From Christensenellales bacterium (GTDB lineage: Bacteria > Bacillota > Clostridia > Christensenellales > UBA3700), in NCBI GenBank assembly GCA_051883415.1, contig JBJETR010000072.1, positions 118,217 to 182,216 of the forward strand: DNA of 64,000 nucleotides. Reading direction: 5' to 3'. The notes beneath the pieces are model-generated. The model made no database searches. It was not told the DNA's origin and saw only the letters and a program-made list of their open reading frames with translations. Both the position numbers and the translations under genes were made by a program. Numbering within the stretch: the stretch's first letter is position 1; the number at the start of each line of letters is the position of its first letter. Shown here piece after piece: positions 1 through 64,000 of this stretch.

Positions 1-1153
1 TCTTGACGAGTTCTCTCGTAGTGATGACGAGGTCGGTCTCTTGTCTGCCGTCTGCTGCGGTAAACTCAGGTCTGTCGGCTTCGTACTTCTTAGCCGTACA
101 AGGCATAATTGCTACGACGTAAGTCTCTTTGCCGTCGTCTTTCTTATTGTAGTAGTCTTTGATTACACTACTAAACATACTCATTGGACTACGACAAGTG
201 GATACGTTAGGCTTAAGCTCGGGGTGCATCTTTTCTACGTACTGTATCCAACCCGGACAGCAAGAGGTAAACATTGGGAACACGCCGTTGTTGTTGAGTC
301 TATCCAAGAATTCGTTGGACTCTTCGATAACCGTCAAGTCGGCACTCAAAGAAGTGTCGTAGACCTCGTCAAAGCCGAGTTTATGAAGTGCCGCCACAGT
401 CTTACCGAGTCCGTTCCTACCCGCCTCGAAACCAAACTCTTCGCCTATTGCCACTCTTACGGCAGGAGCAATCTGCGCCACTATACGCTTGCCCTCTTTG
501 TTGCCAAGCAAATGCCACAACTTGTCGGTCTGGTTGTTGATGACGATAGCACCCGTAGGGCATACCGCCGCACATTGACCGCAGTTGACACAGTTGCTCT
601 CTGCAAGTGGACGATTGAAGGCAGGAGTCACTCTGACCTCACTACCTCTATGCGCAAAGTCGATAGCACCGATACCTTGCACTTCGCTGCACATACGCAC
701 GCAGTCGCCGCACAAGATACATTTGTTAGGATCTCTGACGATACCCTTGGCGCTCTTGTCTATCTCTGCTTTTGGACGAGTGTCCTCAAACCTTATCTTT
801 TTGATGCCGAACTTGGCTGCCAATTCTTGCAGACGGCAGTTGCCGTTTCTCTCGCAAGTGGTGCAATCTTTGCAGTGGCTGGCAAGCAAAAGCTCCAGAA
901 TCATCTTACGATGTTTGTGCAACCTCTCGGTGTTGGTCTTGATAACCATGCCGTCCTTAGGCGGAGTGGAGCAAGAAGCATGAATGCTTCCTCTATCGTC
1001 TTCTACCACGCACATACGGCACGCACCATATATGGACAAGTCGGAGTTGTAGCAGAAGGTTGGCAATTCGATGCCTGCTTTTCTGATGACTGCGAGTATG
1101 TTTTGCTCGTCGGTAAACTCTACTCTATGTCCGTCGATAATCATTATTCCCAT
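1..1153 (-). CDS. hydA: [FeFe]-hydrogenase catalytic subunit (HydA/HndD type), N-terminal ~384 aa; C-terminus lies beyond the window start
   Basis: Absent from the supplied ORF track because it runs off the window. My reverse-complement reading from the ATG at 1153..1151 gives MGIMIIDGHRVEFTDEQNILAVIRKAGIELPTFCYNSDLSIYGACRMC (2Fe-2S ferredoxin-like N-terminus). Cys-rich 4Fe-4S motifs follow, then the H-cluster motif FTSCCPGW encoded at 248..271. It starts 3 nt after the stop of the NuoF-like gene. Confidence 0.85.
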   Translation of the reverse strand, partial: MGIMIIDGHRVEFTDEQNILAVIRKAGIELPTFCYNSDLSIYGACRMCVVEDDRGSIHASCSTPPKDGMVIKTNTERLHKHRKMILELLLASHCKDCTTCERNGNCRLQELAAKFGIKKIRFEDTRPKAEIDKSAKGIVRDPNKCILCGDCVRMCSEVQGIGAIDFAHRGSEVRVTPAFNRPLAESNCVNCGQCAAVCPTGAIVINNQTDKLWHLLGNKEGKRIVAQIAPAVRVAIGEEFGFEAGRNGLGKTVAALHKLGFDEVYDTSLSADLTVIEESNEFLDRLNNNGVFPMFTSCCPGWIQYVEKMHPELKPNVSTCRSPMSMFSSVIKDYYNKKDDGKETYVVAIMPCTAKKYEADRPEFTAADGRQETDLVITTRELVK

Positions 1154-1156
1154 TGC

Positions 1157-3034
1157 TTAGTCCTCCTTTATTGCCTTAAACGGACAAGCCGTCTCGCACG
1201 CACCGCACTTGATACACTTGTTAGGATCTATCTTGAACGGCTTTTTGATTTCGCCGCTTATAGCCATAACAGGGCATTGTCTTGCACACTTGCTACAGCC
1301 TCTACATACCTCAGGATCGATGTAGATTGTCTTAAGCTTGCTACATACGTGGGTAGGGCACTTCTTGTCAACCACGTGAGCCACGTACTCGTCTCTAAAG
1401 TATTTGAGAGTGCTGATAACAGGTCCCGCAGCCGTCTTACCTAGTCCGCACAGAGCCGTTGCGCTGATAGTTTCGGCAAGCTCCATCAACATATCGAGGT
1501 CCTCGAGCTGTCCTTGTCCCGCTACTATTCTTTCGAGAATTTCTTTCATTCTCTTGGTGCCTTCTCTACATGGCACGCACTTGCCACAAGACTCGTTTTG
1601 AGTAAAGTTCATGAAGAAGCGTGCAACTTCTACCATACAAGTGTCCTCGTCCATAACTACGAGTCCACCGCTACCTATCATCGCACCCACCTTTTTGAGT
1701 GAGTCGAAGTCGAGAGGAAGGTCGAGATGCTCTTCAGTCAAACAACCGCCCGACGGTCCGCCTATCTGCACTGCTTTAAACTTTTTGTCGTTTTTGATAC
1801 CGCCACCGATATCGAACACGACTTCTCTCAAAGTCGTACCCATTGGTACTTCGATAAGTCCCGTATTGCGCACGTTGCCGGTAAGTGCAAAGGCTTTAGT
1901 TCCCGGACTGTTGGCAGGACCTATACCCAAAAACCACTCTGCGCCGTTGACTATGATGAGCGGTACTGTCGAGAAGGTCTCAACGTTGTTGAGCACGGTA
2001 GGCTTGCCAAACAGACCTGCTTCTACGGTACGAGGCGGCTTGACTCTAGGCATACCTCTATTACCTTCGATAGACGCCGTCATTGCGCTACCTTCACCGC
2101 AGACGAATGCGCCCGCGCCTTGGTTGATGTGAATGTCGAAACTAAATCCGCTACCAAGTATATTTTTGCCCAAAAGTCCGACTTCTTTGGCTTGTTCTAC
2201 CGCCTTGTGCAGACGAGATACTGCCAAAGGATATTCTGCTCTTACGTAGATATAGCCCGTATCGGCACCCGTGGCGATACCTGCTATCATCATACCCTCT
2301 AGTACGGAATGCGGATTGCCTTCCATAATACTACGGTCCATGAACGCACCAGGATCACCCTCGTCGCCGTTGCAGACTATGTACTTTTGTTGTTGCTTTT
2401 GTCTGGCTACTTGCGCCCACTTGCGTCCCGTAGGATATCCGCCACCGCCTCTACCTCTGAGGTTGGAAGTAACCATAGTGTCGCAAATCTCTTGCGAAGT
2501 CATGTGGAAAAGCGCCTTTTCCAACGCACTATATCCGCCCTTGGCGATGTACTCGCCTATGTCCTCTGCGTCAATGTGTCCGCAGTTGGCAAGTACGGTA
2601 CGAGTTTGCTTAGCATAGAAAGGAATGTCGTCTTGCTTGGCAAAAGCCACATTGTTTTCGTAGATAAGTCTGGTGATAAGTTCATCGCCCGCAATAGATT
2701 TGTCTACTATCTCCTCGCAATCTTCGAGTTTTACTTTGGTGTATAGCCAGCCCATCGGATCTATTCTAAGCAACGGACCAAGCTCGCAAAAGCCGTTACA
2801 ACCGCTCTTTTTGACGCCAATTCCGCTGTGGTCGACGTGACTCTCCAGCGATACTTGAACGTCAATACCTTTGGCTTGGCACAATTCGATTATGCGATGA
2901 TAAATCTTGTCGGAACCGCCTGCAAGACAACCCGTACCGGCACAAACCAAGACCTTTTTCTTTTGGCTCTCTAGGCTTTCTTTGCACGTTTCTCTAAAAA
3001 CTTTGAGTTCGACGTCGCTCTTAAACTTTTCCAT
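1157..3034 (-). CDS. hydB: NADH-binding NuoF-like subunit of electron-bifurcating [FeFe]-hydrogenase (HydB/HndC)
   Basis: 625 aa. Contains the NuoF-type FMN/NADH motifs (GRGGGGYPTGRKW, CNGDEGDPGAF), the SLBB/4Fe-4S segment ESCGKCVPCREG, and two C-terminal ferredoxin CxxCxxCxxxCP motifs. An N-terminal thioredoxin-like 2Fe-2S domain is present. Sits between the NuoE-like and HydA genes. Confidence 0.93.
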   Translation of the reverse strand: MEKFKSDVELKVFRETCKESLESQKKKVLVCAGTGCLAGGSDKIYHRIIELCQAKGIDVQVSLESHVDHSGIGVKKSGCNGFCELGPLLRIDPMGWLYTKVKLEDCEEIVDKSIAGDELITRLIYENNVAFAKQDDIPFYAKQTRTVLANCGHIDAEDIGEYIAKGGYSALEKALFHMTSQEICDTMVTSNLRGRGGGGYPTGRKWAQVARQKQQQKYIVCNGDEGDPGAFMDRSIMEGNPHSVLEGMMIAGIATGADTGYIYVRAEYPLAVSRLHKAVEQAKEVGLLGKNILGSGFSFDIHINQGAGAFVCGEGSAMTASIEGNRGMPRVKPPRTVEAGLFGKPTVLNNVETFSTVPLIIVNGAEWFLGIGPANSPGTKAFALTGNVRNTGLIEVPMGTTLREVVFDIGGGIKNDKKFKAVQIGGPSGGCLTEEHLDLPLDFDSLKKVGAMIGSGGLVVMDEDTCMVEVARFFMNFTQNESCGKCVPCREGTKRMKEILERIVAGQGQLEDLDMLMELAETISATALCGLGKTAAGPVISTLKYFRDEYVAHVVDKKCPTHVCSKLKTIYIDPEVCRGCSKCARQCPVMAISGEIKKPFKIDPNKCIKCGACETACPFKAIKED

Positions 3035-3503
3035 TTTCTTTCTCCTTAATCTCTTTGATGAGTGCCTTGACTTTGTCAGGCGTCATTGCAGGATAAACCA
3101 CGTCGTTGAGAGTCAACACGGGTGCAAGTCCGCACGCACCGAGGCAAGACACCGTCTCTATCGTAAACATAAGGTCGTCGGTCGTGTCTTGATTGATAAG
3201 TCCGAGTTCTCCGCGCAAAGCGTTGATAACGGCGGTGGACTTACGCACGTGGCAAGCCGTGCCGTCGCATACTCTAAATACGTATTTTCCCTTTGGCTCA
3301 AGCGAAAAGTTTTCGTAAAAAGTCGCTACACTGTAAATTTTGGCAGGACTGATTTGCAATTTCTTAGCAACGTATTCCATAACTTCCTGGGACAAATATC
3401 TATACTTGCCCTGAATTTGTTGCAAAATGCTGATGAGATTGGTGGCACTGTTGTCGTTGGCTTGCAAAATCTCGTCAATGACAGTGCAATCTTCTATATT
3501 CAT
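3021..3503 (-). CDS. hydC: NuoE-like 2Fe-2S subunit of [FeFe]-hydrogenase (HydC/HndA)
   Basis: 160 aa with the NuoE pattern (ILQQIQ..YLSQE, RVCDGTACHV, SCLGACGLAPV). Overlaps hydB by 14 nt. RBS GGAGGAAGTT lies before the ATG. Confidence 0.9.
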   Translation of the reverse strand: MNIEDCTVIDEILQANDNSATNLISILQQIQGKYRYLSQEVMEYVAKKLQISPAKIYSVATFYENFSLEPKGKYVFRVCDGTACHVRKSTAVINALRGELGLINQDTTDDLMFTIETVSCLGACGLAPVLTLNDVVYPAMTPDKVKALIKEIKEKENGKV

Positions 3504-3531
3504 AACTTCCTCCGTCTAAGTAACTGCCACC

Positions 3532-3560
3532 ATTATATCAAATAATATATATAAAGACAA
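3532..3560 (-). promoter_or_regulatory. Sigma-A type promoter of hydCBA (TTGTCT-17 nt-TATAAT on the minus strand)
   Basis: On the plus strand AGACAA is at 3555..3560 and ATTATA at 3532..3537, with an exact 17-nt spacer. It lies about 30 nt upstream of the hydC ATG. Confidence 0.6.
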
Positions 3561-3576
3561 CACAATAGTCCAAAGT

Positions 3577-3594
3577 TTGTGACAAAAATAACAA
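3577..3594 (-). promoter_or_regulatory. Candidate Rex (redox-sensing repressor) operator
   Basis: The minus strand reads TTGTTATTTTTGTCACAA. I count 16 of 18 matches to the Rex consensus TTGT(G/T)AANNNNTT(C/A)ACAA. It lies 16 nt upstream of the -35 of the hydrogenase promoter. Confidence 0.5.
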
Positions 3595-3650
3595 TTATTT
3601 TCTATTATCTTTTTTCTCGTTCTATTTTTCTACTTATTTCTCGATATCAA

Positions 3651-3685
3651 AGACAAAACAGACGGCAAAAAGCCGTCTGTTTTTG
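3651..3685 (-). terminator. Rho-independent terminator after upp (symmetric, possibly bidirectional)
   Basis: ACAGACGGC (3658..3666), loop AAAAA, GCCGTCTGT (3672..3680). A/T runs flank both sides. Confidence 0.8.
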
Positions 3686-3700
3686 ATGATTTTTGTATAA

Positions 3701-4339
3701 TTATTTCGTACCGAAGAGTCTGTCGCCCGCATCGCCGAGTCCCGGGAGGATATAGCAATGCTCGTTGAGCTCTCTATCCAAAGTGGACACGTAAACCTTG
3801 ACGTCGGGGTGGTCGCCGGCTACTCTCTTCAATCCTGCAGGCGCAGCGATGATGCTCATCATGGTGATATCCTTGACGCCTTGCTTTTTGAGGAAGCCGA
3901 TTGCTTCACTAGCACTACCGCCCGTGGCTAGCATTGGATCGAGCAAAAATACCTTCATATTTTCGATGCCTTGAGGTAACTTGCAGTAGTATGCTTGTGG
4001 CTCCATAGTTTCTTCGTCACGATACATGCCGATATGCCCCACTTTGGCGGTTGGCAAAAGGGTATGTATACCGTTGACCATTCCAAGACCTGCTCTAAGG
4101 ATAGGCACGATAGCTACCGACTTCTCCACTATCATAGTTTGGGTGCAAACCTCAAGCGGAGTCTCTATCTCCACTTCTTTGGTAGGGATATCCTTGAGTG
4201 CCTCGAAAGCCATAATGGAAGTAATCTCTTCTACGAGCTCTCTAAACTCTTTCATTCCCGTATTTTTGTCTCTCAAATGTGCGATTTTGTGCTTGATGAG
4301 AGGGTGGTCGAACACCATTACGTTTGGATAATCTTTCAT
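3701..4339 (-). CDS. upp: Uracil phosphoribosyltransferase
   Basis: 212 aa. Full-length Upp pattern ([46 protein letters not shown]). Confidence 0.96.
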
Positions 4340-4356
4340 AATTTTCTCCTATTATT

Positions 4357-5778
4357 TTAGTTGTTGTCCACGCTTTCGGTAGCAACGGTTTCTTCTGCTA
4401 CGGCTTCTTCGGTTGCTTCTTCGCTCTTGACGAGTTCTCCGCCGTAAGCACTACCAACGATAGACTCTTGCTTATTCTTGCCTCTGCCAATCATAAAGAT
4501 TGCGTTGAGAATGATACCGATGAAGGTAGCTACTGCGAGTGCCGAGAAGCTGAGTATACCGATGTTGAGAGTTTTGCCTGCCGCACTCATACCAATACCG
4601 ATAACGAGGATTACGGAACATACAATCATATTCTTACTATCGGAGAAGTCAACCTTTGCTTCTACTATGGTCTTAAGTCCGTTGGCTGCAATCATACCGT
4701 AAAGGATGAGCGAAGCACCGCCGATTACAGGAGCAGGGATTGTGCCGAGCACTGCGCCGAACTTGCTGAAAATACCGAGTACCACAGCAAAGATACCCGC
4801 AACGAACAATACGTTAGGATTGTAGTTTTTGGTGAGGGAAAGAACTGCGGTATTCTCGCCGTAAGTGGTGTTGCAAGGACCGCCGATAAGACCTGCAGCC
4901 ATGGTTGCTACGCCGTCGCCGAGCAAGGTGCGATGTACGCCCGGATCGGTGATGAAGTCCTTGCCGCAAACGATAGAACTTGCATTGACGTCGCCGAGGT
5001 GTTCCATAAAGGTAACGATAGCGATTGGTGCAAACATCAATATAACTTTGGCTAGGTCTGCATTCCAAATCTTGCCGAGAGAGCCGTACCAGCCGAATGC
5101 CTTAGTAAACTCGCTTGGTTGGAACAAAATCCAGCCGCTATTGATTACGGTGTCAAAGCTGACGATACCGAAGCAAAGCGCAACGATATAGCCTACTACG
5201 ATACCGAGCAATACGGGGATAATCTTGAAGAAGCCCTTGGCAAATACCGAAAATCCGATGATGGTTGCCGCCGTTGCAATACCTGCAACTACGTAGCCGA
5301 TAGTTTGCGTAGAGGTTGCGTCGGCTGGTGCAACGAAGTTGTTGATTGCAACAGGTGCAAGGCACATACCGATAACGATGATTACCGGACCTACTACGAT
5401 AGGTGGGAAAAGTTTACGTATAAAGTTGGTGCCGACAAGCTTGATAATCAGCGACAAGATTACGTAAACAAGACCTGTGCAAAGTACTGCGATACTGAGT
5501 TGCGCCATAGCGTAATTCCAAGTTTCCGAACCTATCTCTCCAGCATTGCCCATTTGCATCTGCAATGCAGACAAAAACGCAAAGCTTGAACCTAAGAATA
5601 CAGGTACCTTACGCTTGGTGATGAAGTAAAAAATAATCGTACCTATACCTGCCGAGATAAGAGCGATTGAGATACTCATATTGGCAAGAATCGGTACGAG
5701 AATGGTTGCGCCGAGCATTGCGAAAACGTGTTGGAAGCTTAAGACGGCTTCTCTTGGTGTAATAAAACCTTTTTTCAT
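4357..5778 (-). CDS. uraA: Uracil/xanthine permease (NCS2 family) with an acidic C-terminal tail
   Basis: Polytopic NCS2 pattern (QHVFAMLGATILVP, GENTAVLSLTK). I prefer the start at MKKGF (5778) because AGGGGA sits upstream; the track start at 5841 has no RBS. Sits immediately upstream of upp. Confidence 0.88.
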   Translation of the reverse strand: MKKGFITPREAVLSFQHVFAMLGATILVPILANMSISIALISAGIGTIIFYFITKRKVPVFLGSSFAFLSALQMQMGNAGEIGSETWNYAMAQLSIAVLCTGLVYVILSLIIKLVGTNFIRKLFPPIVVGPVIIVIGMCLAPVAINNFVAPADATSTQTIGYVVAGIATAATIIGFSVFAKGFFKIIPVLLGIVVGYIVALCFGIVSFDTVINSGWILFQPSEFTKAFGWYGSLGKIWNADLAKVILMFAPIAIVTFMEHLGDVNASSIVCGKDFITDPGVHRTLLGDGVATMAAGLIGGPCNTTYGENTAVLSLTKNYNPNVLFVAGIFAVVLGIFSKFGAVLGTIPAPVIGGASLILYGMIAANGLKTIVEAKVDFSDSKNMIVCSVILVIGIGMSAAGKTLNIGILSFSALAVATFIGIILNAIFMIGRGKNKQESIVGSAYGGELVKSEEATEEAVAEETVATESVDNN

Positions 5779-5934
5779 AAGTTTTCCCCTTTGTAAATTT
5801 TCTTTTACAATTATTTTACACCAAATAATGCTGTTAGACAATAATATTTTTATTTTTTTTATAATTTTTTTATTTTATCAATTCATTAGTATTTAGATGT
5901 CGGATAGGCGTCGTTTTTGCTATTCGATTAACTC

Positions 5935-6936
5935 TCAAGTTTCCTCTACGAACTCTCCGTCGACAGCCGACTGATACATCATCCAATATCCTCTACCATT
6001 CTCTACGATTGGCAGCCATTGTCTGCAAGTCGAGTTGCAAGGCGGCGGATTGGAGTCGTCCTTGTCGGGCACGCCGTAGCATATAATTTGCGGCACGCCG
6101 TCGTAATAAATTATTCCTGTAACGTAATAGCCCTCTTCTCCCGTAGGCACTCTCACCCACTTACTGTTTTCGATTAGTCTTTCTAACTCTTCGTCGGCTT
6201 GATAAGTCTCGAATAATTTGTCGAGTTCGTCTTTGATAGAGTTATAAAAGTCCGTAGAAGGCTTCTGCTCCTCGCCCGCATTTTCGCTCACGTCGTTTGG
6301 CATATCTTCTTTTGTCCTCTCTATCCGTTCGAACTTATTTTCACTCGCTTGCATGGTAGGTTGTGTCTCTTGCACAACCTCTTGCTCACTCGTTGAGGCT
6401 TCGTTGCACTCCTCCCTCTCGTCGTGAGACTCTATCCTTTCTTCTAAGCGGTGAGTCTCTTGGTGGATTATTTCTCGGTCTTGACGACTGATAGAAGATT
6501 TTTGCTCATCATTTTTCACTTGCTCTCGAGCTATAGTAACGTCTCTATTTTGCTCTACGATAGATTGTCGTTGATGAGATTTTTGGGGATACGTATCGAC
6601 TTTTTGGCTATTATCGTACTTGCTCGCCCTGTTGAATATCTCTCTGAGAATATACGATTGACCGAGAGAAGAGCCGTTGACGCTACCCTTGGCTATTATT
6701 CGGTCTCCCTCCATTGCTACCACCGTAATCGTAGCGTTCACGTCAACGTCGTCTATATTAGCCACGCTGTCGCAATCACCGAGATATGCCAATCTATCCC
6801 CTTCGAATATTCCGATTAGTGCATCCTTTGCCTCGTTGATTTTTACTTTGGCAATGCACTTGTCACTCAACTTCTCTATTTTGACGTACCCCGTCGTATC
6901 TCCGCTAAGTACGATAAGTTTTTTATTGATAAACAT
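5935..6936 (-). CDS. Hypothetical protein with a beta-rich N-terminus, an acidic/polar low-complexity centre and a conserved-looking Cys/Trp/Tyr-rich C-terminus
   Basis: Uninterrupted ORF. The ATG at 6936 is preceded by AGGAGGGG; the track start at 6951 is a GTG. The C-terminus reads YYVTGIIYYDGVPQIICYGVPD...CRQWLPIVENGRGYWMMYQSAVDGE. I could not assign a family. Confidence 0.6.
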   Translation of the reverse strand: MFINKKLIVLSGDTTGYVKIEKLSDKCIAKVKINEAKDALIGIFEGDRLAYLGDCDSVANIDDVDVNATITVVAMEGDRIIAKGSVNGSSLGQSYILREIFNRASKYDNSQKVDTYPQKSHQRQSIVEQNRDVTIAREQVKNDEQKSSISRQDREIIHQETHRLEERIESHDEREECNEASTSEQEVVQETQPTMQASENKFERIERTKEDMPNDVSENAGEEQKPSTDFYNSIKDELDKLFETYQADEELERLIENSKWVRVPTGEEGYYVTGIIYYDGVPQIICYGVPDKDDSNPPPCNSTCRQWLPIVENGRGYWMMYQSAVDGEFVEET

Positions 6937-7091
6937 AGCCCCTCCTATCACAATAGACTATGCCTAAGAGAATTGTATTATTACTTCTTATCTATACGAT
7001 AAGACGATATTTTGTAGAATAATGACAACAAAAAACGGACGTCTAAGTCCGCTTATATATTATAATATTTATCGATATTGTTATCAACGTA

Positions 7092-7913
7092 TTATATTGA
7101 CAGTTTGTCCGAGAGCTCCACGTACTGCTGTAAGGACAAGTTCTCGCCCCTAACTCTAACGTCCAAGCCCATATCGGTGAGAGCCTTTTCCGCAACACTC
7201 CTCTCTACGCCCAACTGCATAAGATTGTTGACGAGCGTCTTCCTTCTCATAGCAAAGCCCGCCCTAATCACCTTCTTAACCTTAGCCTTGTCCACGCCCT
7301 CGTACTTGTCGTCCAAGTCGATACGTACGATACAACTGTCAACTTTGGGTTGTGGCACAAAGAGAGTCTTAGGCACGCTGCGAGTAATCTTTGCCTCGCC
7401 CTCCAAGGCAATGGCAAGAGTTATCACGCCGTAGTCACCGCTCCCTTCCTTGCTGACTATACGCTCACCTACTTCTTTTTGAATCATCACCGTCACGCTG
7501 TCGGGCTTGCGCTCGCTCTCCAAAAATCGCATTATGAGAGGAGTGGTGATGTAGTAAGGAAGATTGGCAACTACCTTGTACTTACTGCCCGTCATTGCAA
7601 TTAGTTCGTCTTCACTTACCTTTTGGAAGTCCTTGAAAATCACCTCAACCTTGTCGTCCAAGCCTTGTAGCGACTGAGACAAAATAGGTACGAGATTGCG
7701 GTCTATCTCAAAGGCATACACCTTTTTTGCAACGCTTGCAAGCTGTCTTGTCAACGTGCCTGCACCCGCACCAATCTCAACTACTACGTCATCGGAGGTA
7801 ATTCCGCTGTCCGCAACCATAGCTCCGAGAAGATTGACGTCGGTGATAAAGTTTTGTCCAAACTGCTTGTTGAATCTAAAGTTGTTGTCTCTTAGCAACT
7901 CGCTTATATTCAT
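7092..7913 (-). CDS. rsmA: 16S rRNA (adenine1518/1519-N6)-dimethyltransferase
   Basis: 273 aa. KsgA pattern (FGQNFI, VVEIGAGAGTLT, NLPYYITTP). ATGA overlap with the upstream radical SAM gene. Confidence 0.95.
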   Translation of the reverse strand: MNISELLRDNNFRFNKQFGQNFITDVNLLGAMVADSGITSDDVVVEIGAGAGTLTRQLASVAKKVYAFEIDRNLVPILSQSLQGLDDKVEVIFKDFQKVSEDELIAMTGSKYKVVANLPYYITTPLIMRFLESERKPDSVTVMIQKEVGERIVSKEGSGDYGVITLAIALEGEAKITRSVPKTLFVPQPKVDSCIVRIDLDDKYEGVDKAKVKKVIRAGFAMRRKTLVNNLMQLGVERSVAEKALTDMGLDVRVRGENLSLQQYVELSDKLSI

Positions 7914-8506
7914 AATAGCTCTCTCACTCTAAGCTTTGCGCCTATTTCTTTAGCAATATTGCCCGCTTTGTCTATCTCCTCTTGTCCTATACAATCCACT
8001 ACGCTAAGCACGACGTTGCCACCCGCTTTGACGCAACTTCTTGCAAAATCGAGCATAATATCAAACGCATCTAAGCCGTAATCGCTGTGACAAATAGCAT
8101 CGTACTTGACCTTGTCGGTAGCATTGAGCGAGATGTTGATTGTATCCATTATTTTACTCATCTCGCTAGATATATCTCTACCGTTGATTTGGCTGCCTTG
8201 TCCGTTGGTGTTGATACGAGTCTTGCCACCCTTAGAATGAACGTAATCACATATCTTGACTATCTCGTCGAACTTGTAGGTCGGCTCTCCGTATCCGCAA
8301 AATACCACCTCGCCGTATTTGGATATATCGAAGTCGCTCTCAAGTATATCTATGACTTGCTCGGCTGTCGGTTCATCCTTTATCCATAGGTCGCCGTAGA
8401 TAGGTTTGTCGTAATACCTCACGCAAAACTCGCACCTGTTGCTGCAACGATTGGTGAGATTGATATATAAATTGTTGTCCACGGTGTAGACGTATTTTTG
8501 TCCCAT
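7910..8506 (-). CDS. Radical SAM protein, TatD-associated family
   Basis: 198 aa with CxxxCxxC (CSNRCEFC) near the N-terminus and a GGKTRINTNG segment. Sits 10 nt downstream of tatD. From memory it fits the TIGRFAM model for TatD family-associated radical SAM proteins. Confidence 0.8.
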   Translation of the reverse strand: MGQKYVYTVDNNLYINLTNRCSNRCEFCVRYYDKPIYGDLWIKDEPTAEQVIDILESDFDISKYGEVVFCGYGEPTYKFDEIVKICDYVHSKGGKTRINTNGQGSQINGRDISSEMSKIMDTINISLNATDKVKYDAICHSDYGLDAFDIMLDFARSCVKAGGNVVLSVVDCIGQEEIDKAGNIAKEIGAKLRVRELL

Positions 8507-8516
8507 ACTTCCTCCG

Positions 8517-9287
8517 TCAATCTGCTATTTTGTAGAATAATCTCTTGGTGTTGGCGTTTGTTCTTTCTATTACGCTCTCCACGTCCTCGCCAAGCACTTC
8601 CGCCACCTTTTGCGCAACGAGGCTAACGTACTTAGGCATATTAGGCGTACCTCTAAACGGTACGGGCGTCATGTAAGGACAGTCGGTTTCCAACAAGAGC
8701 CTATCGGGGCTAATTGCTTTGATGACTTCTTCTTTTTTTGCGTTTTTGAAAGTTATCGCTCCGCCCAAAGCGTAATAACAGTCTAGCTTATCAAAAAGTT
8801 TTACGCTCTCTACCGAGCCACTGTAACAATGCAAAAGTATTCCTCTCTTTATACCGCTTGCATATTGCGACAATAGGTCGAAGGTGTCCTTATAACTCTC
8901 CCTTACGTGCAATACCACCGGCAAGTCGAGAGTGGTCGCAAGTCGGAGCTGTCTTTCGAATGCTACGAGCTGACTCTCTCTAGGCGGATCGGGATAGTGA
9001 TAGTCCAGCCCTATCTCGCCTAGTGCCACCACCTTGGGGTGAGTGGATAGTCTTCGATAGATTTCGAGATGCTCGTCAGTCAACTTTTCCGCCTCTTGAG
9101 GGTGGGTGCCTATTATTGCGTAGACGCCTGAGTTGTTCTCGGCTAGGTTTACGGCTCTTAGCGAACTGTCGCAATCGAACCCCACCTCGCAAAACTTCAT
9201 AGGAATATCCAACGTATCTTGCAATATTTGCGAGCGCAACTCGTCTAGTGCGCTGTCGTTGACGTGAGCGTGTGAGTCTATTATCAT
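8517..9287 (-). CDS. tatD: TatD-family metal-dependent hydrolase/DNase (YabD-like)
   Basis: 256 aa. IDSHAHV N-terminus, GEIGLDY, HCYSGS, ETDCPYM motifs. 4-nt overlap with metG. Confidence 0.93.
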   Translation of the reverse strand: MIIDSHAHVNDSALDELRSQILQDTLDIPMKFCEVGFDCDSSLRAVNLAENNSGVYAIIGTHPQEAEKLTDEHLEIYRRLSTHPKVVALGEIGLDYHYPDPPRESQLVAFERQLRLATTLDLPVVLHVRESYKDTFDLLSQYASGIKRGILLHCYSGSVESVKLFDKLDCYYALGGAITFKNAKKEEVIKAISPDRLLLETDCPYMTPVPFRGTPNMPKYVSLVAQKVAEVLGEDVESVIERTNANTKRLFYKIAD

Positions 9288-11242
9288 CTTATTTCGCTAC
9301 CCGACTTCATCTTGGTAGCAGGTGATATGAGGGTGAGGTTGCCCTCGTCGTCGCTTGCGCAAAGCACCATGCCTTGCGACTCTATGCCACGGAGCTTGAC
9401 AGACTTGAGGTTGGTGACTACCACCACTTGTTTGTCCACCATTTCTTCAGGGGTGTAATACTTGGCAATTCCGCTGACAATAGTGCGCAAACTTCCCTCG
9501 CCGAGGTCGACCTTGCTACAAAGTAACTTGTCCGCCTTAGGCACCTTTTCGCACTCTACAATCGTACCGACTTTGAGTTGTACCTTTTCGAATTCTTCGA
9601 TACCGATTTGTTGAATAGTAACTGCGTTTTCCACTTGTTTCTCTTCCTTTGCTTTAGCTTGTTTCATTTGTTCTTCTATTAAGCCGTCCATATACGCCAG
9701 CTCTTTGTTGAGATCGTATCTCACGAAGAGCGCTTCGCCCTTGTCCACCGTAGTGCCGACTTTGGTTGCACCAAAGGTTGATAGCGAATCAAAACTCTTG
9801 AGCGCCTCGTCCTCGATACCTAGCTTAGCAAAAATCTTGTCGGGCGTCTTGGTGAGGAAAGGTCTAAGCGTGGTTGCCACATATCTTATCGCCTCGCACA
9901 AATTGTACATAACCGTAGCAAGCCTTACCTTACCTTCCTCGCTCTTGGCAAGTATCCAAGGCGTGGTTTCGTCGATATATTTGTTGGCTCTTTGGATTAC
10001 TTCCCATATATGCTCTAGTGCTTGAGGCACGGCAAGCTCATCGACGTCTTTGCACAATTTGCCGTACAAGCCTTCGCATAGCTCTTTGAGCTCGACATCA
10101 ATAGGTTGTTGTTCGTTAGGACTAGGAATTTGCCCGCCAAAGTACTGCGTCACCATTGCCGTAACTCTCGATACGAGATTGCCGAGCTCGTTGGTCAAGT
10201 CGCTATTGATACGCTTGATAAAGCTCTCATTGGTATAACTGCCGTCTTGTCCAAACTGCACTTCTCTAAGCATATAATATCTGAGAGCATCTACTCCGTA
10301 TCTGTCGCACAAGATAAACGGATCTACCACGTTGCCTTTGGACTTGCTCATCTTGTCTGTGCCAAACTTGAGCCAACCGTGTCCGTATACCTTCTTTGGA
10401 AGAGGTATGTCGAGTGCCATCAAGATTGCAGGCCATATAATAGAGTGGAATCTAATGATTTCTTTGCCCATCATGTGGATATCGGCAGGCCAATATTTGT
10501 CAAACAAAGTTGTGTCGTCACTGCCGTAACCGAGTGCCGTGATATAGTTGGTGAGAGCGTCAAGCCATACGTAAACTACGTGCTTTGGATCAAAAGGTAC
10601 TTTGATACCCCAATCGAACGACGTCCTCGATACGCACAAATCTTGAAGTCCCGGTCTTAAGAAGTTGTTTAGCATCTCGTTTTGACGAGATACGGGTTGC
10701 AAAAAGTCAGGATTTTCTTCTATGAGTTTGATAATTCTATCTTGATATTTGCTCATCTTGAAGAAGTAGCTCTCTTCTTTCATGAGTTCAACCGGTCTGC
10801 CACAGTCGGGGCATTTGCCGTCAACGAGCTGCGACTTGGTCCAAAAGGCTTCGCAAGGGGTGCAATACCAACCCTCGTATTCGCTCTTGTAGATGTCGCC
10901 TTGCTCGTAGAGCTTGTTGAAAATCTTTTGCACTGCCTTCTCGTGGTATTCGTCGGTGGTGCGGATAAATTTGTCGTAAGAGATGTCGAGGAGCTTCCAA
11001 AGGTCCTTAAGTTCTCCGACGATTTTGTCAATATATTCTTTTACAGGGACGCCCGCCGCTTGAGCTACCTTCTGAATCTTTTGTCCGTGCTCGTCGGTAC
11101 CCGTCAAATAAAAGACGTCCACGCCTTGCATTCGTTTGAAACGAGCGATTGCGTCGCAAACGATTGTCGTATAGCAAGTGCCGATATGCCACTTGCCGCT
11201 TGGATAATAGATTGGTGTGGTAATATAAAATTTTTCTGCCAT
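9284..11242 (-). CDS. metG: Methionine--tRNA ligase with C-terminal tRNA-binding (EMAP/Trbp111-like) domain
   Basis: 652 aa. Contains the KMSKSKGN motif, a HIGH-region variant (PSGKWHIGT), the zinc knuckle CTPCE..CPDCG, and a C-terminal OB-fold segment (VGTIVECEKVPKADKLL). Confidence 0.96.
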   Translation of the reverse strand: MAEKFYITTPIYYPSGKWHIGTCYTTIVCDAIARFKRMQGVDVFYLTGTDEHGQKIQKVAQAAGVPVKEYIDKIVGELKDLWKLLDISYDKFIRTTDEYHEKAVQKIFNKLYEQGDIYKSEYEGWYCTPCEAFWTKSQLVDGKCPDCGRPVELMKEESYFFKMSKYQDRIIKLIEENPDFLQPVSRQNEMLNNFLRPGLQDLCVSRTSFDWGIKVPFDPKHVVYVWLDALTNYITALGYGSDDTTLFDKYWPADIHMMGKEIIRFHSIIWPAILMALDIPLPKKVYGHGWLKFGTDKMSKSKGNVVDPFILCDRYGVDALRYYMLREVQFGQDGSYTNESFIKRINSDLTNELGNLVSRVTAMVTQYFGGQIPSPNEQQPIDVELKELCEGLYGKLCKDVDELAVPQALEHIWEVIQRANKYIDETTPWILAKSEEGKVRLATVMYNLCEAIRYVATTLRPFLTKTPDKIFAKLGIEDEALKSFDSLSTFGATKVGTTVDKGEALFVRYDLNKELAYMDGLIEEQMKQAKAKEEKQVENAVTIQQIGIEEFEKVQLKVGTIVECEKVPKADKLLCSKVDLGEGSLRTIVSGIAKYYTPEEMVDKQVVVVTNLKSVKLRGIESQGMVLCASDDEGNLTLISPATKMKSGSEIR

Positions 11243-11381
11243 ATTGTTCTCCTTTGACAGGTTGATTGCCTTATATTTTATATATTATATACTTTTATTT
11301 TGAGATTGTAAAATAATATTGCCTCAATAACGCATTTTTGATGACTATAGTGCCAAAATAATCTTATACAAAGCCTCTCAC

Positions 11382-11410
11382 TTGACTTATATACGCCACT
11401 TTGGTATGAT
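11382..11410 (+). promoter_or_regulatory. Sigma-A promoter for the MFS transporter (TTGACT-17 nt-TGgTATGAT, extended -10)
   Basis: TTGACT at 11382..11387 and TATGAT at 11405..11410, with TG at 11402..11403. About 22 nt upstream of the ATG at 11433. Confidence 0.65.
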
Positions 11411-11432
11411 ACTGTTTGGCAAATAAGAAAAA

Positions 11433-12686
11433 ATGAAAAATCTAACTTACAAATCTACTCTCCATAGCTGTTACGTAGCGTATATAGTGCAAGCGACTAT
11501 AGTCAACCTTGCACCTATTTTGTTTGCTATTTTTCAAGACGGATACGGGTTAAGCCTATCTCTTCTTTCGGCTTTGGTACTAGTCAACTTTTCTTTTCAA
11601 TTGCTAATAGACCTGTTTGCCGCCAAAATCACCGACGTACTCAAGTTTAGAGGCACTATGATATTTGCCCTAACTTTGACAATAATCGGGCTGATTTTGC
11701 TGGGCACGTTGCCTAGAGTGATGACGCACTCGTTTTTGGCGATATTCATAGCCACGTTCGTTTATTCCATTGGCGGTGGTTTGCTAGAAGCCGTCGTCAG
11801 TCCGCTCACCGACGCACTTCCTCTTGGCGAAAAGCACGGTGCAATGGCACTTTTGCACTCCTTCTACTGTTGGGGACAATTAGGCGTAGTATTACTTTCT
11901 ACGTTATTTATCAAGGTGTTCGGCGGTGACAATTGGTATATATTGCCGTATATTTGGGCGATTATTCCTCTAGCCAATCTAATTATGTTTTTGTTCGTTC
12001 CGCTAGTAAACCCCGTGTCTTCTAAGGAGCGTACACCCGTGCGAAAGCTCGTTGCCTCGCCACTATTCATACTTGCATTCCTCGCAATGGTGTTTAGCGG
12101 TGCAAGCGAAGCGATAATAGCGCAATGGTCGTCACTATTTGCCGAGAAGGGGCTTGGGGTGAGCAAGTTCGTAGGAGATTTGCTCGGTCCATGCTTCTTT
12201 GCATTGCTTATGGCTCTCGGCAGAGTGTTTTTCGGACTATTCAGCAACAGGATAAATCTCGAAAAACTACTAAAAATCAGTTCTTTTTCCGCAATAATTT
12301 GCTATCTACTGACGGCGCTCGTGCCTTTGCAGATAATATCGCTTCTTGCTTGCGGATTTACGGGATTGACGGTGGCTCTCTTGTGGCCGGGCACGCTTAG
12401 CAACACTGCGGAGAGATTTCCGCTTGGCGGAACCATGCTATTCGGTCTACTCGCCTTTGCGGGCGACCTCGGTTGCACGATAGGTCCCGCTCTGTCGGGA
12501 ATGATTGCCGACGCTATCGTCAACAGCCCCGATATGCAAGCCCTCGCTATCGACCTTGGCATCGGCATCGAAGGCTTGGGGCTTAGAGGGGGAATATTGA
12601 TTTCGACCATATTTCCTATAGCCTTGTTCGTCTGCCAAATTATCGGCTCTAAGATATCGAAAAAGTCGCAAAATATTGCAAAGTAA
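11433..12686 (+). CDS. MFS transporter (12-TM-like), substrate unknown
   Basis: 417 aa, hydrophobic throughout with two 6-TM halves. No specific subfamily recognised. Confidence 0.8.
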   Translation: MKNLTYKSTLHSCYVAYIVQATIVNLAPILFAIFQDGYGLSLSLLSALVLVNFSFQLLIDLFAAKITDVLKFRGTMIFALTLTIIGLILLGTLPRVMTHSFLAIFIATFVYSIGGGLLEAVVSPLTDALPLGEKHGAMALLHSFYCWGQLGVVLLSTLFIKVFGGDNWYILPYIWAIIPLANLIMFLFVPLVNPVSSKERTPVRKLVASPLFILAFLAMVFSGASEAIIAQWSSLFAEKGLGVSKFVGDLLGPCFFALLMALGRVFFGLFSNRINLEKLLKISSFSAIICYLLTALVPLQIISLLACGFTGLTVALLWPGTLSNTAERFPLGGTMLFGLLAFAGDLGCTIGPALSGMIADAIVNSPDMQALAIDLGIGIEGLGLRGGILISTIFPIALFVCQIIGSKISKKSQNIAK

Positions 12687-12848
12687 CACCCGACAATAAT
12701 TTTGTAAGTTGTCAATCAAGCTCGACTTAGAGTAATTTGATTGCAAAAAATAATATACTTTACAAAAAAATTTTTTATGATACTTGCTATATATACCTAT
12801 TATGTATTATAATAATTGCTGTGAGAATTCCACAATGGAGGAACTAAA

Positions 12849-14036
12849 ATGAAAACTATCGGAACAATTTCCAGAGGTATCAAAGCCCCTATCATCAAGA
12901 CGGGCGATGACTTGGCTACTATCGTAGTTGACTCGGTGCTTGCCGCAAGCAAAGAAGGCAAGTTTGAATTGCAAGACAAAGACGTCGTTGCTATGACCGA
13001 GGCTATCGTGGGTAGAGCGCAAGGCAACTACGCTACGCTTGACCAAATCGCCAAAGACGTCAAGACTAAGACGGGTGGCGAAACCGTAGGACTTATCTTC
13101 CCTATCATGTCGAGAAATAGATTTTCTATGATTCTCAAAGCCATCGCTATGGGCGTCAAGAAACTCATCATTCAATTGTCCTACCCTTCCGACGAAGTGG
13201 GCAACCCACTTATCCCAATGGATATCATCGACGAAAAGGGCGTCAACCCATATACCGACGTGTTCGACGAAGAAAAATACTACGCTACCTTTGGCAAAAT
13301 ATTGCATCCGTTTACGGGACTCGATTATATCGAACTATACAAAAATATGGCAGGCGAATTTTGCGATTGTAAGATTATACTTGCCAACAATCCAAAGGCT
13401 ATCTTGCAATACACCGACGTGGTTATCAACGCGGACATTCATACCCGCAACCGTACCAAACGCATCTTGAAAGAAGCAGGTGCGTCTAAGGTCTTCAACC
13501 TAGCCGACTTTATGACCGAGAGTGTGGACGGAAGCGGTTACAACGCAGACTACGGTCTGTACGGAAGCAACCTCGCTACCGACAACTCAATCAAACTCTT
13601 CCCAAGAGACGGACAAATTTTGGTAGACAAAGTAGCCGCTATCTTCAAAGAAAAGACAGGCAAAAATATCGAAGTTATGATTTACGGCGACGGTGCATTC
13701 AAAGATCCAATCGGCGGAATTTGGGAGCTTGCCGATCCTGTCGTTTCCCCTGCTCACACCGCAGGTTTGATAGGTAGACCTAACGAACTCAAGCTCAAAT
13801 ACCTTGCAGACAACGCAATCGGCGACCTCAAGGGTGAAGACGCCAAGAAGGCAATGCAAGACCTCATCAAAGCCAAAAAGGAAGACCTCACGGCAGATAT
13901 GGCTTCGCAAGGTACTACGCCAAGACGCCTTACCGACTTGCTCGGCAGTCTGTGCGACCTCACTAGCGGAAGCGGTGACAAGGGTACTCCTATTATCCTT
14001 ATCCAAAACTACTTCACCAACTACGCTAACGACTAA
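12849..14036 (+). CDS. CofE-like (F420-0:gamma-glutamyl ligase family) domain protein, long form
   Basis: 395 aa. The N-terminus IKAPIIKTGDDLATIVVDSV...DKDVVAMTEAIVGRAQGN resembles the CofE/F420_ligase fold signature. The assignment comes from pattern memory, not an alignment. Confidence 0.55.
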   Translation: MKTIGTISRGIKAPIIKTGDDLATIVVDSVLAASKEGKFELQDKDVVAMTEAIVGRAQGNYATLDQIAKDVKTKTGGETVGLIFPIMSRNRFSMILKAIAMGVKKLIIQLSYPSDEVGNPLIPMDIIDEKGVNPYTDVFDEEKYYATFGKILHPFTGLDYIELYKNMAGEFCDCKIILANNPKAILQYTDVVINADIHTRNRTKRILKEAGASKVFNLADFMTESVDGSGYNADYGLYGSNLATDNSIKLFPRDGQILVDKVAAIFKEKTGKNIEVMIYGDGAFKDPIGGIWELADPVVSPAHTAGLIGRPNELKLKYLADNAIGDLKGEDAKKAMQDLIKAKKEDLTADMASQGTTPRRLTDLLGSLCDLTSGSGDKGTPIILIQNYFTNYAND

Positions 14037-14051
14037 TTACTAACAAAAGAT

Positions 14052-14078
14052 TGCACGCCTAATCGGCGTGCATTTTTG
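14052..14078 (+). terminator. Rho-independent terminator after the CofE-like gene
   Basis: TGCACGCC (14052..14059), 5-nt loop, GGCGTGCA (14065..14072), then TTTTT. Confidence 0.85.
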
Positions 14079-14163
14079 TATCAAAATAGTAGTATTGGTT
14101 GGCAAGACCTAAAATTAAACTTAGACAAAATCGACAAAAACTCGATACTTATCAACAATTTGA

Positions 14164-14191
14164 CAAAAAAGGCTCGCATATATTGCGAGCC
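14164..14191 (-). terminator. Rho-independent terminator after purC
   Basis: GGCTCGCA (14171..14178), loop TATAT, TGCGAGCC (14184..14191). An A-run at 14165..14170 gives the U-tract on the minus strand. Confidence 0.85.
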
Positions 14192-14213
14192 TTTTGATTG
14201 CTATGTGATATTA

Positions 14214-14897
14214 TTATTTGCCTAGAATCATTGCGGTGAGGTCCACAGGATCAACGATTTTGCCGTCCTTGTATACTCTCATATTGCCCGAAGCGATTTC
14301 GTCAATGAGGATAACTTCGTCGTTGTTGTAACCGAACTCAAATTTGATATCCCACAACTCGAGTCCCTTCTTGGCTAGCTCGTCAGCTACGATTTTGGTG
14401 ATAGCCAAAGTTTGCTCTTTCATACTGTCGAACATCTTTTGGTCCATAATGCCAAGCACTGCCAAGCCTTCGCTGGTGACGAGCGGATCACCCTTAGCGT
14501 CGTTCTTGAAAGTAGTCTCTACGTAACCACCCTCAATCTTGGTGCCGTCCTCGATATAGTCGCCGTATCTACGTACAAAACTTCCCGTTGCTACGAGTCT
14601 GCAAATAACCTCGAGTCCTTTGCCAAACACGGTTGCAGGCAACACTTCCATAGTGGCGTTGTCAATATCTGCACTCACGTAGTGAGTCTTGATACCTGCT
14701 TTTTTCAAAATTTCAAAGAACATAATAGACACTTCGAGATTGGCTTTGCCAATGCCTTCGATAGTAAGCCCAACGGTGTTCTCACCCGGATCGAACACAC
14801 CGTCTTTTCCCGTGCAATCGTCTTTAAATTTGAGCAAATAATTGCCATTGTCCAAAGCAAATACGTCTTTCGTCTTACCTGTGTAAATCTTTTTCAT
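14214..14897 (-). CDS. purC: Phosphoribosylaminoimidazole-succinocarboxamide synthase
   Basis: SAICAR synthetase pattern ([17 protein letters not shown]). Start taken at [10 protein letters not shown] (14897), preceded by AAGGAGAAAGAA. The track start at 14942 adds 15 aa with no RBS. Confidence 0.92.
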
Positions 14898-15044
14898 TTC
14901 TTTCTCCTTAAAGCTATGATTGTTTGGTCTTGCAACCGACACTTATTTTATACCACAAATCCTTACCTCTTGGCAAATTGATGAATATAGTTTTTTGAAA
15001 AATTATTAGTATTATTATTAATATACGCTATCGCTTACACCAAC

Positions 15045-15080
15045 AAAAAAGTTGCACTTGCTATAATATTCAAGTGCAAC
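15045..15080 (-). terminator. Rho-independent terminator after desulfoferrodoxin
   Basis: GTTGCACTTG (15051..15060), 10-nt loop, CAAGTGCAAC (15071..15080). The A-run at 15045..15050 gives the U-tract on the minus strand. Confidence 0.8.
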
Positions 15081-15145
15081 GTAACAGCAAGCCAACTCGA
15101 CCGCTGTAGCAGTCTACGTGTCGGCAATATTTGCAATTATGCTCC

Positions 15146-15523
15146 TTAAGCCATAGGTAGTTTAGTCATCCACAAGCCGTGCAAGTTGCAATATGCGTAT
15201 ACCGCAATAGGCTTTTCGTCCACCAAAGAGAAGGTAACTTGCGGATATCCGCCGCATTTCTTTCGTTGAGCGCCCTTGGTCGTCTCCAAGCACACCCATT
15301 GGATATAGTGCTCTGGTGTCATAGGATGAGGCACAACGCCCACGTTGACTTTGACGAGATTGCCGTCAATGGTTACGTCGGGCAAATGTTTCTCTGCTCC
15401 GCTCTCTTCCTTACTTGCCACGAGCTGAGTCATAGGCTCTCCGCAACATTGCATCACTACGCCGGAATTGTTGATCATTCCAACAAAATTGCCACACTTT
15501 TTGCAAATAAAAAACTTTTTCAT
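15146..15523 (-). CDS. dfx: Desulfoferrodoxin (2Fe superoxide reductase)
   Basis: 125 aa. N-terminal desulforedoxin CxxC...CC motif (CKKCGNFV...QCCGEPM) and the SOR centre II region (HPMTPEHYIQW, CNLHGLW). Confidence 0.93.
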   Translation of the reverse strand: MKKFFICKKCGNFVGMINNSGVVMQCCGEPMTQLVASKEESGAEKHLPDVTIDGNLVKVNVGVVPHPMTPEHYIQWVCLETTKGAQRKKCGGYPQVTFSLVDEKPIAVYAYCNLHGLWMTKLPMA

Positions 15524-15609
15524 AAAAACTCCCCCTGTTTTTATTGAACGACTCCCCTTATAGCACCAAGATCGTGATGCAAAAGTTTGTCTATCATCTT
15601 ATTGATTAT

Positions 15610-15637
15610 ATTATAGCACAATATAATATGTTGTCAA
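15610..15637 (-). promoter_or_regulatory. Sigma-A promoter of dfx (TTGACA-16 nt-TGcTATAAT)
   Basis: On the plus strand TGTCAA is at 15632..15637 and ATTATA at 15610..15615. An 8-bp inverted repeat overlaps it (see findings). Confidence 0.65.
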
Positions 15638-15800
15638 TATGCGACTTCGTTCGTTGTCAACACAAATTTTGCGACAAAATACGACTTACCCAAGCCGATA
15701 GCGTATCACTTGATACAACCATATCCTCCAACTGCTAAGGTATCAAAAAAAGTAGGGCAACCCTACTTTTTTGTTATTTCTTACGAGTTCGATAGACGAC

Positions 15801-16742
15801 CTACTTGTTTTTGAGTTTCATCACTTCTTTTGCCTTAGCGACGATGTCCTCGGCAGTCATCTTATATATTTGTTTGAGATATGGCAACTTGCCTACTTCG
15901 CCGAAGGTGTCAGGCACGCCTATTGGCAACACAGGAGTAGGCATGCTCGTAGCAAGCACTTCGGATACCGCACTAAAAAGTCCGCCGATGATATTGTGGT
16001 TCTCCGCAGTGACTGCACAACCCGTCTTGGCTACCGACTTGACGATTGTATCCTTGTCGATAGGTTTGATGGTATGTACGTTGATAATCTCGGCGTCGAT
16101 GCCCTCTGCCTTCAACAAATCCATTGCCTTGACAGTCTCTTGCACCATTATTCCCGTACAGAAAATCGTGACGTCCTTGCCCTCTTTGATAGTATCGGCT
16201 TTGAACAAATCGAACTTGTAGTCGTCGCCGAATACGTCGTCAATCTTTTTGCGGAAAAGTCTGATATATACCGTCTTGCCGAGATTTGCTATGATTGGCA
16301 ATGCTTGTTTGAGTTGCACGGTGTCGACAGGCTCGAAGATTACTATGCCCGATATGCTTCTGAGTACGCCGATATCTTCCATACCCATGTGCGTTCCTCC
16401 GTTGATTTCCGCACAAATGCCGGGATCCGTACCTACGATAGTTATAGGTTGCTTAGCGTAGCAAGAAGACAATGTTATTTGGTCACATACTCTACGAGAA
16501 ACGAAAGGCGTAAACGAGGTGATAAACGGCTTGTATCCGTAACTTGCCATACCCGAAGCGATAGACACCATATTTTGTTCTGCGATACCTACGTCAATGG
16601 CTCTGTCAGGGAAGTCCTTTCTAAGTCCCCAAGTGCCGCTTGCTTTGGCAAGGTCTGCATCGATAACCACGACCTTTGGATCTTTTTCCATCATCTCTTT
16701 GAGTTGCTGAGCCAAAACGGCTCTCATTTCCATATCCGCCAT
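15801..16742 (-). CDS. Transketolase, C-terminal (pyrimidine-binding) subunit
   Basis: 313 aa. Split-transketolase B-subunit pattern (IDVGIAEQNMV, GGTHMGMEDI). Starts 1 nt after the N-terminal subunit. Confidence 0.93.
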   Translation of the reverse strand: MADMEMRAVLAQQLKEMMEKDPKVVVIDADLAKASGTWGLRKDFPDRAIDVGIAEQNMVSIASGMASYGYKPFITSFTPFVSRRVCDQITLSSCYAKQPITIVGTDPGICAEINGGTHMGMEDIGVLRSISGIVIFEPVDTVQLKQALPIIANLGKTVYIRLFRKKIDDVFGDDYKFDLFKADTIKEGKDVTIFCTGIMVQETVKAMDLLKAEGIDAEIINVHTIKPIDKDTIVKSVAKTGCAVTAENHNIIGGLFSAVSEVLATSMPTPVLPIGVPDTFGEVGKLPYLKQIYKMTAEDIVAKAKEVMKLKNK

Positions 16743-16743
16743 A

Positions 16744-17553
16744 TTACGCTCTCCTAATTTCTTCTATATATTTTTCGACGTCTTCCCAAAGCATCGGCAT
16801 ACTGTGGTTGCCGTAGCCCTTGTCTTCGATATATTTGACGCCCTTGCCCTTGATAGTGTTGGCGATAATCATAGTAGGTCTATCTTGGCAAGCCTTAGCG
16901 TTAGCGATAGCGTCGTCGATTTGGTCAAAGTCGTGTCCGTCGATAACGACCACGTTCCAACCAAAGCTCTCCCACTTCTTGTTGAGAGGCTCCAAAGAAT
17001 TGACGTCGTCGGTGTTGCCGTCTATCTGCATCTTGTTGTAATCGGTAAAGGCAATGAGATTGTTGAGCTTGGCTTGTGCGGCGAACATACCCGCCTCCCA
17101 AATCTGTCCTTCTTGACTCTCGCCGTCGCCGATAATAGCGTAGATATATGCGCCGTCCTTATCGAGCTTGCTTGCCAAAGCAATGCCGACTGCACAGCTA
17201 AAGCCTTGTCCCAAAGAGCCTGTGGTCATATCTATACCAATGGTCTTGTTCATATCGCAGTGGCTAGGAAGATTGGTGCCCGAGTGGTTGAGAGTAAGAA
17301 GCTCCGCCTTGTCAAAATAACCTTTGTTGGCAAGAGTTGCGTAAACCGCAGGACCTGCGTGCCCCTTAGAACATACAAGTCTGTCTCTACCCGCCATGTG
17401 AGGATTGGTAGGATCGATATTCATGTGTTTGTAGTACAAACTGACCAAAATTTCTACAATAGACAGACAACCGCCGATGTGTCCTACGCCTATCGAAGCA
17501 ATACACTTGCACGTGTCTTCTCTGATTATTTTGCAAATTTCTTCTCTTTGCAT
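16744..17553 (-). CDS. Transketolase, N-terminal (TPP-binding) subunit
   Basis: 269 aa. Motifs GHIGGCLS, SKGHAGPA and GDGESQEGQIWEA. Confidence 0.93.
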   Translation of the reverse strand: MQREEICKIIREDTCKCIASIGVGHIGGCLSIVEILVSLYYKHMNIDPTNPHMAGRDRLVCSKGHAGPAVYATLANKGYFDKAELLTLNHSGTNLPSHCDMNKTIGIDMTTGSLGQGFSCAVGIALASKLDKDGAYIYAIIGDGESQEGQIWEAGMFAAQAKLNNLIAFTDYNKMQIDGNTDDVNSLEPLNKKWESFGWNVVVIDGHDFDQIDDAIANAKACQDRPTMIIANTIKGKGVKYIEDKGYGNHSMPMLWEDVEKYIEEIRRA

Positions 17554-17709
17554 ATCCTGCTCCTTTGGTACAGATAAAAAAATTTGTCAAACCAAAAAGT
17601 ATTCGACAAATTCCTCCTTTTTCTTATAAATCTATAATATTATATACCAAATATTTTGTCAAGCAAAGCAGTGCACCCAACCTATATATCCGCACAAGTT
17701 TTTTGGTAC

Positions 17710-17738
17710 TTGACAAACTCTAACTCGTAGCATATAAT
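17710..17738 (+). promoter_or_regulatory. Perfect-consensus sigma-A promoter (TTGACA-17 nt-TATAAT) driving the riboswitch-CDF unit
   Basis: TTGACA at 17710..17715 and TATAAT at 17733..17738, with a 17-nt spacer. Confidence 0.75.
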
Positions 17739-17775
17739 ATAGTAAACTCTTTGCACTGCATACAATCTACAGTAC

Positions 17776-17881
17776 AAACTGAGCAGACCGTGAATTATCA
17801 TGGAGTCGGGTTACGTAAGTGACAGTGGAATTATCATCCACGGGACAGTAGTTGCTATTACTGATTCGTGGGTGTTTTTTT
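17776..17881 (+). promoter_or_regulatory. czcD-motif (NiCo) metal riboswitch with an intrinsic terminator expression platform
   Basis: ACUGAGCAG (17778..17786) opens P1. A hairpin CCGUGA/UCAUGG follows, then AGUCGGGU, GUGACAGUGG, a GUGG/CCAC hairpin, and GGGACAGU (17842..17849) closing P1. This matches the conserved blocks I remember for the NiCo four-way junction. The terminator arm CCACGGGACAGUA...UACUG..CGUGG plus U7 (17875..17881) reuses the 3' aptamer strand. A CDF exporter lies downstream. Confidence 0.7.
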
Positions 17882-17954
17882 ATACTTTTTTCGAAGTTAT
17901 AACCAATACCCTCAATAAGTGATAAGAGTTATCTTATATTTGGAGGTAACGTAT

Positions 17955-18977
17955 ATGAGGAAAAACAAAAAGCTTACTAACGTCGACGGTATTGACAAAC
18001 TTCAATTCCAAAAAATCGCCGGCAAAGTGTCGCTAGTGACAATTATCGGTAATATGGTGCTATCGGCACTCAAACTTATTGCCGGTATTATTGCCCATTC
18101 TAGCGCTATGGTAAGTGACGCCGTGCATTCGGCATCCGACGTGTTTAGTACTTTCGTGGTCATCATAGGTATAAGATTAGCGTCGAAAAAACCTGATAAG
18201 GAGCACCCTTACGGTCACGAGCGTATGGAATGCGTAGCGGCAATAGTCTTGGCTATAGTGCTCTTTATAACGGGCTTAGGAATAGGCATAGAAGCAATTA
18301 AAAACATAGCCGGTGGCAACTACGGCGACTTGCAAACTCCGGGTGTTTTGGCGCTCGTTGCTGCAATCGTGTCAATCGTCAGCAAGGAAGGGATGTATTG
18401 GTATACCAGACATTATGCCAAGAAGATTGATTCTAGTGCGCTTATGGCGGACGCTTGGCATCACCGTTCGGATATGTTCTCGTCTATAGGTGCGTTGATA
18501 GGTATCGCGGGCGCAAGACTAGGTTTCCCTATCATGGACTCAATCGCCAGCCTCGTCATCTTCTTGTTTATTGCCAAAGCCGCCTTCGATATTTTCAAAG
18601 ACGCTATGGACAAAATGATAGACCGCTCTTGCGACGAAGAAACGGAAAAGCAAATAGCCGATTGTGTTGTCAAAAATCAAAACGTCAAAGGCATAGACCT
18701 ATTGCACACTCGCATATTCGGCAACAAAATCTACGTTGACTTGGAGATACAAGTGGATGGCTCTTATACCTTGAAGCAGGCTCACGGCATTGCCGAAACG
18801 GTGCACGACGATATCGAACGTAGCTTCCCTAAGATAAAACATATCTTGGTGCACGTAAATCCTGCAACCGAACAACTCTCCACTGCAAGTGATACGACGT
18901 TGATTGTCAACGAACAAATAGACACTACAACTGAGCAAGCCACACTTACCAACGACAAGCAGGAACAGTCAAAATAG
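17955..18977 (+). CDS. Cation diffusion facilitator (CDF) family divalent-metal efflux transporter
   Basis: CDF motifs (SSAMVSDAVHSASD, DAWHHRSD, and the C-terminal cytoplasmic domain HILVHVNP). Start taken at the ATG at 17955 after GGAGGTAACGTAT; the track start at 17919 is a GTG with no RBS. Confidence 0.9.
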   Translation: MRKNKKLTNVDGIDKLQFQKIAGKVSLVTIIGNMVLSALKLIAGIIAHSSAMVSDAVHSASDVFSTFVVIIGIRLASKKPDKEHPYGHERMECVAAIVLAIVLFITGLGIGIEAIKNIAGGNYGDLQTPGVLALVAAIVSIVSKEGMYWYTRHYAKKIDSSALMADAWHHRSDMFSSIGALIGIAGARLGFPIMDSIASLVIFLFIAKAAFDIFKDAMDKMIDRSCDEETEKQIADCVVKNQNVKGIDLLHTRIFGNKIYVDLEIQVDGSYTLKQAHGIAETVHDDIERSFPKIKHILVHVNPATEQLSTASDTTLIVNEQIDTTTEQATLTNDKQEQSK

Positions 18978-19003
18978 AATACTTTAAACTCAATCAAAAC
19001 AAA

Positions 19004-19034
19004 ATGCCGAATGTTAATCATTCGGCATTTTTAT
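19004..19034. terminator. Bidirectional rho-independent terminator between the CDF gene and the phosphatase gene
   Basis: ATGCCGAATG (19004..19013), 5-nt loop, CATTCGGCAT (19019..19028). TTTTT lies downstream and an A-rich run upstream. Confidence 0.85.
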
Positions 19035-19048
19035 TGACACGTATTGAT

Positions 19049-19498
19049 TTATCGTGCAAAAATTTGCTCTATCAAAGCATTACAGCCAAGCTCAATATCC
19101 TCATACGTTGTTTCAAAATCGCCCGTGTACCAAGGATCGGCTACATCGCGGTCAATTCCCGCCCAATCGAGCAGCTTGGTTATCTTGCCTTGCGGATCAC
19201 CGCCCAACATTCTATTGAGATTGGTGACGTTGTATCTGTCCATTGCAACTATATAGTCAAACTCGTCATAGTCTTGTTTCGTGATTTGTCTTGCACGCTT
19301 GCCCGAATAGTCTATGCCAAGTCTATCGAGTATGGCTCTCGTGCCGTAATGCACTCCGCTACCTATCTCCTCTCTCGACGTAGCCGAAGACTCGACCAAA
19401 GCTTTTATATTTCTTTCTTCTAATTTCTTTTTGGTCACGAATTCCGCCATTGGCGAACGGCATATATTGCCGTGACATACAAACATAATTTTTTTCAA
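19049..19498 (-). CDS. Low-molecular-weight protein-tyrosine phosphatase (or arsenate-reductase-like LMW-PTP)
   Basis: 149 aa. P-loop VCHGNICRSPMAE at the N-terminus and a DPWY-type Asp loop (VADPWYTGDF). Confidence 0.9.
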   Translation of the reverse strand: MKKIMFVCHGNICRSPMAEFVTKKKLEERNIKALVESSATSREEIGSGVHYGTRAILDRLGIDYSGKRARQITKQDYDEFDYIVAMDRYNVTNLNRMLGGDPQGKITKLLDWAGIDRDVADPWYTGDFETTYEDIELGCNALIEQIFAR

Positions 19499-19553
19499 GA
19501 CAAATCTCCTCTTAAGCGTTGTATTTTCAAATTTTGCAAGACTATATCGACAA

Positions 19554-19844
19554 CTATTCTACGATAACAGCCCTTGCGTCTACGCTATCTATTCTTTTGT
19601 GCATAATTGCTAGATATTCCTCCGAGGCAAAGCATGCGTCCAACGCCTGTCTAGAGGGGAATTTGATTATGATTACACGTTGAGGCTTCCTCTCGCTATG
19701 AAGCGAAGTTACCTTATCCGTTCTAACAAGATATTCTCCGCCATAGCTCTCTACGATAGGCTTTACCTCTCGTATATACTCGTCGTACGCACATCTTCCT
19801 TCTTTCTCGTCGATATAGGTATCAACGACAAAATAGCATTCCAT
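19554..19844 (-). CDS. DUF1330 domain protein
   Basis: 96 aa. The pattern Y..Y...V.P.+..YGG.YL.R........E.......I+I+FPS...A...+.S.EY resembles DUF1330, from memory. Confidence 0.65.
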   Translation of the reverse strand: MECYFVVDTYIDEKEGRCAYDEYIREVKPIVESYGGEYLVRTDKVTSLHSERKPQRVIIIKFPSRQALDACFASEEYLAIMHKRIDSVDARAVIVE

Positions 19845-19846
19845 AA

Positions 19847-20656
19847 TTACTTCCTCCTACAACACTCAACCGTCGTTGCAAACAACGGATTGGTCTTCCA
19901 CATAGGAGCGTTCAAACGCTCGCAAACTCTTTCCACTACCTCGGACAGTTGTATTCCCGAGTCTATGCTAACCACGATGCTCTCCAACTCATTTATCAAA
20001 TCTCTCGCATTAGCAATCTTTGACTTCATCTCGCTTTGAGAATAAATCTTATCCCACGCAGGATAGAAGGTAGTAATGTCGGACAATTCTTCTATTCTAT
20101 TAAGTGCACGTCTCGTTTGCTCTAGATTGACAAAGATAGGAATATCTCCTGCCACGGGCACGGTATCACCTATAAAAATCACGTCCCCTATACGATAAGA
20201 GAGTCCGTCGACGGAATGTCCCGCCGTTCCGATAACCTCAACGCAATCTTTTGGGGATAGAGGTATCGTATCCCCGTCCTTGACAACGCAGTCCACCTTG
20301 GTAGACTTCCCTGCCAAATTATAAAAGTTGGGAATTGGTCGCTCTTTAAATTGTAAATCTATATCTTCTATCCAAGGACGCTCCCCTTCGCTTGCATATA
20401 TTTTCGTACCGTATTTTTGCCTAAAATAATTGGCAGTACCGATATGGTCGGGATGAGCATGAGTTAAAAAGATAGCTTTCAACTGCGATGGCTGTCGTCC
20501 GCTCTCGAGTATAGTTTCTTCTATAATCTTCTCACTTCCCGCAACCCCGCTATCTATCAAATAGCATCCATCTTCATCGGACAAAAGATAAACGAAAACA
20601 TATCTTTTGATAGCCTGCGTTACGAAAAAATCAATTTTTATCTGTTGTACTTTCAT
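19847..20656 (-). CDS. MBL-fold metallo-hydrolase
   Basis: 269 aa with LTHAHPDHIG (the HxHxDH motif) and a downstream GHS motif. Ends 2 nt before the DUF1330 gene. Confidence 0.85.
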   Translation of the reverse strand: MKVQQIKIDFFVTQAIKRYVFVYLLSDEDGCYLIDSGVAGSEKIIEETILESGRQPSQLKAIFLTHAHPDHIGTANYFRQKYGTKIYASEGERPWIEDIDLQFKERPIPNFYNLAGKSTKVDCVVKDGDTIPLSPKDCVEVIGTAGHSVDGLSYRIGDVIFIGDTVPVAGDIPIFVNLEQTRRALNRIEELSDITTFYPAWDKIYSQSEMKSKIANARDLINELESIVVSIDSGIQLSEVVERVCERLNAPMWKTNPLFATTVECCRRK

Positions 20657-20827
20657 ATCGTCCTCACCCTATTCTTGCTAAATGCTCTCCTTGGTTCGCC
20701 AAGCTTTTTACAAAAATCACCTGCCATTCCGATACGGCAAATTCAAATACGCTACATGGTTATTTGATTTTTGCCGACCTGTATCGACTTTTTTGGTTTT
20801 TCTAACTGCCTAGTGTTTGGCTTTATT

Positions 20828-20859
20828 GGCAAAACTCACCGCACTTGGTATGCGGTGAG
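20828..20859 (-). terminator. Rho-independent terminator after nagB
   Basis: CTCACCGCA (20835..20843), 7-nt loop, TGCGGTGAG (20851..20859). The A-run at 20831..20834 gives the U-tract on the minus strand. Confidence 0.75.
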
Positions 20860-20892
20860 CTAAGTTGTTGCATTTGGTTGCCTATCGCTATA

Positions 20893-21621
20893 TTAGTTCA
20901 AAAGGCTAGCAGCCGCTTCGTCTACCACTACTACCACGTCGGGATGATTTTGCAATACGCTGGCAGGACATGCCGTATCGACTTGACCTTGCACCATTGC
21001 TTTGACGGCGTTAGCTTTGCCTTGTCCGCTGGCAAGCACCAAAATCTTCTTAGCATTCATAATATTGGCGATACCCATAGTGATTGCATGAGTTGGCACG
21101 TCTGCTATGCTATCAAAAAATCTTGCATTGTCGCTGCGAGTGCCTTCGTGAAGCTTGACAATATGAGTGGTACTGTCAAACGGAGTGCCAGGCTCGTTGA
21201 AGCCGATATGTCCGTTGCTACCTATACCAAGCACTTGCACGTCTTGTTGCATGGTTGCAAGCAGTGCCGTATAGTCGGCACACGCCTTATCGGGATCGCC
21301 CGTATTGCCGTCGGGCAAATTGACGTTCTCTTCCTCAATATCGATATGGTCGAAAAGATTGTCGTGCATAAAATAATAATAGCTTTGGTCGTGAGTCTTT
21401 GGCAATCCTACGTATTCGTCAAGATTGACGCTACGAGCATTCTTATAACTAACGTTGCCCGCCTCGTAATCGGCAACCATGTTTTTGTACATTCCGATAG
21501 GCGTAGAGCCCGTCGCCAATCCGAGTATTGCCTTGCCGAACGTATCTTGCATAACTTGTTTGATGACCTCGTAGGCTTTGGCACTCATTTCCGTATAATT
21601 TTTGGTAACGATAACTTTCAT
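20893..21621 (-). CDS. nagB: Glucosamine-6-phosphate deaminase
   Basis: 242 aa. NagB pattern (LGLATGSTP, LDEYVGL, GIGSNGHIGFNEPG). Confidence 0.95.
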   Translation of the reverse strand: MKVIVTKNYTEMSAKAYEVIKQVMQDTFGKAILGLATGSTPIGMYKNMVADYEAGNVSYKNARSVNLDEYVGLPKTHDQSYYYFMHDNLFDHIDIEEENVNLPDGNTGDPDKACADYTALLATMQQDVQVLGIGSNGHIGFNEPGTPFDSTTHIVKLHEGTRSDNARFFDSIADVPTHAITMGIANIMNAKKILVLASGQGKANAVKAMVQGQVDTACPASVLQNHPDVVVVVDEAAASLLN

Positions 21622-21887
21622 AATACTCTCCTTATTTGAGTTGCTGATATTAATATACGCATTATAAGCAAAAAAGTCAATATTTTGAGAGTTTCAAAGC
21701 ATAATTGAATATATCTTTTTTTTATAAAAATAGCGAAATCTTGCCGTTTTTGGGCAAAAAACAAAAAATTTGAAAAATTTGTTTGTTATATAGGTTGCAT
21801 TATGTTATTATATAAAATAATTGCTAACATAGGTTTTGCTAGAGTTTTTGGCTCAAAAACTCACGCAACGGCAAACGGGAGACGGAT

Positions 21888-23255
21888 ATGACCTTCAAAC
21901 AAGTACTAAAAAAATCAGACGAATATATTTCTCAGCTCAGCGACCTCGCCTTTAAGTGCGACCAAATTCAATCGGAGCTCTACGACCAATACAAGGTATT
22001 TAGAGGTCTAAGAGACAAAAACGGTGTGGGCGTAGTTACGGGTTTGACCGAGATCTCCGAGATGAACGGTTTTGCTGTCAACGAAAAGGGCGAAAGAGTA
22101 CCTATCGAAGGCGAGATGTTCTATCGTGGTATCAATATCTACGACCTCGTCAAAGGCTTCAACGGCAAGAGATACGGCTATGAAGAATGTGCGTATCTAC
22201 TCTTGTGCGGCTCTTTGCCTACCCAAAAACAACTTGAAGACTTTACCAAATTATTGAGCATGTATCGCAAACTCCCCGAGAGCTTCGTTCGTGACATAAT
22301 TCTCAAAGCGCCTTCTAAGGATATGATGAATGCGCTTGCCAGAAGCGTGCTGACATTGTACTCTTACGACAGCAACCCCGACGATATTTCTATCAAAAAC
22401 GTTTTTCGTCAATCCATTCAGCTAATTGCGCTGATGCCTATGCTTGCCGTGTACAGCTACCAAGCCTACAATCACTATCACCTTGGCAAAAATTTGTATA
22501 TCCGCTACCCTAAAGACAACCTTTCTACTGCGGAGAATATCTTATATTTGCTCAAAGGTAGCAAGGGCTTTACGCAAGAAGAAGCAAGAATGCTCGATAT
22601 GTGTATGGTTTTGCAAGCCGAGCATGGTGGCGGTAACAACTCCACCTTTACTACACACGTAGTCACTTCTTCGGGCACCGACACCTACTCTTGCGTAGCT
22701 GCTTCGCTTGCTTCTCTCAAAGGTCCTCGTCACGGTGGCGCCAACCTCAAGGTTATCCAAATGCTCGACGATATTATGAAAAACGCAGACGATATCACCG
22801 AAGAAGGCATCGCCAACTATCTGCGTAAAATTCTCAACAAAGAGGCATTCGACGGTTCGGGACTAATCTATGGACTTGGACACGCCGTGTATTCTATCTC
22901 CGATCCAAGAGCCAATATTTTGCACGCCTATATTGACAACTATATGGCTAATAGATATCACAACAAGTTCCACCAACTCTATACTAGACTCCAAAAAATT
23001 GCGCCTAAGGTTATCAGCGAAAACAGAGTTATGTACAAGGGTGTAAGCGTAAATATAGACTTCTACACCGGCTACGTGTATAGATTGCTTGAGATACCTG
23101 AAGTGCTATTCACCCCAATCTTTGCCGTATCGAGAATAGTGGGCTGGTCGGCACATAGACTTGAAGAGCTCTCCAATAAAGGCAAGATTATCCGTCCTGC
23201 TTATATCGCCGTATCTCCGAGAAGAGAATACGTTGAACTCGAGGATAGAGATTGA
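21888..23255 (+). CDS. Citrate synthase (citrate/2-methylcitrate synthase family)
   Basis: 455 aa. Citrate synthase signature GLGHAVYSISDPRA, the catalytic His context AEHGGGNNSTF, and LKGPRHGGAN. Confidence 0.9.
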   Translation: MTFKQVLKKSDEYISQLSDLAFKCDQIQSELYDQYKVFRGLRDKNGVGVVTGLTEISEMNGFAVNEKGERVPIEGEMFYRGINIYDLVKGFNGKRYGYEECAYLLLCGSLPTQKQLEDFTKLLSMYRKLPESFVRDIILKAPSKDMMNALARSVLTLYSYDSNPDDISIKNVFRQSIQLIALMPMLAVYSYQAYNHYHLGKNLYIRYPKDNLSTAENILYLLKGSKGFTQEEARMLDMCMVLQAEHGGGNNSTFTTHVVTSSGTDTYSCVAASLASLKGPRHGGANLKVIQMLDDIMKNADDITEEGIANYLRKILNKEAFDGSGLIYGLGHAVYSISDPRANILHAYIDNYMANRYHNKFHQLYTRLQKIAPKVISENRVMYKGVSVNIDFYTGYVYRLLEIPEVLFTPIFAVSRIVGWSAHRLEELSNKGKIIRPAYIAVSPRREYVELEDRD

Positions 23256-23280
23256 TTATTGGTTATTATATGTTCATTTT

Positions 23281-23314
23281 ATTCTCACCGCTTTTGACGG
23301 TGAGAATTTTTTTA
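23281..23314 (+). terminator. Rho-independent terminator after citrate synthase
   Basis: ATTCTCACCG (23281..23290), 7-nt loop, CGGTGAGAAT (23298..23307), then TTTTTT. Confidence 0.9.
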
Positions 23315-23343
23315 TAAAATTTTGAAAACTTATTTTCAAATAT

Positions 23344-23372
23344 TTGACCTGATTTTTGGGCTTTGTTATAAT
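23344..23372 (+). promoter_or_regulatory. Sigma-A promoter of bioY (TTGACC-17 nt-TATAAT)
   Basis: TTGACC at 23344..23349 and TATAAT at 23367..23372. The first in-frame ATG (23382) lies only 9 nt after the -10. Confidence 0.65.
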
Positions 23373-23381
23373 GTCGGTGAT

Positions 23382-23981
23382 ATGAGAAACTCAAATGTGA
23401 CAACTATGACTACCAAAAATATTGCATCGATAGGACTCATGACCGCCGTCTTGTGTTTGCTCGGTCCTATCTCCCTTCCAATAGGTCCCGTACCTATTAG
23501 CTTGGGCACTTTCGGTATATATTTAGTATGCTATATACTTGGTTGGAAAAAGGGCGTTTTGTGCACGATAATGTACCTTCTTTTGGGAATGGTAGGTGTG
23601 CCTGTCTTCTCCAACTTCGGTTCGGGACTTGCCAAGTTGGTCGGACCTACGGGCGGTTACCTCATAGGTTACATACCAATGTCTTTGATAATAGGTCTTT
23701 TTGCCGACAAATTCCGCAACAACAAACCTATGCAGTTGGTCGGCATGGTATTGGGTACGATAGTGGTGTACGCAATAGGCACGGCTTGGTTGAGCGTATC
23801 GGCAAAACTCACCTTCGCCAAAGCACTCGCAGCAGGCGTAACGCCATTTATCGTTGGCGACGCAATCAAGATGATTATGGCTATGGTGCTCGGTATGCCT
23901 ATCAAATCAAGAGTCGCTCTGTTCAATCAACAACCAAACAAGGCTTTGGAAGAAGATAAGAGCGAAGAAGAAAACAAATAA
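23382..23981 (+). CDS. bioY: Biotin transporter BioY (ECF-type S component)
   Basis: BioY pattern (PISLPIGPVPISLGTFGIYL, VGPTGGYLIGY, PFIVGDAIK). The start is ambiguous: ATG at 23382 or 23406. The track start at 23322 is a TTG upstream of the promoter. Confidence 0.88.
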   Translation: MRNSNVTTMTTKNIASIGLMTAVLCLLGPISLPIGPVPISLGTFGIYLVCYILGWKKGVLCTIMYLLLGMVGVPVFSNFGSGLAKLVGPTGGYLIGYIPMSLIIGLFADKFRNNKPMQLVGMVLGTIVVYAIGTAWLSVSAKLTFAKALAAGVTPFIVGDAIKMIMAMVLGMPIKSRVALFNQQPNKALEEDKSEEENK

Positions 23982-24002
23982 AACTAAATTTGAATAGTAA
24001 AA

Positions 24003-24034
24003 ATGCGTATCGGTGAGATACGCATTTTTGTTTT
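24003..24034 (+). terminator. Rho-independent terminator after bioY
   Basis: ATGCGTATC (24003..24011), 5-nt loop, GATACGCAT (24017..24025), then TTTTGTTTT. Confidence 0.88.
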
Positions 24035-24080
24035 ACGATTACTTTTGTGATTTTGTTCTCGTTGTCAATACCTTTTGACG

Positions 24081-24563
24081 TCAGTCCTTTTTGACGGTCT
24101 GCACCGTCATCAATATTGGCACAGCCAAAAACGCTATGCCCATAATCGTACCCGCAACAAAGATAAAGTATTGAAGCCCTGCAGACTTGAATATGTCCAT
24201 AAACTCATTGCAGATATCGCTAACCATAGGCACGTTGATGCCCTTCATCGCCCAAAAGCACCCTACGAAAGTACCAAAGAGCGGAAGGGTAAGAATGGTG
24301 CTATAAGTACAGTTGATGATAGCAAGAGTGTTTTTTACTTTGCCCTTGAAGGTGGTGGCAAAACGAGCAAAGAGCATAATGCCACACGCCATAGTGATGA
24401 CGATTACCACGTATTTTAAGAGCAATCTCAAATTGTCAAGGTAGGCTAAAAATGGTACGTTGAATACTTGTATCGTATGCAGAAGCGATAGCAGTCCCCA
24501 AACATTGAGAAGTACCGAGATGACAGCCATACTCGTCTGCAAAGTTAGCTTTTTCTTGTCCAT
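24081..24563 (-). CDS. Small polytopic membrane protein (~160 aa, about 4 TM), unknown function, translationally coupled to lacZ
   Basis: The ATG at 24563 lies 1 nt after the lacZ stop (24565..24567), with GGAGAA inside the lacZ 3' end. The hydrophobic segments are typical of TM helices. The longer track ORF (to 24662) overlaps lacZ and is unlikely. Confidence 0.6.
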   Translation of the reverse strand: MDKKKLTLQTSMAVISVLLNVWGLLSLLHTIQVFNVPFLAYLDNLRLLLKYVVIVITMACGIMLFARFATTFKGKVKNTLAIINCTYSTILTLPLFGTFVGCFWAMKGINVPMVSDICNEFMDIFKSAGLQYFIFVAGTIMGIAFLAVPILMTVQTVKKD

Positions 24564-24564
24564 A

Positions 24565-27675
<3,111 letters not shown>

Positions 27676-27772
27676 TTATTTACTCTAAATATTATATTAA
27701 CATAAAAATATGTAAATGGCAATATCTATTTTGAAACAAGCCCCTAGGGCAAGCTTATGGGATAATACGCAA

Positions 27773-27800
27773 TAAGACTCTCCGAGTGTGGAGAGTCTTA
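27773..27800 (-). terminator. Probable terminator hairpin after the methyltransferase gene
   Basis: TAAGACTCTCC (27773..27783), 6-nt loop, GGAGAGTCTTA (27790..27800). The trailing U-tract on the minus strand is weak (UUGCGUAUU). Confidence 0.5.
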
Positions 27801-27830
27801 TCTTTTCACTATGGTGTCTTTATTATTTTT

Positions 27831-28502
27831 TCATTTTATCGCAACGATAACTGCAAATTTTTGATTGCTATACACGCATTTGACTATATCGAATTGACTA
27901 TTTTTCAGCATATTCACCTCGGTTTCTACCGAGCATTCCTTATCTAGCAATCGTCTTTGGCGCCACAACTCTATATCTCTCTCGGTAAGATTGCTTTGTT
28001 GTAACTTTGTTATCCAAGTGGCGTCGTACCACTCGTTGAGTGTAGCTTCTCCTGCCGAGAATTGGTCGTAGTTGACTAGCATTCCGCCCTTTGGCAATCT
28101 ATCGTATATCTTCTCAAACAACTCTTTCTTTTGTTGGTCTTCCAAATGGTGTATGGAGAGTGCCGAAATAATTACGTCAAAGTCGCTATCCGGCAAGCCT
28201 TGCGTATAGTCGCCCACTAGGTATTGCACTCTGTCGTCGCCCTCAAACCTAAGGCGTGCTACGTCCAACATATCTTCCGCAAGGTCAACCAGAGTAAAGC
28301 TCGTATGCTTACATTTTTCTTGCCAAAAGCTCGTCAACAAGCCCGTACCTGCACCCAAGTCGACTACTCTCTCGGGCTCGCCGTAGTTGGATATAATAAA
28401 GTCGGTTGCCCCTTCGTAAAAATCTTGAAAGCACGGTATAAAAATCTTGCGTTTGGCATCGTATTCTTTGGCAATCATATTGAATTGACTGCGAATATCC
28501 AT
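27831..28502 (-). CDS. Class I SAM-dependent methyltransferase, substrate unknown
   Basis: 223 aa. Motif I VVDLGAGTGLLT, a post-I acidic residue (LVDLAEDM) and IISALSIHHL. The ATG lies 1 nt after the trxB stop. Confidence 0.85.
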   Translation of the reverse strand: MDIRSQFNMIAKEYDAKRKIFIPCFQDFYEGATDFIISNYGEPERVVDLGAGTGLLTSFWQEKCKHTSFTLVDLAEDMLDVARLRFEGDDRVQYLVGDYTQGLPDSDFDVIISALSIHHLEDQQKKELFEKIYDRLPKGGMLVNYDQFSAGEATLNEWYDATWITKLQQSNLTERDIELWRQRRLLDKECSVETEVNMLKNSQFDIVKCVYSNQKFAVIVAIK

Positions 28503-28503
28503 A

Positions 28504-29424
28504 TCAGCCCCTCACGTACTCCACTGCACCGAGTGCGGCAACGGTGCCGTCGGCTACTGCCGTGGTGAGTTGACGGATATGCTTGACTCTGCAATCTCCC
28601 GCTACCCATACGCCGTCCAGATTGGTTTTGCAATCTTCGCCCGCTAATATATATCCTTGGTCGTCCATATCTACTTGACCTTGCAACATATCGGTATTAG
28701 GTATCTTTCCAATAGCCACGAATAGTCCGCTCACGTCTAGTCGTCTGCTACCACCTTGCTTATCCTTGACGATTACGCCTTGTAGGCAATCTTCGCCCTC
28801 CAAGGCATCTACCGTATAGCCGAGCACAAATTCTACGTTAGCCTTGCTCCTAAGCTGTTCCACCTTGATTTGCTCGGCTCTAAACTCGTTCCTGCGATGT
28901 ACCAAATACACTTTGGAGCAACGCTCAGCCAAAAAGAGTGCGTCGTCGATAGCGGTATTGCCACCACCCGATACGGCAACGGCTTTGCCCGCAAAGAAGG
29001 CGCCGTCGCATATAGCGCAATAGCTTACGCCACAGCCGAACAAGTCCTCTTCTTTTTTTACGCCGAGTTCTCTCGACTTAGCGCCGACTGCTATAATTAC
29101 GCTCTTTGCCTGATAGGTAGCGTTGCGAGTTGTTACCGTCTTGACGTCGCCGACAAGTTGCACCGACCTCACGTTTTCACGCCTTATTTCCGCACCCAAA
29201 GCCTTGGCTTGCTCAGCCAAATCGTCGGAGTATTGCATTCCGCTGATTTTGGCTATAGCGGGATAATTCTCTATCTCGGGTGTATTGCGGATTTGACCGC
29301 CCACCGCCATTGCTTCTAGCACAAGAGCTTTTTTGCCCGCTCTTTGCAAGTATATCGATGCGGTAAGACCTGCCGGTCCTGCGCCTATAATTATTGTATC
29401 GTACATATCTCTCCTATAAGACAA
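28504..29424 (-). CDS. trxB: Thioredoxin-disulfide reductase (low-Mr, NADPH type)
   Basis: 306 aa. FAD motif IIIGAGPAGLTA, redox CAICDG, NADPH motifs GGGNTAIDDA and HRRNEFRA, and C-terminal GDC. Confidence 0.93.
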   Translation of the reverse strand: MSYRRDMYDTIIIGAGPAGLTASIYLQRAGKKALVLEAMAVGGQIRNTPEIENYPAIAKISGMQYSDDLAEQAKALGAEIRRENVRSVQLVGDVKTVTTRNATYQAKSVIIAVGAKSRELGVKKEEDLFGCGVSYCAICDGAFFAGKAVAVSGGGNTAIDDALFLAERCSKVYLVHRRNEFRAEQIKVEQLRSKANVEFVLGYTVDALEGEDCLQGVIVKDKQGGSRRLDVSGLFVAIGKIPNTDMLQGQVDMDDQGYILAGEDCKTNLDGVWVAGDCRVKHIRQLTTAVADGTVAALGAVEYVRG

Positions 29425-29468
29425 AAGTAAGTGCTAAGACTTACTTTTGTCGACCTGTATTGAGTTTT

Positions 29469-31838
29469 TTACGCTTCTAGGTATTTTTTGATTTTCATAA
29501 CGCCTGCGTATTTGTTGATTTGTCCGTCCTTGACAACCACCAAAGTAGGCACTTGCATTATTCCGTATTTCATCGACATATCTTCGTTGGCTTCGGCGTC
29601 GACCGGCTTATAATTTACGCCTGCCGCTTGCAACTCTTCTTTGGCGATTGGGCAGTTAGGGCATCTGGTGGTAGTAAAGAGATATACTCCGTCTTGCTCT
29701 TCGACTTGTGCCACAGGCTCTTCTTTGAGCTGAGCGGTACAGCAGTGCTTTGCGCTCATCTTAGAGTTGGCGATATCGTAAACCTTTCTATTCTTGAACT
29801 CTGCCAGCTTACCGTCGTTCCAGTTTTGGACAGGTCTGTAGTAACCCGTAATTCTGCTATAGACTTCCGCAGGTTTGCCACAGATAGGACACTTGTAGTG
29901 CTCGCCTATGATATAGCCGTGGTCGGCACATATCGAATAGGTAGGGCTCATAGTGTAATATGGCAACTTGTAGTTCTCCGCAATCTTTCTAACGAGGTTG
30001 GCGGTAGATTGCCAATCAGGAAGCTTCTCGCCGAGGAATGCGTGGAATACGGTACCCGAGGTGTATAGCGTTTGTAGCTCGTCTTGCACGTCGAGAGCCT
30101 CGAAGATATCTGCAGTATAGCCTACAGGCAAGTGAGAGCTGTTGGTGTAGTAAGGCGTTCCGTTCTCGGCGTCGCTGGCGGTGATGATATCGGGATAACG
30201 CTTTTTGTCGTGTTTAGCGAGTCTATAAGAGGTCGACTCTGCAGGAGTAGCCTCGAGGTTGTAGAGGTCGCCATACTTCTCTTGATAGTCGGATAGTCTG
30301 TTGCGCATATGGTTGAGCACGTCTTTTGCAAACTCTTGCGACACTTTTTCGGTCAAGTCCTCACCAATCCACTTAGCGTTGAGGCAAGCCTCGTTCATAC
30401 CCACAAGACCTATGGTTGAGAAGTGGTTGCTAAAGGTGCCGAGGTATCTCTTGGTATAAGGATAGAGTCCCTCTTCCAACAACTTGGTGATGATATCTCT
30501 CTTGTTTTTGAGGCTTCGAGCCGCAATATCCATCATTCTGTCAAGACGAGCGTAGAACTCTTCTTCGTTCTTGGACAAATATGCGATACGTGGAAGGTTG
30601 ATGGTAACTACGCCCACCGAGCCGGTGCTCTCGCCACTACCGAAGAAACCACCCGATTTCTTTCTGAGTTCTCTAAGGTCGAGTCTAAGTCTGCAGCACA
30701 TACTTCTTACGTCGCTTGGCTCCATATCGCTGTTGATATAGTTGGAGAAGTAAGGGGTGCCGTACTTGGCAGTCATCTCAAACAAAAGTCTGTTGTTTTC
30801 GGTGTCCGACCAATCGAAGTCCTTGGTGATAGAATAGGTAGGGATAGGATATTGGAAACCTCTTCCGTTGGCATCGCCCTCAATCATGATTTCGATAAAC
30901 GCCTTGTTGACCATAGCCATCTCGTCTACGCAGTCTTTGTATTTGAAGTCAACTTCTTTTCCGCCAACGATACAGTTCTTTTCTGCAAGGTCGGCAGGGA
31001 CAGTCCAGTCAAGGGTGATATTGGTAAACGGAGCTTGCGTACCCCAACGGCTAGGGGTGTTGACGCCGTAGATAAAGGATTGCAAGCATTGCTTAACCTC
31101 TTTGTAGGAGAGGTTGTCTATCTTGACGAAAGGAGCAAGGTAGGTGTCGAAGGAGGAGAAGGCTTGCGCGCCTGCCCATTCGTTTTGCATGATACCGAGG
31201 AAGTTGACCATTTGGTTGCAAAGCGTAGACAAGTGAGCTGCAGGTGCGGAGGTAATCTTACCTCTGATTCCGCCCAAACCTTCTTGAATAAGTTGTCTAA
31301 GCGACCAACCTGCGCAGTAGCCGGTAAGCATCGACAAGTCGTGGATATGAATGTCGGCGTTGCGGTGTGCGTTGCCGATTTCTTCATCGTAAACTTCGCT
31401 GAGCCAGTAGTTGGCGGTGATAGCGCCCGAGTTGGAAAGGATAAGTCCGCCGACGGAATAGGTGACGGTGGAGTTCTCTTTTACACGCCAATCCTCGAGT
31501 TTTACGTAGCTGTTGACAAGGTCCTTATAGTCGAGGATAGTCGACTTCATGTTACGGATTTTTTCTCTTTGTTTGCGGTACAAAATATACGCTCTTGCAA
31601 CGTCGGTATAACCCGATTGTTCCAAAACTGCCTCTACGCTGTCTTGAATGCTTTCTACGGAGATTTGGTTGTCCTTAATCTTTGGTTCAAAGTCCGCGGT
31701 AACTCTCAAAGCAAGCGTCTCGATGATGCTTGGAACGTATTGTCTGTTTTGCGCAACGAAGGCTCTTTCGATAGCTTTGCTTATTTTGCTAAGGCTGAAT
31801 TCTACTATTTCGCCATCTCTTTTTACTACTTGGTACAT
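29469..31838 (-). CDS. nrdD: Anaerobic ribonucleoside-triphosphate reductase (class III, NrdD) with an N-terminal ATP-cone and a fused C-terminal thioredoxin/glutaredoxin-fold CxxC domain
   Basis: 789 aa. ATP-cone (VVKRDGEIVEF), NrdD core, Zn ribbon CPICGKPAE, and glycyl-radical motif SRITGYYRPV. A further ~100 aa follow, ending in a 73-aa redoxin fold (GVYLFTTTRCPNCP...VPTLVV) encoded at 29472..29690. Confidence 0.93.
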   Translation of the reverse strand: MYQVVKRDGEIVEFSLSKISKAIERAFVAQNRQYVPSIIETLALRVTADFEPKIKDNQISVESIQDSVEAVLEQSGYTDVARAYILYRKQREKIRNMKSTILDYKDLVNSYVKLEDWRVKENSTVTYSVGGLILSNSGAITANYWLSEVYDEEIGNAHRNADIHIHDLSMLTGYCAGWSLRQLIQEGLGGIRGKITSAPAAHLSTLCNQMVNFLGIMQNEWAGAQAFSSFDTYLAPFVKIDNLSYKEVKQCLQSFIYGVNTPSRWGTQAPFTNITLDWTVPADLAEKNCIVGGKEVDFKYKDCVDEMAMVNKAFIEIMIEGDANGRGFQYPIPTYSITKDFDWSDTENNRLLFEMTAKYGTPYFSNYINSDMEPSDVRSMCCRLRLDLRELRKKSGGFFGSGESTGSVGVVTINLPRIAYLSKNEEEFYARLDRMMDIAARSLKNKRDIITKLLEEGLYPYTKRYLGTFSNHFSTIGLVGMNEACLNAKWIGEDLTEKVSQEFAKDVLNHMRNRLSDYQEKYGDLYNLEATPAESTSYRLAKHDKKRYPDIITASDAENGTPYYTNSSHLPVGYTADIFEALDVQDELQTLYTSGTVFHAFLGEKLPDWQSTANLVRKIAENYKLPYYTMSPTYSICADHGYIIGEHYKCPICGKPAEVYSRITGYYRPVQNWNDGKLAEFKNRKVYDIANSKMSAKHCCTAQLKEEPVAQVEEQDGVYLFTTTRCPNCPIAKEELQAAGVNYKPVDAEANEDMSMKYGIMQVPTLVVVKDGQINKYAGVMKIKKYLEA

Positions 31839-31875
31839 CTTATTTTACTCCCCTTAAATTTTTCACTGTACAACC

Positions 31876-31904
31876 ATTATAAAACAACATATTGGGCTTG
31901 TCAA
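31876..31904 (-). promoter_or_regulatory. Perfect-consensus sigma-A promoter of nrdD (TTGACA-17 nt-TATAAT)
   Basis: On the plus strand TGTCAA is at 31899..31904 and ATTATA at 31876..31881, with a 17-nt spacer. About 37 nt upstream of the nrdD ATG. Confidence 0.75.
31882..31897. promoter_or_regulatory. NrdR box (proximal, within the promoter spacer)
   Basis: AAACAACATATTGGGC. I count 12 of 16 matches to the NrdR consensus acaCwAtATaTwGtgt. Its centre is 32 bp from the centre of the distal box. Confidence 0.6.
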
Positions 31905-31913
31905 GAGCAAAAA

Positions 31914-31929
31914 ACACAATATCTTGTAT
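31914..31929. promoter_or_regulatory. NrdR box (distal)
   Basis: ACACAATATCTTGTAT. I count 14 of 16 matches to acaCwAtATaTwGtgt. The tandem arrangement at 32-bp centre spacing is the classical NrdR architecture. Confidence 0.75.
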
Positions 31930-31972
31930 ATTTTGAGATTTTACATATAACCTTATCGAGAGTACGTTTTTT

Positions 31973-32012
31973 AGCAAAAAGCACGCATTTCGACCAAATT
32001 CGCCCTGCGTGC
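31973..32012 (-). terminator. Terminator-like hairpin after nrdG, separating it from nrdD
   Basis: GCACGCA (31981..31987), 18-nt loop, TGCGTGC (32006..32012). The A-run at 31976..31980 gives UUUUU on the minus strand. Confidence 0.55.
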
Positions 32013-32075
32013 CTAATTGTATGTAATTAATATAATACCTCTCTGTTATTTTGTTATTTGGCTCACGCCTAACGA

Positions 32076-32771
32076 TTAAAATACTCCTCTAAGGTGGGTA
32101 GGTATTGACCTCTCTATCAGCAATGCTTGAAACTCTTTCATTTCTTCGTCGCTACAAGCCTCGAGTCCTTTGGCAATAGTACTGCCCGAGTCCACGAACT
32201 TTTGCAAAAAATACTTCTTTGTCCCCTTAATCCAATCTGCAATAGCCAACATATCTTCTGCGGTGTGCAACTGTTTGACTACCGTGGTGCGGAACTCGTA
32301 ATCCACCCTTCCCTCAAGGAGCAATTCCACGCTCTTTTTGACGCCCGACAGGTCGAAGTTTTTGATGCCGACGGTACGAGGGTAAGCCTCGGGACTGTTT
32401 TTGATATCCATAGCCACGTAATCGACGAGCTTGTTGTCGATAAGCTTTTTGAGAGTTTCGTAGTTGCTTCCGTTGGTATCGAGCTTGACCAAAAAGCCTC
32501 TTGCCTTAATCTCTTGCATAAACTCGGCAAGGTCGGGTTGTAATGTAGGCTCTCCGCCCGTTATGCACACACCGTCAAGTAAACCTTGTCGCTTGGCGAG
32601 ATAATCGAATATCTCTTCTTTGCTAATCAATGGTTGGGAAGAAGGATCCAAAACCAAAGTCGAGTTGTGACAAAACGGACAACGCATATTGCATCTGCCC
32701 GTAAATACCGTACACGCCGTCTTGCGATCATAATCCACCAAGGTCAATTTGTTAAGTCCGTGTATTTCCAT
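32076..32771 (-). CDS. nrdG: Anaerobic ribonucleoside-triphosphate reductase activating protein (radical SAM)
   Basis: 231 aa. CNMRCPFCHN cluster motif and GVCITGGEPTLQ. The gene lies upstream of nrdD rather than downstream. Confidence 0.9.
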   Translation of the reverse strand: MEIHGLNKLTLVDYDRKTACTVFTGRCNMRCPFCHNSTLVLDPSSQPLISKEEIFDYLAKRQGLLDGVCITGGEPTLQPDLAEFMQEIKARGFLVKLDTNGSNYETLKKLIDNKLVDYVAMDIKNSPEAYPRTVGIKNFDLSGVKKSVELLLEGRVDYEFRTTVVKQLHTAEDMLAIADWIKGTKKYFLQKFVDSGSTIAKGLEACSDEEMKEFQALLIERSIPTHLRGVF

Positions 32772-32913
32772 AGTCGTATAGTCCTTATATTGATATAGAT
32801 ATATTATACAATATTATTTGCTTTTTTCAATACCTATTTTTAATAGAGCGTAGTAGTCGTTGTCATACCGAAATGTATTAGCCCCGCCGCACAAGCAGGG
32901 AGCGTACCGCCAA

Positions 32914-32937
32914 CAAAAAGGACGCCTCAGCGTCCTT
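32914..32937 (-). terminator. Rho-independent terminator after ftsH
   Basis: AAGGACGC (32918..32925), loop CTCA, GCGTCCTT (32930..32937). An A-run precedes it on the plus strand. Confidence 0.8.
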
Positions 32938-32942
32938 ATGCT

Positions 32943-34985
32943 TTAATTATTGTCCTTTGGCTCGTCGGTTGGTTTGTCTTGTTCTACCTCGTCCTCTACC
33001 TTGTCCTCGCCCGGCTTTTCTTGCGTGTCGTTTGGTTCAGGCACTATTTCTACCTTTGGAGCAGAGGTCTTTTTGTATTTGTCATTCTTCTCTTGACGAA
33101 CATCGATACTAGATATGACCTCTTCGGCACTTTTGCCCTCGAAGAGCATCTCAACTTCGCTAGTGTAAATGGTCTCTTTTTCGTACAAAACTTTGACCAT
33201 ATTGTCTAGGATATCACGCTTGCTCTTGAGCACTTCGATTGCCCTGTCGTAGCAGTCGTCGATTATCTTTTTGATTTCGCTGTCAATCAAATCGCCAATC
33301 TTTTCGCTATAGGTGTGTTGGGTTGCATAGTCCTTGCCCAAGAATACTTCCTTCTCTCCGCCGAGGAAGATGTTGCCCACCTTGTCGGACATACCCCATT
33401 CCGTCACCATGCTCCTTGCGATAGAAGTTGCTCTTTGGATATCGTTGGAAGCACCCGTCGACACGTCGTGAATGACGATTTCTTCAGCGGCTCTACCGCC
33501 GAGCATCATAGTGATGAGGTCGGTGAGCTTGTTCTTAGACACGTGGCTATCGTCGCTCTCAGGTCTGGTCAAAGTATATCCCGCAGCCATACCTCTCGGA
33601 ATTATGCTGACTTCTTGCACTTCGTCACAATGTGGCAAAACTTTGGCGATAATTGCATGCCCTGCCTCGTGATAAGCCGTAATACGCTTGTCGCTGTCGG
33701 TAATGATTCTACTCTTCTTTTGAGGTCCTGCAATGACTTTGTTGATTGCCTCGAGGATATCTTCCATAATAATGACTTTTCTATCTGCTCGAGCTGCGAG
33801 AATAGAGGCTTCGTTGAGCAAGTTTTCTATATCTGCACCGCTAAATCCGCTAGTCATACGAGCAAGCACCTTGAAAGATATCTCGCTAGCAAGAGGCTTG
33901 TTGCGTGCGTGCACCTTGAAGATTGCCTCTCTACCCTTGACGTCGGGGGTATTGACGTATATTTGTCTATCAAATCTGCCCGGTCTCATAAGAGCGGGAT
34001 CGAGGATATCCACTCTGTTGGTAGCCGCCATAATGATGATGCCGTCGTTCTTTTCGAAGCCGTCCATTTGCACGAGCAATTGGTTGAGCGTCTGTTCTCT
34101 CTCGTCGTTGCCGCCGCCAAGACCAGCGCCACGGTGTCTACCTACGGCGTCGATTTCGTCGATAAATATTATGCAAGGCATATTGCGTTTGGCTTGCTCA
34201 AACAAATCTCTCACTCTTGCCGCACCCGTACCTACGAACATCTCCACGAAGTCGGAACCGCTGATAGAGAAGAAAGGCACGTTGCTCTCGCCCGCTACTG
34301 CTTTGGCAAACAAGGTTTTACCCGTTCCCGGAGGGCCCACGAGCAACACGCCCTTAGGTATTCTTGCTCCGAGTGCGGTAAACTTTTGCGGATTTTTGAG
34401 GAATTCTACAATCTCGGCGAGTTCAAGCTTTTCTTCTTCGGCACCCGCTACGTCGCTAAACTTGACGTTGACGTTCATGTTGAGTCTTGCTTTGGTCTTG
34501 CCAAAGTTCATGGCTTGCTTGTTGGCTCCGCCCGCTTGTCTAAACAAGAAGAAGACCACTATTCCCATCAAAAGAAGCGAACCTATAGGGAAAAGAAGCG
34601 ATGTCCACGTCGAGCCGGAATTAGGATCGTCGTACTTGACGACAGGCACGTTGGCGCCTGCCTCAACCAAACTGTCAAGCTTGCTAGCGAACTCAGTCCT
34701 GGACGGAATTCTTACAAAATAAGTAGCCTTTTTGGTTGGATTTTTGAAAAAAGCGTCGTTGGTAGTCGTCGAACCTTCTACAAGCACGTAAGCGGTATAT
34801 CCACCGCTGATATATATACCTTCAACCTTGTTGTCCCTTATCATTTGCACCAAAGATTCCTCACCTTCGTAGGAGAGTTCTTTTGGTTTCGCTCCGCCCA
34901 GCATCGTCCATATCAAAACGAATATCAAAACGGTGCAAAGCGCAATTATTGAAAATCTAATTATGTTGGCTGTCTTTTTGTTCAC
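32943..34985 (-). CDS. ftsH: ATP-dependent zinc metalloprotease FtsH
   Basis: 680 aa. N-terminal TM pair, Walker A GPPGTGKT, Walker [13 protein letters not shown] region, and HEAGH zinc site. Has an acidic C-terminal tail. Confidence 0.97.
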
Positions 34986-35096
34986 AGTCCCCTCCGCATT
35001 GCTAATCTTAGTCTAAACGTTACTTTATAATAATATAATTGCCTCATCAAGTCAAGTATTGTCAAAAAATATAGTTATGCGGAGTGTAAAATGTTT

Positions 35097-35534
35097 CTAA
35101 AATCTATACTGCGTAACCAATTCAAAGGTCTTGCGAGACATCCTATCTATAAAGCCCTCGTCACGAGTCTTTAGCTCCGTCATTCTATCTGAATTACTGT
35201 CGCCGACAATCGCCATAACCCCTATATCACCTATACGCTTACGATTGCTAAAAAATGCACCTCCCGGCTTAATACCGTTGGAAGTGAGTTTGATTTTCCC
35301 TATGTCTTTGCTCTCGCCGAGGGTAGAATCTATGACGACCACCACGTCGTTTTTGTGACGTTTGTTAAGCATTTGCGCATATTGCGCGACGTTAAGCGAA
35401 GTTATTTGATTGCCCGTGCAACCGTACACGTATGCGTCAACACCGCTGGCTTTGAGCAAATCACCCACTTTTGGTCCTATACTGTCCCCGACAACCTTGG
35501 TCGTCCCTATACAAACAAATACCAATTTTTTCAT
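35097..35534 (-). CDS. yyaC: YyaC-family putative sporulation protein (GPR/hydrogenase-maturation-protease-like fold)
   Basis: The N-terminus KKLVFVCIGTTKVVGDSIGPKVGDLL matches the YyaC (DUF1256) pattern from memory. The ATG at 35534 is preferred over the TTG at 35558. Confidence 0.75.
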   Translation of the reverse strand: MKKLVFVCIGTTKVVGDSIGPKVGDLLKASGVDAYVYGCTGNQITSLNVAQYAQMLNKRHKNDVVVVIDSTLGESKDIGKIKLTSNGIKPGGAFFSNRKRIGDIGVMAIVGDSNSDRMTELKTRDEGFIDRMSRKTFELVTQYRF

Positions 35535-35661
35535 ATTCAAAAGTCTTGCCAAAGTCAAAAAAATTATACCTGTATTGATTTATTTGACTTTTTTGGTCAA
35601 TAATATCATCGTCGATTGCTCGCTAAATCGCCGTCTGTAATTCGAAATACACAAAAGCATA

Positions 35662-35690
35662 TTGACATTTTGATAAAACTCTAATATAAT
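35662..35690 (+). promoter_or_regulatory. Perfect-consensus sigma-A promoter of cvpA-like gene (TTGACA-17 nt-TATAAT)
   Basis: TTGACA at 35662..35667 and TATAAT at 35685..35690. Confidence 0.75.
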
Positions 35691-35730
35691 ATTTATACCG
35701 AACGGGTATTCGTTTGGTAAGGAGATAGAT

Positions 35731-36351
35731 ATGTTCAACTATATTTTAGCATTACCCGAGCTTCCTATTCCCGTATCCTACGTTACGATAGGTGCGGCGG
35801 TTATTTTGTTGCTTGGGCTAATCATCGGAGCAAAACAAGGCTTAGTCAAGGCGCTATTCTCTATTTTGTCCACTGCCGGTTCTATCGTTGCGGCTACGTT
35901 CATTATGCCTTATGTCAGCAACTTCTTGATGGGGCAAGCTAAGATTCAAGAGATGATCGCTACTTATGGAACAATTCTCAACAAGGCAGTAGCGGTAATA
36001 TCCTTTATTATGGGTTGGATATTGGCATTCGTTGTACTCAAAATCATATTTGCTATCATCAACAAAATATTCAGTGGGGACGGCGTGCTCGGCACTATCA
36101 ACAGACTGCTCGGTGCGGTATTCGGCTTGGCTGCCTCTGCACTAGTAGTGATTACTATCGTATATTTGATGAATTTGTTTAGTAGTAGCCAATCCATATT
36201 CCAAGAGTTGCTTGACAACGCCAACACCGATCCTGTCGGTGCATTCTTGGTAGAGAACAATTTGCTTGGCAAACTCATAGACCTAATTGCCGAGAAGGTA
36301 CCTGCCTTCGCCGACTTTTTAGCCTCGATAGGCTATACGGCGGCAAGTTAG
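35731..36351 (+). CDS. CvpA-family membrane protein
   Basis: 206 aa, 4-5 TM. The N-terminal layout (short periplasmic stub, GLIIGAKQGLVKALFSIL) is typical of CvpA-like proteins. RBS AAGGAGAT. Confidence 0.7.
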   Translation: MFNYILALPELPIPVSYVTIGAAVILLLGLIIGAKQGLVKALFSILSTAGSIVAATFIMPYVSNFLMGQAKIQEMIATYGTILNKAVAVISFIMGWILAFVVLKIIFAIINKIFSGDGVLGTINRLLGAVFGLAASALVVITIVYLMNLFSSSQSIFQELLDNANTDPVGAFLVENNLLGKLIDLIAEKVPAFADFLASIGYTAAS

Positions 36352-36581
36352 AGCCACAGCGACAACAAATTACCTACAATTCCAAAAAGTCCGCTCAAAA
36401 TTAGAGTGGACTTTTTTATTTGTTGCAACACAACGTACTCTATCAGGCATACGATTGACGTTGCTACGTCGAATATTGCTATGGCATACAAGGTCCTTTT
36501 CTTTGTCCCTATCGTCCAACAAATTAGGTATTTGATAGCTATCGTCACCAAAAATACGCTCACGTTTTCTATAACCGTCAT
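36348..36581 (-). CDS. Possible small membrane protein (77 aa, 2-3 TM), hypothetical
   Basis: A hydrophobic ORF convergent with the cvpA-like gene, with a 4-nt overlap of the ends. No RBS or homology recognised, so it may be spurious. Confidence 0.3.
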   Translation of the reverse strand: MTVIENVSVFLVTIAIKYLICWTIGTKKRTLYAIAIFDVATSIVCLIEYVVLQQIKKSTLILSGLFGIVGNLLSLWL

Positions 36582-36633
36582 ATTGTATTTATATTGTCAA
36601 AATAGCAAATATTGTAAAAATTATGCTAACCTA

Positions 36634-36662
36634 TTGAAAAATACCTATTTTTAATTTATAAT
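36634..36662 (+). promoter_or_regulatory. Sigma-A promoter (TTGAAA-17 nt-TATAAT) placed 9 nt before the acyltransferase ATG (leaderless candidate)
   Basis: TTGAAA at 36634..36639, TATAAT at 36657..36662, ATG at 36672. No Shine-Dalgarno in between. Confidence 0.6.
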
Positions 36663-36671
36663 ATTATAGTC

Positions 36672-37982
36672 ATGAACAAAAAGATTTCCAAGTGGCATAG
36701 GCTGGACAACTCCGCCAAAATATATCCTATGATGGAGCAAAGGGATAAGCACAATCTCTTTCGCATAACTTTCGTTATGAAACAAGACGTTGCGCCCGAC
36801 GTACTCCAAAAGGCTCTAGAGCTGACATTGACACGTTTTCCTTCCTTCAAAGTAAAACTAAAAAAGGGATTTTTTTGGTACTATTTCGACACCAACGACA
36901 TGCCCGCAAAAATATATCCTCTCGATCCGGCGCCTCTGCGCAAGGTCGTTGCCAAGAAGAACAACGGCTATTGCTTTAAGATTAGTTATTACAATAGGTT
37001 GATTACGGGCGACTTTTTCCATGCGCTGTGCGACGGCGTGGGAGCGAGTTGTTTTATGAAGTCTCTCGTCTATACCTACGTCAATCTCTTAGGCTACGAC
37101 GTAGCCTCCGACTGCAAAATTATGACTATAGGCTCGCCTGTTCAGCCATCGGAGCTTGAGGACAGCTTCCTTGCCAATTACAAAAAAGTAAAAATCAAAG
37201 ACCTCAACATATCGTCTCTCAAAGGCGACAAAAAGAACGCCTACCTCATCAAGGGCATAATGTTCGAGGACAACGGCACGGGCATAATCCACGTATACTG
37301 CCCTATTGCCGATTTGCTATCCAAAGCCAAAGAAAAGGGGTGTACCGTCACCGAATTGTTGACGGCAATATTTATCCTTTCGATATACGAGGCGCAGATA
37401 GAGGGCAAAAACGACGACGCTGGCAATATCCAGATATTTTGTCCTATCAATCTTCGCAAGATTTTCAATTCCAATACGCTACTCAACTTCTCGCTCTTCT
37501 CTCGTATAAGCGCCAACCCACACACCGACATGGATATAGATACGCTCATATCCATAGTGCACGATTGCTTGCAACGTGACACCGACAAAGAGCTGCTTAG
37601 CAGTAAGATTTCCACCACCGTGATGGGAGAAAAGTTCTTCTTGATGCGCATAATGCCGCTATTTATCAAGCAGTTTATTTTCAAGATAAGCAATCTTTTC
37701 ATAGGCAAAAACAAAAAGACGGCGACCTTCTCCAACGTGGGCATTTTGCAACTACCCGACGGCTTACGCAACCACGTAGAGTCGGCTTCGGTGAGCATAA
37801 GCGTCAACCAAACCACGCCAATAAGCCTTACGGCTCTCACCACCTACGACACTCTGTGCCTGACGTTTACCAGATGTATCACCGATACCGCAATAGAACA
37901 AGCTTTCGTCAAGCATCTACAAAATCTCGGCATTGACGTATCCGTCAATAGCAATATGTGGGAGGTGAATTATGCGTTGTAA
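36672..37982 (+). CDS. HxxxD-motif acyltransferase (condensation / WS-DGAT / alcohol acetyltransferase-like superfamily)
   Basis: 436 aa. N-terminal WHRLDNSAKIYP and catalytic-type HALCD encoded at 37020..37034. Size and layout resemble proteins annotated as alcohol acetyltransferase in Clostridia, from memory. Confidence 0.65.
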   Translation: MNKKISKWHRLDNSAKIYPMMEQRDKHNLFRITFVMKQDVAPDVLQKALELTLTRFPSFKVKLKKGFFWYYFDTNDMPAKIYPLDPAPLRKVVAKKNNGYCFKISYYNRLITGDFFHALCDGVGASCFMKSLVYTYVNLLGYDVASDCKIMTIGSPVQPSELEDSFLANYKKVKIKDLNISSLKGDKKNAYLIKGIMFEDNGTGIIHVYCPIADLLSKAKEKGCTVTELLTAIFILSIYEAQIEGKNDDAGNIQIFCPINLRKIFNSNTLLNFSLFSRISANPHTDMDIDTLISIVHDCLQRDTDKELLSSKISTTVMGEKFFLMRIMPLFIKQFIFKISNLFIGKNKKTATFSNVGILQLPDGLRNHVESASVSISVNQTTPISLTALTTYDTLCLTFTRCITDTAIEQAFVKHLQNLGIDVSVNSNMWEVNYAL

Positions 37983-38667
37983 GTATTGCGGCGTAGAAGT
38001 CAATGACAACGTCAAGATTTGCCCTATCTGCCACGAAAAGCTCGAGGGTTACACACCCGACGCTCCGTCAATGTACCCCGCCAAGGACAGCGTAAGACGC
38101 AAAAGAAAGCATACTCACTTTACCTTTGACAACTTATATTGGGGCATTGGGCTGGCGGTATGGATATGTTGTCTTGCAGTATGCAAAACCGTTACGCCTA
38201 CTCTGCAATGGCATTGGCTCGCCATATTGCTGATATTGTACGGTTATCTCTTCGTACGCAACACGATACTCTCCAATTCGTCTATAGGGCTCAAAATATT
38301 TACCCAAATCATTATGATTTTGGCAGTATTGATTAGTTCGCTATATATATTCAAGGGGCTCAACCTGTACCACGATCCAAAGTATTGGATACTAGAATAC
38401 GCCTTGCCTATCGTGCTCGGCACGGGACTTGTCATAATGATAGTTTTCGTGTGCATCTTTGCCAAAAGACGTCCGTCACTCATTGTCGACTGCGTATTTA
38501 TGATGCTACTAGGCTATGCGCCTATCATAATGTACCTCACGGGCAACGTCACTCACCTGTGGCCGTCGCTCGCCGTGTCTATCGTAGCTACCTTAGCAAT
38601 CATATCTTGCTTTATGTTCGGCAGAAAAGAATTGATTGACGAACTCAAAAAGAGATTTCATTTATAA
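37972..38667 (+). CDS. Zinc-ribbon N-terminal domain fused to a polytopic membrane domain (DUF6320-like, from memory)
   Basis: 231 aa. CKYCG..(10)..CPICH zinc ribbon, then about 5-6 hydrophobic helices. Overlaps the acyltransferase gene by 11 nt. Confidence 0.6.
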   Translation: MRCKYCGVEVNDNVKICPICHEKLEGYTPDAPSMYPAKDSVRRKRKHTHFTFDNLYWGIGLAVWICCLAVCKTVTPTLQWHWLAILLILYGYLFVRNTILSNSSIGLKIFTQIIMILAVLISSLYIFKGLNLYHDPKYWILEYALPIVLGTGLVIMIVFVCIFAKRRPSLIVDCVFMMLLGYAPIIMYLTGNVTHLWPSLAVSIVATLAIISCFMFGRKELIDELKKRFHL

Positions 38668-38674
38668 ACCGACA

Positions 38675-38702
38675 AACGCCACTATCAAAGTGGCGTTTTA
38701 TC
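38675..38702 (+). terminator. Rho-independent terminator after the acyltransferase pair
   Basis: AACGCCAC (38675..38682), 7-nt loop, GTGGCGTT (38690..38697), then TTTTA. Confidence 0.8.
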
Positions 38703-38725
38703 AATTATTCAATTGTTTTAAGACA

Positions 38726-38755
38726 ACAAAAATACCGAACTCATCGTTCGGTATT
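38726..38755 (-). terminator. Rho-independent terminator after gyrA
   Basis: AATACCGAAC (38731..38740), 5-nt loop, GTTCGGTATT (38746..38755). The A-run upstream on the plus strand gives the U-tract on the minus strand. Confidence 0.85.
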
Positions 38756-38763
38756 TTATTGAT

Positions 38764-41334
38764 TTATTCTTGGTCGGTTGGTTGCTCGGTTGCTTCGGAA
38801 GTGTCCGCCGTGTCGCCTTGTGGCGTTTCGGTTGCTTCTGCCTCGACTTCTTCATCGGCGTGTGGCACTATAGTAAAGCATACGACGTTGCCTTCATCTC
38901 TCATTCTCATAACCTTGACGCCTTGGGTATTTCTACCAATCTTGGAGATTTCGTTGGCTCTTACCCTAATTATAGTGCCGTTGTCGGCTATAATCATCAC
39001 GTCGTCGGTGTCAGGATTGACGAGTTTTAGGTTGACGATATCGCCTGTCTTTTCGTTGAGCACGCCCGCTTTGATACCCTTACCCGCTCTGCCTTGCAAG
39101 GTATATTCGGATATATCCGTTCTCTTGCCGTAGCCGTTGGAGGTAATGGTCAACACTTCGCTACCTTCTATCACCTTGGTCATATCTACCACGTGTTCGC
39201 CCTTGGCTTTATCTATATTGATAGACTTGACGCCTTGGCTAGTTCTACCCGTAGGTCTTACGTCCTTTTCACTAAATCTTATGCACTTGCCGCTGCTGGA
39301 AGCCATAATGATTTCGTCCTCTCCGCTCGTGAGTTGTACTCCGATGAGCTCGTCGCCGTCAACGAGGTTGATTGCAATTTTACCGTTGGACTGTATTCTA
39401 TCGAACTCACCGAGGTCGGTCTTTTTGATAAGTCCGTTTTTGGTAGCCATCATGAGATAGCCTTGGCTTCCCTTTGGCACAGGGATAGCCTTGTTGATTT
39501 GCTCTCCTGGCTCCAAATTGAGCAGGTTGACTATTGCTCTACCCTTAGCGTTTCTGCTTGCCTCAGGGATTTGGTAGCCTTTGATACGATATACTCTGCC
39601 CGTATTGCTAAAGAAGAGAATGTTGTCGTGGGTAGAGGTTGCCATAACGTCCTCTACGAAGTCTTCTTCTTTGGTCTTGTGTGCCGACACGCCCACACCG
39701 CCTCTTCTTTGAGCCTTGTACTCGTCCACAGGCATACGCTTGATATAGCCGTTGTGGGTGGCGGTGATGATGACGTCTTCCTCTTCGATGAGGTCTTCGA
39801 TATCGAGGTCGGAGTAGTCGTAAGTAATCTCCGATCTACGAGGATCGGCATACTTTTCTTTGATTTCCGTCATTTCCGTCTTGATGATATCCACCACTCT
39901 CTGAGTTTTAGCCAAAATATCCTTGAGGTCTGCGATAGTCTTTTCCAATTCTTCGAGTTCACTCTTGAGTTTGTCTACTTCGAGTGCCGTCAATCTCTGC
40001 AATCTCATCTCGAGTATTGCCACGGCTTGACGCTCGCTGAGCTCGAACTTGTCGCACAAGTTGCTTATAGCCACGTTACGGTCATTGGAAGCCTTAATCG
40101 TTGCGATAACTTCGTCGATATTGGCTAGCGCTTTGACCAATCCCAACAAGATATGTTCCTTTTCTTGCGCCTTGTCGAGGTCGTATTGGGTACGGCGAGT
40201 GATGACGGACTTTTGGTGTTTGATATACTCTTCGAGGATTTGCTTGAGGTTGAGCACCTTAGGCGTGCCATCCACGAGTGCAAGCATAATCATAGAGTTG
40301 GACACTTGCAGTTGCGTGTGCTTGAAGAGTAGATTGAGCACGACTTGTGGGTTGGCGTCCTTCTTGACTTCGATGACGATACGCATACCCTCTCTGTCCG
40401 ACAACTCGTGGATATCGCTGATACCCTCCACTCTCTTTTGCTTAACTAGGTCGGCTATGCTCTCGATGAGCTTGGCTTTGTTGACTTGGTAAGGAATCTC
40501 GGTAATGATAATGCTCGACTTGCCGTTAGAATGCTCTTCTATCTCCGTCTTAGCTCTTATTATACAGTTACCTTTACCCGTTCTATAAGCCTTTTTGATA
40601 CCGCTTCCGCCCATAATGTAGGCACCCGTAGGATAGTCAGGGGCAGGGATATATTCCATCAGTTGCTCGATATCGAGGTCAGGATCGTCAAGCAATGCGA
40701 TAGTACCGTCGATGACTTCGGCGAGGTTGTGAGGTGGGATAGAGGTCGCCATACCAACGGCAATACCGTCACTACCGTTGACGAGCAAGTTAGGATAACG
40801 TGCAGGGAGCACGACAGGTTGCTCTCTGGTGTCGTCGAAGTTAGGATAGAAGTCAACCGTCTTTTTGTCGATATCTCTAATCATTTCGTTGGCGATTTTG
40901 CTCATTCTCGCCTCGGTATATCTATATGCGGCGGCAGGATCGCCGTCCACCGAGCCGAAGTTGCCGTGTCCGTCAACGAGGGTACATCTGATAGAGAAGT
41001 CTTGCGCCAATCTTACCAATGCGTCGTATACCGAACTGTCACCGTGTGGATGGTACTTACCGAGCACGTCGCCGACGATGAGGGCGCACTTACGGTGAGG
41101 CTTATCCGCCGTCAATCCGAGTTCGTTCATATCGTAGAGTATTCTTCTATGAACGGGCTTCAGACCGTCTCTTACGTCGGGGATTGCTCTCGACACGTTG
41201 ACCGCCATTGCGTAGGCGATAAAGGACTTCTTCATCTCGCTCTCGACTTCGACGTGTTCGATAGTCGTGCCGGCGAGCATCTCCATTATATCTTTTTTGT
41301 TGTCGATATTCTCGTTATCTTTTTTGATAGCCAT
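38764..41334 (-). CDS. gyrA: DNA gyrase subunit A
   Basis: 856 aa. [26 protein letters not shown] and the active-site region [11 protein letters not shown], followed by C-terminal beta-pinwheel repeats. Has an acidic tail. Confidence 0.98.
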
Positions 41335-41348
41335 AACTTATCCCTCCA

Positions 41349-43277
<1,929 letters not shown>

Positions 43278-43310
43278 TTATGCGCACGCGTGCGTGCGAG
43301 TATTATAATA

Positions 43311-43325
43311 TTATAATTATTATAA
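43311..43325. promoter_or_regulatory. Perfect 7-1-7 inverted repeat TTATAAT-T-ATTATAA (PerR/Fur-box-like)
   Basis: Read directly at 43311..43325, inside the AT-rich tract 43301..43326 in the gyrB/rubrerythrin divergent region. It equals the PerR box consensus TTATAATnATTATAA. It may alternatively be only -10-like promoter sequence of gyrB. Confidence 0.4.
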
Positions 43326-43432
43326 CACCGTCCCAAAAAAATAGCAAGGCTTTGCACCTAAATAACCTTGTTATAAGCATCTTTTTCTCATAGCTTTTTT
43401 TGCTAAATTTTGTCAAATTTTTTTGAGTGTTA

Positions 43433-43461
43433 TTGACAAAAAACTTGTACTGTGCTAAATT
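43433..43461 (+). promoter_or_regulatory. Sigma-A promoter of rubrerythrin (TTGACA-17 nt-TGcTAAATT)
   Basis: TTGACA at 43433..43438 and TAAATT at 43456..43461, with TG two nt upstream. RBS AAGGAG at 43475..43480. Confidence 0.65.
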
Positions 43462-43487
43462 AAAAAAAACAATTAAGGAGATATAAT

Positions 43488-44024
43488 ATGCAACTAAAAG
43501 ATAGCAAAACTATGCAAAATCTTATGACCGCCTTTGCAGGCGAGTCTCAAGCCCGCAACAAATATACCTACTTTGCTTCCAAAGCAAAAAAGGAAGGCTA
43601 CGTTCAAATAGCCTCTCTCTTTGAAGAGACCGCCAACAACGAAAAAGAACACGCAAAAATGTGGTTCAAACTCATCAACGGCGGCATCGGCTCTACCGCA
43701 GACAACCTCAAAGCGGCTGCCGAGGGCGAAAACTACGAATGGACGGACATGTATGATACCTTTGCCAAAGAAGCTAGAGAAGAAGGCTTTGAAGAAATTG
43801 CCAAAATGTTCGAAGGCGTAGCAAAAATAGAGAAAGAACACGAAGAAAGATACATGGCTCTTCTCAACAACTTGCAAAACGGCAAAGTATTCGCCAAAGA
43901 CGAAGAAGTAGAATGGCATTGTGCTAACTGCGGACACGTTCATTACGGCAAGACCGCTCCCGAAGTTTGCCCTGTATGCGCTCATCCGCAAGCTTACTTC
44001 CAAGTTAGAGCAAAAAACTTTTAA
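43488..44024 (+). CDS. rbr: Rubrerythrin
   Basis: 178 aa. Diiron four-helix ExxH motifs ([18 protein letters not shown]) and a C-terminal rubredoxin-like CANCG...CPVC. Confidence 0.95.
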
Positions 44025-44042
44025 TCAAAACTAACAACCAAA

Positions 44043-44080
44043 AATCGCATCTTAGGATAGATGCGATTTTTTTATTTTTT
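44043..44080. terminator. Rho-independent terminator after rubrerythrin (possibly shared with the convergent AEC gene)
   Basis: AATCGCATCT (44043..44052), 6-nt loop, AGATGCGATT (44059..44068), then TTTTTTATTTTTT. Confidence 0.88.
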
Positions 44081-44110
44081 GCCGATAAGTATTGACTTTT
44101 TTATATTTTT

Positions 44111-45046
44111 CTACTGCAACGCCGTCAAGATTAGCGTCATCATCGGAATGGTGATTATCGACGACGTAGTGCCAAGCAAAACGAGGTTGGCGGCAGTCTC
44201 TTGCCCTTCGCCGAGCATCTCGGCAAAATTGAGCACTACGCTGGCAACGGGGGTGCATGCAAGGATAAACATCGTCTCTTTGAAGTACGTCGGCAAAGGC
44301 AAAAACCACACGAGCAATAATGCGATAAGTCCAAACGCCACTTGCTTAAATATCACCACAACGTACTGCATAGGACGACAAAATACCGACCTCGGACTGT
44401 TGACGGCAAGGCGCATACCCATGATGAGCATACATAGAGGAGTCGTCATCTTGCCAAGCAAAGTAATCATAGAATCCAACTGTGCGGGCATCTTGGCACC
44501 CGTAAAGAATAACGGCAAGCCTATTATCAAACCCACGGTAGCGGGGTTGAAAATCGCCTTTTTGATTGATACGTACTTTTTGTCACGAGTGATGATAGCC
44601 GAAGCAAAAGTCCAACCAAGCAAGTTCATACCTATCAAGAAAGCCGTCGAATACACGAGCACTTCGGGGTTATCGGGGAAGATACTCTCCAAGAGCGGCA
44701 CGCCCAAAAAGCCCACGTTACCGAAAGCCACGGCTACGTTGGATATTCTCACAGCCACATTGTCTTGCTTTTTTCTAAAAATAAGATAGTACACGCCCAG
44801 CACGACAGCTTGCAAAACAAAAGTCAGAGCAAGGAATATCATCATTCTTGCAAAGACATCGGGGCTGTACTCCACCCTTGTCAAAGAATATATGGTAAGA
44901 CAAGGTTGGCACACGTACATCAAAATTACCGCAAACGCCGAAATGGCTTGAGGTTTGATTATCCCCGTCTTGACTGTAACAAAGCCGGGTATTGCGTAGG
45001 CAAGCATTATGCCAACCGTTGTCAAAGTTATCAAAAACAGTTCCAT
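44111..45046 (-). CDS. AEC (auxin efflux carrier) family transporter
   Basis: About 311 aa, 10-TM-like, with the two-repeat AEC layout. Start uncertain: the ATG at 45046 is preferred over the GTG at 45070. Confidence 0.75.
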   Translation of the reverse strand: MELFLITLTTVGIMLAYAIPGFVTVKTGIIKPQAISAFAVILMYVCQPCLTIYSLTRVEYSPDVFARMMIFLALTFVLQAVVLGVYYLIFRKKQDNVAVRISNVAVAFGNVGFLGVPLLESIFPDNPEVLVYSTAFLIGMNLLGWTFASAIITRDKKYVSIKKAIFNPATVGLIIGLPLFFTGAKMPAQLDSMITLLGKMTTPLCMLIMGMRLAVNSPRSVFCRPMQYVVVIFKQVAFGLIALLLVWFLPLPTYFKETMFILACTPVASVVLNFAEMLGEGQETAANLVLLGTTSSIITIPMMTLILTALQ

Positions 45047-45141
45047 AAATCTATTACATATTACTCTCACATGGTATTATTGTCAACAAATACGTCTTAT
45101 TATTCTCGCATATTTTTGCTTTATTTTTAATGATTTTCAGC

Positions 45142-45170
45142 AAAAAGACACGCCGTTTTAGCAGCGTGCC
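45142..45170 (-). terminator. Rho-independent terminator after the NSS transporter
   Basis: On the minus strand GGCACGC...GCGUGUC forms a 7-bp stem with one G-U pair, followed by UUUUUG. Plus-strand coordinates 45147..45170, with an A-run at 45142..45146. Confidence 0.6.
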
Positions 45171-45198
45171 TTTTGTATTTTTTGATGCTATTTAGCAA

Positions 45199-46908
45199 TT
45201 ATTGAGCGTCGGTATCGTTTGGCGTTTCTTCCGCCACAACGGCGTTCTCCCCGCTTGGAGTTTCTTCTGCAACCGAGTTGAGAACCATAGCCTCTGCCTT
45301 ACTCTCCTCAACGCCCTCGTTGACGAGTTCTTCTATCTCCTCGTCGTGCATATCGTCCCAACCCTTGTAGTCGTTTTCGAGCATAGCAAACTTTTTGCTA
45401 TGATTGGTAAGAATTTGCATAACGATACCTACCACAAAGACTGCGATAAATACGAGCCAGCCTGCAATCACTTGTGTCCAAATAGGATAATCGCCGTATC
45501 CTCCGCCTTCTCCGCCGTAGCTCTTGATTGTATCAATGAGGTTCCATATAAACAATCCGCCGAGAAGCAAAGGCGCAACGATTTTGATTATCCAATCGTA
45601 TCCGCTCTTGATTTTGATAGTCGTTGCGGTACGATTGAGCTCATCTCTGACTTTGCTCGTCTTGAAGAACCAACCAACCACGATACATTCTATAATGCCT
45701 ACGAGTATCAAGCTAAAAGAGTTAGCCCATTTGTCTACTATATCGAGCCACTCCAATCCTCCCTTGGTGATGTATATGACCGACACCAACGCTGCACAAA
45801 GACAAGTCGTCAGACGAGTCTTGCGAGGATCGAGCTTGAACTTATCGCTGATAGACGTTGCAACGCCTTCTACGATTGAGAACGCACTGTCGATGGCTAG
45901 CGTCAACAACGTCATATAGAACAAGAATGCAATAAAGCTATTGAAAGCCGCACTATTAGACAACATAACCATAGCTTGCGGATATACCACGAATGCAGTA
46001 CCTATACCGCCCGACGGCTTAGCAAGGTAACTCTCGAGCATTCCCGTACCGCTGAGGGTAGTGAACAAAACTATGCCCGCAAGTACGCTGATTGCCATGT
46101 CGCTGACTGCAATTATCAAGGTATCCTTGACGATATCGCTCTTTTTGTTGACGAAAGAGCCGTATGCAATCATGATAGCCATCATTATAGACAGGCTATA
46201 GAATACTTGTCCGAAAGCATCTATCCAAAGACCACTGTTGCCGAGTTTGCTAAAGTCGGGAATAAAGAACTGCTTGAGTCCCGCGCCCGATGCATTGCCA
46301 AAATCTTTGACCATACCGTTGATAGCCAAAACTATCAACAAAACCACCGGAATGATAACGGTAAAAGGTACGACTTTACCTGCGCTATGAGCGCCTTTAC
46401 GTATACACAAATATATCGCTATCCAAGCAATAATCAACGCCACGAAAAGTCCGCCGGGGATATCGAAAGCGCCCGCTCCGCTAGAGATTGGTTGATATTG
46501 CAGAGCTTCTCCGAAGAAGATACCGCCCGCCTCTTGCGAAGTGAGTCCGCCAAGCTTGAACGACTTGACAATCATCACCAAAATCCACGCCAATACTACT
46601 GCGTAATACGTCACTATAACGAATGCGTTGGCAACTGCCGCCCAACCTACGAATTCAGCCTTTTTATTAAGACCTCTGAATGCACCGGGTGCGCCGTGTT
46701 GCATCTTACGTCCGATAGAAATCTCCATCATAAGAAGTGGCCAGCCGAGGATAAACATTGCCAAGATATATACCAACAAAAAGGTTCCGCCGCCGTGCAT
46801 AGCCGCCAAACCCGGAAATCTCCATGCGTTTCCAAGACCTACCGCCGAGCCGATAGCCGCAAAAATAAACGTAGCACGACTCGCCCAAGAATCTCTCTTT
46901 TTAGACAT
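45199..46908 (-). CDS. Sodium-dependent transporter, neurotransmitter:sodium symporter (NSS/SNF) family, with an acidic C-terminal extension
   Basis: 569 aa. N-terminal NSS signature WASRATFIFAAIGSAVGLGNAWRFP. RBS TGGAGGAATT. Confidence 0.9.
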   Translation of the reverse strand: MSKKRDSWASRATFIFAAIGSAVGLGNAWRFPGLAAMHGGGTFLLVYILAMFILGWPLLMMEISIGRKMQHGAPGAFRGLNKKAEFVGWAAVANAFVIVTYYAVVLAWILVMIVKSFKLGGLTSQEAGGIFFGEALQYQPISSGAGAFDIPGGLFVALIIAWIAIYLCIRKGAHSAGKVVPFTVIIPVVLLIVLAINGMVKDFGNASGAGLKQFFIPDFSKLGNSGLWIDAFGQVFYSLSIMMAIMIAYGSFVNKKSDIVKDTLIIAVSDMAISVLAGIVLFTTLSGTGMLESYLAKPSGGIGTAFVVYPQAMVMLSNSAAFNSFIAFLFYMTLLTLAIDSAFSIVEGVATSISDKFKLDPRKTRLTTCLCAALVSVIYITKGGLEWLDIVDKWANSFSLILVGIIECIVVGWFFKTSKVRDELNRTATTIKIKSGYDWIIKIVAPLLLGGLFIWNLIDTIKSYGGEGGGYGDYPIWTQVIAGWLVFIAVFVVGIVMQILTNHSKKFAMLENDYKGWDDMHDEEIEELVNEGVEESKAEAMVLNSVAEETPSGENAVVAEETPNDTDAQ

Positions 46909-46938
46909 AATTCCTCCAAACTTAAGAATAATATATTG

Positions 46939-46967
46939 ATTATAGCATACCAGACAAAATTTTTCAA
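46939..46967 (-). promoter_or_regulatory. Sigma-A promoter of the NSS transporter (TTGAAA-17 nt-TGcTATAAT)
   Basis: On the plus strand TTTCAA is at 46962..46967 and ATTATA at 46939..46944. Confidence 0.65.
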
Positions 46968-47103
46968 ATATTTTACATATTTATTTATCTCTTTAACTCA
47001 ATAAATAGCTTTGGCAACAATTTGCTAGTAATTATGATGTAAGTCGATAGCGGGTGCATTTTGCTAATCAACGACTTACTTTGTATTACGTTGCCATAAA
47101 ACG

Positions 47104-47135
47104 CAAAAAAGCACCGACGGATAATCCGTCGGTGC
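47104..47135 (-). terminator. Rho-independent terminator after the lipoprotein gene
   Basis: GCACCGACGG (47111..47120), short loop, CCGTCGGTGC (47126..47135). The A6 run at 47105..47110 gives the U-tract on the minus strand. Confidence 0.88.
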
Positions 47136-47152
47136 CAGCTATTGTACCGATA

Positions 47153-48583
47153 TTATTCTGCAGGGTTAGCCTTGATATAGGATTCTTTGTCGGCTTCGGT
47201 CATAAACTTAGGCAGCAATCCGTCTTTGGTTTCGGTGCTCTCCTCGTATCCGCTGACAATCTTTCCTTCGGCTTTGTTTTCAACGCCCTCAGTCACACTA
47301 TAAGTCGTGTAGTCGAGTCTATATAGATAATTGTAGTTGTTGCCGTCGATATAATAGACAAAGTTAGCTAGTTTGACAGGTTTAAGCCAAGAAGTCGAAA
47401 GGTTTTGCTCACTAATTTTCTCCTCGCTTGGCACATCTGCCTTATAATTCATTCTCATAAGCACGTTGGATATCACGTAATATACGTAGTCACCTTCGAA
47501 GAATAGTACCGTAGGAGCAGAAGAAAGAGTAATCTCCTTGTCCACGTCGTTGACGTTGGCTTGTTCGGATATCGGCTTGTAAAGCTTGACTGTGGCAGAA
47601 GAAACGTCAAGTATACCGTTTTCAAATCCAACAGGTACGAAGTTGCTTACGGAAGATACCGCATATTTCTTTTCCAAAGTCTTGTCAACAGCGGTGAGGC
47701 TATCAAACTTGTATCCGTACGTGCCTACCGCAGATGCCGTGTCGTTGTCGGTCTTAGAATAATACAAAACCTTCTCATCCTTATCATATTTGATAAGCGA
47801 GATGCTCTTTTGCTCTTTGAGAGTTGGCGTTTCACCCGAAGCATAGGTAGTGTCGCCAATGATTTTGATAGGTTCGGAGTTGCCGTCCAAAGCCCAAACC
47901 TCGTTGTTGTTGAGCGTCTTGTTTTCGCTGGCTTTGGTATAGAAGACGATATTGCTTTGAGCGGTAAAGAGCGAGCCCGTCACGTCAGAAGCAATCACGC
48001 TTTCTTTGCCTATCTTCTTGTCGGTGTACTCAACCTTCTTTAGGTCGGTGCCGTCCACGTAAATGAGCGCAGTTGCGGTAAAGGTAAACTTGACGGACGT
48101 ACCTTCGATAATTGCTATCGATTGGGTTTTGCTACCGTCGAGCTTGCTGCGCATATATTCGAGGCTGCTCGTCAACACGTTGCCGTATTTGTCGGTTTGG
48201 GTACTTGGTGAGCAATAGTAGAGCCACTCGCCGAAGATATAAATGCCCGCTTGATTGTTAGCGGTATAGTAGGTCTTAGGTACGACTACCGCCGTATCGC
48301 TCAAGGTGCCGTCAGAGTTGATTTTGCTCTTCATAATGCTACCCTTGACGCTTGCTTTGCCGAAATGGTTATCCTCAGGTTTAGTTATGTTGGCGGTATC
48401 GTCCATGCCGTTGACGTAATAGAGATAATCGCCTTGTTTAACGACCATAGCGCCGTTGTTTTCTACTTCTCCCGTCGTAATAGGGCCGATAGGTCCCCAC
48501 TTAAAATTTTGACAGCCAACCAAAGCAAGAGCTATCGTTGCCACCATCAAAACTATCAAAATCGACTTGGTAAACTTTGTCAT
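47153..48583 (-). CDS. Lipoprotein with repeated beta-propeller-like blades (DUF5050-like)
   Basis: 476 aa. Lipobox LALVGC after a signal peptide. Recurrent blade motifs: GDYLYYVNG, GEWLYYCSP, ALIYVDG, KVLYYSKT, GDYVYYVIS, NFVYYIDG. Confidence 0.7.
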   Translation of the reverse strand: MTKFTKSILIVLMVATIALALVGCQNFKWGPIGPITTGEVENNGAMVVKQGDYLYYVNGMDDTANITKPEDNHFGKASVKGSIMKSKINSDGTLSDTAVVVPKTYYTANNQAGIYIFGEWLYYCSPSTQTDKYGNVLTSSLEYMRSKLDGSKTQSIAIIEGTSVKFTFTATALIYVDGTDLKKVEYTDKKIGKESVIASDVTGSLFTAQSNIVFYTKASENKTLNNNEVWALDGNSEPIKIIGDTTYASGETPTLKEQKSISLIKYDKDEKVLYYSKTDNDTASAVGTYGYKFDSLTAVDKTLEKKYAVSSVSNFVPVGFENGILDVSSATVKLYKPISEQANVNDVDKEITLSSAPTVLFFEGDYVYYVISNVLMRMNYKADVPSEEKISEQNLSTSWLKPVKLANFVYYIDGNNYNYLYRLDYTTYSVTEGVENKAEGKIVSGYEESTETKDGLLPKFMTEADKESYIKANPAE

Positions 48584-48771
48584 TCTATTCTCCCATAATA
48601 AGAATTGCTATATAATATAATAATTATAGTATAATAGTTGATATAAATCAATAAATTTTTCGCAAAATTTCGCCTTGTAAGTTATTTTAACCATTTTTCT
48701 CGGCTATTAACAATTTGTAAGTCAAATATAAGAGGCGATACTTTTGACTACGCTTAGGTTTAGTCACTCTT

Positions 48772-49446
48772 CTACGACTTATGCGACCAGTTGATAGGTT
48801 GCAAACCATGCAAAGCCAAAAAATCGTTGGCTTTAGAAAAGTGCTTACATTCCAAGAAGCCGTGATAAAAAGACAGTGGGCTTGGATGAACGGCTTTGAG
48901 TACGAGATGCTTTTTGTCGTCGATGAGCCTTGCCTTGGACTTGGCGTATCCGCCCCACAGCATAAATACTATCGGCGTGTCGTGAGCGTTGAGAAGCTCG
49001 ATAATTCTGTCGGTAAATATATCCCAACCGTATTGAGAATGCGACAACGGCTGACCTTTGCGAACACTGAGGTAGCTGTTGAGTAGCAATACGCCTTGTT
49101 CCGCCCACCCCGTCAAGTCGCCGTTGGAATCGGGCTTGATGCCCAAATCGTACTGCAACGCCTTGAAGATGTTGACTAGCGACGGTGGCAGTTTGGTCCC
49201 CTTTTCTACACTAAAACACAGTCCGTTGGCTTGTCCGTAGTCGTGGTATGGATCTTGACCGAGAATTACTACCTTGACCTTGTCGTAGGGGCACAAGTCC
49301 AATGCCCGAAATATTTTTTCTTTGGGTGGAAAACAAGTCGTCGTAGCGTAATCTTGCATTACCGACGCCCACAACCTAGGAAAATACTCTTTTTCTCCTT
49401 CGTATTTTAGCAGTTGTCTCCAACTTTCGTCTGCGATTTTTACCAT
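48772..49446 (-). CDS. ung: Uracil-DNA glycosylase (family 1)
   Basis: 224 aa. Contains GQDPYH, GVLLLN and HPSPLS motifs. Confidence 0.96.
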   Translation of the reverse strand: MVKIADESWRQLLKYEGEKEYFPRLWASVMQDYATTTCFPPKEKIFRALDLCPYDKVKVVILGQDPYHDYGQANGLCFSVEKGTKLPPSLVNIFKALQYDLGIKPDSNGDLTGWAEQGVLLLNSYLSVRKGQPLSHSQYGWDIFTDRIIELLNAHDTPIVFMLWGGYAKSKARLIDDKKHLVLKAVHPSPLSFYHGFLECKHFSKANDFLALHGLQPINWSHKS

Positions 49447-49519
49447 AGCAACATTATATTGCGGACGTGAGTTTTTGTCAACGGTTGACTTTGCAATAGC
49501 TTTGATTTACAATGATATT

Positions 49520-50314
49520 ATGATAGATACGCATACACATTGTTATCACTCGCAAGACAGCCGGACTCCCGCTCGCGATATGATAGAAGGAGCAATAGCC
49601 AAAGGCTTGCAATATATTGCGCTTACCGACCACTACGACCTCGATATGCTTGGCTTTCCTCAAGTTCCGCAGATAGATTTGCCACGGCATTTTGAAGAAC
49701 TCACTATCCTAAAAGAACAATACGAAGGCAAAATCCAACTCGCAATAGGTATAGAATGCGGTTGGGCAAAGAAGGTCGAGGACGATTACCTCCGCAATCT
49801 TGCGCCTTACAGGATAGATATGACTATCAATTCCGTACATATGGTAGACGGCAAGGACTGCTATGCCGAGGGCTATTACGACGAATTGCCTATGCAAAAG
49901 TGCTACGACGACTATTTGGATAGCGTGATTGACTCGCTTGACGCACCCTATCGCTTCGACAGCATAGGGCATTTGGGATACATAATGCGCAAAGCACCTT
50001 ACCCCGATCCGATTATGAAGTATAAGCAGTTTGGCGACAAACTCGACCATATTCTTCGTACGATAATCGACAAAGGCGTGGCTTTGGAAGTCAATACACA
50101 TACCAAGAATTTGCCTATTAGATGTTTGCCTACTATCGAGATTTTGACAAGATATCGCGAGATGGGCGGAGAATTGCTGACCTTTGGCTCCGACGCCCAC
50201 CAGCCAACCAGACTCGCGGACAAGTATAACGAAACCATGGAACTTCTAAAAGCTCTTGGATACCAATATATTTTCAAATATTTATCGCACGAGCCTATCG
50301 CTTGCAAAATTTAA
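49520..50314 (+). CDS. PHP-family histidinol-phosphatase-like hydrolase
   Basis: MIDTHTHCYHSQDS N-terminus (the HxH PHP motif), LTDH, and GSDAH near the C-terminus. The ATG at 49520 is preferred over the TTG at 49475. Confidence 0.8.
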   Translation: MIDTHTHCYHSQDSRTPARDMIEGAIAKGLQYIALTDHYDLDMLGFPQVPQIDLPRHFEELTILKEQYEGKIQLAIGIECGWAKKVEDDYLRNLAPYRIDMTINSVHMVDGKDCYAEGYYDELPMQKCYDDYLDSVIDSLDAPYRFDSIGHLGYIMRKAPYPDPIMKYKQFGDKLDHILRTIIDKGVALEVNTHTKNLPIRCLPTIEILTRYREMGGELLTFGSDAHQPTRLADKYNETMELLKALGYQYIFKYLSHEPIACKI

Positions 50315-50354
50315 TAATTTCCATAACTTTGCTATGGTTTTACGTTCAACAAGC

Positions 50355-50383
50355 CAAAAAATTGCGGACGATTACTCGTCCGC
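50355..50383. terminator. Terminator hairpin between convergent PHP hydrolase and GH16 genes
   Basis: GCGGACGA (50364..50371), loop TTAC, TCGTCCGC (50376..50383). The A-run upstream on the plus strand gives a good U-tract for the minus-strand GH16 gene. Confidence 0.8.
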
Positions 50384-50397
50384 TCAATTTATTTAGT

Positions 50398-51318
50398 TTA
50401 TTGTTTGTGTTGATACACTTTGACGTAATCGATAACAAAATCGTACTTTTTGCTTTTATCGTTTTTTGCAAGGTCACCGCACCAACCCTTAGTTCCTCCC
50501 TCTTGTTCGGGATTTACCACCTCGCTAGATAGAATGATGTATTCTTCCACTTGCGACACAATATTTTGATATATTGTTTGACCTTGCTTATTTTTATATT
50601 TTTCGTCTGTAACCGTCCAGGTACAAACACCGTCTACGTAAAATTTGTAGTATTTTTCCGTCCATTCCAACCCGTAAGTATGGAATTCTCCGTACAGATT
50701 AGGCACGTTGACGCCCGTCTTTGGGGCTGATTTCAAATGTTCGCCGTAGCCGTCGTAATGCACGGCGTGGCTTACGGTTTGACGCATAAAAACGTCGTAA
50801 TAGAAGGGCGATTCGAATATGTCGATTTCCGTACCGTCAATACCCGTATCCAAATAATCGGTATTGGCATTGGCAAAATTGTCGGTTGGCATCAGCCAAA
50901 AAGCCGACCACGAACCGTAAATTGCAGGGACTTTGCACCTTATCTCAAAATAACCGTATCTTTGAGCGAAACCGCCCTTTGTTTCCCCGCCGTAATCGTA
51001 GCAAGCGGTAGATATAACACCGCTATACCAACCCGCGCCAAAGTCGCCGTCTTCTCGCCATTCGGTCGTCATAACCAAATAGCCGTCTTCGACTCTGAAT
51101 GCGTCGTCAACCCAATAGCCGCCGTTTCTCGGTGCGCCGTTTTTGCCGTCTACGTAGTGACCGTCAAAGTGCCACTTGGTATAATCCAACTCTTCGCCGT
51201 CGAATCCGTCTTCCCATACCAGCAAAAACTTGTCGGTTTCGATTTTTTGGCAACCCGTAAGCGACAATACGCTAACCGTCAATAGTATAAGTACGACTAT
51301 CAAAGCAAGTTTTTTCAT
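50398..51318 (-). CDS. Glycoside hydrolase family 16 lipoprotein (beta-glucanase/laminarinase-like)
   Basis: 306 aa. Signal peptide with lipobox SLTGC and the GH16 catalytic motif EIDIFE. Confidence 0.85.
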   Translation of the reverse strand: MKKLALIVVLILLTVSVLSLTGCQKIETDKFLLVWEDGFDGEELDYTKWHFDGHYVDGKNGAPRNGGYWVDDAFRVEDGYLVMTTEWREDGDFGAGWYSGVISTACYDYGGETKGGFAQRYGYFEIRCKVPAIYGSWSAFWLMPTDNFANANTDYLDTGIDGTEIDIFESPFYYDVFMRQTVSHAVHYDGYGEHLKSAPKTGVNVPNLYGEFHTYGLEWTEKYYKFYVDGVCTWTVTDEKYKNKQGQTIYQNIVSQVEEYIILSSEVVNPEQEGGTKGWCGDLAKNDKSKKYDFVIDYVKVYQHKQ

Positions 51319-51354
51319 ACTATCAGTCCTGCAATATTGCGATGACTAACGAGA

Positions 51355-53811
51355 TTATTGCGGATCTACTATCAAGAATGCTTCGCCGCCTGCAAGGCAA
51401 ATCATCTTGACGGCGTCAGGGTTGTACTCGTTGGCAAAAACTCTATATTTCTTGTTGAGTCTTTGACCTTCTACCACCGACAGATAGTTGCAATCGGCAG
51501 GGCACATTTTTTTGCTTATTACGCTCTCTATGTCTACTACCGAGCCCTCTTCGAAGTTGGCTAATATATCGTCCACGGAGATGGTAGCAGTGACAGGTTT
51601 GAGTATTGCCTCATCGCCCTCTACGACTTCGATAAGTTGAGAAGCTAAGCTATCAGGCAATTGCATAGCTTGACCTAGGTCAAGGTCACCCACAACGAGA
51701 TAGTCAAGTCCCTTGCATTCCACGGTGGTGTATCCGTCAAGGCTAAACTCGTCGGCAAAGTTCTCAGGCTCGTAGCCCTTCTTCTTTTTGATGACCAATC
51801 CTTCGCAAATCATTTCGATAAGAGCTTTAGCCTTCTTGACTGCAACCTTAGAGCGGATTTTGAGCATAGTAGGAACGTCTACCGCACCCTTCTTGTCGGA
51901 GCAATCTTTGTGGTGATAATAGCTCTCGTCCAAGGACGCAGGATCTATTGCGAGATAGAGCACCAAGGTCTTGCCGTTGATTGTAAATCTTGCAATCTGG
52001 TTACGTCCCTTGTTGAAGTTTTCTCTAAATCTCGATATACGGTTTTTGATACCGTAAGACAACAACTCGTTCTTTAGCTCACTATAGAAGCTCTTGATAT
52101 TGTCGTCGGCGAGTCTGAGCTTCATCTCAAAGCTGAGCTTTGGCTTAACTCTTGCACTGTCCTCAACCTCTTCCTGCCAATTGCTAGAAGCGATAGTGTG
52201 ACGAGGCTCAACTGCGATAGGCTCTACCACTTCTTCCTCTTCCTCAACCGGTTGCTCAACTACCGGCGCTATCGTAGTAGCGACTGCGCCTGCAAGGAGC
52301 ATATCCAAGATTCTTTGGACGTTCTTTTCGATATTGTCCACTCTGATATTGATATCGGAGAGGGTGTTGCCGTTTTCTTCCAGCTTTTCTACTCTCGGCT
52401 CGAGATTTCCTCCGCCTAACGCTCTAAGCGAACTTTCGAGTGCGTCTATTCTGCTATACAGTTGTTCGATTTCTTCTCTCTTCACTTCTTCTTCCTCTTC
52501 TTGGATATTTTCTTGTTGCTCTTCGACCTGAGCCTCCTCTGCCGCAACCTCTTGCGGTTGTTCTTCTACCTCTTGGGTAGGTTGCTCTTCCTCCGGTTGT
52601 TCCTCTTCTATTGGTTCTTCCTGTATCGGTTCTTCTTGTACAGGCTCTTCTTGTGCCTCCGGCTCTGCCTCTTGCTCTACGATTTCTTCTATCGGTTGCT
52701 CTTGTTCAGTTAGATTTTCCTCATCATCTATCGGTGCAACGATAGTTTCGTCAACGTGGTCGGCAAGCAACTCTATGTAGTCCTCGTGACGCTTGTCGAC
52801 AGGCATACAGGTATTGCAACTGAGCAATAGCGCACTCAAGCAAAATACGCCGAAGCCTATTGCGCCCGCCAATATCTCCAATTTGCCCGCCTCAAAATCA
52901 AAGCTTTCTCCCCCGAAAGCGTGGAGCAAACCAATGGCAATCATTACCAAGCTCGTTGCGCCGATGACGAAGTTGGCGAGGTCAATAGTCGTGGTTCTCT
53001 TCTTGATAAGTCTGGTGATAAGTCCTACTACAAAAAATACTGCGCCTGCTCCACCGCATGCGGCAAATGTGATGACGTTGTCTTGATTCTCGAACATAGC
53101 CGCCGCATTTCCCGTAAACATGATAGCAAGTACGCATCCAACCATTATGGCGGATATCGAAATGCCTACCGTAGGATTAAACTTTTTGAAATAAGCTCTT
53201 AGATATTGCTTAGGCTTAATCTTTTGGAGATTCATCTCCTTAATCTCTTTTTTGGTCATGTTTGGTGTATAAACTGCCGTTCGTATAACAAGCAAAGCCA
53301 CCATCAACGCTACGAATATAGCTATTGCAACAAGAGCCGAGATGACAATATTATCGGTTTTTATATCATCGTACATGGCAAGCGCCAACATTCCGACAGC
53401 TGTAAAAATACCTACGAATATAGCCTCGTCTATGTAACCTATCTTCTTAGCCGAGAATAGTGAAATCAGCGAAGATATGACGAACACCAACACCCCGAGC
53501 ACTGCCACGCCGAGCACGATTATGTACGCCATGTTGGCTTGGAACAGTTCGGCAAAAGGAACGCCCGAAGTTAGCGACTTAAATAATCCCGTATAAACCT
53601 CAATCAAGTCAGTTTCTTGTATAGTAAAGAAAGTCGCCAAAATAAATCCGATAATGGCAAACGCACCCGTCACGCCGTATTGGTTGACGGTTGCACTAAA
53701 ATAATCGATTTTGGTTTCTTTCTTTTTTGGTTTGTGAGCGGAATCGTCGTTGATTGACTTAACCTCGTCGTCTGCCGTAGTTGCGGTCAAGTCGATTTTT
53801 TCCTCCTCCAT
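51355..53811 (-). CDS. Large multidomain membrane protein: ~8 TM N-terminus, acidic PE/QE-repeat linker, coiled-coil-like segment, conserved-looking unknown domain, and C-terminal uL15-like segment
   Basis: 818 aa uninterrupted ORF. See findings for the domain reading. No family name assigned. Confidence 0.7.
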   Translation of the reverse strand: MEEEKIDLTATTADDEVKSINDDSAHKPKKKETKIDYFSATVNQYGVTGAFAIIGFILATFFTIQETDLIEVYTGLFKSLTSGVPFAELFQANMAYIIVLGVAVLGVLVFVISSLISLFSAKKIGYIDEAIFVGIFTAVGMLALAMYDDIKTDNIVISALVAIAIFVALMVALLVIRTAVYTPNMTKKEIKEMNLQKIKPKQYLRAYFKKFNPTVGISISAIMVGCVLAIMFTGNAAAMFENQDNVITFAACGGAGAVFFVVGLITRLIKKRTTTIDLANFVIGATSLVMIAIGLLHAFGGESFDFEAGKLEILAGAIGFGVFCLSALLLSCNTCMPVDKRHEDYIELLADHVDETIVAPIDDEENLTEQEQPIEEIVEQEAEPEAQEEPVQEEPIQEEPIEEEQPEEEQPTQEVEEQPQEVAAEEAQVEEQQENIQEEEEEVKREEIEQLYSRIDALESSLRALGGGNLEPRVEKLEENGNTLSDINIRVDNIEKNVQRILDMLLAGAVATTIAPVVEQPVEEEEEVVEPIAVEPRHTIASSNWQEEVEDSARVKPKLSFEMKLRLADDNIKSFYSELKNELLSYGIKNRISRFRENFNKGRNQIARFTINGKTLVLYLAIDPASLDESYYHHKDCSDKKGAVDVPTMLKIRSKVAVKKAKALIEMICEGLVIKKKKGYEPENFADEFSLDGYTTVECKGLDYLVVGDLDLGQAMQLPDSLASQLIEVVEGDEAILKPVTATISVDDILANFEEGSVVDIESVISKKMCPADCNYLSVVEGQRLNKKYRVFANEYNPDAVKMICLAGGEAFLIVDPQ
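52470..52700 (-). repeat. In-frame degenerate short tandem repeats encoding the acidic E/P/Q linker
   Basis: Three consecutive 15-nt units are visible: 52611..52625 ttggttcttcctgta, 52626..52640 tcggttcttcttgta, 52641..52655 caggctcttcttgtg. They encode EEP(I/V)Q repeats, with more degenerate copies on both sides. Confidence 0.7.
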
Positions 53812-53920
53812 AAATAACCCCCATTGATTGGTTGCAAAACCTCTATAATAAAAAAATTATAATACAAAAAGACATATTTGTAAATGGTTTTTTCAAAAAA
53901 GTCAAACCATATCTCAAATT

Positions 53921-54532
53921 TTACGCAAAATCGACCATAATTATCGCCACACCGTGCCTAATTTTGACAACTGCATGCTCTTTTACCACACGGTTGCTGA
54001 CGCCTATAGGAAAGTCATTATTTATAGTCAAATTTTGTACCGAATAATCCAAACCTATCAAGTCGACGACTGCACTGTCAACCGCAAATACCGACACAGC
54101 CCTACCTACCATATCGTCAAGCACCACTTGCGAAGCTGTGACGATAAGGTCGAATGCGTTGTCCTTGACAACGACGATACACCCCTTTTTGGCAAGGTAG
54201 GTTGCTAGTTGAATATTGGCGAGAGTGTGGTCAAATCTTCCTCCCGTAGCTCCGTACAACCAAAACTCTCGATATCCCGACTCGTAGCCCTTCTGACACG
54301 CCACCCACATATCGGTATAGTCCTTTCGCACTTCGAGTTTTACTACCTTATCGCCGTCGGGTTGATAGCCTAAAGAGTCGAAGTCACCCACCACTATATC
54401 GACGATACTCTCATCGAGATAATTCCAACCGCCGTCCACGGCTATGAGCATATCCCCCGACTCTTTGACAATATTCTTATCAGGCTTATCACCTGCCCCT
54501 ACGCAAATACATTTCATATATCTATTATACAA
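53921..54532 (-). CDS. thiN: Thiamine diphosphokinase
   Basis: 203 aa. IAVDGG...VVGDFDS motif and a C-terminal beta-sandwich thiamine-binding part. The start codon choice is uncertain (MYNRYMKCI). Confidence 0.8.
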   Translation of the reverse strand: MYNRYMKCICVGAGDKPDKNIVKESGDMLIAVDGGWNYLDESIVDIVVGDFDSLGYQPDGDKVVKLEVRKDYTDMWVACQKGYESGYREFWLYGATGGRFDHTLANIQLATYLAKKGCIVVVKDNAFDLIVTASQVVLDDMVGRAVSVFAVDSAVVDLIGLDYSVQNLTINNDFPIGVSNRVVKEHAVVKIRHGVAIIMVDFA

Positions 54533-54553
54533 TTTATTCGTCTACGTGACAAC

Positions 54554-55390
54554 CTATATCATTCTTTTACCCACAATAAAATACGACCATCTAAGAGAAC
54601 TTATCGGTTCTATGACGGCATAGTCGCTGGCGGTATGCAAAATATAATTGTCTCCGAGATAAATCGCTACGTGTCCCACTCTATCCAAGCCACTCAAGCC
54701 CACTCTGTCTGCATTGGTAAAGAACATCACGTCGCCTCTTGCCAACTCGGACACCGTACGCCCTTGATAGACTTGCGTCCTCGTGTTGACGTCAAGCACC
54801 ACTCCCGCCCCTATGTAAAAGACGTATTGCACCAAAGACGAGCAATCAAACTGCCCTTGAACGAAGTTGCGATTGAGTATTCCGTTGCCCCAATGATACC
54901 TCTCTGCGCCCCACACGTAAGGATAGCCCATAAGACCTTTGGCAACGTTTAGCACGTCCTCAACGGCTTGGTTGTCACTCATTTGCATATATTTTATTTG
55001 CGTGTAAGACGCCGAAACGTAACCATACCCCCTCTTGTATCTCACCTTGTACCAACCGCCTTCGGTCGACTCGTAAGCAAGCATATCCTTGGCGTTGATA
55101 CTGCCCAAAGCGGAATATCCGCTTCCCTTACCCGACCTAATATTGAGATTGTTGACGTTGGACATTACCATTACGTCGTACTTAGGCGTCGGCTGGGGTT
55201 GTTCTTCGGGGATTTGTTCTTCTTGCACATCCTCCGACTCCTCTGTGGTCGGCACGTCCTCGTCCACCGAAGGCTCATCGCCCGGCAACAACGCATCCTC
55301 TCTATCGACGTCGCTCACCGCCGTTGCGCACCCTAATGCCATCACCAATATGTATATCAAAGTTATCACGATTGCCAATACTCTTTTCAT
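54554..55390 (-). CDS. Cell-wall hydrolase lipoprotein: SH3b domain plus NlpC/P60 (C40) peptidase domain
   Basis: 278 aa. Lipobox MALGC and an acidic linker. An SH3-like segment (NLNIRSGKGSGYSALGSI...WYKVRY). NlpC/P60 catalytic Cys (FDCSSLVQYVF) and His (GHVAIYLG). Confidence 0.88.
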   Translation of the reverse strand: MKRVLAIVITLIYILVMALGCATAVSDVDREDALLPGDEPSVDEDVPTTEESEDVQEEQIPEEQPQPTPKYDVMVMSNVNNLNIRSGKGSGYSALGSINAKDMLAYESTEGGWYKVRYKRGYGYVSASYTQIKYMQMSDNQAVEDVLNVAKGLMGYPYVWGAERYHWGNGILNRNFVQGQFDCSSLVQYVFYIGAGVVLDVNTRTQVYQGRTVSELARGDVMFFTNADRVGLSGLDRVGHVAIYLGDNYILHTASDYAVIEPISSLRWSYFIVGKRMI

Positions 55391-55638
55391 TTTTCCTCCT
55401 TTGCGCTTGCAGTATAGTCAATAAGATTTTACCCTATCGCTCCCCGCTACTGCAACACACAAATTTTGGAAATGGCTTCTCCTCGCCCTATTTTATCGGC
55501 TAAAATAATGGCAATCTTCCGTCTTTTTTGTAACTTGATAGTACGTTATCCGAGCAAAGCCTAACTGACGTTAGTCATACGATAACACCGCTCCGTCTAC
55601 GATATCACACAGGTACTAAATAAGTCGAATAATATGGA

Positions 55639-55668
55639 TAAAAAATAGCGACGCCTTAAGCGTCGCTA
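55639..55668 (-). terminator. Rho-independent terminator after the YegP-repeat gene
   Basis: TAGCGACGC (55646..55654), 5-nt loop, GCGTCGCTA (55660..55668). The A-run at 55640..55645 gives the U-tract on the minus strand. Confidence 0.88.
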
Positions 55669-55686
55669 TACTCGTCGTGTTGGATT

Positions 55687-56943
55687 TTACTCTTTGTCGT
55701 CTTCGGCTTTTTCTACCAATTTTGCACTGTTGCAGAACTTCTTAACCGACTCGATTGCGCTTACGCAACGATCGAGCGTGTCGTAGGTTTCGCCCACACA
55801 AAGAATAGATTTTTGAGTATTTCTAAGTTTGTAGTAGTATCTGCCCGTCTTATCTCTATCTATGATAAAGTTGTTTGCCAAGGCGTTTTTCTTGATATTT
55901 TCCATTGCAGACTTAGCCGCAGCCTCGGTGCTGTAAGACTCGGTAACGAGCAACAATTCGCCGTTGGAAGCCCACAAGTTGGCAAGATACATATCGTCCA
56001 CTTCTTCTATTGTCCACTTGCCGGTATAGCCCTTCTTGGCAACTGCAACTTCACCGCTTGGCTCGTACTTGATGACGGTTTTGTCTTCGACAACCTCTTC
56101 CATCAAAATTGCACTTTGAGCAAACTTCTTGACAGACTCGATAGAGCTTACGCAACTAGCCTTAGAGCTGTATACTTCGCCCACGCACAAAAGTCTGTTG
56201 GCACTGCTCTTGAGCTTATAATAGTAGTTACCCTTCTTGTCGCAATGCACTTCGAATTTGCCGAGGTCTACGTTTTTCTTGATAGTTTCGATACCGCTCA
56301 TTACGCCCTTAGCGGTAGAATAAGTTTCGCTAGTAAGCAATACTGCACCGTTGTTGGCGTGCAAGTAAGCTACGAACTCGTCGTCGCTCTTTTGATATAC
56401 TTGCCACTTGCCTACCGCACCACGCTTTGTTGCAGGCTTCTTAGCAGGCTTCTCTTCGGTTGCGGCAACTTCTTTCTTTTCTTGTTTTGCAGGTTTTTCT
56501 TCTACAACTTCTTCTGCCTTTGGTTCCTCAACCACTTCTTCAACCTCTGCAGTTGCTTCTTCGGCAGGTTCTTCGGTTGCGGCTTCTGCTACAGCCTCCG
56601 CCGCTTGCTCTTCTTCGACAGCAGCTTCTTCAGCTACCTCTTCGGTTGCGGCTTCTTCTACAGGCTCTTCTTTGGTTTCTTCGGCATTTACCTCTTCCGC
56701 AACTTGTGTTTCTACGGTTTCTTCAACCTTTTCTTCCACCACTTGTGGCTCTTCGGCTGCTTGAGAGTCGCTCTCGCCTTCGGTATGTACTTCTACACTA
56801 TTGTCTGCCGACTCGTTTGCTTTCTTTGCCTTCTTCTTGCTTGCGCTAACTGCCACGAGTACGATTATAAGAAGTACTATAGCGGCAACGACAACGCAAC
56901 ATACGATAAGATTTTCTTTGATAAAGTTAATCAATGCTTCCAT
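55687..56943 (-). CDS. Membrane-anchored protein with an acidic E/A/V-rich linker and two tandem YegP (DUF1508 x2) modules
   Basis: 418 aa. N-terminal TM helix (LIVCCVVVAAIVLLIIVLVAV). About 130 aa of low-complexity acidic sequence. Two copies of the pattern GKW.+...DD.+.A.L.A.NG..LL.SE.Y....+...IE.+KKN........+..DK.G.YYYKL+...+..+LCVGE.Y.......+IESVKKF. Confidence 0.8.
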   Translation of the reverse strand: MEALINFIKENLIVCCVVVAAIVLLIIVLVAVSASKKKAKKANESADNSVEVHTEGESDSQAAEEPQVVEEKVEETVETQVAEEVNAEETKEEPVEEAATEEVAEEAAVEEEQAAEAVAEAATEEPAEEATAEVEEVVEEPKAEEVVEEKPAKQEKKEVAATEEKPAKKPATKRGAVGKWQVYQKSDDEFVAYLHANNGAVLLTSETYSTAKGVMSGIETIKKNVDLGKFEVHCDKKGNYYYKLKSSANRLLCVGEVYSSKASCVSSIESVKKFAQSAILMEEVVEDKTVIKYEPSGEVAVAKKGYTGKWTIEEVDDMYLANLWASNGELLLVTESYSTEAAAKSAMENIKKNALANNFIIDRDKTGRYYYKLRNTQKSILCVGETYDTLDRCVSAIESVKKFCNSAKLVEKAEDDKE

Positions 56944-57086
56944 TTGTCAAACCCCCACACATTTGTGTATAGCATAACATTTTTTTTGTTTTTTGGCTAT
57001 TATTTTGATGCAAATTGTTTAATATTTACAATTATATTTATCTAACAACAATATCTAACACCATGTTGTTTTAGACGATATATCGG

Positions 57087-57611
57087 TTATGCTTCGCCAC
57101 CGCCCGCCTTGTCTATTGCATCTATAATTGCTCTCTTCCAGAGCTTTGTCAAAGTTTGCAAATCTTTGGCTGCGTTGGCTGGGCTTGTGGAGGGCATCAA
57201 GACGAGCCTATCCTCCCAATGCGGGTTGTACTTTTTTGCCGTTTCGTAGCTCAATCGTCCGTTGCAAAGCACCTTGTTTATTTGACTATCCGCAGTCAAT
57301 TGCGATATATCGGTGGCGATTACCACCTTAACGCTACTATCCTTGCTACCCTCTATCTCGCATTGATACACGCTGTCGTATAGCGCTATGCCTGCGTCTA
57401 GCAATGCCTTGCTTTTGCCTTCGTTGTCAAGACTCGTAAGGTCTACTCCTACAATCTCCGACAACACTTTCCAAAACCTATTGCGTGGATTCATATAATA
57501 GAACCCCTGCTCCACCGACTTGACCGACGGCACGCTCCCCAATATCAAAACCTTGCTATTAGCGTCTACAATAGGAGCAAAAGGGTGCGTTACTATCCTT
57601 ACTTGTGCCAT
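57087..57611 (-). CDS. Family-6-like uracil-DNA-glycosylase superfamily protein (hypoxanthine / deoxyinosine DNA glycosylase type)
   Basis: The N-terminus THPFAPIVDANSKVLILGSVPSVKSVEQGFYYMNPRNRFW matches the HDG pattern from memory. The ATG at 57611..57609 shares one nt with the upstream TAA (TAATG). The track start at 57647 is less likely. Confidence 0.75.
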   Translation of the reverse strand: MAQVRIVTHPFAPIVDANSKVLILGSVPSVKSVEQGFYYMNPRNRFWKVLSEIVGVDLTSLDNEGKSKALLDAGIALYDSVYQCEIEGSKDSSVKVVIATDISQLTADSQINKVLCNGRLSYETAKKYNPHWEDRLVLMPSTSPANAAKDLQTLTKLWKRAIIDAIDKAGGGEA

Positions 57612-58309
57612 TATGCCTTCAAACCTTTGAGATATTCTTTTTGCCACGGCTCAATGCGATACGACTCCCTTGCTTTGGCAATGGCTCTATTGTGAGTCAC
57701 TATGTCCAGCCGTCTATCTTCCAAGATTGCTATCGTCTTAATCCAATTTTTTGCCAGCGCAGTTGCCACTAGCCAAGCTATTGCCATAGAGACGTAATAG
57801 TGACTTGCGTCTATCTTCGTTATCTTATTTAGCACCCAATCAATATACTCGTCATTGAGATAATACGTCATCATCGACACGATGCCAGCACGCACGACAA
57901 AAGGTCTGTCGTCATCTAACAATTTTGCTACAAAAGCTTGATACGTATCGAGTTTTTTGCCCAAAAATTTGCACGCAGATACTATACTGTCGCAACTAGC
58001 CCAATTGTCTACCATGCCAAAATATCTATACAAGCACTTCATTCTTTCCTCGTCACTCAGAGAAGCATAAGCTATCGACAGACCGTATACGTTGAGCTCT
58101 TCAAAGAAGCTCGGCTGAGCTTTGGCAAGGTACTTGCGCAACTTGTCGTTATCTTGACAATTGACGTAAAGTGCAAGCTTCTTTTGGATAGGCATTCTTA
58201 CGCCCATAATCGAATATTTAGTCGGAGTAATCTTAGCAGAAAAAACTGCGTATTCTTCCTCGGAATATTTTACTAATTTCCTCAATATTTCTGATGTAAG
58301 TTTGAACAT
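57611..58309 (-). CDS. DNA alkylation repair protein (AlkD/AlkC-like HEAT-repeat family)
   Basis: 232 aa. Contains the MGVRMP...VDNWASCD pattern typical of the DNA alkylation repair enzyme family. Overlaps the fprA 3' end by 28 nt if the first ATG is used. Confidence 0.75.
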   Translation of the reverse strand: MFKLTSEILRKLVKYSEEEYAVFSAKITPTKYSIMGVRMPIQKKLALYVNCQDNDKLRKYLAKAQPSFFEELNVYGLSIAYASLSDEERMKCLYRYFGMVDNWASCDSIVSACKFLGKKLDTYQAFVAKLLDDDRPFVVRAGIVSMMTYYLNDEYIDWVLNKITKIDASHYYVSMAIAWLVATALAKNWIKTIAILEDRRLDIVTHNRAIAKARESYRIEPWQKEYLKGLKA

Positions 58310-59496
58310 ATTTCTTCCGCCAATGCCTTTATGCTGTCAACGTTGCCCTCGCTCGGTGCAGCCTTAACCGATACTTTGTTGCCAAGCAAGGTGATATTTT
58401 TCATCTTTTCCAACTCTTTAGCTATCAATGTACCGCTAGTTGCCGACCAAGTTCCGTTTTCCACGATACCAACGGTGCGGTTCTGGAGATTGTGCGAGAT
58501 AATTTCTGCCAGATATCTCTCTATAGGCGTAAATATTGCACCGTTGTAGGTCGCCGATGCGATAACGATATGCGAGCATCTAAAGCTCTCCGCCACCAGA
58601 TACGATACGTCTACGTTGGAGGCGTCGTACACCTTCAAATTGCGGACGCCTAGATTGTCCAACTGAGCGGCAAGCATATCCACCGCCTCTGCGGTATGTC
58701 CGTATATTGAGCCGTATATCAACACGACCTCATTATCCTCGCTTTGATACGTGCTCCATTTGACGTACTTGTCGAGTATTTTGTCTATATCCTTTCTCCA
58801 GACAGGTCCGTGGAGAGGTGCGAGCATCTTGACCTCTGCACCCGTCAATTTTGCTAGAGCGTTCTTGACTTGCACGCCGTACTTGCCCACGATATTGGTA
58901 TAATATCTTCTCGACTCTTCTTGCCATTCGTCGCCCTTGTATGCTTGGTCGGCAAAAACGTTGCCGCTAAGCGCACCGAAAGTGCCGAATGCGTCTGCGG
59001 AGAAGAGAATGCCCGTCGTAGTATCCAAGGTCATCATAACCTCAGGCCAATGCACCATTGGCGCAAAGACGAACTTCAACTCGTGACTGCCAAGGCTGAG
59101 CGTGTCGTTGTCTTTGACGATAATCCTTCTCTCTGCCCAATCGCACCCGAAGTATTCTTGTATCATCATCGACGCCTTATTGTTGGTGACGAGCCTTGCA
59201 TTAGGGAAGACACACATCACGTCCTCGATACATGCGCAATGGTCGGGCTCCATGTGGTTGACGACAAAATAATCCAAGTCCCTACCGTCAAGGGCGTCCT
59301 TGACCTTTTGCAAAAACACTCTACCCACAGCGTCGTCGACGCTATCGAGCAAAGCCGTCTTTTCGTCTACGATAAGATAGCTGTTATAACTTACTCCTCT
59401 GTCAAGCGGATAGATATTTTCAAACAACTTGATTCTTCTATCGCTTGCGCCTACGTAATAAATATCTTGTGATATAGTTTGTTTTATCATAAACAC
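58282..59496 (-). CDS. fprA: Flavodiiron protein (FprA, A-type flavoprotein; O2/NO reductase)
   Basis: 404 aa. An MBL-like diiron domain (VVNHMEPDH, ..H.PVW) followed by a flavodoxin-like domain (VLIYGSIYGHT). Confidence 0.9.
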   Translation of the reverse strand: MFMIKQTISQDIYYVGASDRRIKLFENIYPLDRGVSYNSYLIVDEKTALLDSVDDAVGRVFLQKVKDALDGRDLDYFVVNHMEPDHCACIEDVMCVFPNARLVTNNKASMMIQEYFGCDWAERRIIVKDNDTLSLGSHELKFVFAPMVHWPEVMMTLDTTTGILFSADAFGTFGALSGNVFADQAYKGDEWQEESRRYYTNIVGKYGVQVKNALAKLTGAEVKMLAPLHGPVWRKDIDKILDKYVKWSTYQSEDNEVVLIYGSIYGHTAEAVDMLAAQLDNLGVRNLKVYDASNVDVSYLVAESFRCSHIVIASATYNGAIFTPIERYLAEIISHNLQNRTVGIVENGTWSATSGTLIAKELEKMKNITLLGNKVSVKAAPSEGNVDSIKALAEEICSNLHQKY

Positions 59497-59750
59497 CTCT
59501 ATTATTATCTATTAGTATTATATAGCTTTTTCCTAGCAAAGTAAAACAGATTGATTGTTGACAAAATCATACTCTTTATGATAGATTGTTTTGCTTATTT
59601 ATCTCAGCTGATATAACTAAACGACGTTCTATCCTCTTACCTTCTACAAGTCGCAACCTCGCATTATAATATAATATCCGTATAATATATCTTTTCCAAC
59701 CTGCCTTTCTTGCAAAAGTGCAACCTTCTCACTCTTTTTTTGCTTCAAAT

Positions 59751-59776
59751 AAGCCCTATCCGACAAGATAGGGCTT
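59751..59776 (-). terminator. Hairpin downstream of the AAA+/YbjN cassette (terminator candidate, weak U-tract)
   Basis: AAGCCCTATC (59751..59760), loop CGACAA, GATAGGGCTT (59767..59776). On the minus strand it is followed by AUUUGAAGC. Confidence 0.5.
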
Positions 59777-59853
59777 TAGCATAATTATCGTTGTGTTTTG
59801 CCGTCTTTGTTCCAATGCTACGGCTCAATATGTATATCGATATTTATTTTAGT

Positions 59854-60312
59854 CTATTTAATAACGTCTCCGATATCGCCCGAGCCGGTACCCAACGTCG
59901 ACAGAGCTTGACCATATTGCATAAACGCTTCGTGTGCAGAGTGTATCATGTAATCAAAAACGTCCTCACTTATTAGGCTACCCGGATAGCAATTAGTCAT
60001 TCTAAAGAAGACGTTGCCTTTGTTGTCGTCATAGTCAAAATGTCCGTCGAATATTTCGGAGTTGACCAACGCCAAACCCATTGCCATTTCCATAGACAAT
60101 TCTTCATGGACGACAAACGATAACGGCATTATCAATTCAAAATAATGATTTTGGGCGTTTACGTGCATAATCAACTTTATAGAAGTATTATCAAAACAAT
60201 AGTCAAAAAATACAGCCATACGGTCGGTATTTTTGTTATATTCTACGTTTGATTTGTCCAAAAAGCTGCACAATTGCTCATACATTTTCATTGCCAATTG
60301 TTCGTCAGTCAT
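59854..60312 (-). CDS. YbjN-like protein (type III secretion chaperone-like fold), paralogue 2
   Basis: 152 aa. RBS GGAGGAAAGAG. Overlaps the upstream gene by 8 nt (ATGACTGA). Layout resembles YbjN: an N-terminal helix, strands (MAVFFDYCF, IKLIMHV, YFELIMPL), the central motif NSEIFDGHFDYDDNKGNVFFR, and a C-terminal helix. Confidence 0.6.
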   Translation of the reverse strand: MTDEQLAMKMYEQLCSFLDKSNVEYNKNTDRMAVFFDYCFDNTSIKLIMHVNAQNHYFELIMPLSFVVHEELSMEMAMGLALVNSEIFDGHFDYDDNKGNVFFRMTNCYPGSLISEDVFDYMIHSAHEAFMQYGQALSTLGTGSGDIGDVIK

Positions 60313-60802
60313 CTCTTTCCTCCGGATTGTTTATCCAATTCATCAATTCTTCTAACGACGTTTTGCCTTCGGCTATCGAACTAAGCTTTCCGCCATATTT
60401 ATCCACCACAGAACAAGATAAAAAAATCAAATACTTTATGGCAGACTCACTCAACACGCTTTCTCGATAGCTCGTCGTCGCTCTATATAACATCTTTTTT
60501 CTCAACATGTTCAACTCAAAATTGCCGTATATCAAAAATTTGTTGATTGCACACGTCGCAATACACGTGTCCGGCAATTTTTCTTTAGGCACGTCAAAAG
60601 GTAGGTAACTGTATACCGAAACTATCATTTGCTTTAGCTCAAGCACAATACAAATAGTCATGGGAAAATTTTTGCCTGCGACACAACAATACGCTGTATA
60701 CTTGTCATCGTCCGTATCAAAAACCCACTGCATTCCGTTTAGAGCATCGCGGACGGTTTTCCACGTCCTTATTGCCTGATTCTTTTGATTATCCGACATC
60801 AT
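60305..60802 (-). CDS. YbjN-like protein (type III secretion chaperone-like fold), paralogue 1
   Basis: About 165 aa. The ATG at 60802 follows GAGAGAGGGAGAACA, 21 nt after the AAA+ stop. Same layout as paralogue 2 (WVFDTDDDKYTAYCCV, MTICIVL, IVSVYSYLPF, NKFLIYGNFELNMLRKKMLYR). Confidence 0.6.
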   Translation of the reverse strand: MMSDNQKNQAIRTWKTVRDALNGMQWVFDTDDDKYTAYCCVAGKNFPMTICIVLELKQMIVSVYSYLPFDVPKEKLPDTCIATCAINKFLIYGNFELNMLRKKMLYRATTSYRESVLSESAIKYLIFLSCSVVDKYGGKLSSIAEGKTSLEELMNWINNPEERDD

Positions 60803-60823
60803 TGTTCTCCCTCTCTCAACCAA

Positions 60824-62851
60824 TCAAAATCCTATCTTCTTATCAGATACGTCGTATCTAAATTCCTTATCGTTGCAAGCGCTCAAAAAGTCCTCTTTTT
60901 TAAGACACACTTTCTTACACTTAGCTAGTTGGCTACGCATAGCCGCTTTTGCCCACGTCCTTTCAAACAAGTTACGCACAAATCGTGCATTGCTAAATTC
61001 CTTGGTGCTAAGCATTTTGTCAGGAATAGCCAAGAAGTACTCCTTGGCGCAATCCAACAAATCTTCGCTATAGCTAAACTTGCCGCGGAGCATATCGCAA
61101 AAGATATCATACAACTGCTCTCTGCTAAAGTTAGGGAACTCGATTACGTATGGCATTCTGCTAGCTAGTCCCGCATTGCCTTTCATCAATTTTTCCATAT
61201 CGTCGGTATATCCAGCCATAATTAGGACCATTTCCGAACGATGATTTTCCATCTCGGCAATCAAGGTGTCCAACGCCTCTCTACCGAAGTCCCTGTCGTT
61301 ATCATCGCCTCTGAACAATGAGTATGCCTCGTCGATAAACAATACCGAGCCGTAAGCGTCACGACACATACTTGCAGTCTTTGGCGCCGTTTCTCCTATG
61401 TATCTTCCGCAAAAATCTCTGCCTTGATATTCATAAAAATTGCCTATCTTCAAGACGCCCTTTTCCTTGAGGATTTTGCCCAAAATTCTTGCGAAAGTCG
61501 TCTTTCCGGTACCGGGATTGCCGACAAACCTCATGTGTATACAAGGAGCCGACAACGTGTTTTCTTTTCTTAGCAGTTCTATCTGCGCAATAATCTCCTC
61601 GAACTTCCTCTTAACCTCTTCTCCGCCCACCAACTTGCCTAGCATTTCGTAGCCGGACATACCTTCATCGTCTAGGTGATGGCATATACCTTTAGCTTGA
61701 TTTTTGCCGATAACGCTGTTTGGCTTTTTTGAATTGGCGTTGTGCAGACGTTTTTTGTATATCAATTCCATAGCGACTTTTTTGATAGTATTGACACCAT
61801 AGAATTTGCCGTCGCTCTTTTCTTCTACTATGCGTTGCTGGAACATTTTCCAAGCATCAGGCGTAAGTACAAAATTTTGTTCCTCAAAAATCTTATTGGC
61901 ACAAGCTTTGATCTCATCGTCGTTGAAAGGAACGAATGCAACACTTCTGACGAACATTATGTCGTTGATAGCGTCTTTGATTTTTTTGAGCACCTCGCTG
62001 TCCACAAACGGAACGCGAAAAATAACGATATACTTGCCTATCAACTTTTCTAAACAACGCAATAGACTCTTAAAAGTAGCGTCATTGAGGTTATCCAACC
62101 ATTCTCGTATATCTATACACAAGATTTTTATCTTGTCTTCGCCACTCGCCACAGCGTTATTCAAGTCCTTGATCAACTCTGCGACCTTAATTTTGTTGCT
62201 CGGATTAGGCATAGCAATTTCTAACACCGGCTTTTTAGAATTTATCTCAACGATATCGGTAGACTTTATTACTTTAGCCAATATTCTTAGATAGGTCGAC
62301 AAGCCGTAGCCGTCGTTGATAGCAAACAGGTAGCTTTGATACAAAAAAGGCATATTGTTTTTGCCTCCACGTATTTGCGGAGCAATTTTGACAATTTCGT
62401 CAATGAGCTTCTTAAAATCTTCTCCTCCCACCATATCGTCAAGGTCAGTTTGTATGCAGTCAACGCTATTTGTTGTGTTGTCGCCATTTCCGAATAGCCT
62501 TACCATAATTCTTTCAACGCCGGATTCGATAATTCTATTTTCTTCTTCCGTAATCGATGTATCACTGTCCTGCTCGGGCTCATCGGTCTTAACCAAGGTT
62601 AAATCCAATTTACAGTCATCATCGTCTTTGTATTTTTCACGGAGTATTGCGTGGACGGTAATCAAAATATTCTTACCTATTATTGCATCGTCGACGTCAA
62701 AGGTAATAGAGGTCGTGTCGGCTTCTATCACTTTAATTTCTTCTTTTAATATTTTTTCCAAATATTCTCGCACAACGACAATTGGCAATTTTTCGTCGTC
62801 TTTATGCTTCAGACACCATTCGTATTCCAACTCTAACGTAAATCTTTTCAT
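60824..62851 (-). CDS. AAA+ ATPase of the CbbX/SpoVK/EccA type, with an upstream degenerate AAA-like module and a novel N-terminal domain
   Basis: 675 aa. Walker A GNPGTGKT is encoded at 61499..61522 and Walker B VLFIDEAYSL near 61321..61350. CbbX/SpoVK-type motifs MAGYTD, LASRMPYVIEFPNF and FSNARFVRNLFE are present. An earlier module has FAINDGYGLST (62281..62340 region) in place of the P-loop. Confidence 0.85.
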   Translation of the reverse strand: MKRFTLELEYEWCLKHKDDEKLPIVVVREYLEKILKEEIKVIEADTTSITFDVDDAIIGKNILITVHAILREKYKDDDDCKLDLTLVKTDEPEQDSDTSITEEENRIIESGVERIMVRLFGNGDNTTNSVDCIQTDLDDMVGGEDFKKLIDEIVKIAPQIRGGKNNMPFLYQSYLFAINDGYGLSTYLRILAKVIKSTDIVEINSKKPVLEIAMPNPSNKIKVAELIKDLNNAVASGEDKIKILCIDIREWLDNLNDATFKSLLRCLEKLIGKYIVIFRVPFVDSEVLKKIKDAINDIMFVRSVAFVPFNDDEIKACANKIFEEQNFVLTPDAWKMFQQRIVEEKSDGKFYGVNTIKKVAMELIYKKRLHNANSKKPNSVIGKNQAKGICHHLDDEGMSGYEMLGKLVGGEEVKRKFEEIIAQIELLRKENTLSAPCIHMRFVGNPGTGKTTFARILGKILKEKGVLKIGNFYEYQGRDFCGRYIGETAPKTASMCRDAYGSVLFIDEAYSLFRGDDNDRDFGREALDTLIAEMENHRSEMVLIMAGYTDDMEKLMKGNAGLASRMPYVIEFPNFSREQLYDIFCDMLRGKFSYSEDLLDCAKEYFLAIPDKMLSTKEFSNARFVRNLFERTWAKAAMRSQLAKCKKVCLKKEDFLSACNDKEFRYDVSDKKIGF

Positions 62852-62940
62852 TTTTCCCTCGTGATTAGTTGATAAAAATATAAACCGTTATTATACATAC
62901 CAATTATATATTTTTTTTGACAAAAAAGCAATACGCTTGG

Positions 62941-62978
62941 CAAAAATATTCAGCCATACCTCATTGGTATGGCTGAAT
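62941..62978 (-). terminator. Strong rho-independent terminator after dpaB
   Basis: ATTCAGCCATACC (62948..62960), loop TCATT, GGTATGGCTGAAT (62966..62978). The A-run at 62942..62946 gives the U-tract on the minus strand. Confidence 0.9.
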
Positions 62979-62979
62979 A

Positions 62980-63564
62980 TCATCTGGCAACGATAATGGG
63001 CTGGATTTGCTCGCCGTCTAGTGCCTTTTCTAGCGTTGACACGACTTTTTCGAAGTCCGCCACCAACGACCTTGCCTTTTTGATTGGATCGTCCTGCCCG
63101 AACGGCACGAAGTACACGTTGCGATAATTAAGCAATTTACCTATGTTCTTTGCACTCCCGCTCAATCCGTCGTTGGTAGACACCGCAATCACGAGCGGTC
63201 TATTGTTGCGCAAATGTGCCTTACACGCCATAGTTACGGTGCCGTCGGTCATAGAATTTGCCAGCTTGGCAAGAGTATTGCCAGTGCACGGAGCAACCAA
63301 CAATACGTCGAACATTCTCTTTGGTCCGATAGGCTCTGCACCCACTATATCGATTATTGGGCTCTTTCCCGTCAGTTCCACCACCCTATTCCAAAAGTCG
63401 GTGGCAAGGAAAAATCTCGTGTCTGTGCTTGCCACCTTTTCCGAAAAAATCGGTGTTACGTCACAACCCATATCTACTAATTGCCGTATCATATTCAAAC
63501 AACGTGACAAGGTGCAAAACGAACCCGTTATTGCCACGCCGATTTTCTTACCCGTCAGGTCCAT
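62980..63564 (-). CDS. dpaB: Dipicolinate synthase subunit B (SpoVFB, flavoprotein)
   Basis: 194 aa. N-terminal GKKIGVAITGSFCT and PCTGNTLAKLANS motifs typical of DpaB. Confidence 0.9.
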   Translation of the reverse strand: MDLTGKKIGVAITGSFCTLSRCLNMIRQLVDMGCDVTPIFSEKVASTDTRFFLATDFWNRVVELTGKSPIIDIVGAEPIGPKRMFDVLLVAPCTGNTLAKLANSMTDGTVTMACKAHLRNNRPLVIAVSTNDGLSGSAKNIGKLLNYRNVYFVPFGQDDPIKKARSLVADFEKVVSTLEKALDGEQIQPIIVAR

Positions 63565-63576
63565 AATCTCTCCTTG

Positions 63577-64000
63577 TCAGGGTGAATAGGACAGCACTGC
63601 GTCGCACAAAAGCCTGGCGGCAGATTGCGGACAAGTCTTTGACGGCACCGAAGAGGCTATCAAATAATTGACGCCCGCCTTCGCCCACTCGTCGTAGTCA
63701 AAGGGATAGACCTTGCTGGCAAGTTCCAATACGAAGACTCCCTTTTTGACAGGCGGATTGACCTCAAAAAGTCTACTTGGAGCGGTATTGATTATGCAGT
63801 CGAATTGCGTATAATCGCACTCTTTCCAAGATACGTGCCTATATCCTACGACGGTTGGATTTTTGTCCTCTCTCGAGCAAGTTATCACTATGATTTTGCT
63901 ACCAAACTTTTGCAATACTTCCGCCATGGCTTTGGCAAGTTTTCCCCACCCGATCACTCCAAACGTCATATCTCTTAGGCACTTATCCGTGTTGTCGATT
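63577..64000 (-). CDS. dpaA: Dipicolinate synthase subunit A (SpoVFA), C-terminal part; N-terminus lies beyond the window end
   Basis: The frame stays open upstream of the track's ATG (63969) to the window edge; I read ..IDNTDKCLRDMTFGVIGWG with no stop. It has a Rossmann-like GVIGWGKLAKAMA motif and the DpaA-like tail LIASSVPSKTCPQSAARLL. dpaB follows 12 nt downstream. Confidence 0.75.
   Translation of the reverse strand, partial: IDNTDKCLRDMTFGVIGWGKLAKAMAEVLQKFGSKIIVITCSREDKNPTVVGYRHVSWKECDYTQFDCIINTAPSRLFEVNPPVKKGVFVLELASKVYPFDYDEWAKAGVNYLIASSVPSKTCPQSAARLLCDAVLSYSP

Follow-up and report, generated by a model that had tools for sequence, protein, structure and literature searches.

We found that NrdD, the class III ribonucleotide reductase (RNR) catalytic subunit in a gut Clostridia locus, carries a thioredoxin-fold domain fused to its C-terminus, that a thioredoxin reductase gene lies directly behind it, and that this NrdD-redoxin fusion is widespread and not unique to this locus. 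From the sequence and the structural models, we consider it probable that the enzyme is served at turnover by its covalently fused redoxin, which would in turn be fed by NADPH through the adjacent TrxB. The locus lies in a 64-kb stretch of DNA that was analysed as a whole (the window), with its genes in the following order:

32076..32771, minus strand: nrdG, 231 aa, radical-SAM activase of class III RNR
29469..31838, minus strand: nrdD, 789 aa, class III RNR catalytic subunit with C-terminal redoxin fusion
28504..29406, minus strand: trxB, 300 aa, low-molecular-weight thioredoxin reductase
27831..28502, minus strand: methyltransferase gene, 223 aa, class I SAM type

All the genes described in the initial annotation are present and all are on the minus strand, with nrdG upstream of nrdD as it had reported, an arrangement (nrdG upstream on the same strand) also seen in 36 of 55 related loci. 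The nrdG product scores 210 bits on TIGR02495 (NrdG2; cut-off 131) and has a Radical_SAM Pfam match. The 64-kb window contains neither another trxB nor a further redoxin domain or ATP-cone (NrdR).

NrdD is ordinary over residues 1-689, where an ATP-cone is followed by the class III core. The NRDD domain (PF13597) covers residues 121-687 (641 bits, cut-off 26), and the NCBIfam model NF006126 (1144 bits, cut-off 548) spans residues 1-689 only; therefore about 100 C-terminal residues are extra, in agreement with the earlier description of an extension of this length past the glycyl-radical motif. Along the protein, the following elements were located:

31563..31832, minus strand: ATP-cone, residues 3-92 (PF03477, 78.7 bits)
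31314..31316, minus strand: Cys175, the beta-A cysteine, aligned with E. coli C175 and T. maritima C125 and invariant in homologue alignment A2
30690..30701, minus strand: finger-loop MCCR, Met380-Cys381-Cys382-Arg383, placed by alignment
30252..30254, minus strand: Glu529, aligned with T. maritima Glu495 and invariant in A2
29880..29930, minus strand: zinc-ribbon ligands Cys637, His640, Cys650 and Cys653, all invariant in A2
29829..29858, minus strand: glycyl-radical motif SRITGYYRPV, residues 661-670, with Gly665 aligned with E. coli G681
29691..29774, minus strand: variable, predicted-disordered linker, residues 689-716, with Cys699-Cys700 at 29739..29744
29472..29690, minus strand: thioredoxin-fold domain, residues 717-789 (73 residues), with CPNC at 29652..29663 and cis-Pro764

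Membership of class III is borne out by the NRDD domain, the RxxGY motif, the zinc ribbon, the radical and beta-A cysteines and the cognate nrdG. The zinc ligands align with the four cysteines of the E. coli site, the second ligand being here a histidine instead of a cysteine. In the finger loop, MCCR aligns with M382-G383-C384-R385 of E. coli and with S-C329-C330-R of T. maritima, which makes Cys382, opposite E. coli C384, the radical cysteine and places Cys381 beside it as a third active-site cysteine, the two matching T. maritima C329/C330; the string SMCCRL was found in 120/120 homologues among the matches listed. At the position of Glu529, T. maritima NrdD likewise has Glu, whereas the formate-type enzymes of P. 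copri and E. coli have Leu and Tyr, and from this pattern, together with what Wei et al. 2014 reportedly describe, we take T. maritima E495 to be the probable NrdD2-defining glutamate. The summary of the Wei et al. classification in PMC4493059 defines NrdD2 by a third active-site cysteine plus a glutamate, and, as judged by alignment, the active site has this thiol-reductant signature in Cys175, Cys381-Cys382 and Glu529. The comparison with formate-type and thioredoxin-type NrdD that had been proposed in the initial annotation thus returned the third cysteine and the glutamate of NrdD2, but the formate-type Met380 is also kept, and use of formate, or of both reductants, therefore has to be considered. 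In E. coli a methionine at this position supports formate-dependent chemistry, and most double-cysteine class III RNRs combine Met, Cys-Cys and Glu; Burnim et al. report that 83% of double-cysteine enzymes keep the methionine and thus hold components for either reductant, with formate, thioredoxin or both as candidates (PMC9669993). We found no biochemically studied MCCR-plus-Glu enzyme in the accessible literature.

The C-terminal extension had been described as a 73-aa redoxin at 29472..29690, and residues 717-789 indeed begin exactly at the first beta strand of our domain model. Three Pfam families match residues 711-785, each just above its gathering cut-off (Glutaredoxin 26.2/22.9, Thioredoxin_3 26.0/24.8, Thioredoxin 24.1/23.5, as score/cut-off). 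On the question whether the extension folds as a redoxin, the AlphaFold model of the domain (pLDDT 88.7) gives a thioredoxin fold, with the topology beta-alpha-beta-alpha-beta-beta-alpha (strands 12-17, 39-42, 60-65 and 68-73; helices 24-34, 47-52 and 75-83; model residue 1 is NrdD residue 706), and its top Foldseek matches are thioredoxins, with TM scores of 0.6-0.74. In the model CPNC (NrdD residues 726-729) opens helix 1, and the Pro-Thr of VPTLV (residues 763-767), which holds the cis-Pro, precedes strand 3. Between species the domain is about 40-55% identical; CPNC is kept in 79/80 species and Pro-Thr is invariant across homologues. Classical glutaredoxins are recognised by CPYC together with glutathione-binding motifs (GG-x-DD-like), and NrdH by CVQC with WSGFRP. 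The fused domain has CPNC and neither a WSGFRP-like nor a GG-x-DD-like motif, and the NCBIfam equivalogs for Grx, NrdH-like and Trx proteins all stayed far under their cut-offs, the best score being that of a YruB-family model (35.6 bits vs 88.6). A few stand-alone proteins of 73-91 residues belong to the same domain family. Querying a word index with the 98 residues that span linker and domain gave no matches.

The full-length AlphaFold model, built with 21 close homologues, reached a pLDDT of 58 and a pTM of 0.40, too poor for judging domain docking and reach or the placement of Glu529 in three dimensions, and was used for the C-terminal domain and for linker disorder only; residues 657-713 fall below pLDDT 50 in it. 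A close cysteine pair, mostly CxC, is present in the linker of 36/80 species and of 104/120 close homologues, and 27/80 species have no linker cysteine at all. Linker cysteines are associated with an adjacent trxB (33/62 vs 3/18, Fisher p = 0.007), an association confounded by phylogeny. We considered these cysteines as an obligatory shuttle and rejected this as a general rule, given the 27 species without any and the many linkers of only 3-8 residues among the IMG/VR fusions. Since just about every second species has the pair and the short-linker IMG/VR versions lack it, the pair is not essential to the family.

To place the fusion in its wider context we surveyed the best 80 species-level loci of 594 genome hits. 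The redoxin fusion is present in all of these best 80, which come from several Clostridia families and from Erysipelotrichaceae, and its carriers in culture include Clostridium symbiosum, Anaerocolumna aminovalerica and a Lacrimispora isolate. A trxB-like gene lies directly 3' on the same strand, with a gap of 5-278 nt, in 52/71 bacterial loci, and no other downstream gene is conserved among related loci. The fusion stands without an adjacent trxB in the other 19/71, 13 of them annotated as of Lachnospiraceae lineage. Viral contigs carry it as well: 40/72 NrdD relatives in IMG/VR keep the redoxin domain. None of the IMG/VR contigs examined has an adjacent trxB, and near the non-fused close relatives in IMG/VR no split form, with a stand-alone redoxin and trxB, was found within 3 kb. 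Retention of the domain on these viral relatives without a neighbouring trxB therefore points to selection together with NrdD itself. The initial annotation had proposed that a dedicated, attached redoxin and TrxB reduce NrdD; the fold, the active site and the conserved fusion and trxB neighbourhood all support this, but the word dedicated goes beyond the evidence, as Lachnospiraceae loci and IMG/VR contigs have the fusion with no trxB beside it.

TrxB itself has the motifs of a low-molecular-weight NADPH thioredoxin reductase, which are defined as FAD GxGxxG, CxxC, GGGxxA and the NADPH motif VxxxHRRxxxR (PMC5627308) and are represented here by GAGPAG, CAIC (29008..29019), GGGNTA and VYLVHRRNEFR (HRRNEFR at 28879..28899). 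It matches solved thioredoxin reductases with E = 6e-75, and on the equivalog TIGR01292 its 339.3 bits fall just under the cut-off of 343.45. At the thioredoxin-docking position, where the canonical form is G[R/K]G, this TrxB has GCG and most syntenic homologues have GEG or GNG. The partner flavoproteins are of several types, with the NADPH-type HRR here, QNLD in most others and GDANTA/YTLFD in a third group. As the trxB-like partners of most other species are without the NADPH 2'-phosphate motif, the NADPH step may hold for this lineage only. The most likely start of trxB is ATG 29406 and not TTG 29424, since AGGAGAG precedes this ATG, the alignments to homologues and to solved structures begin at MYDTIIIG, and trxB starts at the same place in L081, an otherwise syntenic locus whose NrdD is 88% identical. 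With this start the distance to nrdD, given before as 45 nt, becomes 62 nt.

The methyltransferase ATG (28502) lies 1 nt past the trxB stop codon (28506..28504), just as first described. Its product matches Pfam Methyltransf_25 and is closest, among solved structures, to 3DTN and CysG/BelI, which makes it a candidate for the MM_2633 / CysG-BelI type (3DTN E = 7e-49 over residues 2-220; CysG E = 7e-34), and it contains SIHHLE, in which the two histidines of the HHD metal motif would lie. By tblastn it was found in 0/80 related loci, and we saw no link to RNR in any; L081 reads nrdD-trxB-lacZ. We tried the methyltransferase as a part of the system and rejected it, given its absence from the 80 loci and from L081 and the absence of any conserved gene after trxB. 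What had been called a coupled methyltransferase is thus coupled in that it is predicted to be co-transcribed here, but on comparison of the loci it is an incidental, lineage-specific insertion, unrelated to the nrdD-trxB module. The proposed survey of co-occurrence in this way upheld the fusion (80/80) and, in 52/71 loci, the trxB-like neighbour, but not the methyltransferase.

The predicted regulatory elements of the locus, in the direction of transcription, are:

32803..32830, minus strand: nrdG promoter-like site, TTGAAA-16-TATAAT, 11/12 matches
31973..32014, minus strand: terminator-like hairpin with U5 between nrdG and nrdD, from RNA folding
31914..31929, minus strand: NrdR box 1, strong, 2 mismatches to ACACWATATATWGTGT, kept in L081
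31882..31897, minus strand: NrdR box 2, weak, 12/16 positions matching, occupying the spacer between -35 and -10
31876..31904, minus strand: nrdD promoter, TTGACA-17-TATAAT, 12/12 matches
29420..29451, minus strand: AU-rich hairpin between nrdD and trxB, 13 bp, -16.3 kcal/mol, z = -3.4, without a U-run
27772..27801, minus strand: strong hairpin 3' of the methyltransferase gene, 13-bp stem, z = -6.8

Folding recovered the terminator-like hairpin that had been noted between nrdG and nrdD, a GC-rich 9-bp stem that encloses a further one of 3 bp and has UUUUUG behind it, which a consensus scan misses because its loop exceeds 8 nt. That nrdD has its own consensus promoter was likewise corroborated. 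Of the two NrdR boxes described there, the first is strong, and the second is weak, though retained in L081: it begins 32 bp after box 1, with the same 32-bp offset and a retained core CCCAATATGTTGTT in that relative. The NrdR-box scan gave 5 matches in the window as a whole, a total reached by 0/100 shuffles, and found no convincing box at the nrdG promoter-like site. The other box-like matches (15616, 42454, 47295 and 62463) were dismissed as chance, with 3 mismatches each and three of them within long ORFs. The hairpin between nrdD and trxB, absent from the initial description, is kept in L081, where one A-U pair is a G-U wobble. The transcription unit likely ends at the hairpin at 27772..27801.

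Taken as a working model, these elements would be connected as follows. NrdG would place the glycyl radical on Gly665, and each turnover would then oxidise Cys175 and one of Cys381/Cys382 to a disulfide, with Glu529 as a putative proton relay. The flexibly tethered redoxin, through Cys726/Cys729, would re-reduce this active-site disulfide, either directly, through the linker pair Cys699/Cys700 or by reaching across the dimer in trans, and the flavoprotein TrxB would re-reduce the fused domain with NADPH. NrdR may repress nrdD at the gene's own promoter, and trxB and the unrelated methyltransferase gene would be transcribed by read-through from nrdD.

Other roles for the fused domain could be considered. 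It could serve activation and maintenance, keeping the cysteines of the zinc-ribbon/glycyl-radical domain reduced for NrdG, especially after oxygen, while formate is the turnover reductant. Its attachment right behind that domain, with linkers of a few residues in many IMG/VR fusions, would fit such a role, as would the kept Met380 and a report, as cited in PMC4390871, that thioredoxin is activating for E. coli NrdD. We nevertheless regard it as unlikely, since activation only would leave unexplained the extra cysteine and the glutamate, present in all members and absent in formate-type enzymes, and the zinc site here offers just three cysteines and one histidine. Equally improbable, in our judgement, is an enzyme with two reductants, which would use formate when present, through Met380/Cys175 thiosulfuranyl chemistry, and the TrxB-redoxin pair as a back-up when formate is poor. 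The co-occurrence of Met, Cys-Cys and Glu in this NrdD, and the frequency of that methionine in double-cysteine enzymes (PMC9669993), speak for it, but no dual-use enzyme is known, and a permanent redoxin fusion together with a conserved reductase gene suggests that reduction runs mainly by the thiol route.

That the neighbourhood is incidental, trxB being a housekeeping thioredoxin reductase near nrdD by chance and the fused domain an inert remnant, seems to us very improbable. The 19 loci without trxB beside the fusion would agree with it, and the check for a second trxB or trx gene covers the 64-kb window. Against it, synteny is maintained in 52/71 species of several families while all other neighbours vary, CPNC and the cis-Pro persist despite the low identity of the domain between species, and the partner reductases are non-canonical at the thioredoxin-docking position. 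Turnover reduction by the fused redoxin is the reading that we prefer, and the signature and synteny suggest an electron path from NADPH that would be independent of formate. A further idea, which we put forward tentatively and consider possible but doubtful, is that nrdD::redoxin-trxB forms a portable module that supplies class III RNR with electrons on its own, in which many lineages have a CC/CxC linker pair (here Cys699-Cys700) and the partner flavoprotein has been swapped or remodelled between lineages.

Among the closest known systems is the NrdD2 of N. bacilliformis, whose reductant, according to the summaries of Wei et al. 2014 in PMC9669993 and PMC4493059, is thioredoxin with its reductase and NADPH. 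The two share the adjacent finger-loop cysteine pair, the beta-A cysteine and the active-site glutamate, which implies a thiol-disulfide reductant. They differ in that our NrdD has MCCR and not SCCR, belongs to a different sequence family, NF006126/PRK08270, is only remotely similar to T. maritima NrdD, the homologue with a solved structure (phmmer E = 1e-43), and, as read here from sequence, has its redoxin covalently fused and its reductase gene adjoining. The formate-dependent NrdD1 enzymes of E. coli, phage T4 and Prevotella copri (PMC11226230) likewise have the ATP-cone, barrel, zinc ribbon, glycyl-radical motif and NrdG, and a methionine ahead of the radical cysteine, but they have MGCR with a single cysteine, no glutamate at the position of Glu529, no redoxin domain and the gene order nrdD-nrdG. 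Methanosarcina barkeri NrdD3 resembles the present system in being a class III RNR served by a small redoxin of glutaredoxin-like kind that has a reductase of its own; according to Wei et al. 2015, as cited in PMC5704485 and PMC9176816, this redoxin is NrdH-like and the reductase is a ferredoxin:disulfide reductase. NrdD3, however, has QCCR without Glu and Met, its redoxin is separate, and as reductase it has an iron-sulfur enzyme that depends on ferredoxin, whereas here the reductase is the flavoprotein TrxB. Fusion of a small redoxin domain with part of an RNR is also known from F. ignava, where Grx fused to NrdB is a working RNR reductant (2018, PMC6187632); that fusion is N-terminal, on a class I radical subunit and glutathione-dependent, while ours is C-terminal, on a class III catalytic subunit, without visible glutaredoxin or NrdH signatures and paired with TrxB. 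The same paper lists, without analysis, a grx::nrdD fusion in one genome (entry TWA4), the one, uncharacterised, mention of an NrdD-redoxin fusion that we found in the searchable literature. The linker pair, present as CC/CxC in about half of the species, recalls RNRs in which a flexible C-terminal cysteine pair stands between the catalytic barrel and an external redoxin.

A natural and widespread redoxin fusion with a conserved neighbouring reductase gene argues strongly, on genomic grounds, for the thiol route, and the fused NrdD offers a convenient one-polypeptide system for testing it. The arrangement suggests an oxygen-sensitive RNR that would be recharged by NADPH-derived electrons rather than by formate. 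If partners are indeed swapped between lineages, anaerobic dNTP synthesis would be tied to different electron donors among gut Clostridia and their phages. Since gut Clostridia are rich in the module and the fusion is also found on viral contigs, the arrangement bears on DNA-precursor synthesis in many anaerobes and phages, and on the electron donor that limits it.

The class III RNR NrdD of the window ends in what modelling predicts to be a minimal thioredoxin fold of glutaredoxin size, and its gene is one of four that lie in tandem on the minus strand from 32771 to 27831. At 99% identity, the nearest proteins in the databases belong to MAGs of Christensenellales and Clostridia.

32771..32076, minus strand: nrdG, class III RNR activase of 231 aa (TIGR02495, 210 bits vs a cut-off of 131)
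31914..31929, minus strand: NrdR box 1, 2 mismatches
31882..31897, minus strand: NrdR box 2, 12/16 positions match
31838..29469, minus strand: nrdD, 789 aa, with an ATP-cone (residues 3-92) and NRDD core (121-687)
29739-29744, minus strand: linker pair Cys699-Cys700 of NrdD
29420-29451, minus strand: 13-bp AU-rich nrdD-trxB hairpin without a U-run, z = -3.4
28504-29406, minus strand: trxB from its most likely start, with GAGPAG, CAIC, GGGNTA and VYLVHRRNEFR motifs
27831-28502, minus strand: class I SAM methyltransferase, 223 residues

NCBIfam NF006126, the model of this NrdD family, is satisfied by residues 1-689 alone, and the last ~100 residues are therefore an add-on. Residues 711-785 match Glutaredoxin, Thioredoxin_3 and Thioredoxin, each barely over the Pfam gathering score, and a strict label of 'glutaredoxin' or 'thioredoxin' over-reaches, because none of the NCBIfam Grx, NrdH and Trx equivalog models comes near its cut-off on the domain. 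The redoxin fold that the initial annotation had claimed for this extension was recovered when residues 706-789 were modelled from 23 homologues (pLDDT 88.7), with a predicted beta-alpha-beta-alpha-beta-beta-alpha topology in which CPNC opens helix 1 and Pro764-Thr765 stands directly ahead of strand 3; the nearest solved structures in Foldseek are thioredoxins (TM 0.6-0.74). In the full-length model only the redoxin domain and the ATP-cone are confident, and residues 689-713 fall within a segment of pLDDT <50, as would be expected of a flexible tether.

Aligned with NrdD from E. coli (formate type), P. copri and T. maritima (structural model, thiol type), Cys175 corresponds to E. coli C175 and T. 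maritima C125, and the finger loop Met380-Cys381-Cys382-Arg383 (MCCR) to E. coli M-G-C384-R and T. maritima S-C329-C330-R. Glu529 has Glu495 as its T. maritima counterpart, presumably the Glu that defines NrdD2, the thiol-reductant subtype; P. copri has Leu here and E. coli Tyr. The native T. maritima numbering agrees with Tyr124 and Cys125 of PMC4493059, and P. copri NrdD has been shown to need formate (PMC11226230). A passage of PMC4493059 defines NrdD2 by a third Cys plus a Glu, adding that 'some also have a Met'. The proposed scoring against formate and thioredoxin types found both this Cys and this Glu, with Met380 also kept, and on its residues the window enzyme fits the NrdD2 definition. 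The C-terminal zinc site (29880-29930) reads Cys-x2-His...Cys-x2-Cys (C637, H640, C650, C653), residues invariant in our alignment of NrdD homologues; E. coli NrdD has four cysteines there.

The fusion is widespread. SMCCRL occurs in 120/120 of the homologues listed (785-950 aa) and the C-terminal CPNC in 119/120. One of these proteins, P0019 (950 aa), contains an exact internal duplication of ~160 residues, WGTQAPFTNITLDW to INMPRIAYL, probably an assembly artefact and no real variant. A search with the C-terminal 238 NrdD residues, in which each GTDB species was represented by a single genome, gave 594 relatives, and the best 80 all carry the fusion (80/80), in genomes labelled Lachnospiraceae, Oscillospiraceae, Acutalibacteraceae, Christensenellaceae, Butyricicoccaceae and Erysipelotrichaceae. 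Carriers include the cultured Anaerocolumna aminovalerica DSM 1283, [Clostridium] symbiosum ATCC 14940 and a Lacrimispora isolate, and MAGs of Blautia, Dorea and Mediterraneibacter. Between families the NrdD core is 80-85% identical, and the redoxin domain, NrdG and TrxB only 40-55%; despite this the redoxin keeps CPNC (79/80) and the Pro-Thr. Among these best 80, nrdG precedes nrdD in 36/55 loci, and in 52 of the 71 loci with enough flank the next gene, 5-278 nt downstream and in the same orientation, is trxB-like. In Lachnospiraceae-type loci without trxB and nrdG, the fused nrdD adjoins a downstream thymidylate synthase gene (L022:3967-5422, L046, L059), and in L022 also dihydrofolate reductase, forming a small dNTP-synthesis cluster.

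As for the second proposed neighbour, the methyltransferase was found in 0/80 of the related loci, and the gene 3' of trxB varies in nearly all genomes. That it starts 1 nt past the trxB stop was confirmed, but we found no reason for the supposed coupling to ribonucleotide reduction. It reads as a recent, lineage-specific insertion into the trxB-lacZ gap, because in L081, a syntenic relative whose NrdD is 88% identical, the gene directly after trxB is the beta-galactosidase gene that in the window comes after the methyltransferase. Among solved structures the methyltransferase is nearest to MM_2633 (3DTN, E = 7e-49), CysG and BelI, the latter two being metal-dependent carboxyl O-methyltransferases (PMC11408123) whose His-His motif it retains (SIHHLE).

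Upstream, nrdG has a promoter-like site of its own and, on its 3' side, a hairpin plus U5, in line with its suggested separate termination, and nrdD has the claimed consensus promoter, a perfect TTGACA-17-TATAAT. Of the two NrdR boxes described there, box 1 is strong; box 2 is weak, yet we accept it because it fills the -35/-10 spacer, begins 32 bp after box 1 and has its core kept in L081. Four other NrdR-consensus matches in the window with 3 mismatches each (15616-15631, 42454-42469, 47295-47310, 62463-62478; three within long ORFs) are probably chance. The trxB start most likely lies at ATG 29406 rather than at the ORF lister's TTG 29424: the ribosome-binding site AGGAGAG precedes it, alignment with TrxB homologues and solved structures begins at MYDTIIIG, and L081 trxB starts at the same point. 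Because trxB would begin there, the gap after nrdD is 62 nt, not the 45 nt first given. The hairpin in this gap is kept in L081 (8400-8431), with one A-U pair as a G-U wobble, and could fix the ratio of nrdD to trxB expression or make the nrdD mRNA more stable.

Against solved structures TrxB hits thioredoxin reductases (E = 6e-75), and it lies 4 bits under the TIGR01292 cut-off. We aligned it with 53 syntenic TrxB-like proteins (for example L004:6735-7631 and L053:4402-5298, from fusion loci), which fall into three types, all with thioredoxin reductases as best solved-structure matches. The window and 8 other loci have HRR[DNTA]xFR, which fits the NADPH 2'-phosphate motif of PMC5627308; the majority have QNLD where HRRD is expected; in the third type GDANTA and YTLFD replace both NADPH motifs. 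At the position of the canonical thioredoxin-docking G[R/K]G, the window protein reads GCG and most others GEG or GNG; CAVC or CAIC stands at the redox motif in place of CATC. Because of these three types, an NADPH to TrxB step seems reasonable for the window and may not generalise; the electron donor may differ between lineages.

The NrdD linker is acidic and otherwise unconserved. A close Cys pair is present in 36/80 species and 104/120 of the close homologues listed (CxC in 32 cases, with a few CC or CxxC), and Cys makes up 4.3% of linker residues vs 1.7% of the core. The pair is commoner with an adjacent trxB (33/62 vs 3/18, p = 0.007), a difference confounded by phylogeny. Class I and II RNRs have similar shuttle cysteines at the C-terminus (PMC9531940, PMC5704485); the linker pair could be a shuttle dithiol, not a universal one. 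Its being essential to the family is ruled out, as it is missing from 27 species and from most versions on viral contigs.

In IMG/VR viral contigs we found 72 relatives, 40 of them fused and none with an adjoining trxB. Many of these fusions have no ATP-cone (matches begin near residue 100) and linkers of only 3-8 residues (L093, L096-L101, L105-L112, L115, L118, L129, L147), and some redoxin domains carry CPKC or CPRC. In L103 (1363-2493) an in-frame insertion of ~375 residues, CLHPDTEV to ILTGN, splits NrdD exactly between the Met and the Cys-Cys of the MCCR loop and looks like an intein at the catalytic cysteines; similar split matches occur in L104, L110, L154 and L155.

The best-supported reading, which we hold to be moderately probable, is that electrons would pass from NADPH to TrxB, then to Cys726/Cys729 of the tethered domain and on to the active-site disulfide, with Glu529 as a putative proton relay in its re-reduction. 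A purely incidental neighbourhood of the fusion and trxB is spoken against by the sequence data. The main rivals are that the domain activates or maintains the adjoining zinc-ribbon and glycyl-radical module, formate being the reductant, or that formate and thiols are both genuinely used; MCCR-plus-Glu enzymes own components for either formate or thioredoxin (Burnim et al., PMC9669993).

The proposed NADPH-TrxB-redoxin path has precedents. Thioredoxin-dependent class III RNR is known from N. bacilliformis, and an operon-encoded redoxin and reductase pair serves that of M. barkeri, according to passages of PMC9669993 and PMC4493059 for the former and of PMC5704485 and PMC9176816 for the latter. 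An RNR-fused redoxin has been shown to work in F. ignava NrdB, and one grx::nrdD entry is given for Lachnospiraceae bacterium TWA4 (PMC6187632). The literature searchable here held no account of the fusion's breadth, the nrdG-nrdD::redoxin-trxB order, the linker cysteines or the variable reductases. A NrdD-redoxin fusion is unsurprising in principle, but it allows the reductant question of MCCR-type class III RNRs to be put to a direct test.

Follow-up and report, generated by a model that had tools for sequence, protein, structure and literature searches.

The window, a stretch of 64,000 nt (64 kb) from a Christensenellales contig, carries on its forward strand an ORF of 436 aa with an ATG start (36672..37982), encoding a putative acyltransferase, and an ORF of 231 aa (37972..38667), encoding a membrane protein of the DUF6320 family (PF19845). 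The two ORFs overlap by 11 nt (37972..37982), and together they make up an independent operon of two genes, served by a strong promoter and a terminator of their own. All of the elements named in an initial annotation of this DNA, namely the ORFs, the HALCD motif, the overlap, the CxxC-10-CxxC motif, the promoter and the terminator, were found in place. Because the upstream cvpA-like gene ends in an intrinsic terminator on the same strand (36384..36416; terminator scan, fold -17.6 kcal/mol, z = -6.2), the pair is shielded from upstream read-through. The clean terminator described after the pair is also real: it spans 38674..38702 (+ strand) and consists of a hairpin (38674..38698) and UUUUAU, with a folding energy of -14.5 kcal/mol (z = -6.4) that none of 200 shuffled sequences equalled. 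A second hairpin at 38729..38757 folds on both strands (-14.7 kcal/mol, z = -5.8) and is a bidirectional terminator that the pair shares with the convergent gyrA gene. Rfam models run over 36200..38900 revealed no riboswitch or leader RNA, and their sole match, which was sub-threshold, lay on the cvpA terminator. The module is neither an anti-phage defence system nor a phage gene; PADLOC and PHROGs models gave no matches.

The promoter is of the sigma-70 type (36634..36662, + strand), with TTGAAA at 36634..36639, a 17-nt spacer and TATAAT at 36657..36662, and 11 of its 12 hexamer positions agree with the consensus. Sites with a match of at least 11/12 number 14 in the window against 1.5 ± 1.2 in Markov-1 simulations, and nearly all of them lie upstream of genes, so they are not chance occurrences. 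Just 9 nt (ATTATAGTC) separate the TATAAT from the ATG at 36672. The 40 nt before this ATG contain no GGAG, GAGG or AGGA, and a clear Shine-Dalgarno is present in most other genes of the window. The start codon itself is well defined. An in-frame TAA (36660..36662) lies upstream of it. Downstream, at 36693..36728 (+ strand), comes the invariant N-terminal motif W8-x-x-L-D-N-(S/A)-A-K-I-(Y/F)-P19, whose residues W8, L11, D12, N13 and P19 are each shared by 88 of the 89 aligned sequences, the last one having a gap. Therefore, 36672 is the sole possible start.

The arrangement recurs among relatives. Among the 30 closest species, 20 have a -10-like hexamer that ends 6-9 nt before the start codon, which is always ATG and lacks a Shine-Dalgarno; a Shine-Dalgarno is present in the remaining ten, six of which start with GTG. 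The first gene is probably translated without a Shine-Dalgarno from a leaderless or nearly leaderless mRNA, as judged from this sequence layout. The leaderless transcript proposed in the initial annotation is thereby upheld as a layout, with support of a comparative kind, while the 5' end itself is a predicted one. Alternatively, the mRNA may start further upstream, for example from a 9/12 promoter-like site, TTGTCA-16-AAAAAT (36594..36621), which would give a 50-nt leader devoid of a Shine-Dalgarno. Such a leader would fit the 9-nt distance from the -10 box to the ATG, which exceeds by 2-3 nt the optimum for a start exactly at the A of the ATG. However, the 11/12 promoter greatly outscores the 9/12 site, the closely spaced -10 box is kept in the 20 species despite diverged upstream sequence, and lineages that lost the layout gained a Shine-Dalgarno, so we regard the upstream start as somewhat unlikely. 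The switch among orthologues between a leaderless ATG and a Shine-Dalgarno with GTG offers a natural experiment on translation initiation in Clostridia.

The second gene has a strong Shine-Dalgarno, GGGAGGTG (37960..37967, + strand), embedded in the 3' end of the acyltransferase gene at the W-E-V codons of the C-terminus, and essentially all of the 68 loci that have the pair show a GGAGG-type motif ahead of the DUF6320 start. The DUF6320 protein would be translated from this site inside the end of the first gene. Recurrence of the pairing in Clostridia, which the initial annotation had put forward, is confirmed by two counts: of 80 species loci, 68 have DUF6320 as the next gene downstream of the acyltransferase and on its strand (contig ends account for three of the exceptions), and reverse look-ups from diverse DUF6320 proteins, made by a profile protein search and then eight contig look-ups, found the acyltransferase immediately upstream in 8/8. 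The overlap measures 11 nt in 27 loci and 20 nt in five. Some acyltransferase homologues have no partner, as would be expected if the adjacency were operon hitch-hiking of two proteins that do not work together. That explanation is extremely improbable in our view: across homologues of 98% to ~30% identity the two genes keep their order, strand and close spacing although every other neighbour changes, and each reverse look-up returned the pair. A clade of seven species (L034, L035, L037-L041) and one further locus, L070, have the acyltransferase without an adjoining DUF6320 gene, so the partner is not obligatory for every member of the acyltransferase family. Conserved-neighbour analysis found no conserved adenylation enzyme, carrier protein or other biosynthetic genes near the pair. 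The recurring neighbours, ROK kinase, CvpA, YyaC, GyrA and FtsH, are housekeeping genes that reflect synteny among close relatives and were rejected as functional partners. A 669-aa acyltransferase::DUF6320 fusion (P0300) was likewise rejected as a Rosetta-stone protein; it lacks the first CxxC and occurs on a single 4-kb contig, and is therefore a probable assembly artefact.

The first product carries the catalytic-type motif HALCD (His117 to Asp121; 37020..37034, + strand) followed by Gly124. All 89 homologues, the most distant at ~30% identity, have His117, Asp121 and Gly124 of the resulting HxxxDxxG without exception. The AlphaFold model (pLDDT 87.8) has a two-lobed CAT-like fold, and Foldseek relates it to condensation domains, PapA5, TRI3/TRI101, BAHD and WS/DGAT enzymes with E of 1e-15 to 1e-12. 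Against the PDB, the model gave 248 matches at E <= 0.001, and the best 50 of the 248 all belong to the HxxxD superfamily. The fold and the invariant His and Asp bear out the superfamily assignment made from the motif. The protein is also soluble, as its appearance had suggested, with no TM segment (maximum KD19 = 1.39). We regard it as a cytoplasmic member of the HxxxD (CAT-like/condensation) superfamily that constitutes a clostridial family of its own, with a predicted acyltransferase activity.

The acyltransferase passes none of the Pfam curated thresholds, and no NCBIfam model matches either protein of the pair. AATase (PF07247) reaches 17.9 bits against a cut-off of 22, over residues 217-266 only, and 16 of 29 homologues match it at E <= 0.01 (best E 9e-11); PapA_C (PF16911) reaches 21.3 bits against 30, with matches in 11 of the 29 at E <= 0.01. 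Since the protein is below the AATase threshold, 'alcohol acetyltransferase' is just a weak label. Neither the WS/DGAT Pfam models nor the Pfam Condensation model matches the acyltransferase. Searches of PDB chains with its sequence and its 29-member profile found nothing significant, and the only profile match, the WS/DGAT 6chj, had an insignificant E of 1.8. At least 390 homologues exist, all named 'hypothetical' or 'NRPS condensation-like'; the latter name for a homologue comes from one source. Hydrophobicity and amphipathicity of the enzyme both peak in a segment at residues 322-345 (FFLMRIMPLFIKQFIFKISNLFIG; 37635..37706, + strand), where a hydrophobic moment of 0.46 and a mean hydrophobicity of 0.32 are the highest in the protein. 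Within this segment P329 and K333 are invariant, R326 and L330 are nearly invariant, and the model places helices at 323-327 and 330-343. We infer that this helix pair may bind the membrane or the partner.

The partner is a clear member of DUF6320 (88.7 bits against a cut-off of 29.9, residues 43-231). Its model (pLDDT 80) contains six predicted TM helices, the higher of the two numbers (five or six) estimated earlier. By the positive-inside rule both termini are predicted to lie inside, and ten K/R residues precede TM1. The N-terminal CxxC-10-CxxC (Cys3, 6, 17 and 20; 37978..38031, + strand), noted at first reading, is indeed present and is predicted to form a cytoplasmic zinc ribbon; the Pfam Zn_Ribbon_1 score is sub-threshold (20.4 against 25 bits). 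All four Cys are invariant in 31 diverse DUF6320 members, and the motif occurs in 68/68 loci. At the other end, a conserved basic/aromatic tail (KELIDELKKRFHL; 38626..38664, + strand), also predicted to be cytoplasmic, follows the pattern E-x-[KR]-[KR]-[KR]-[FL]-[HFY]-hydrophobic that is found across the family. Besides the four Cys of the zinc ribbon, the 31 members share only a single invariant Pro and a single invariant Trp. No polar or charged TM residue is conserved among these members, and a scaffold is therefore favoured over an enzyme or an ion-coupled transporter. A fold search of the PDB with the DUF6320 model gave no match (best E 0.46, generic helical bundles only), and a search of a paper library for DUF6320/PF19845 found no mention of it.

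A third component appears in sister clades. A family-IV esterase (Abhydrolase_3/Say1-like) lies on the same strand and in the same cluster in 29 of 88 loci; its position varies, being upstream, downstream or fused in frame, and in-frame fusions of esterase and acyltransferase occur in three species (L052, L067 and L083). The linked esterases score 169-180 bits with Abhydrolase_3 and, over threshold, 59-60 bits with Say1_Mug180. This linkage to the acyltransferase/DUF6320 pair is a new observation of the present study and had no place in the initial annotation. No esterase adjoins the pair in the lineage or clade of the window, and none lies within the 64 kb. Since the esterase is clustered or fused in sister lineages, an acylation/deacylation cycle is suggested for the module as a whole.

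With moderate confidence, we propose that the module is a membrane-docked O-acyltransferase acting on a lipophilic acceptor, with DUF6320 as its anchor or gate and the esterase reversing the reaction. As a non-catalytic anchor or substrate gate, DUF6320 would dock the enzyme to the cytoplasmic surface of the membrane, and its zinc ribbon and basic C-terminal tail would both face the cytoplasm. Acyl-CoA or acyl-ACP would be the thioester donor, and His117 the general base in the transfer of the acyl group to the hydroxyl of a lipophilic, membrane-partitioned molecule, giving an ester. The esterase of sister lineages would remove the acyl group and complete a cycle, and the lineage of the window would keep just the two-gene core. 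Many Firmicutes make little long-chain acyl-CoA, and the acyl donor is uncertain for this reason. The ester chemistry is deduced solely from the esterase link, because HxxxD enzymes also make amides.

The last point opens the possibility of a stand-alone condensation-type N-acyltransferase that forms amides at the membrane, for example an N-acyl amino acid, an N-acyl amine or a lipoamino acid. NRPS condensation domains are the top structural matches, and one source names a homologue 'NRPS condensation-like'. However, the Pfam Condensation model does not match, carrier protein and adenylation genes are absent nearby, and the enzyme that recurs next to the acyltransferase or fused to it is a carboxylesterase rather than an amidase. 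We therefore consider amide formation unlikely. The same esterase, which is of the hormone-sensitive-lipase family, could instead be a mobilising lipase for a triacylglycerol or wax ester synthase like WS/DGAT, an arrangement comparable to mycobacterial Tgs/LipY. WS/DGAT enzymes are among the fold matches, and the sole PDB sequence match, insignificant as it is, shares the PxN/SLR strand. Yet that match has an E of 1.8, the WS/DGAT Pfam models do not match, and WS/DGATs need no dedicated membrane partner. Neutral-lipid storage is not a known trait of these anaerobes, and we judge this function improbable.

A different role for DUF6320 can also be envisaged, in which the enzyme acylates a cytoplasmic or inner-leaflet substrate and hands it over to DUF6320 as the exporter or flippase of the acylated product. 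Six TM helices and the strict gene linkage would suit such a handover, and acetylation by yeast Atf2 marks sterols for export (PMC8857485). We find export possible but doubtful, as the TM helices of DUF6320 have no conserved polar or charged residues, its fold is unlike any PDB transporter (best E 0.46), and the neighbourhood has no conserved ATPase or other protein that could energise transport.

As a specific acceptor for the O-acyltransferase, bile acids deserve mention. In Christensenellales and other gut Clostridia, the module could act as a short-chain acyl-CoA:bile-acid (or steroid) 3-O-acyltransferase, although we rate this as very unlikely. The reviews consulted name no enzyme for the 3-O-acetyl-, propionyl-, butyryl- and valeryl-cholic acids made by Christensenella. 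Bile acids are acylated by Christensenella minuta, C. hongkongensis and C. intestinihominis, but not by C. massiliensis or Luoshenia tenuis (PMC11085954, PMC12325933). Deacylation would fall to the linked Say1-like esterase, and the system would be a bacterial counterpart of the yeast Atf2/Say1 cycle of sterol acetylation. The acyltransferase family is also found in digester, groundwater and termite-gut genomes, so bile acids are not the ancestral substrate.

The module is widespread, with at least 558 confirmed matches in a one-genome-per-species collection, and DUF6320 comprises more than 2,000 clusters at 90% identity. It occurs in Clostridia, including abundant gut commensals, and neither of its proteins has a name or a paper. 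Our results give DUF6320 its first functional context and define a new HxxxD acyltransferase family with a dedicated, predicted membrane subunit and, often, a fused esterase. Should membrane lipids, sterols or bile acids turn out to be its substrates, the module would close a gap in what is known of how these anaerobes process lipids and xenobiotics.

Several known systems resemble parts of the module. Its partner protein is a clear match to Pfam DUF6320, a family without a described function. NRPS condensation domains such as SrfA-C (PDB 8f7f) are the top fold matches of the enzyme (E 2.5e-15), but identity is 12%, the Pfam Condensation model does not match, and the carrier protein/adenylation context is missing. 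Bacterial WS/DGAT (PDB 6chj) has the HxxxD fold (Foldseek E 6e-13) and the 'fvPinlR' strand in common with the acyltransferase, whereas sequence and Pfam matches are insignificant or absent and WS/DGAT lacks a dedicated membrane partner gene. PapA5 and the polyketide-associated acyltransferases of mycobacteria (PDB 1q9j; PapA_C) are likewise stand-alone proteins of ~420 aa with the two-lobed HxxxD fold (Foldseek E 2.5e-14, TM 0.58-0.65, ~13% identity), and enzymes of this type esterify a lipid alcohol at the membrane. Unlike PapA5, the pair has no polyketide synthase or MmpL transporter nearby, and its partner is a small zinc-ribbon protein whose fold has no PDB match. Compared with the yeast acetyltransferase Atf2 (AATase) and the steryl-acetate hydrolase Say1 (Say1_Mug180, PF10340), the protein of the window scores below the AATase cut-off, its lineage has no adjacent esterase, and the bacterial enzymes are predicted to be cytoplasmic with a separate membrane subunit. 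Nevertheless, the same two Pfam families are brought together in both settings, and the two yeast enzymes run an acetylation/deacetylation cycle on sterols (PMC8857485).

The layout described in the initial annotation was reproduced when the sequence was read again. The acyltransferase ORF (36672..37982, + strand, 436 aa) carries HALCD at 37020..37034 (+, residues 117-121), and ORF calling in the window gives it an 11-nt overlap with the DUF6320 ORF (37972..38667, +, 231 aa), whose product begins with MRCKYCGVEVNDNVKICPIC, reading as CxxC-10-CxxC. A strong Shine-Dalgarno for the DUF6320 gene, GGGAGGTG (37960..37967, +), is encoded by W-E-V codons in the terminal part of the acyltransferase gene. 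The terminator expected after the pair was found as a hairpin at 38674..38698 (+) followed by UUUUAU (-14.5 kcal/mol, z = -6.4), and the upstream cvpA-like gene ends at a separate terminator of its own (36384..36416, +). The pair thus forms a transcription unit by itself, with its own promoter and terminator and with the cvpA terminator upstream. The terminator scan also detected a second hairpin (38729..38757) ahead of the convergent gyrA; it has a perfect 12-bp stem between A-runs and T-runs, scores as a terminator on both strands, and is apparently common to the pair and gyrA. Housekeeping genes surround the pair: ftsH, a yyaC-like spore protease gene and cvpA precede it, and gyrA and gyrB follow. 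The closest relatives are Christensenellales MAGs (98% identity). A putative 77-aa hydrophobic ORF without a Pfam match (36348..36581, -) lies in the region that separates the cvpA terminator from the promoter of the acyltransferase gene.

The promoter consists of TTGAAA (36634..36639, +), a 17-nt spacer and TATAAT (36657..36662, +), followed by ATTATAGTC and then the ATG. As the initial annotation had claimed, TATAAT lies 9 nt from the ATG and the Shine-Dalgarno, obvious as a GGAGG-type sequence for most genes of the window, is absent in the comparison of window gene starts. The start is fixed at 36672 by an in-frame TAA at 36660..36662 and by the family-invariant residues W8 to P19. Near-consensus promoters (TTGACA-N16-18-TATAAT, at least 11 of 12 positions) occur 14 times in the 64-kb window, versus 1.5 ± 1.2 in Markov-1 simulations of it, with almost every one of them upstream of a gene, indicating that near-consensus sigma-70 promoters are in use in this Christensenellales genome. 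With the usual start site, the 9-nt gap would leave a leader of 0-3 nt. A TATAAT-like hexamer ending 6-9 nt before an ATG, without a Shine-Dalgarno, recurs in 20 of the 30 closest species loci; in the remaining 10 a Shine-Dalgarno is present, and six of these start with GTG. Since conservation between these lineages does not extend to other parts of the upstream sequence, the placement of the -10 element next to the ATG appears to be selected in itself. A leaderless or near-leaderless acyltransferase mRNA, as predicted from sequence, has good comparative support, and a long leader that lacks a Shine-Dalgarno is rather unlikely. One other gene in the window, of the UDG superfamily (48772..49446, -) and divergent from a PHP-domain gene (49475..50314), is built in the same way, with a perfect TTGACA-17-TATAAT (promoter 49481..49453) 6 nt from its ATG and no Shine-Dalgarno, and is a candidate second leaderless gene.

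For the acyltransferase, Pfam PapA_C (21.3 bits, cut-off 30) and AATase (17.9 bits, cut-off 22) fell below threshold, NCBIfam models gave no match, and sequence searches against PDB chains found nothing significant. The superfamily assignment comes from an AlphaFold model (29-sequence alignment, mean pLDDT 87.8), which Foldseek matched to two-lobed HxxxD enzymes (E 1e-15 to 1e-12, TM 0.5-0.65, identity 8-14%). Judged by this predicted model, the acyltransferase is firmly placed among them. In 89 homologues, including esterase-fused and partner-less forms, H117 and D121 of the motif are invariant together with G124, R55, G66, E161, D164, P258, R262, N272, F273, P329, K333 and G357; N260 is kept in 88, as are W8, L11, D12, N13 and P19, for which the remaining sequence has a gap. 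No TM segment was predicted in the acyltransferase. Residues 322-345, which hold several invariant positions, are its most hydrophobic and most amphipathic stretch and may contact the membrane or the partner. Source databases name the homologues 'hypothetical' or 'NRPS condensation-like'.

The recurrence of the pair in Clostridia, stated in the initial annotation, was borne out across genomes. A one-genome-per-species scan gave 558 confirmed acyltransferase relatives, and among the best 80 of these loci, 68 have a DUF6320 gene directly 3' on the same strand. The exceptions are three contig ends (L015, L026, L046), an uninformative contig stopping ~285 nt past the acyltransferase gene (L071), L070, and a clade of seven (L034, L035, L037-L041) with a ROK-family kinase gene downstream instead. 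In this partner-less clade the H/D/G residues are intact; most members (not L038 or L041) start with GTG, and the conserved stretch before this codon resembles the 3' part of a further coding gene, suggesting that they are coupled to a gene upstream. The paired loci have an 11-nt overlap at the junction in 27 cases, a 20-nt overlap in five and mostly 0-100 nt in the rest, and the DUF6320 gene always has a GGAGG-type Shine-Dalgarno and the CxxC-10-CxxC. A profile search returned more than 2,178 DUF6320 proteins, all of ~230-246 aa among the matches listed. In the reverse direction, 8 of 8 DUF6320 genes examined on long contigs have the acyltransferase directly upstream (HMM E ≤ 1e-10), and the one such acyltransferase that was also aligned directly is 30% identical to the window enzyme (E 3e-79). 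All remaining neighbour genes vary with phylogeny, and mere hitch-hiking of the two genes is highly implausible. A single ENA protein from a 4-kb contig (P0300, 669 aa) joins acyltransferase and DUF6320; seen once and missing the first CxxC, it was rejected as a true fusion and is probably a deletion or an assembly artefact.

A family-IV carboxylesterase (Abhydrolase_3, 169-180 bits; Say1_Mug180, 59-60 bits against a cut-off of 21) is a third component, new relative to the initial annotation, whose finding it extends. It is found in the same-strand cluster in 29 of 88 distinct loci, lying directly 5' of the acyltransferase in 19 species loci, 3' of DUF6320 in L044, L045, L085 and L088, and fused in frame to the acyltransferase N-terminus in L052, L067 and L083. 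This variable position with repeated fusion is a classical signature of a functional link. The window's own clade (L001-L042) has the two-gene core only, and no esterase homologue is present in the 64-kb window. In 10 loci of another clade (L046, L047, L049, L050, L054, L060, L064, L081 at 3687-4697, L082 and L087), a PdxA-family dehydrogenase gene is coupled directly upstream of the acyltransferase, overlapping it by 4 nt in L081 and L082; the order in L087 is esterase, PdxA, acyltransferase, DUF6320.

The second protein clearly belongs to Pfam DUF6320 (88.7 bits), a family (PF19845) of which the papers searched make no mention. Six long helices are seen in its model (pLDDT 80), in agreement with the 5-6 TM segments proposed from sequence, and K/R counts predict that the zinc ribbon, the 164-168 loop and the C-terminal tail are cytoplasmic. 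In a set of 31 diverse members, invariance is limited to the four Cys, P18 and W80, and the tail keeps its general character, E-x-[KR][KR][KR]-[FL]-[HFY]-hydrophobic. One homologue (L033 6280-7107, 276 aa) has a tandem pair of N-terminal zinc ribbons. The few invariant residues, the lack of any conserved polar TM residue in these 31 members and the lack of a PDB fold match for the model (best E 0.46) are more in keeping with a scaffold than with an enzyme or coupled transporter. The latter two observations also speak against DUF6320 being an exporter, a role we regard as doubtful. The acyltransferase model resembles surfactin and tyrocidine condensation domains, PapA5, TRI3/TRI101, BAHD transferases and WS/DGAT; that the enzyme forms amides rather than esters, or acts as a neutral-lipid synthase, is in each case quite unlikely.

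We give about an even chance to a mechanism in which the zinc ribbon and/or tail of DUF6320 would hold the acyltransferase on the inner face of the membrane, the enzyme would use a thioester donor to acylate a hydroxyl on a lipophilic acceptor located in the membrane, and the esterase, in loci having one, would undo the acylation. Bile-acid acylation is absent from C. massiliensis and Luoshenia tenuis and present in other Christensenella species (PMC11085954, PMC12325933). That the module is the enzyme system behind Christensenella 3-O-acyl bile acids is very improbable, since the one-genome-per-species scan also places the acyltransferase family in non-gut genomes. PADLOC and PHROGs gave no match, and the acyltransferase is not a defence or phage gene. 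The observation of the initial annotation is confirmed and its interpretation is supported in silico; we file the acyltransferase as a family new to the HxxxD superfamily, one that has a membrane subunit of its own and, recurrently, an esterase. Pairs of an HxxxD acyltransferase and a hormone-sensitive-lipase-type esterase have two precedents. In mycobacteria, Tgs and LipY act on triacylglycerol. In yeast, Atf2 and Say1 act on sterols (PMC8857485).
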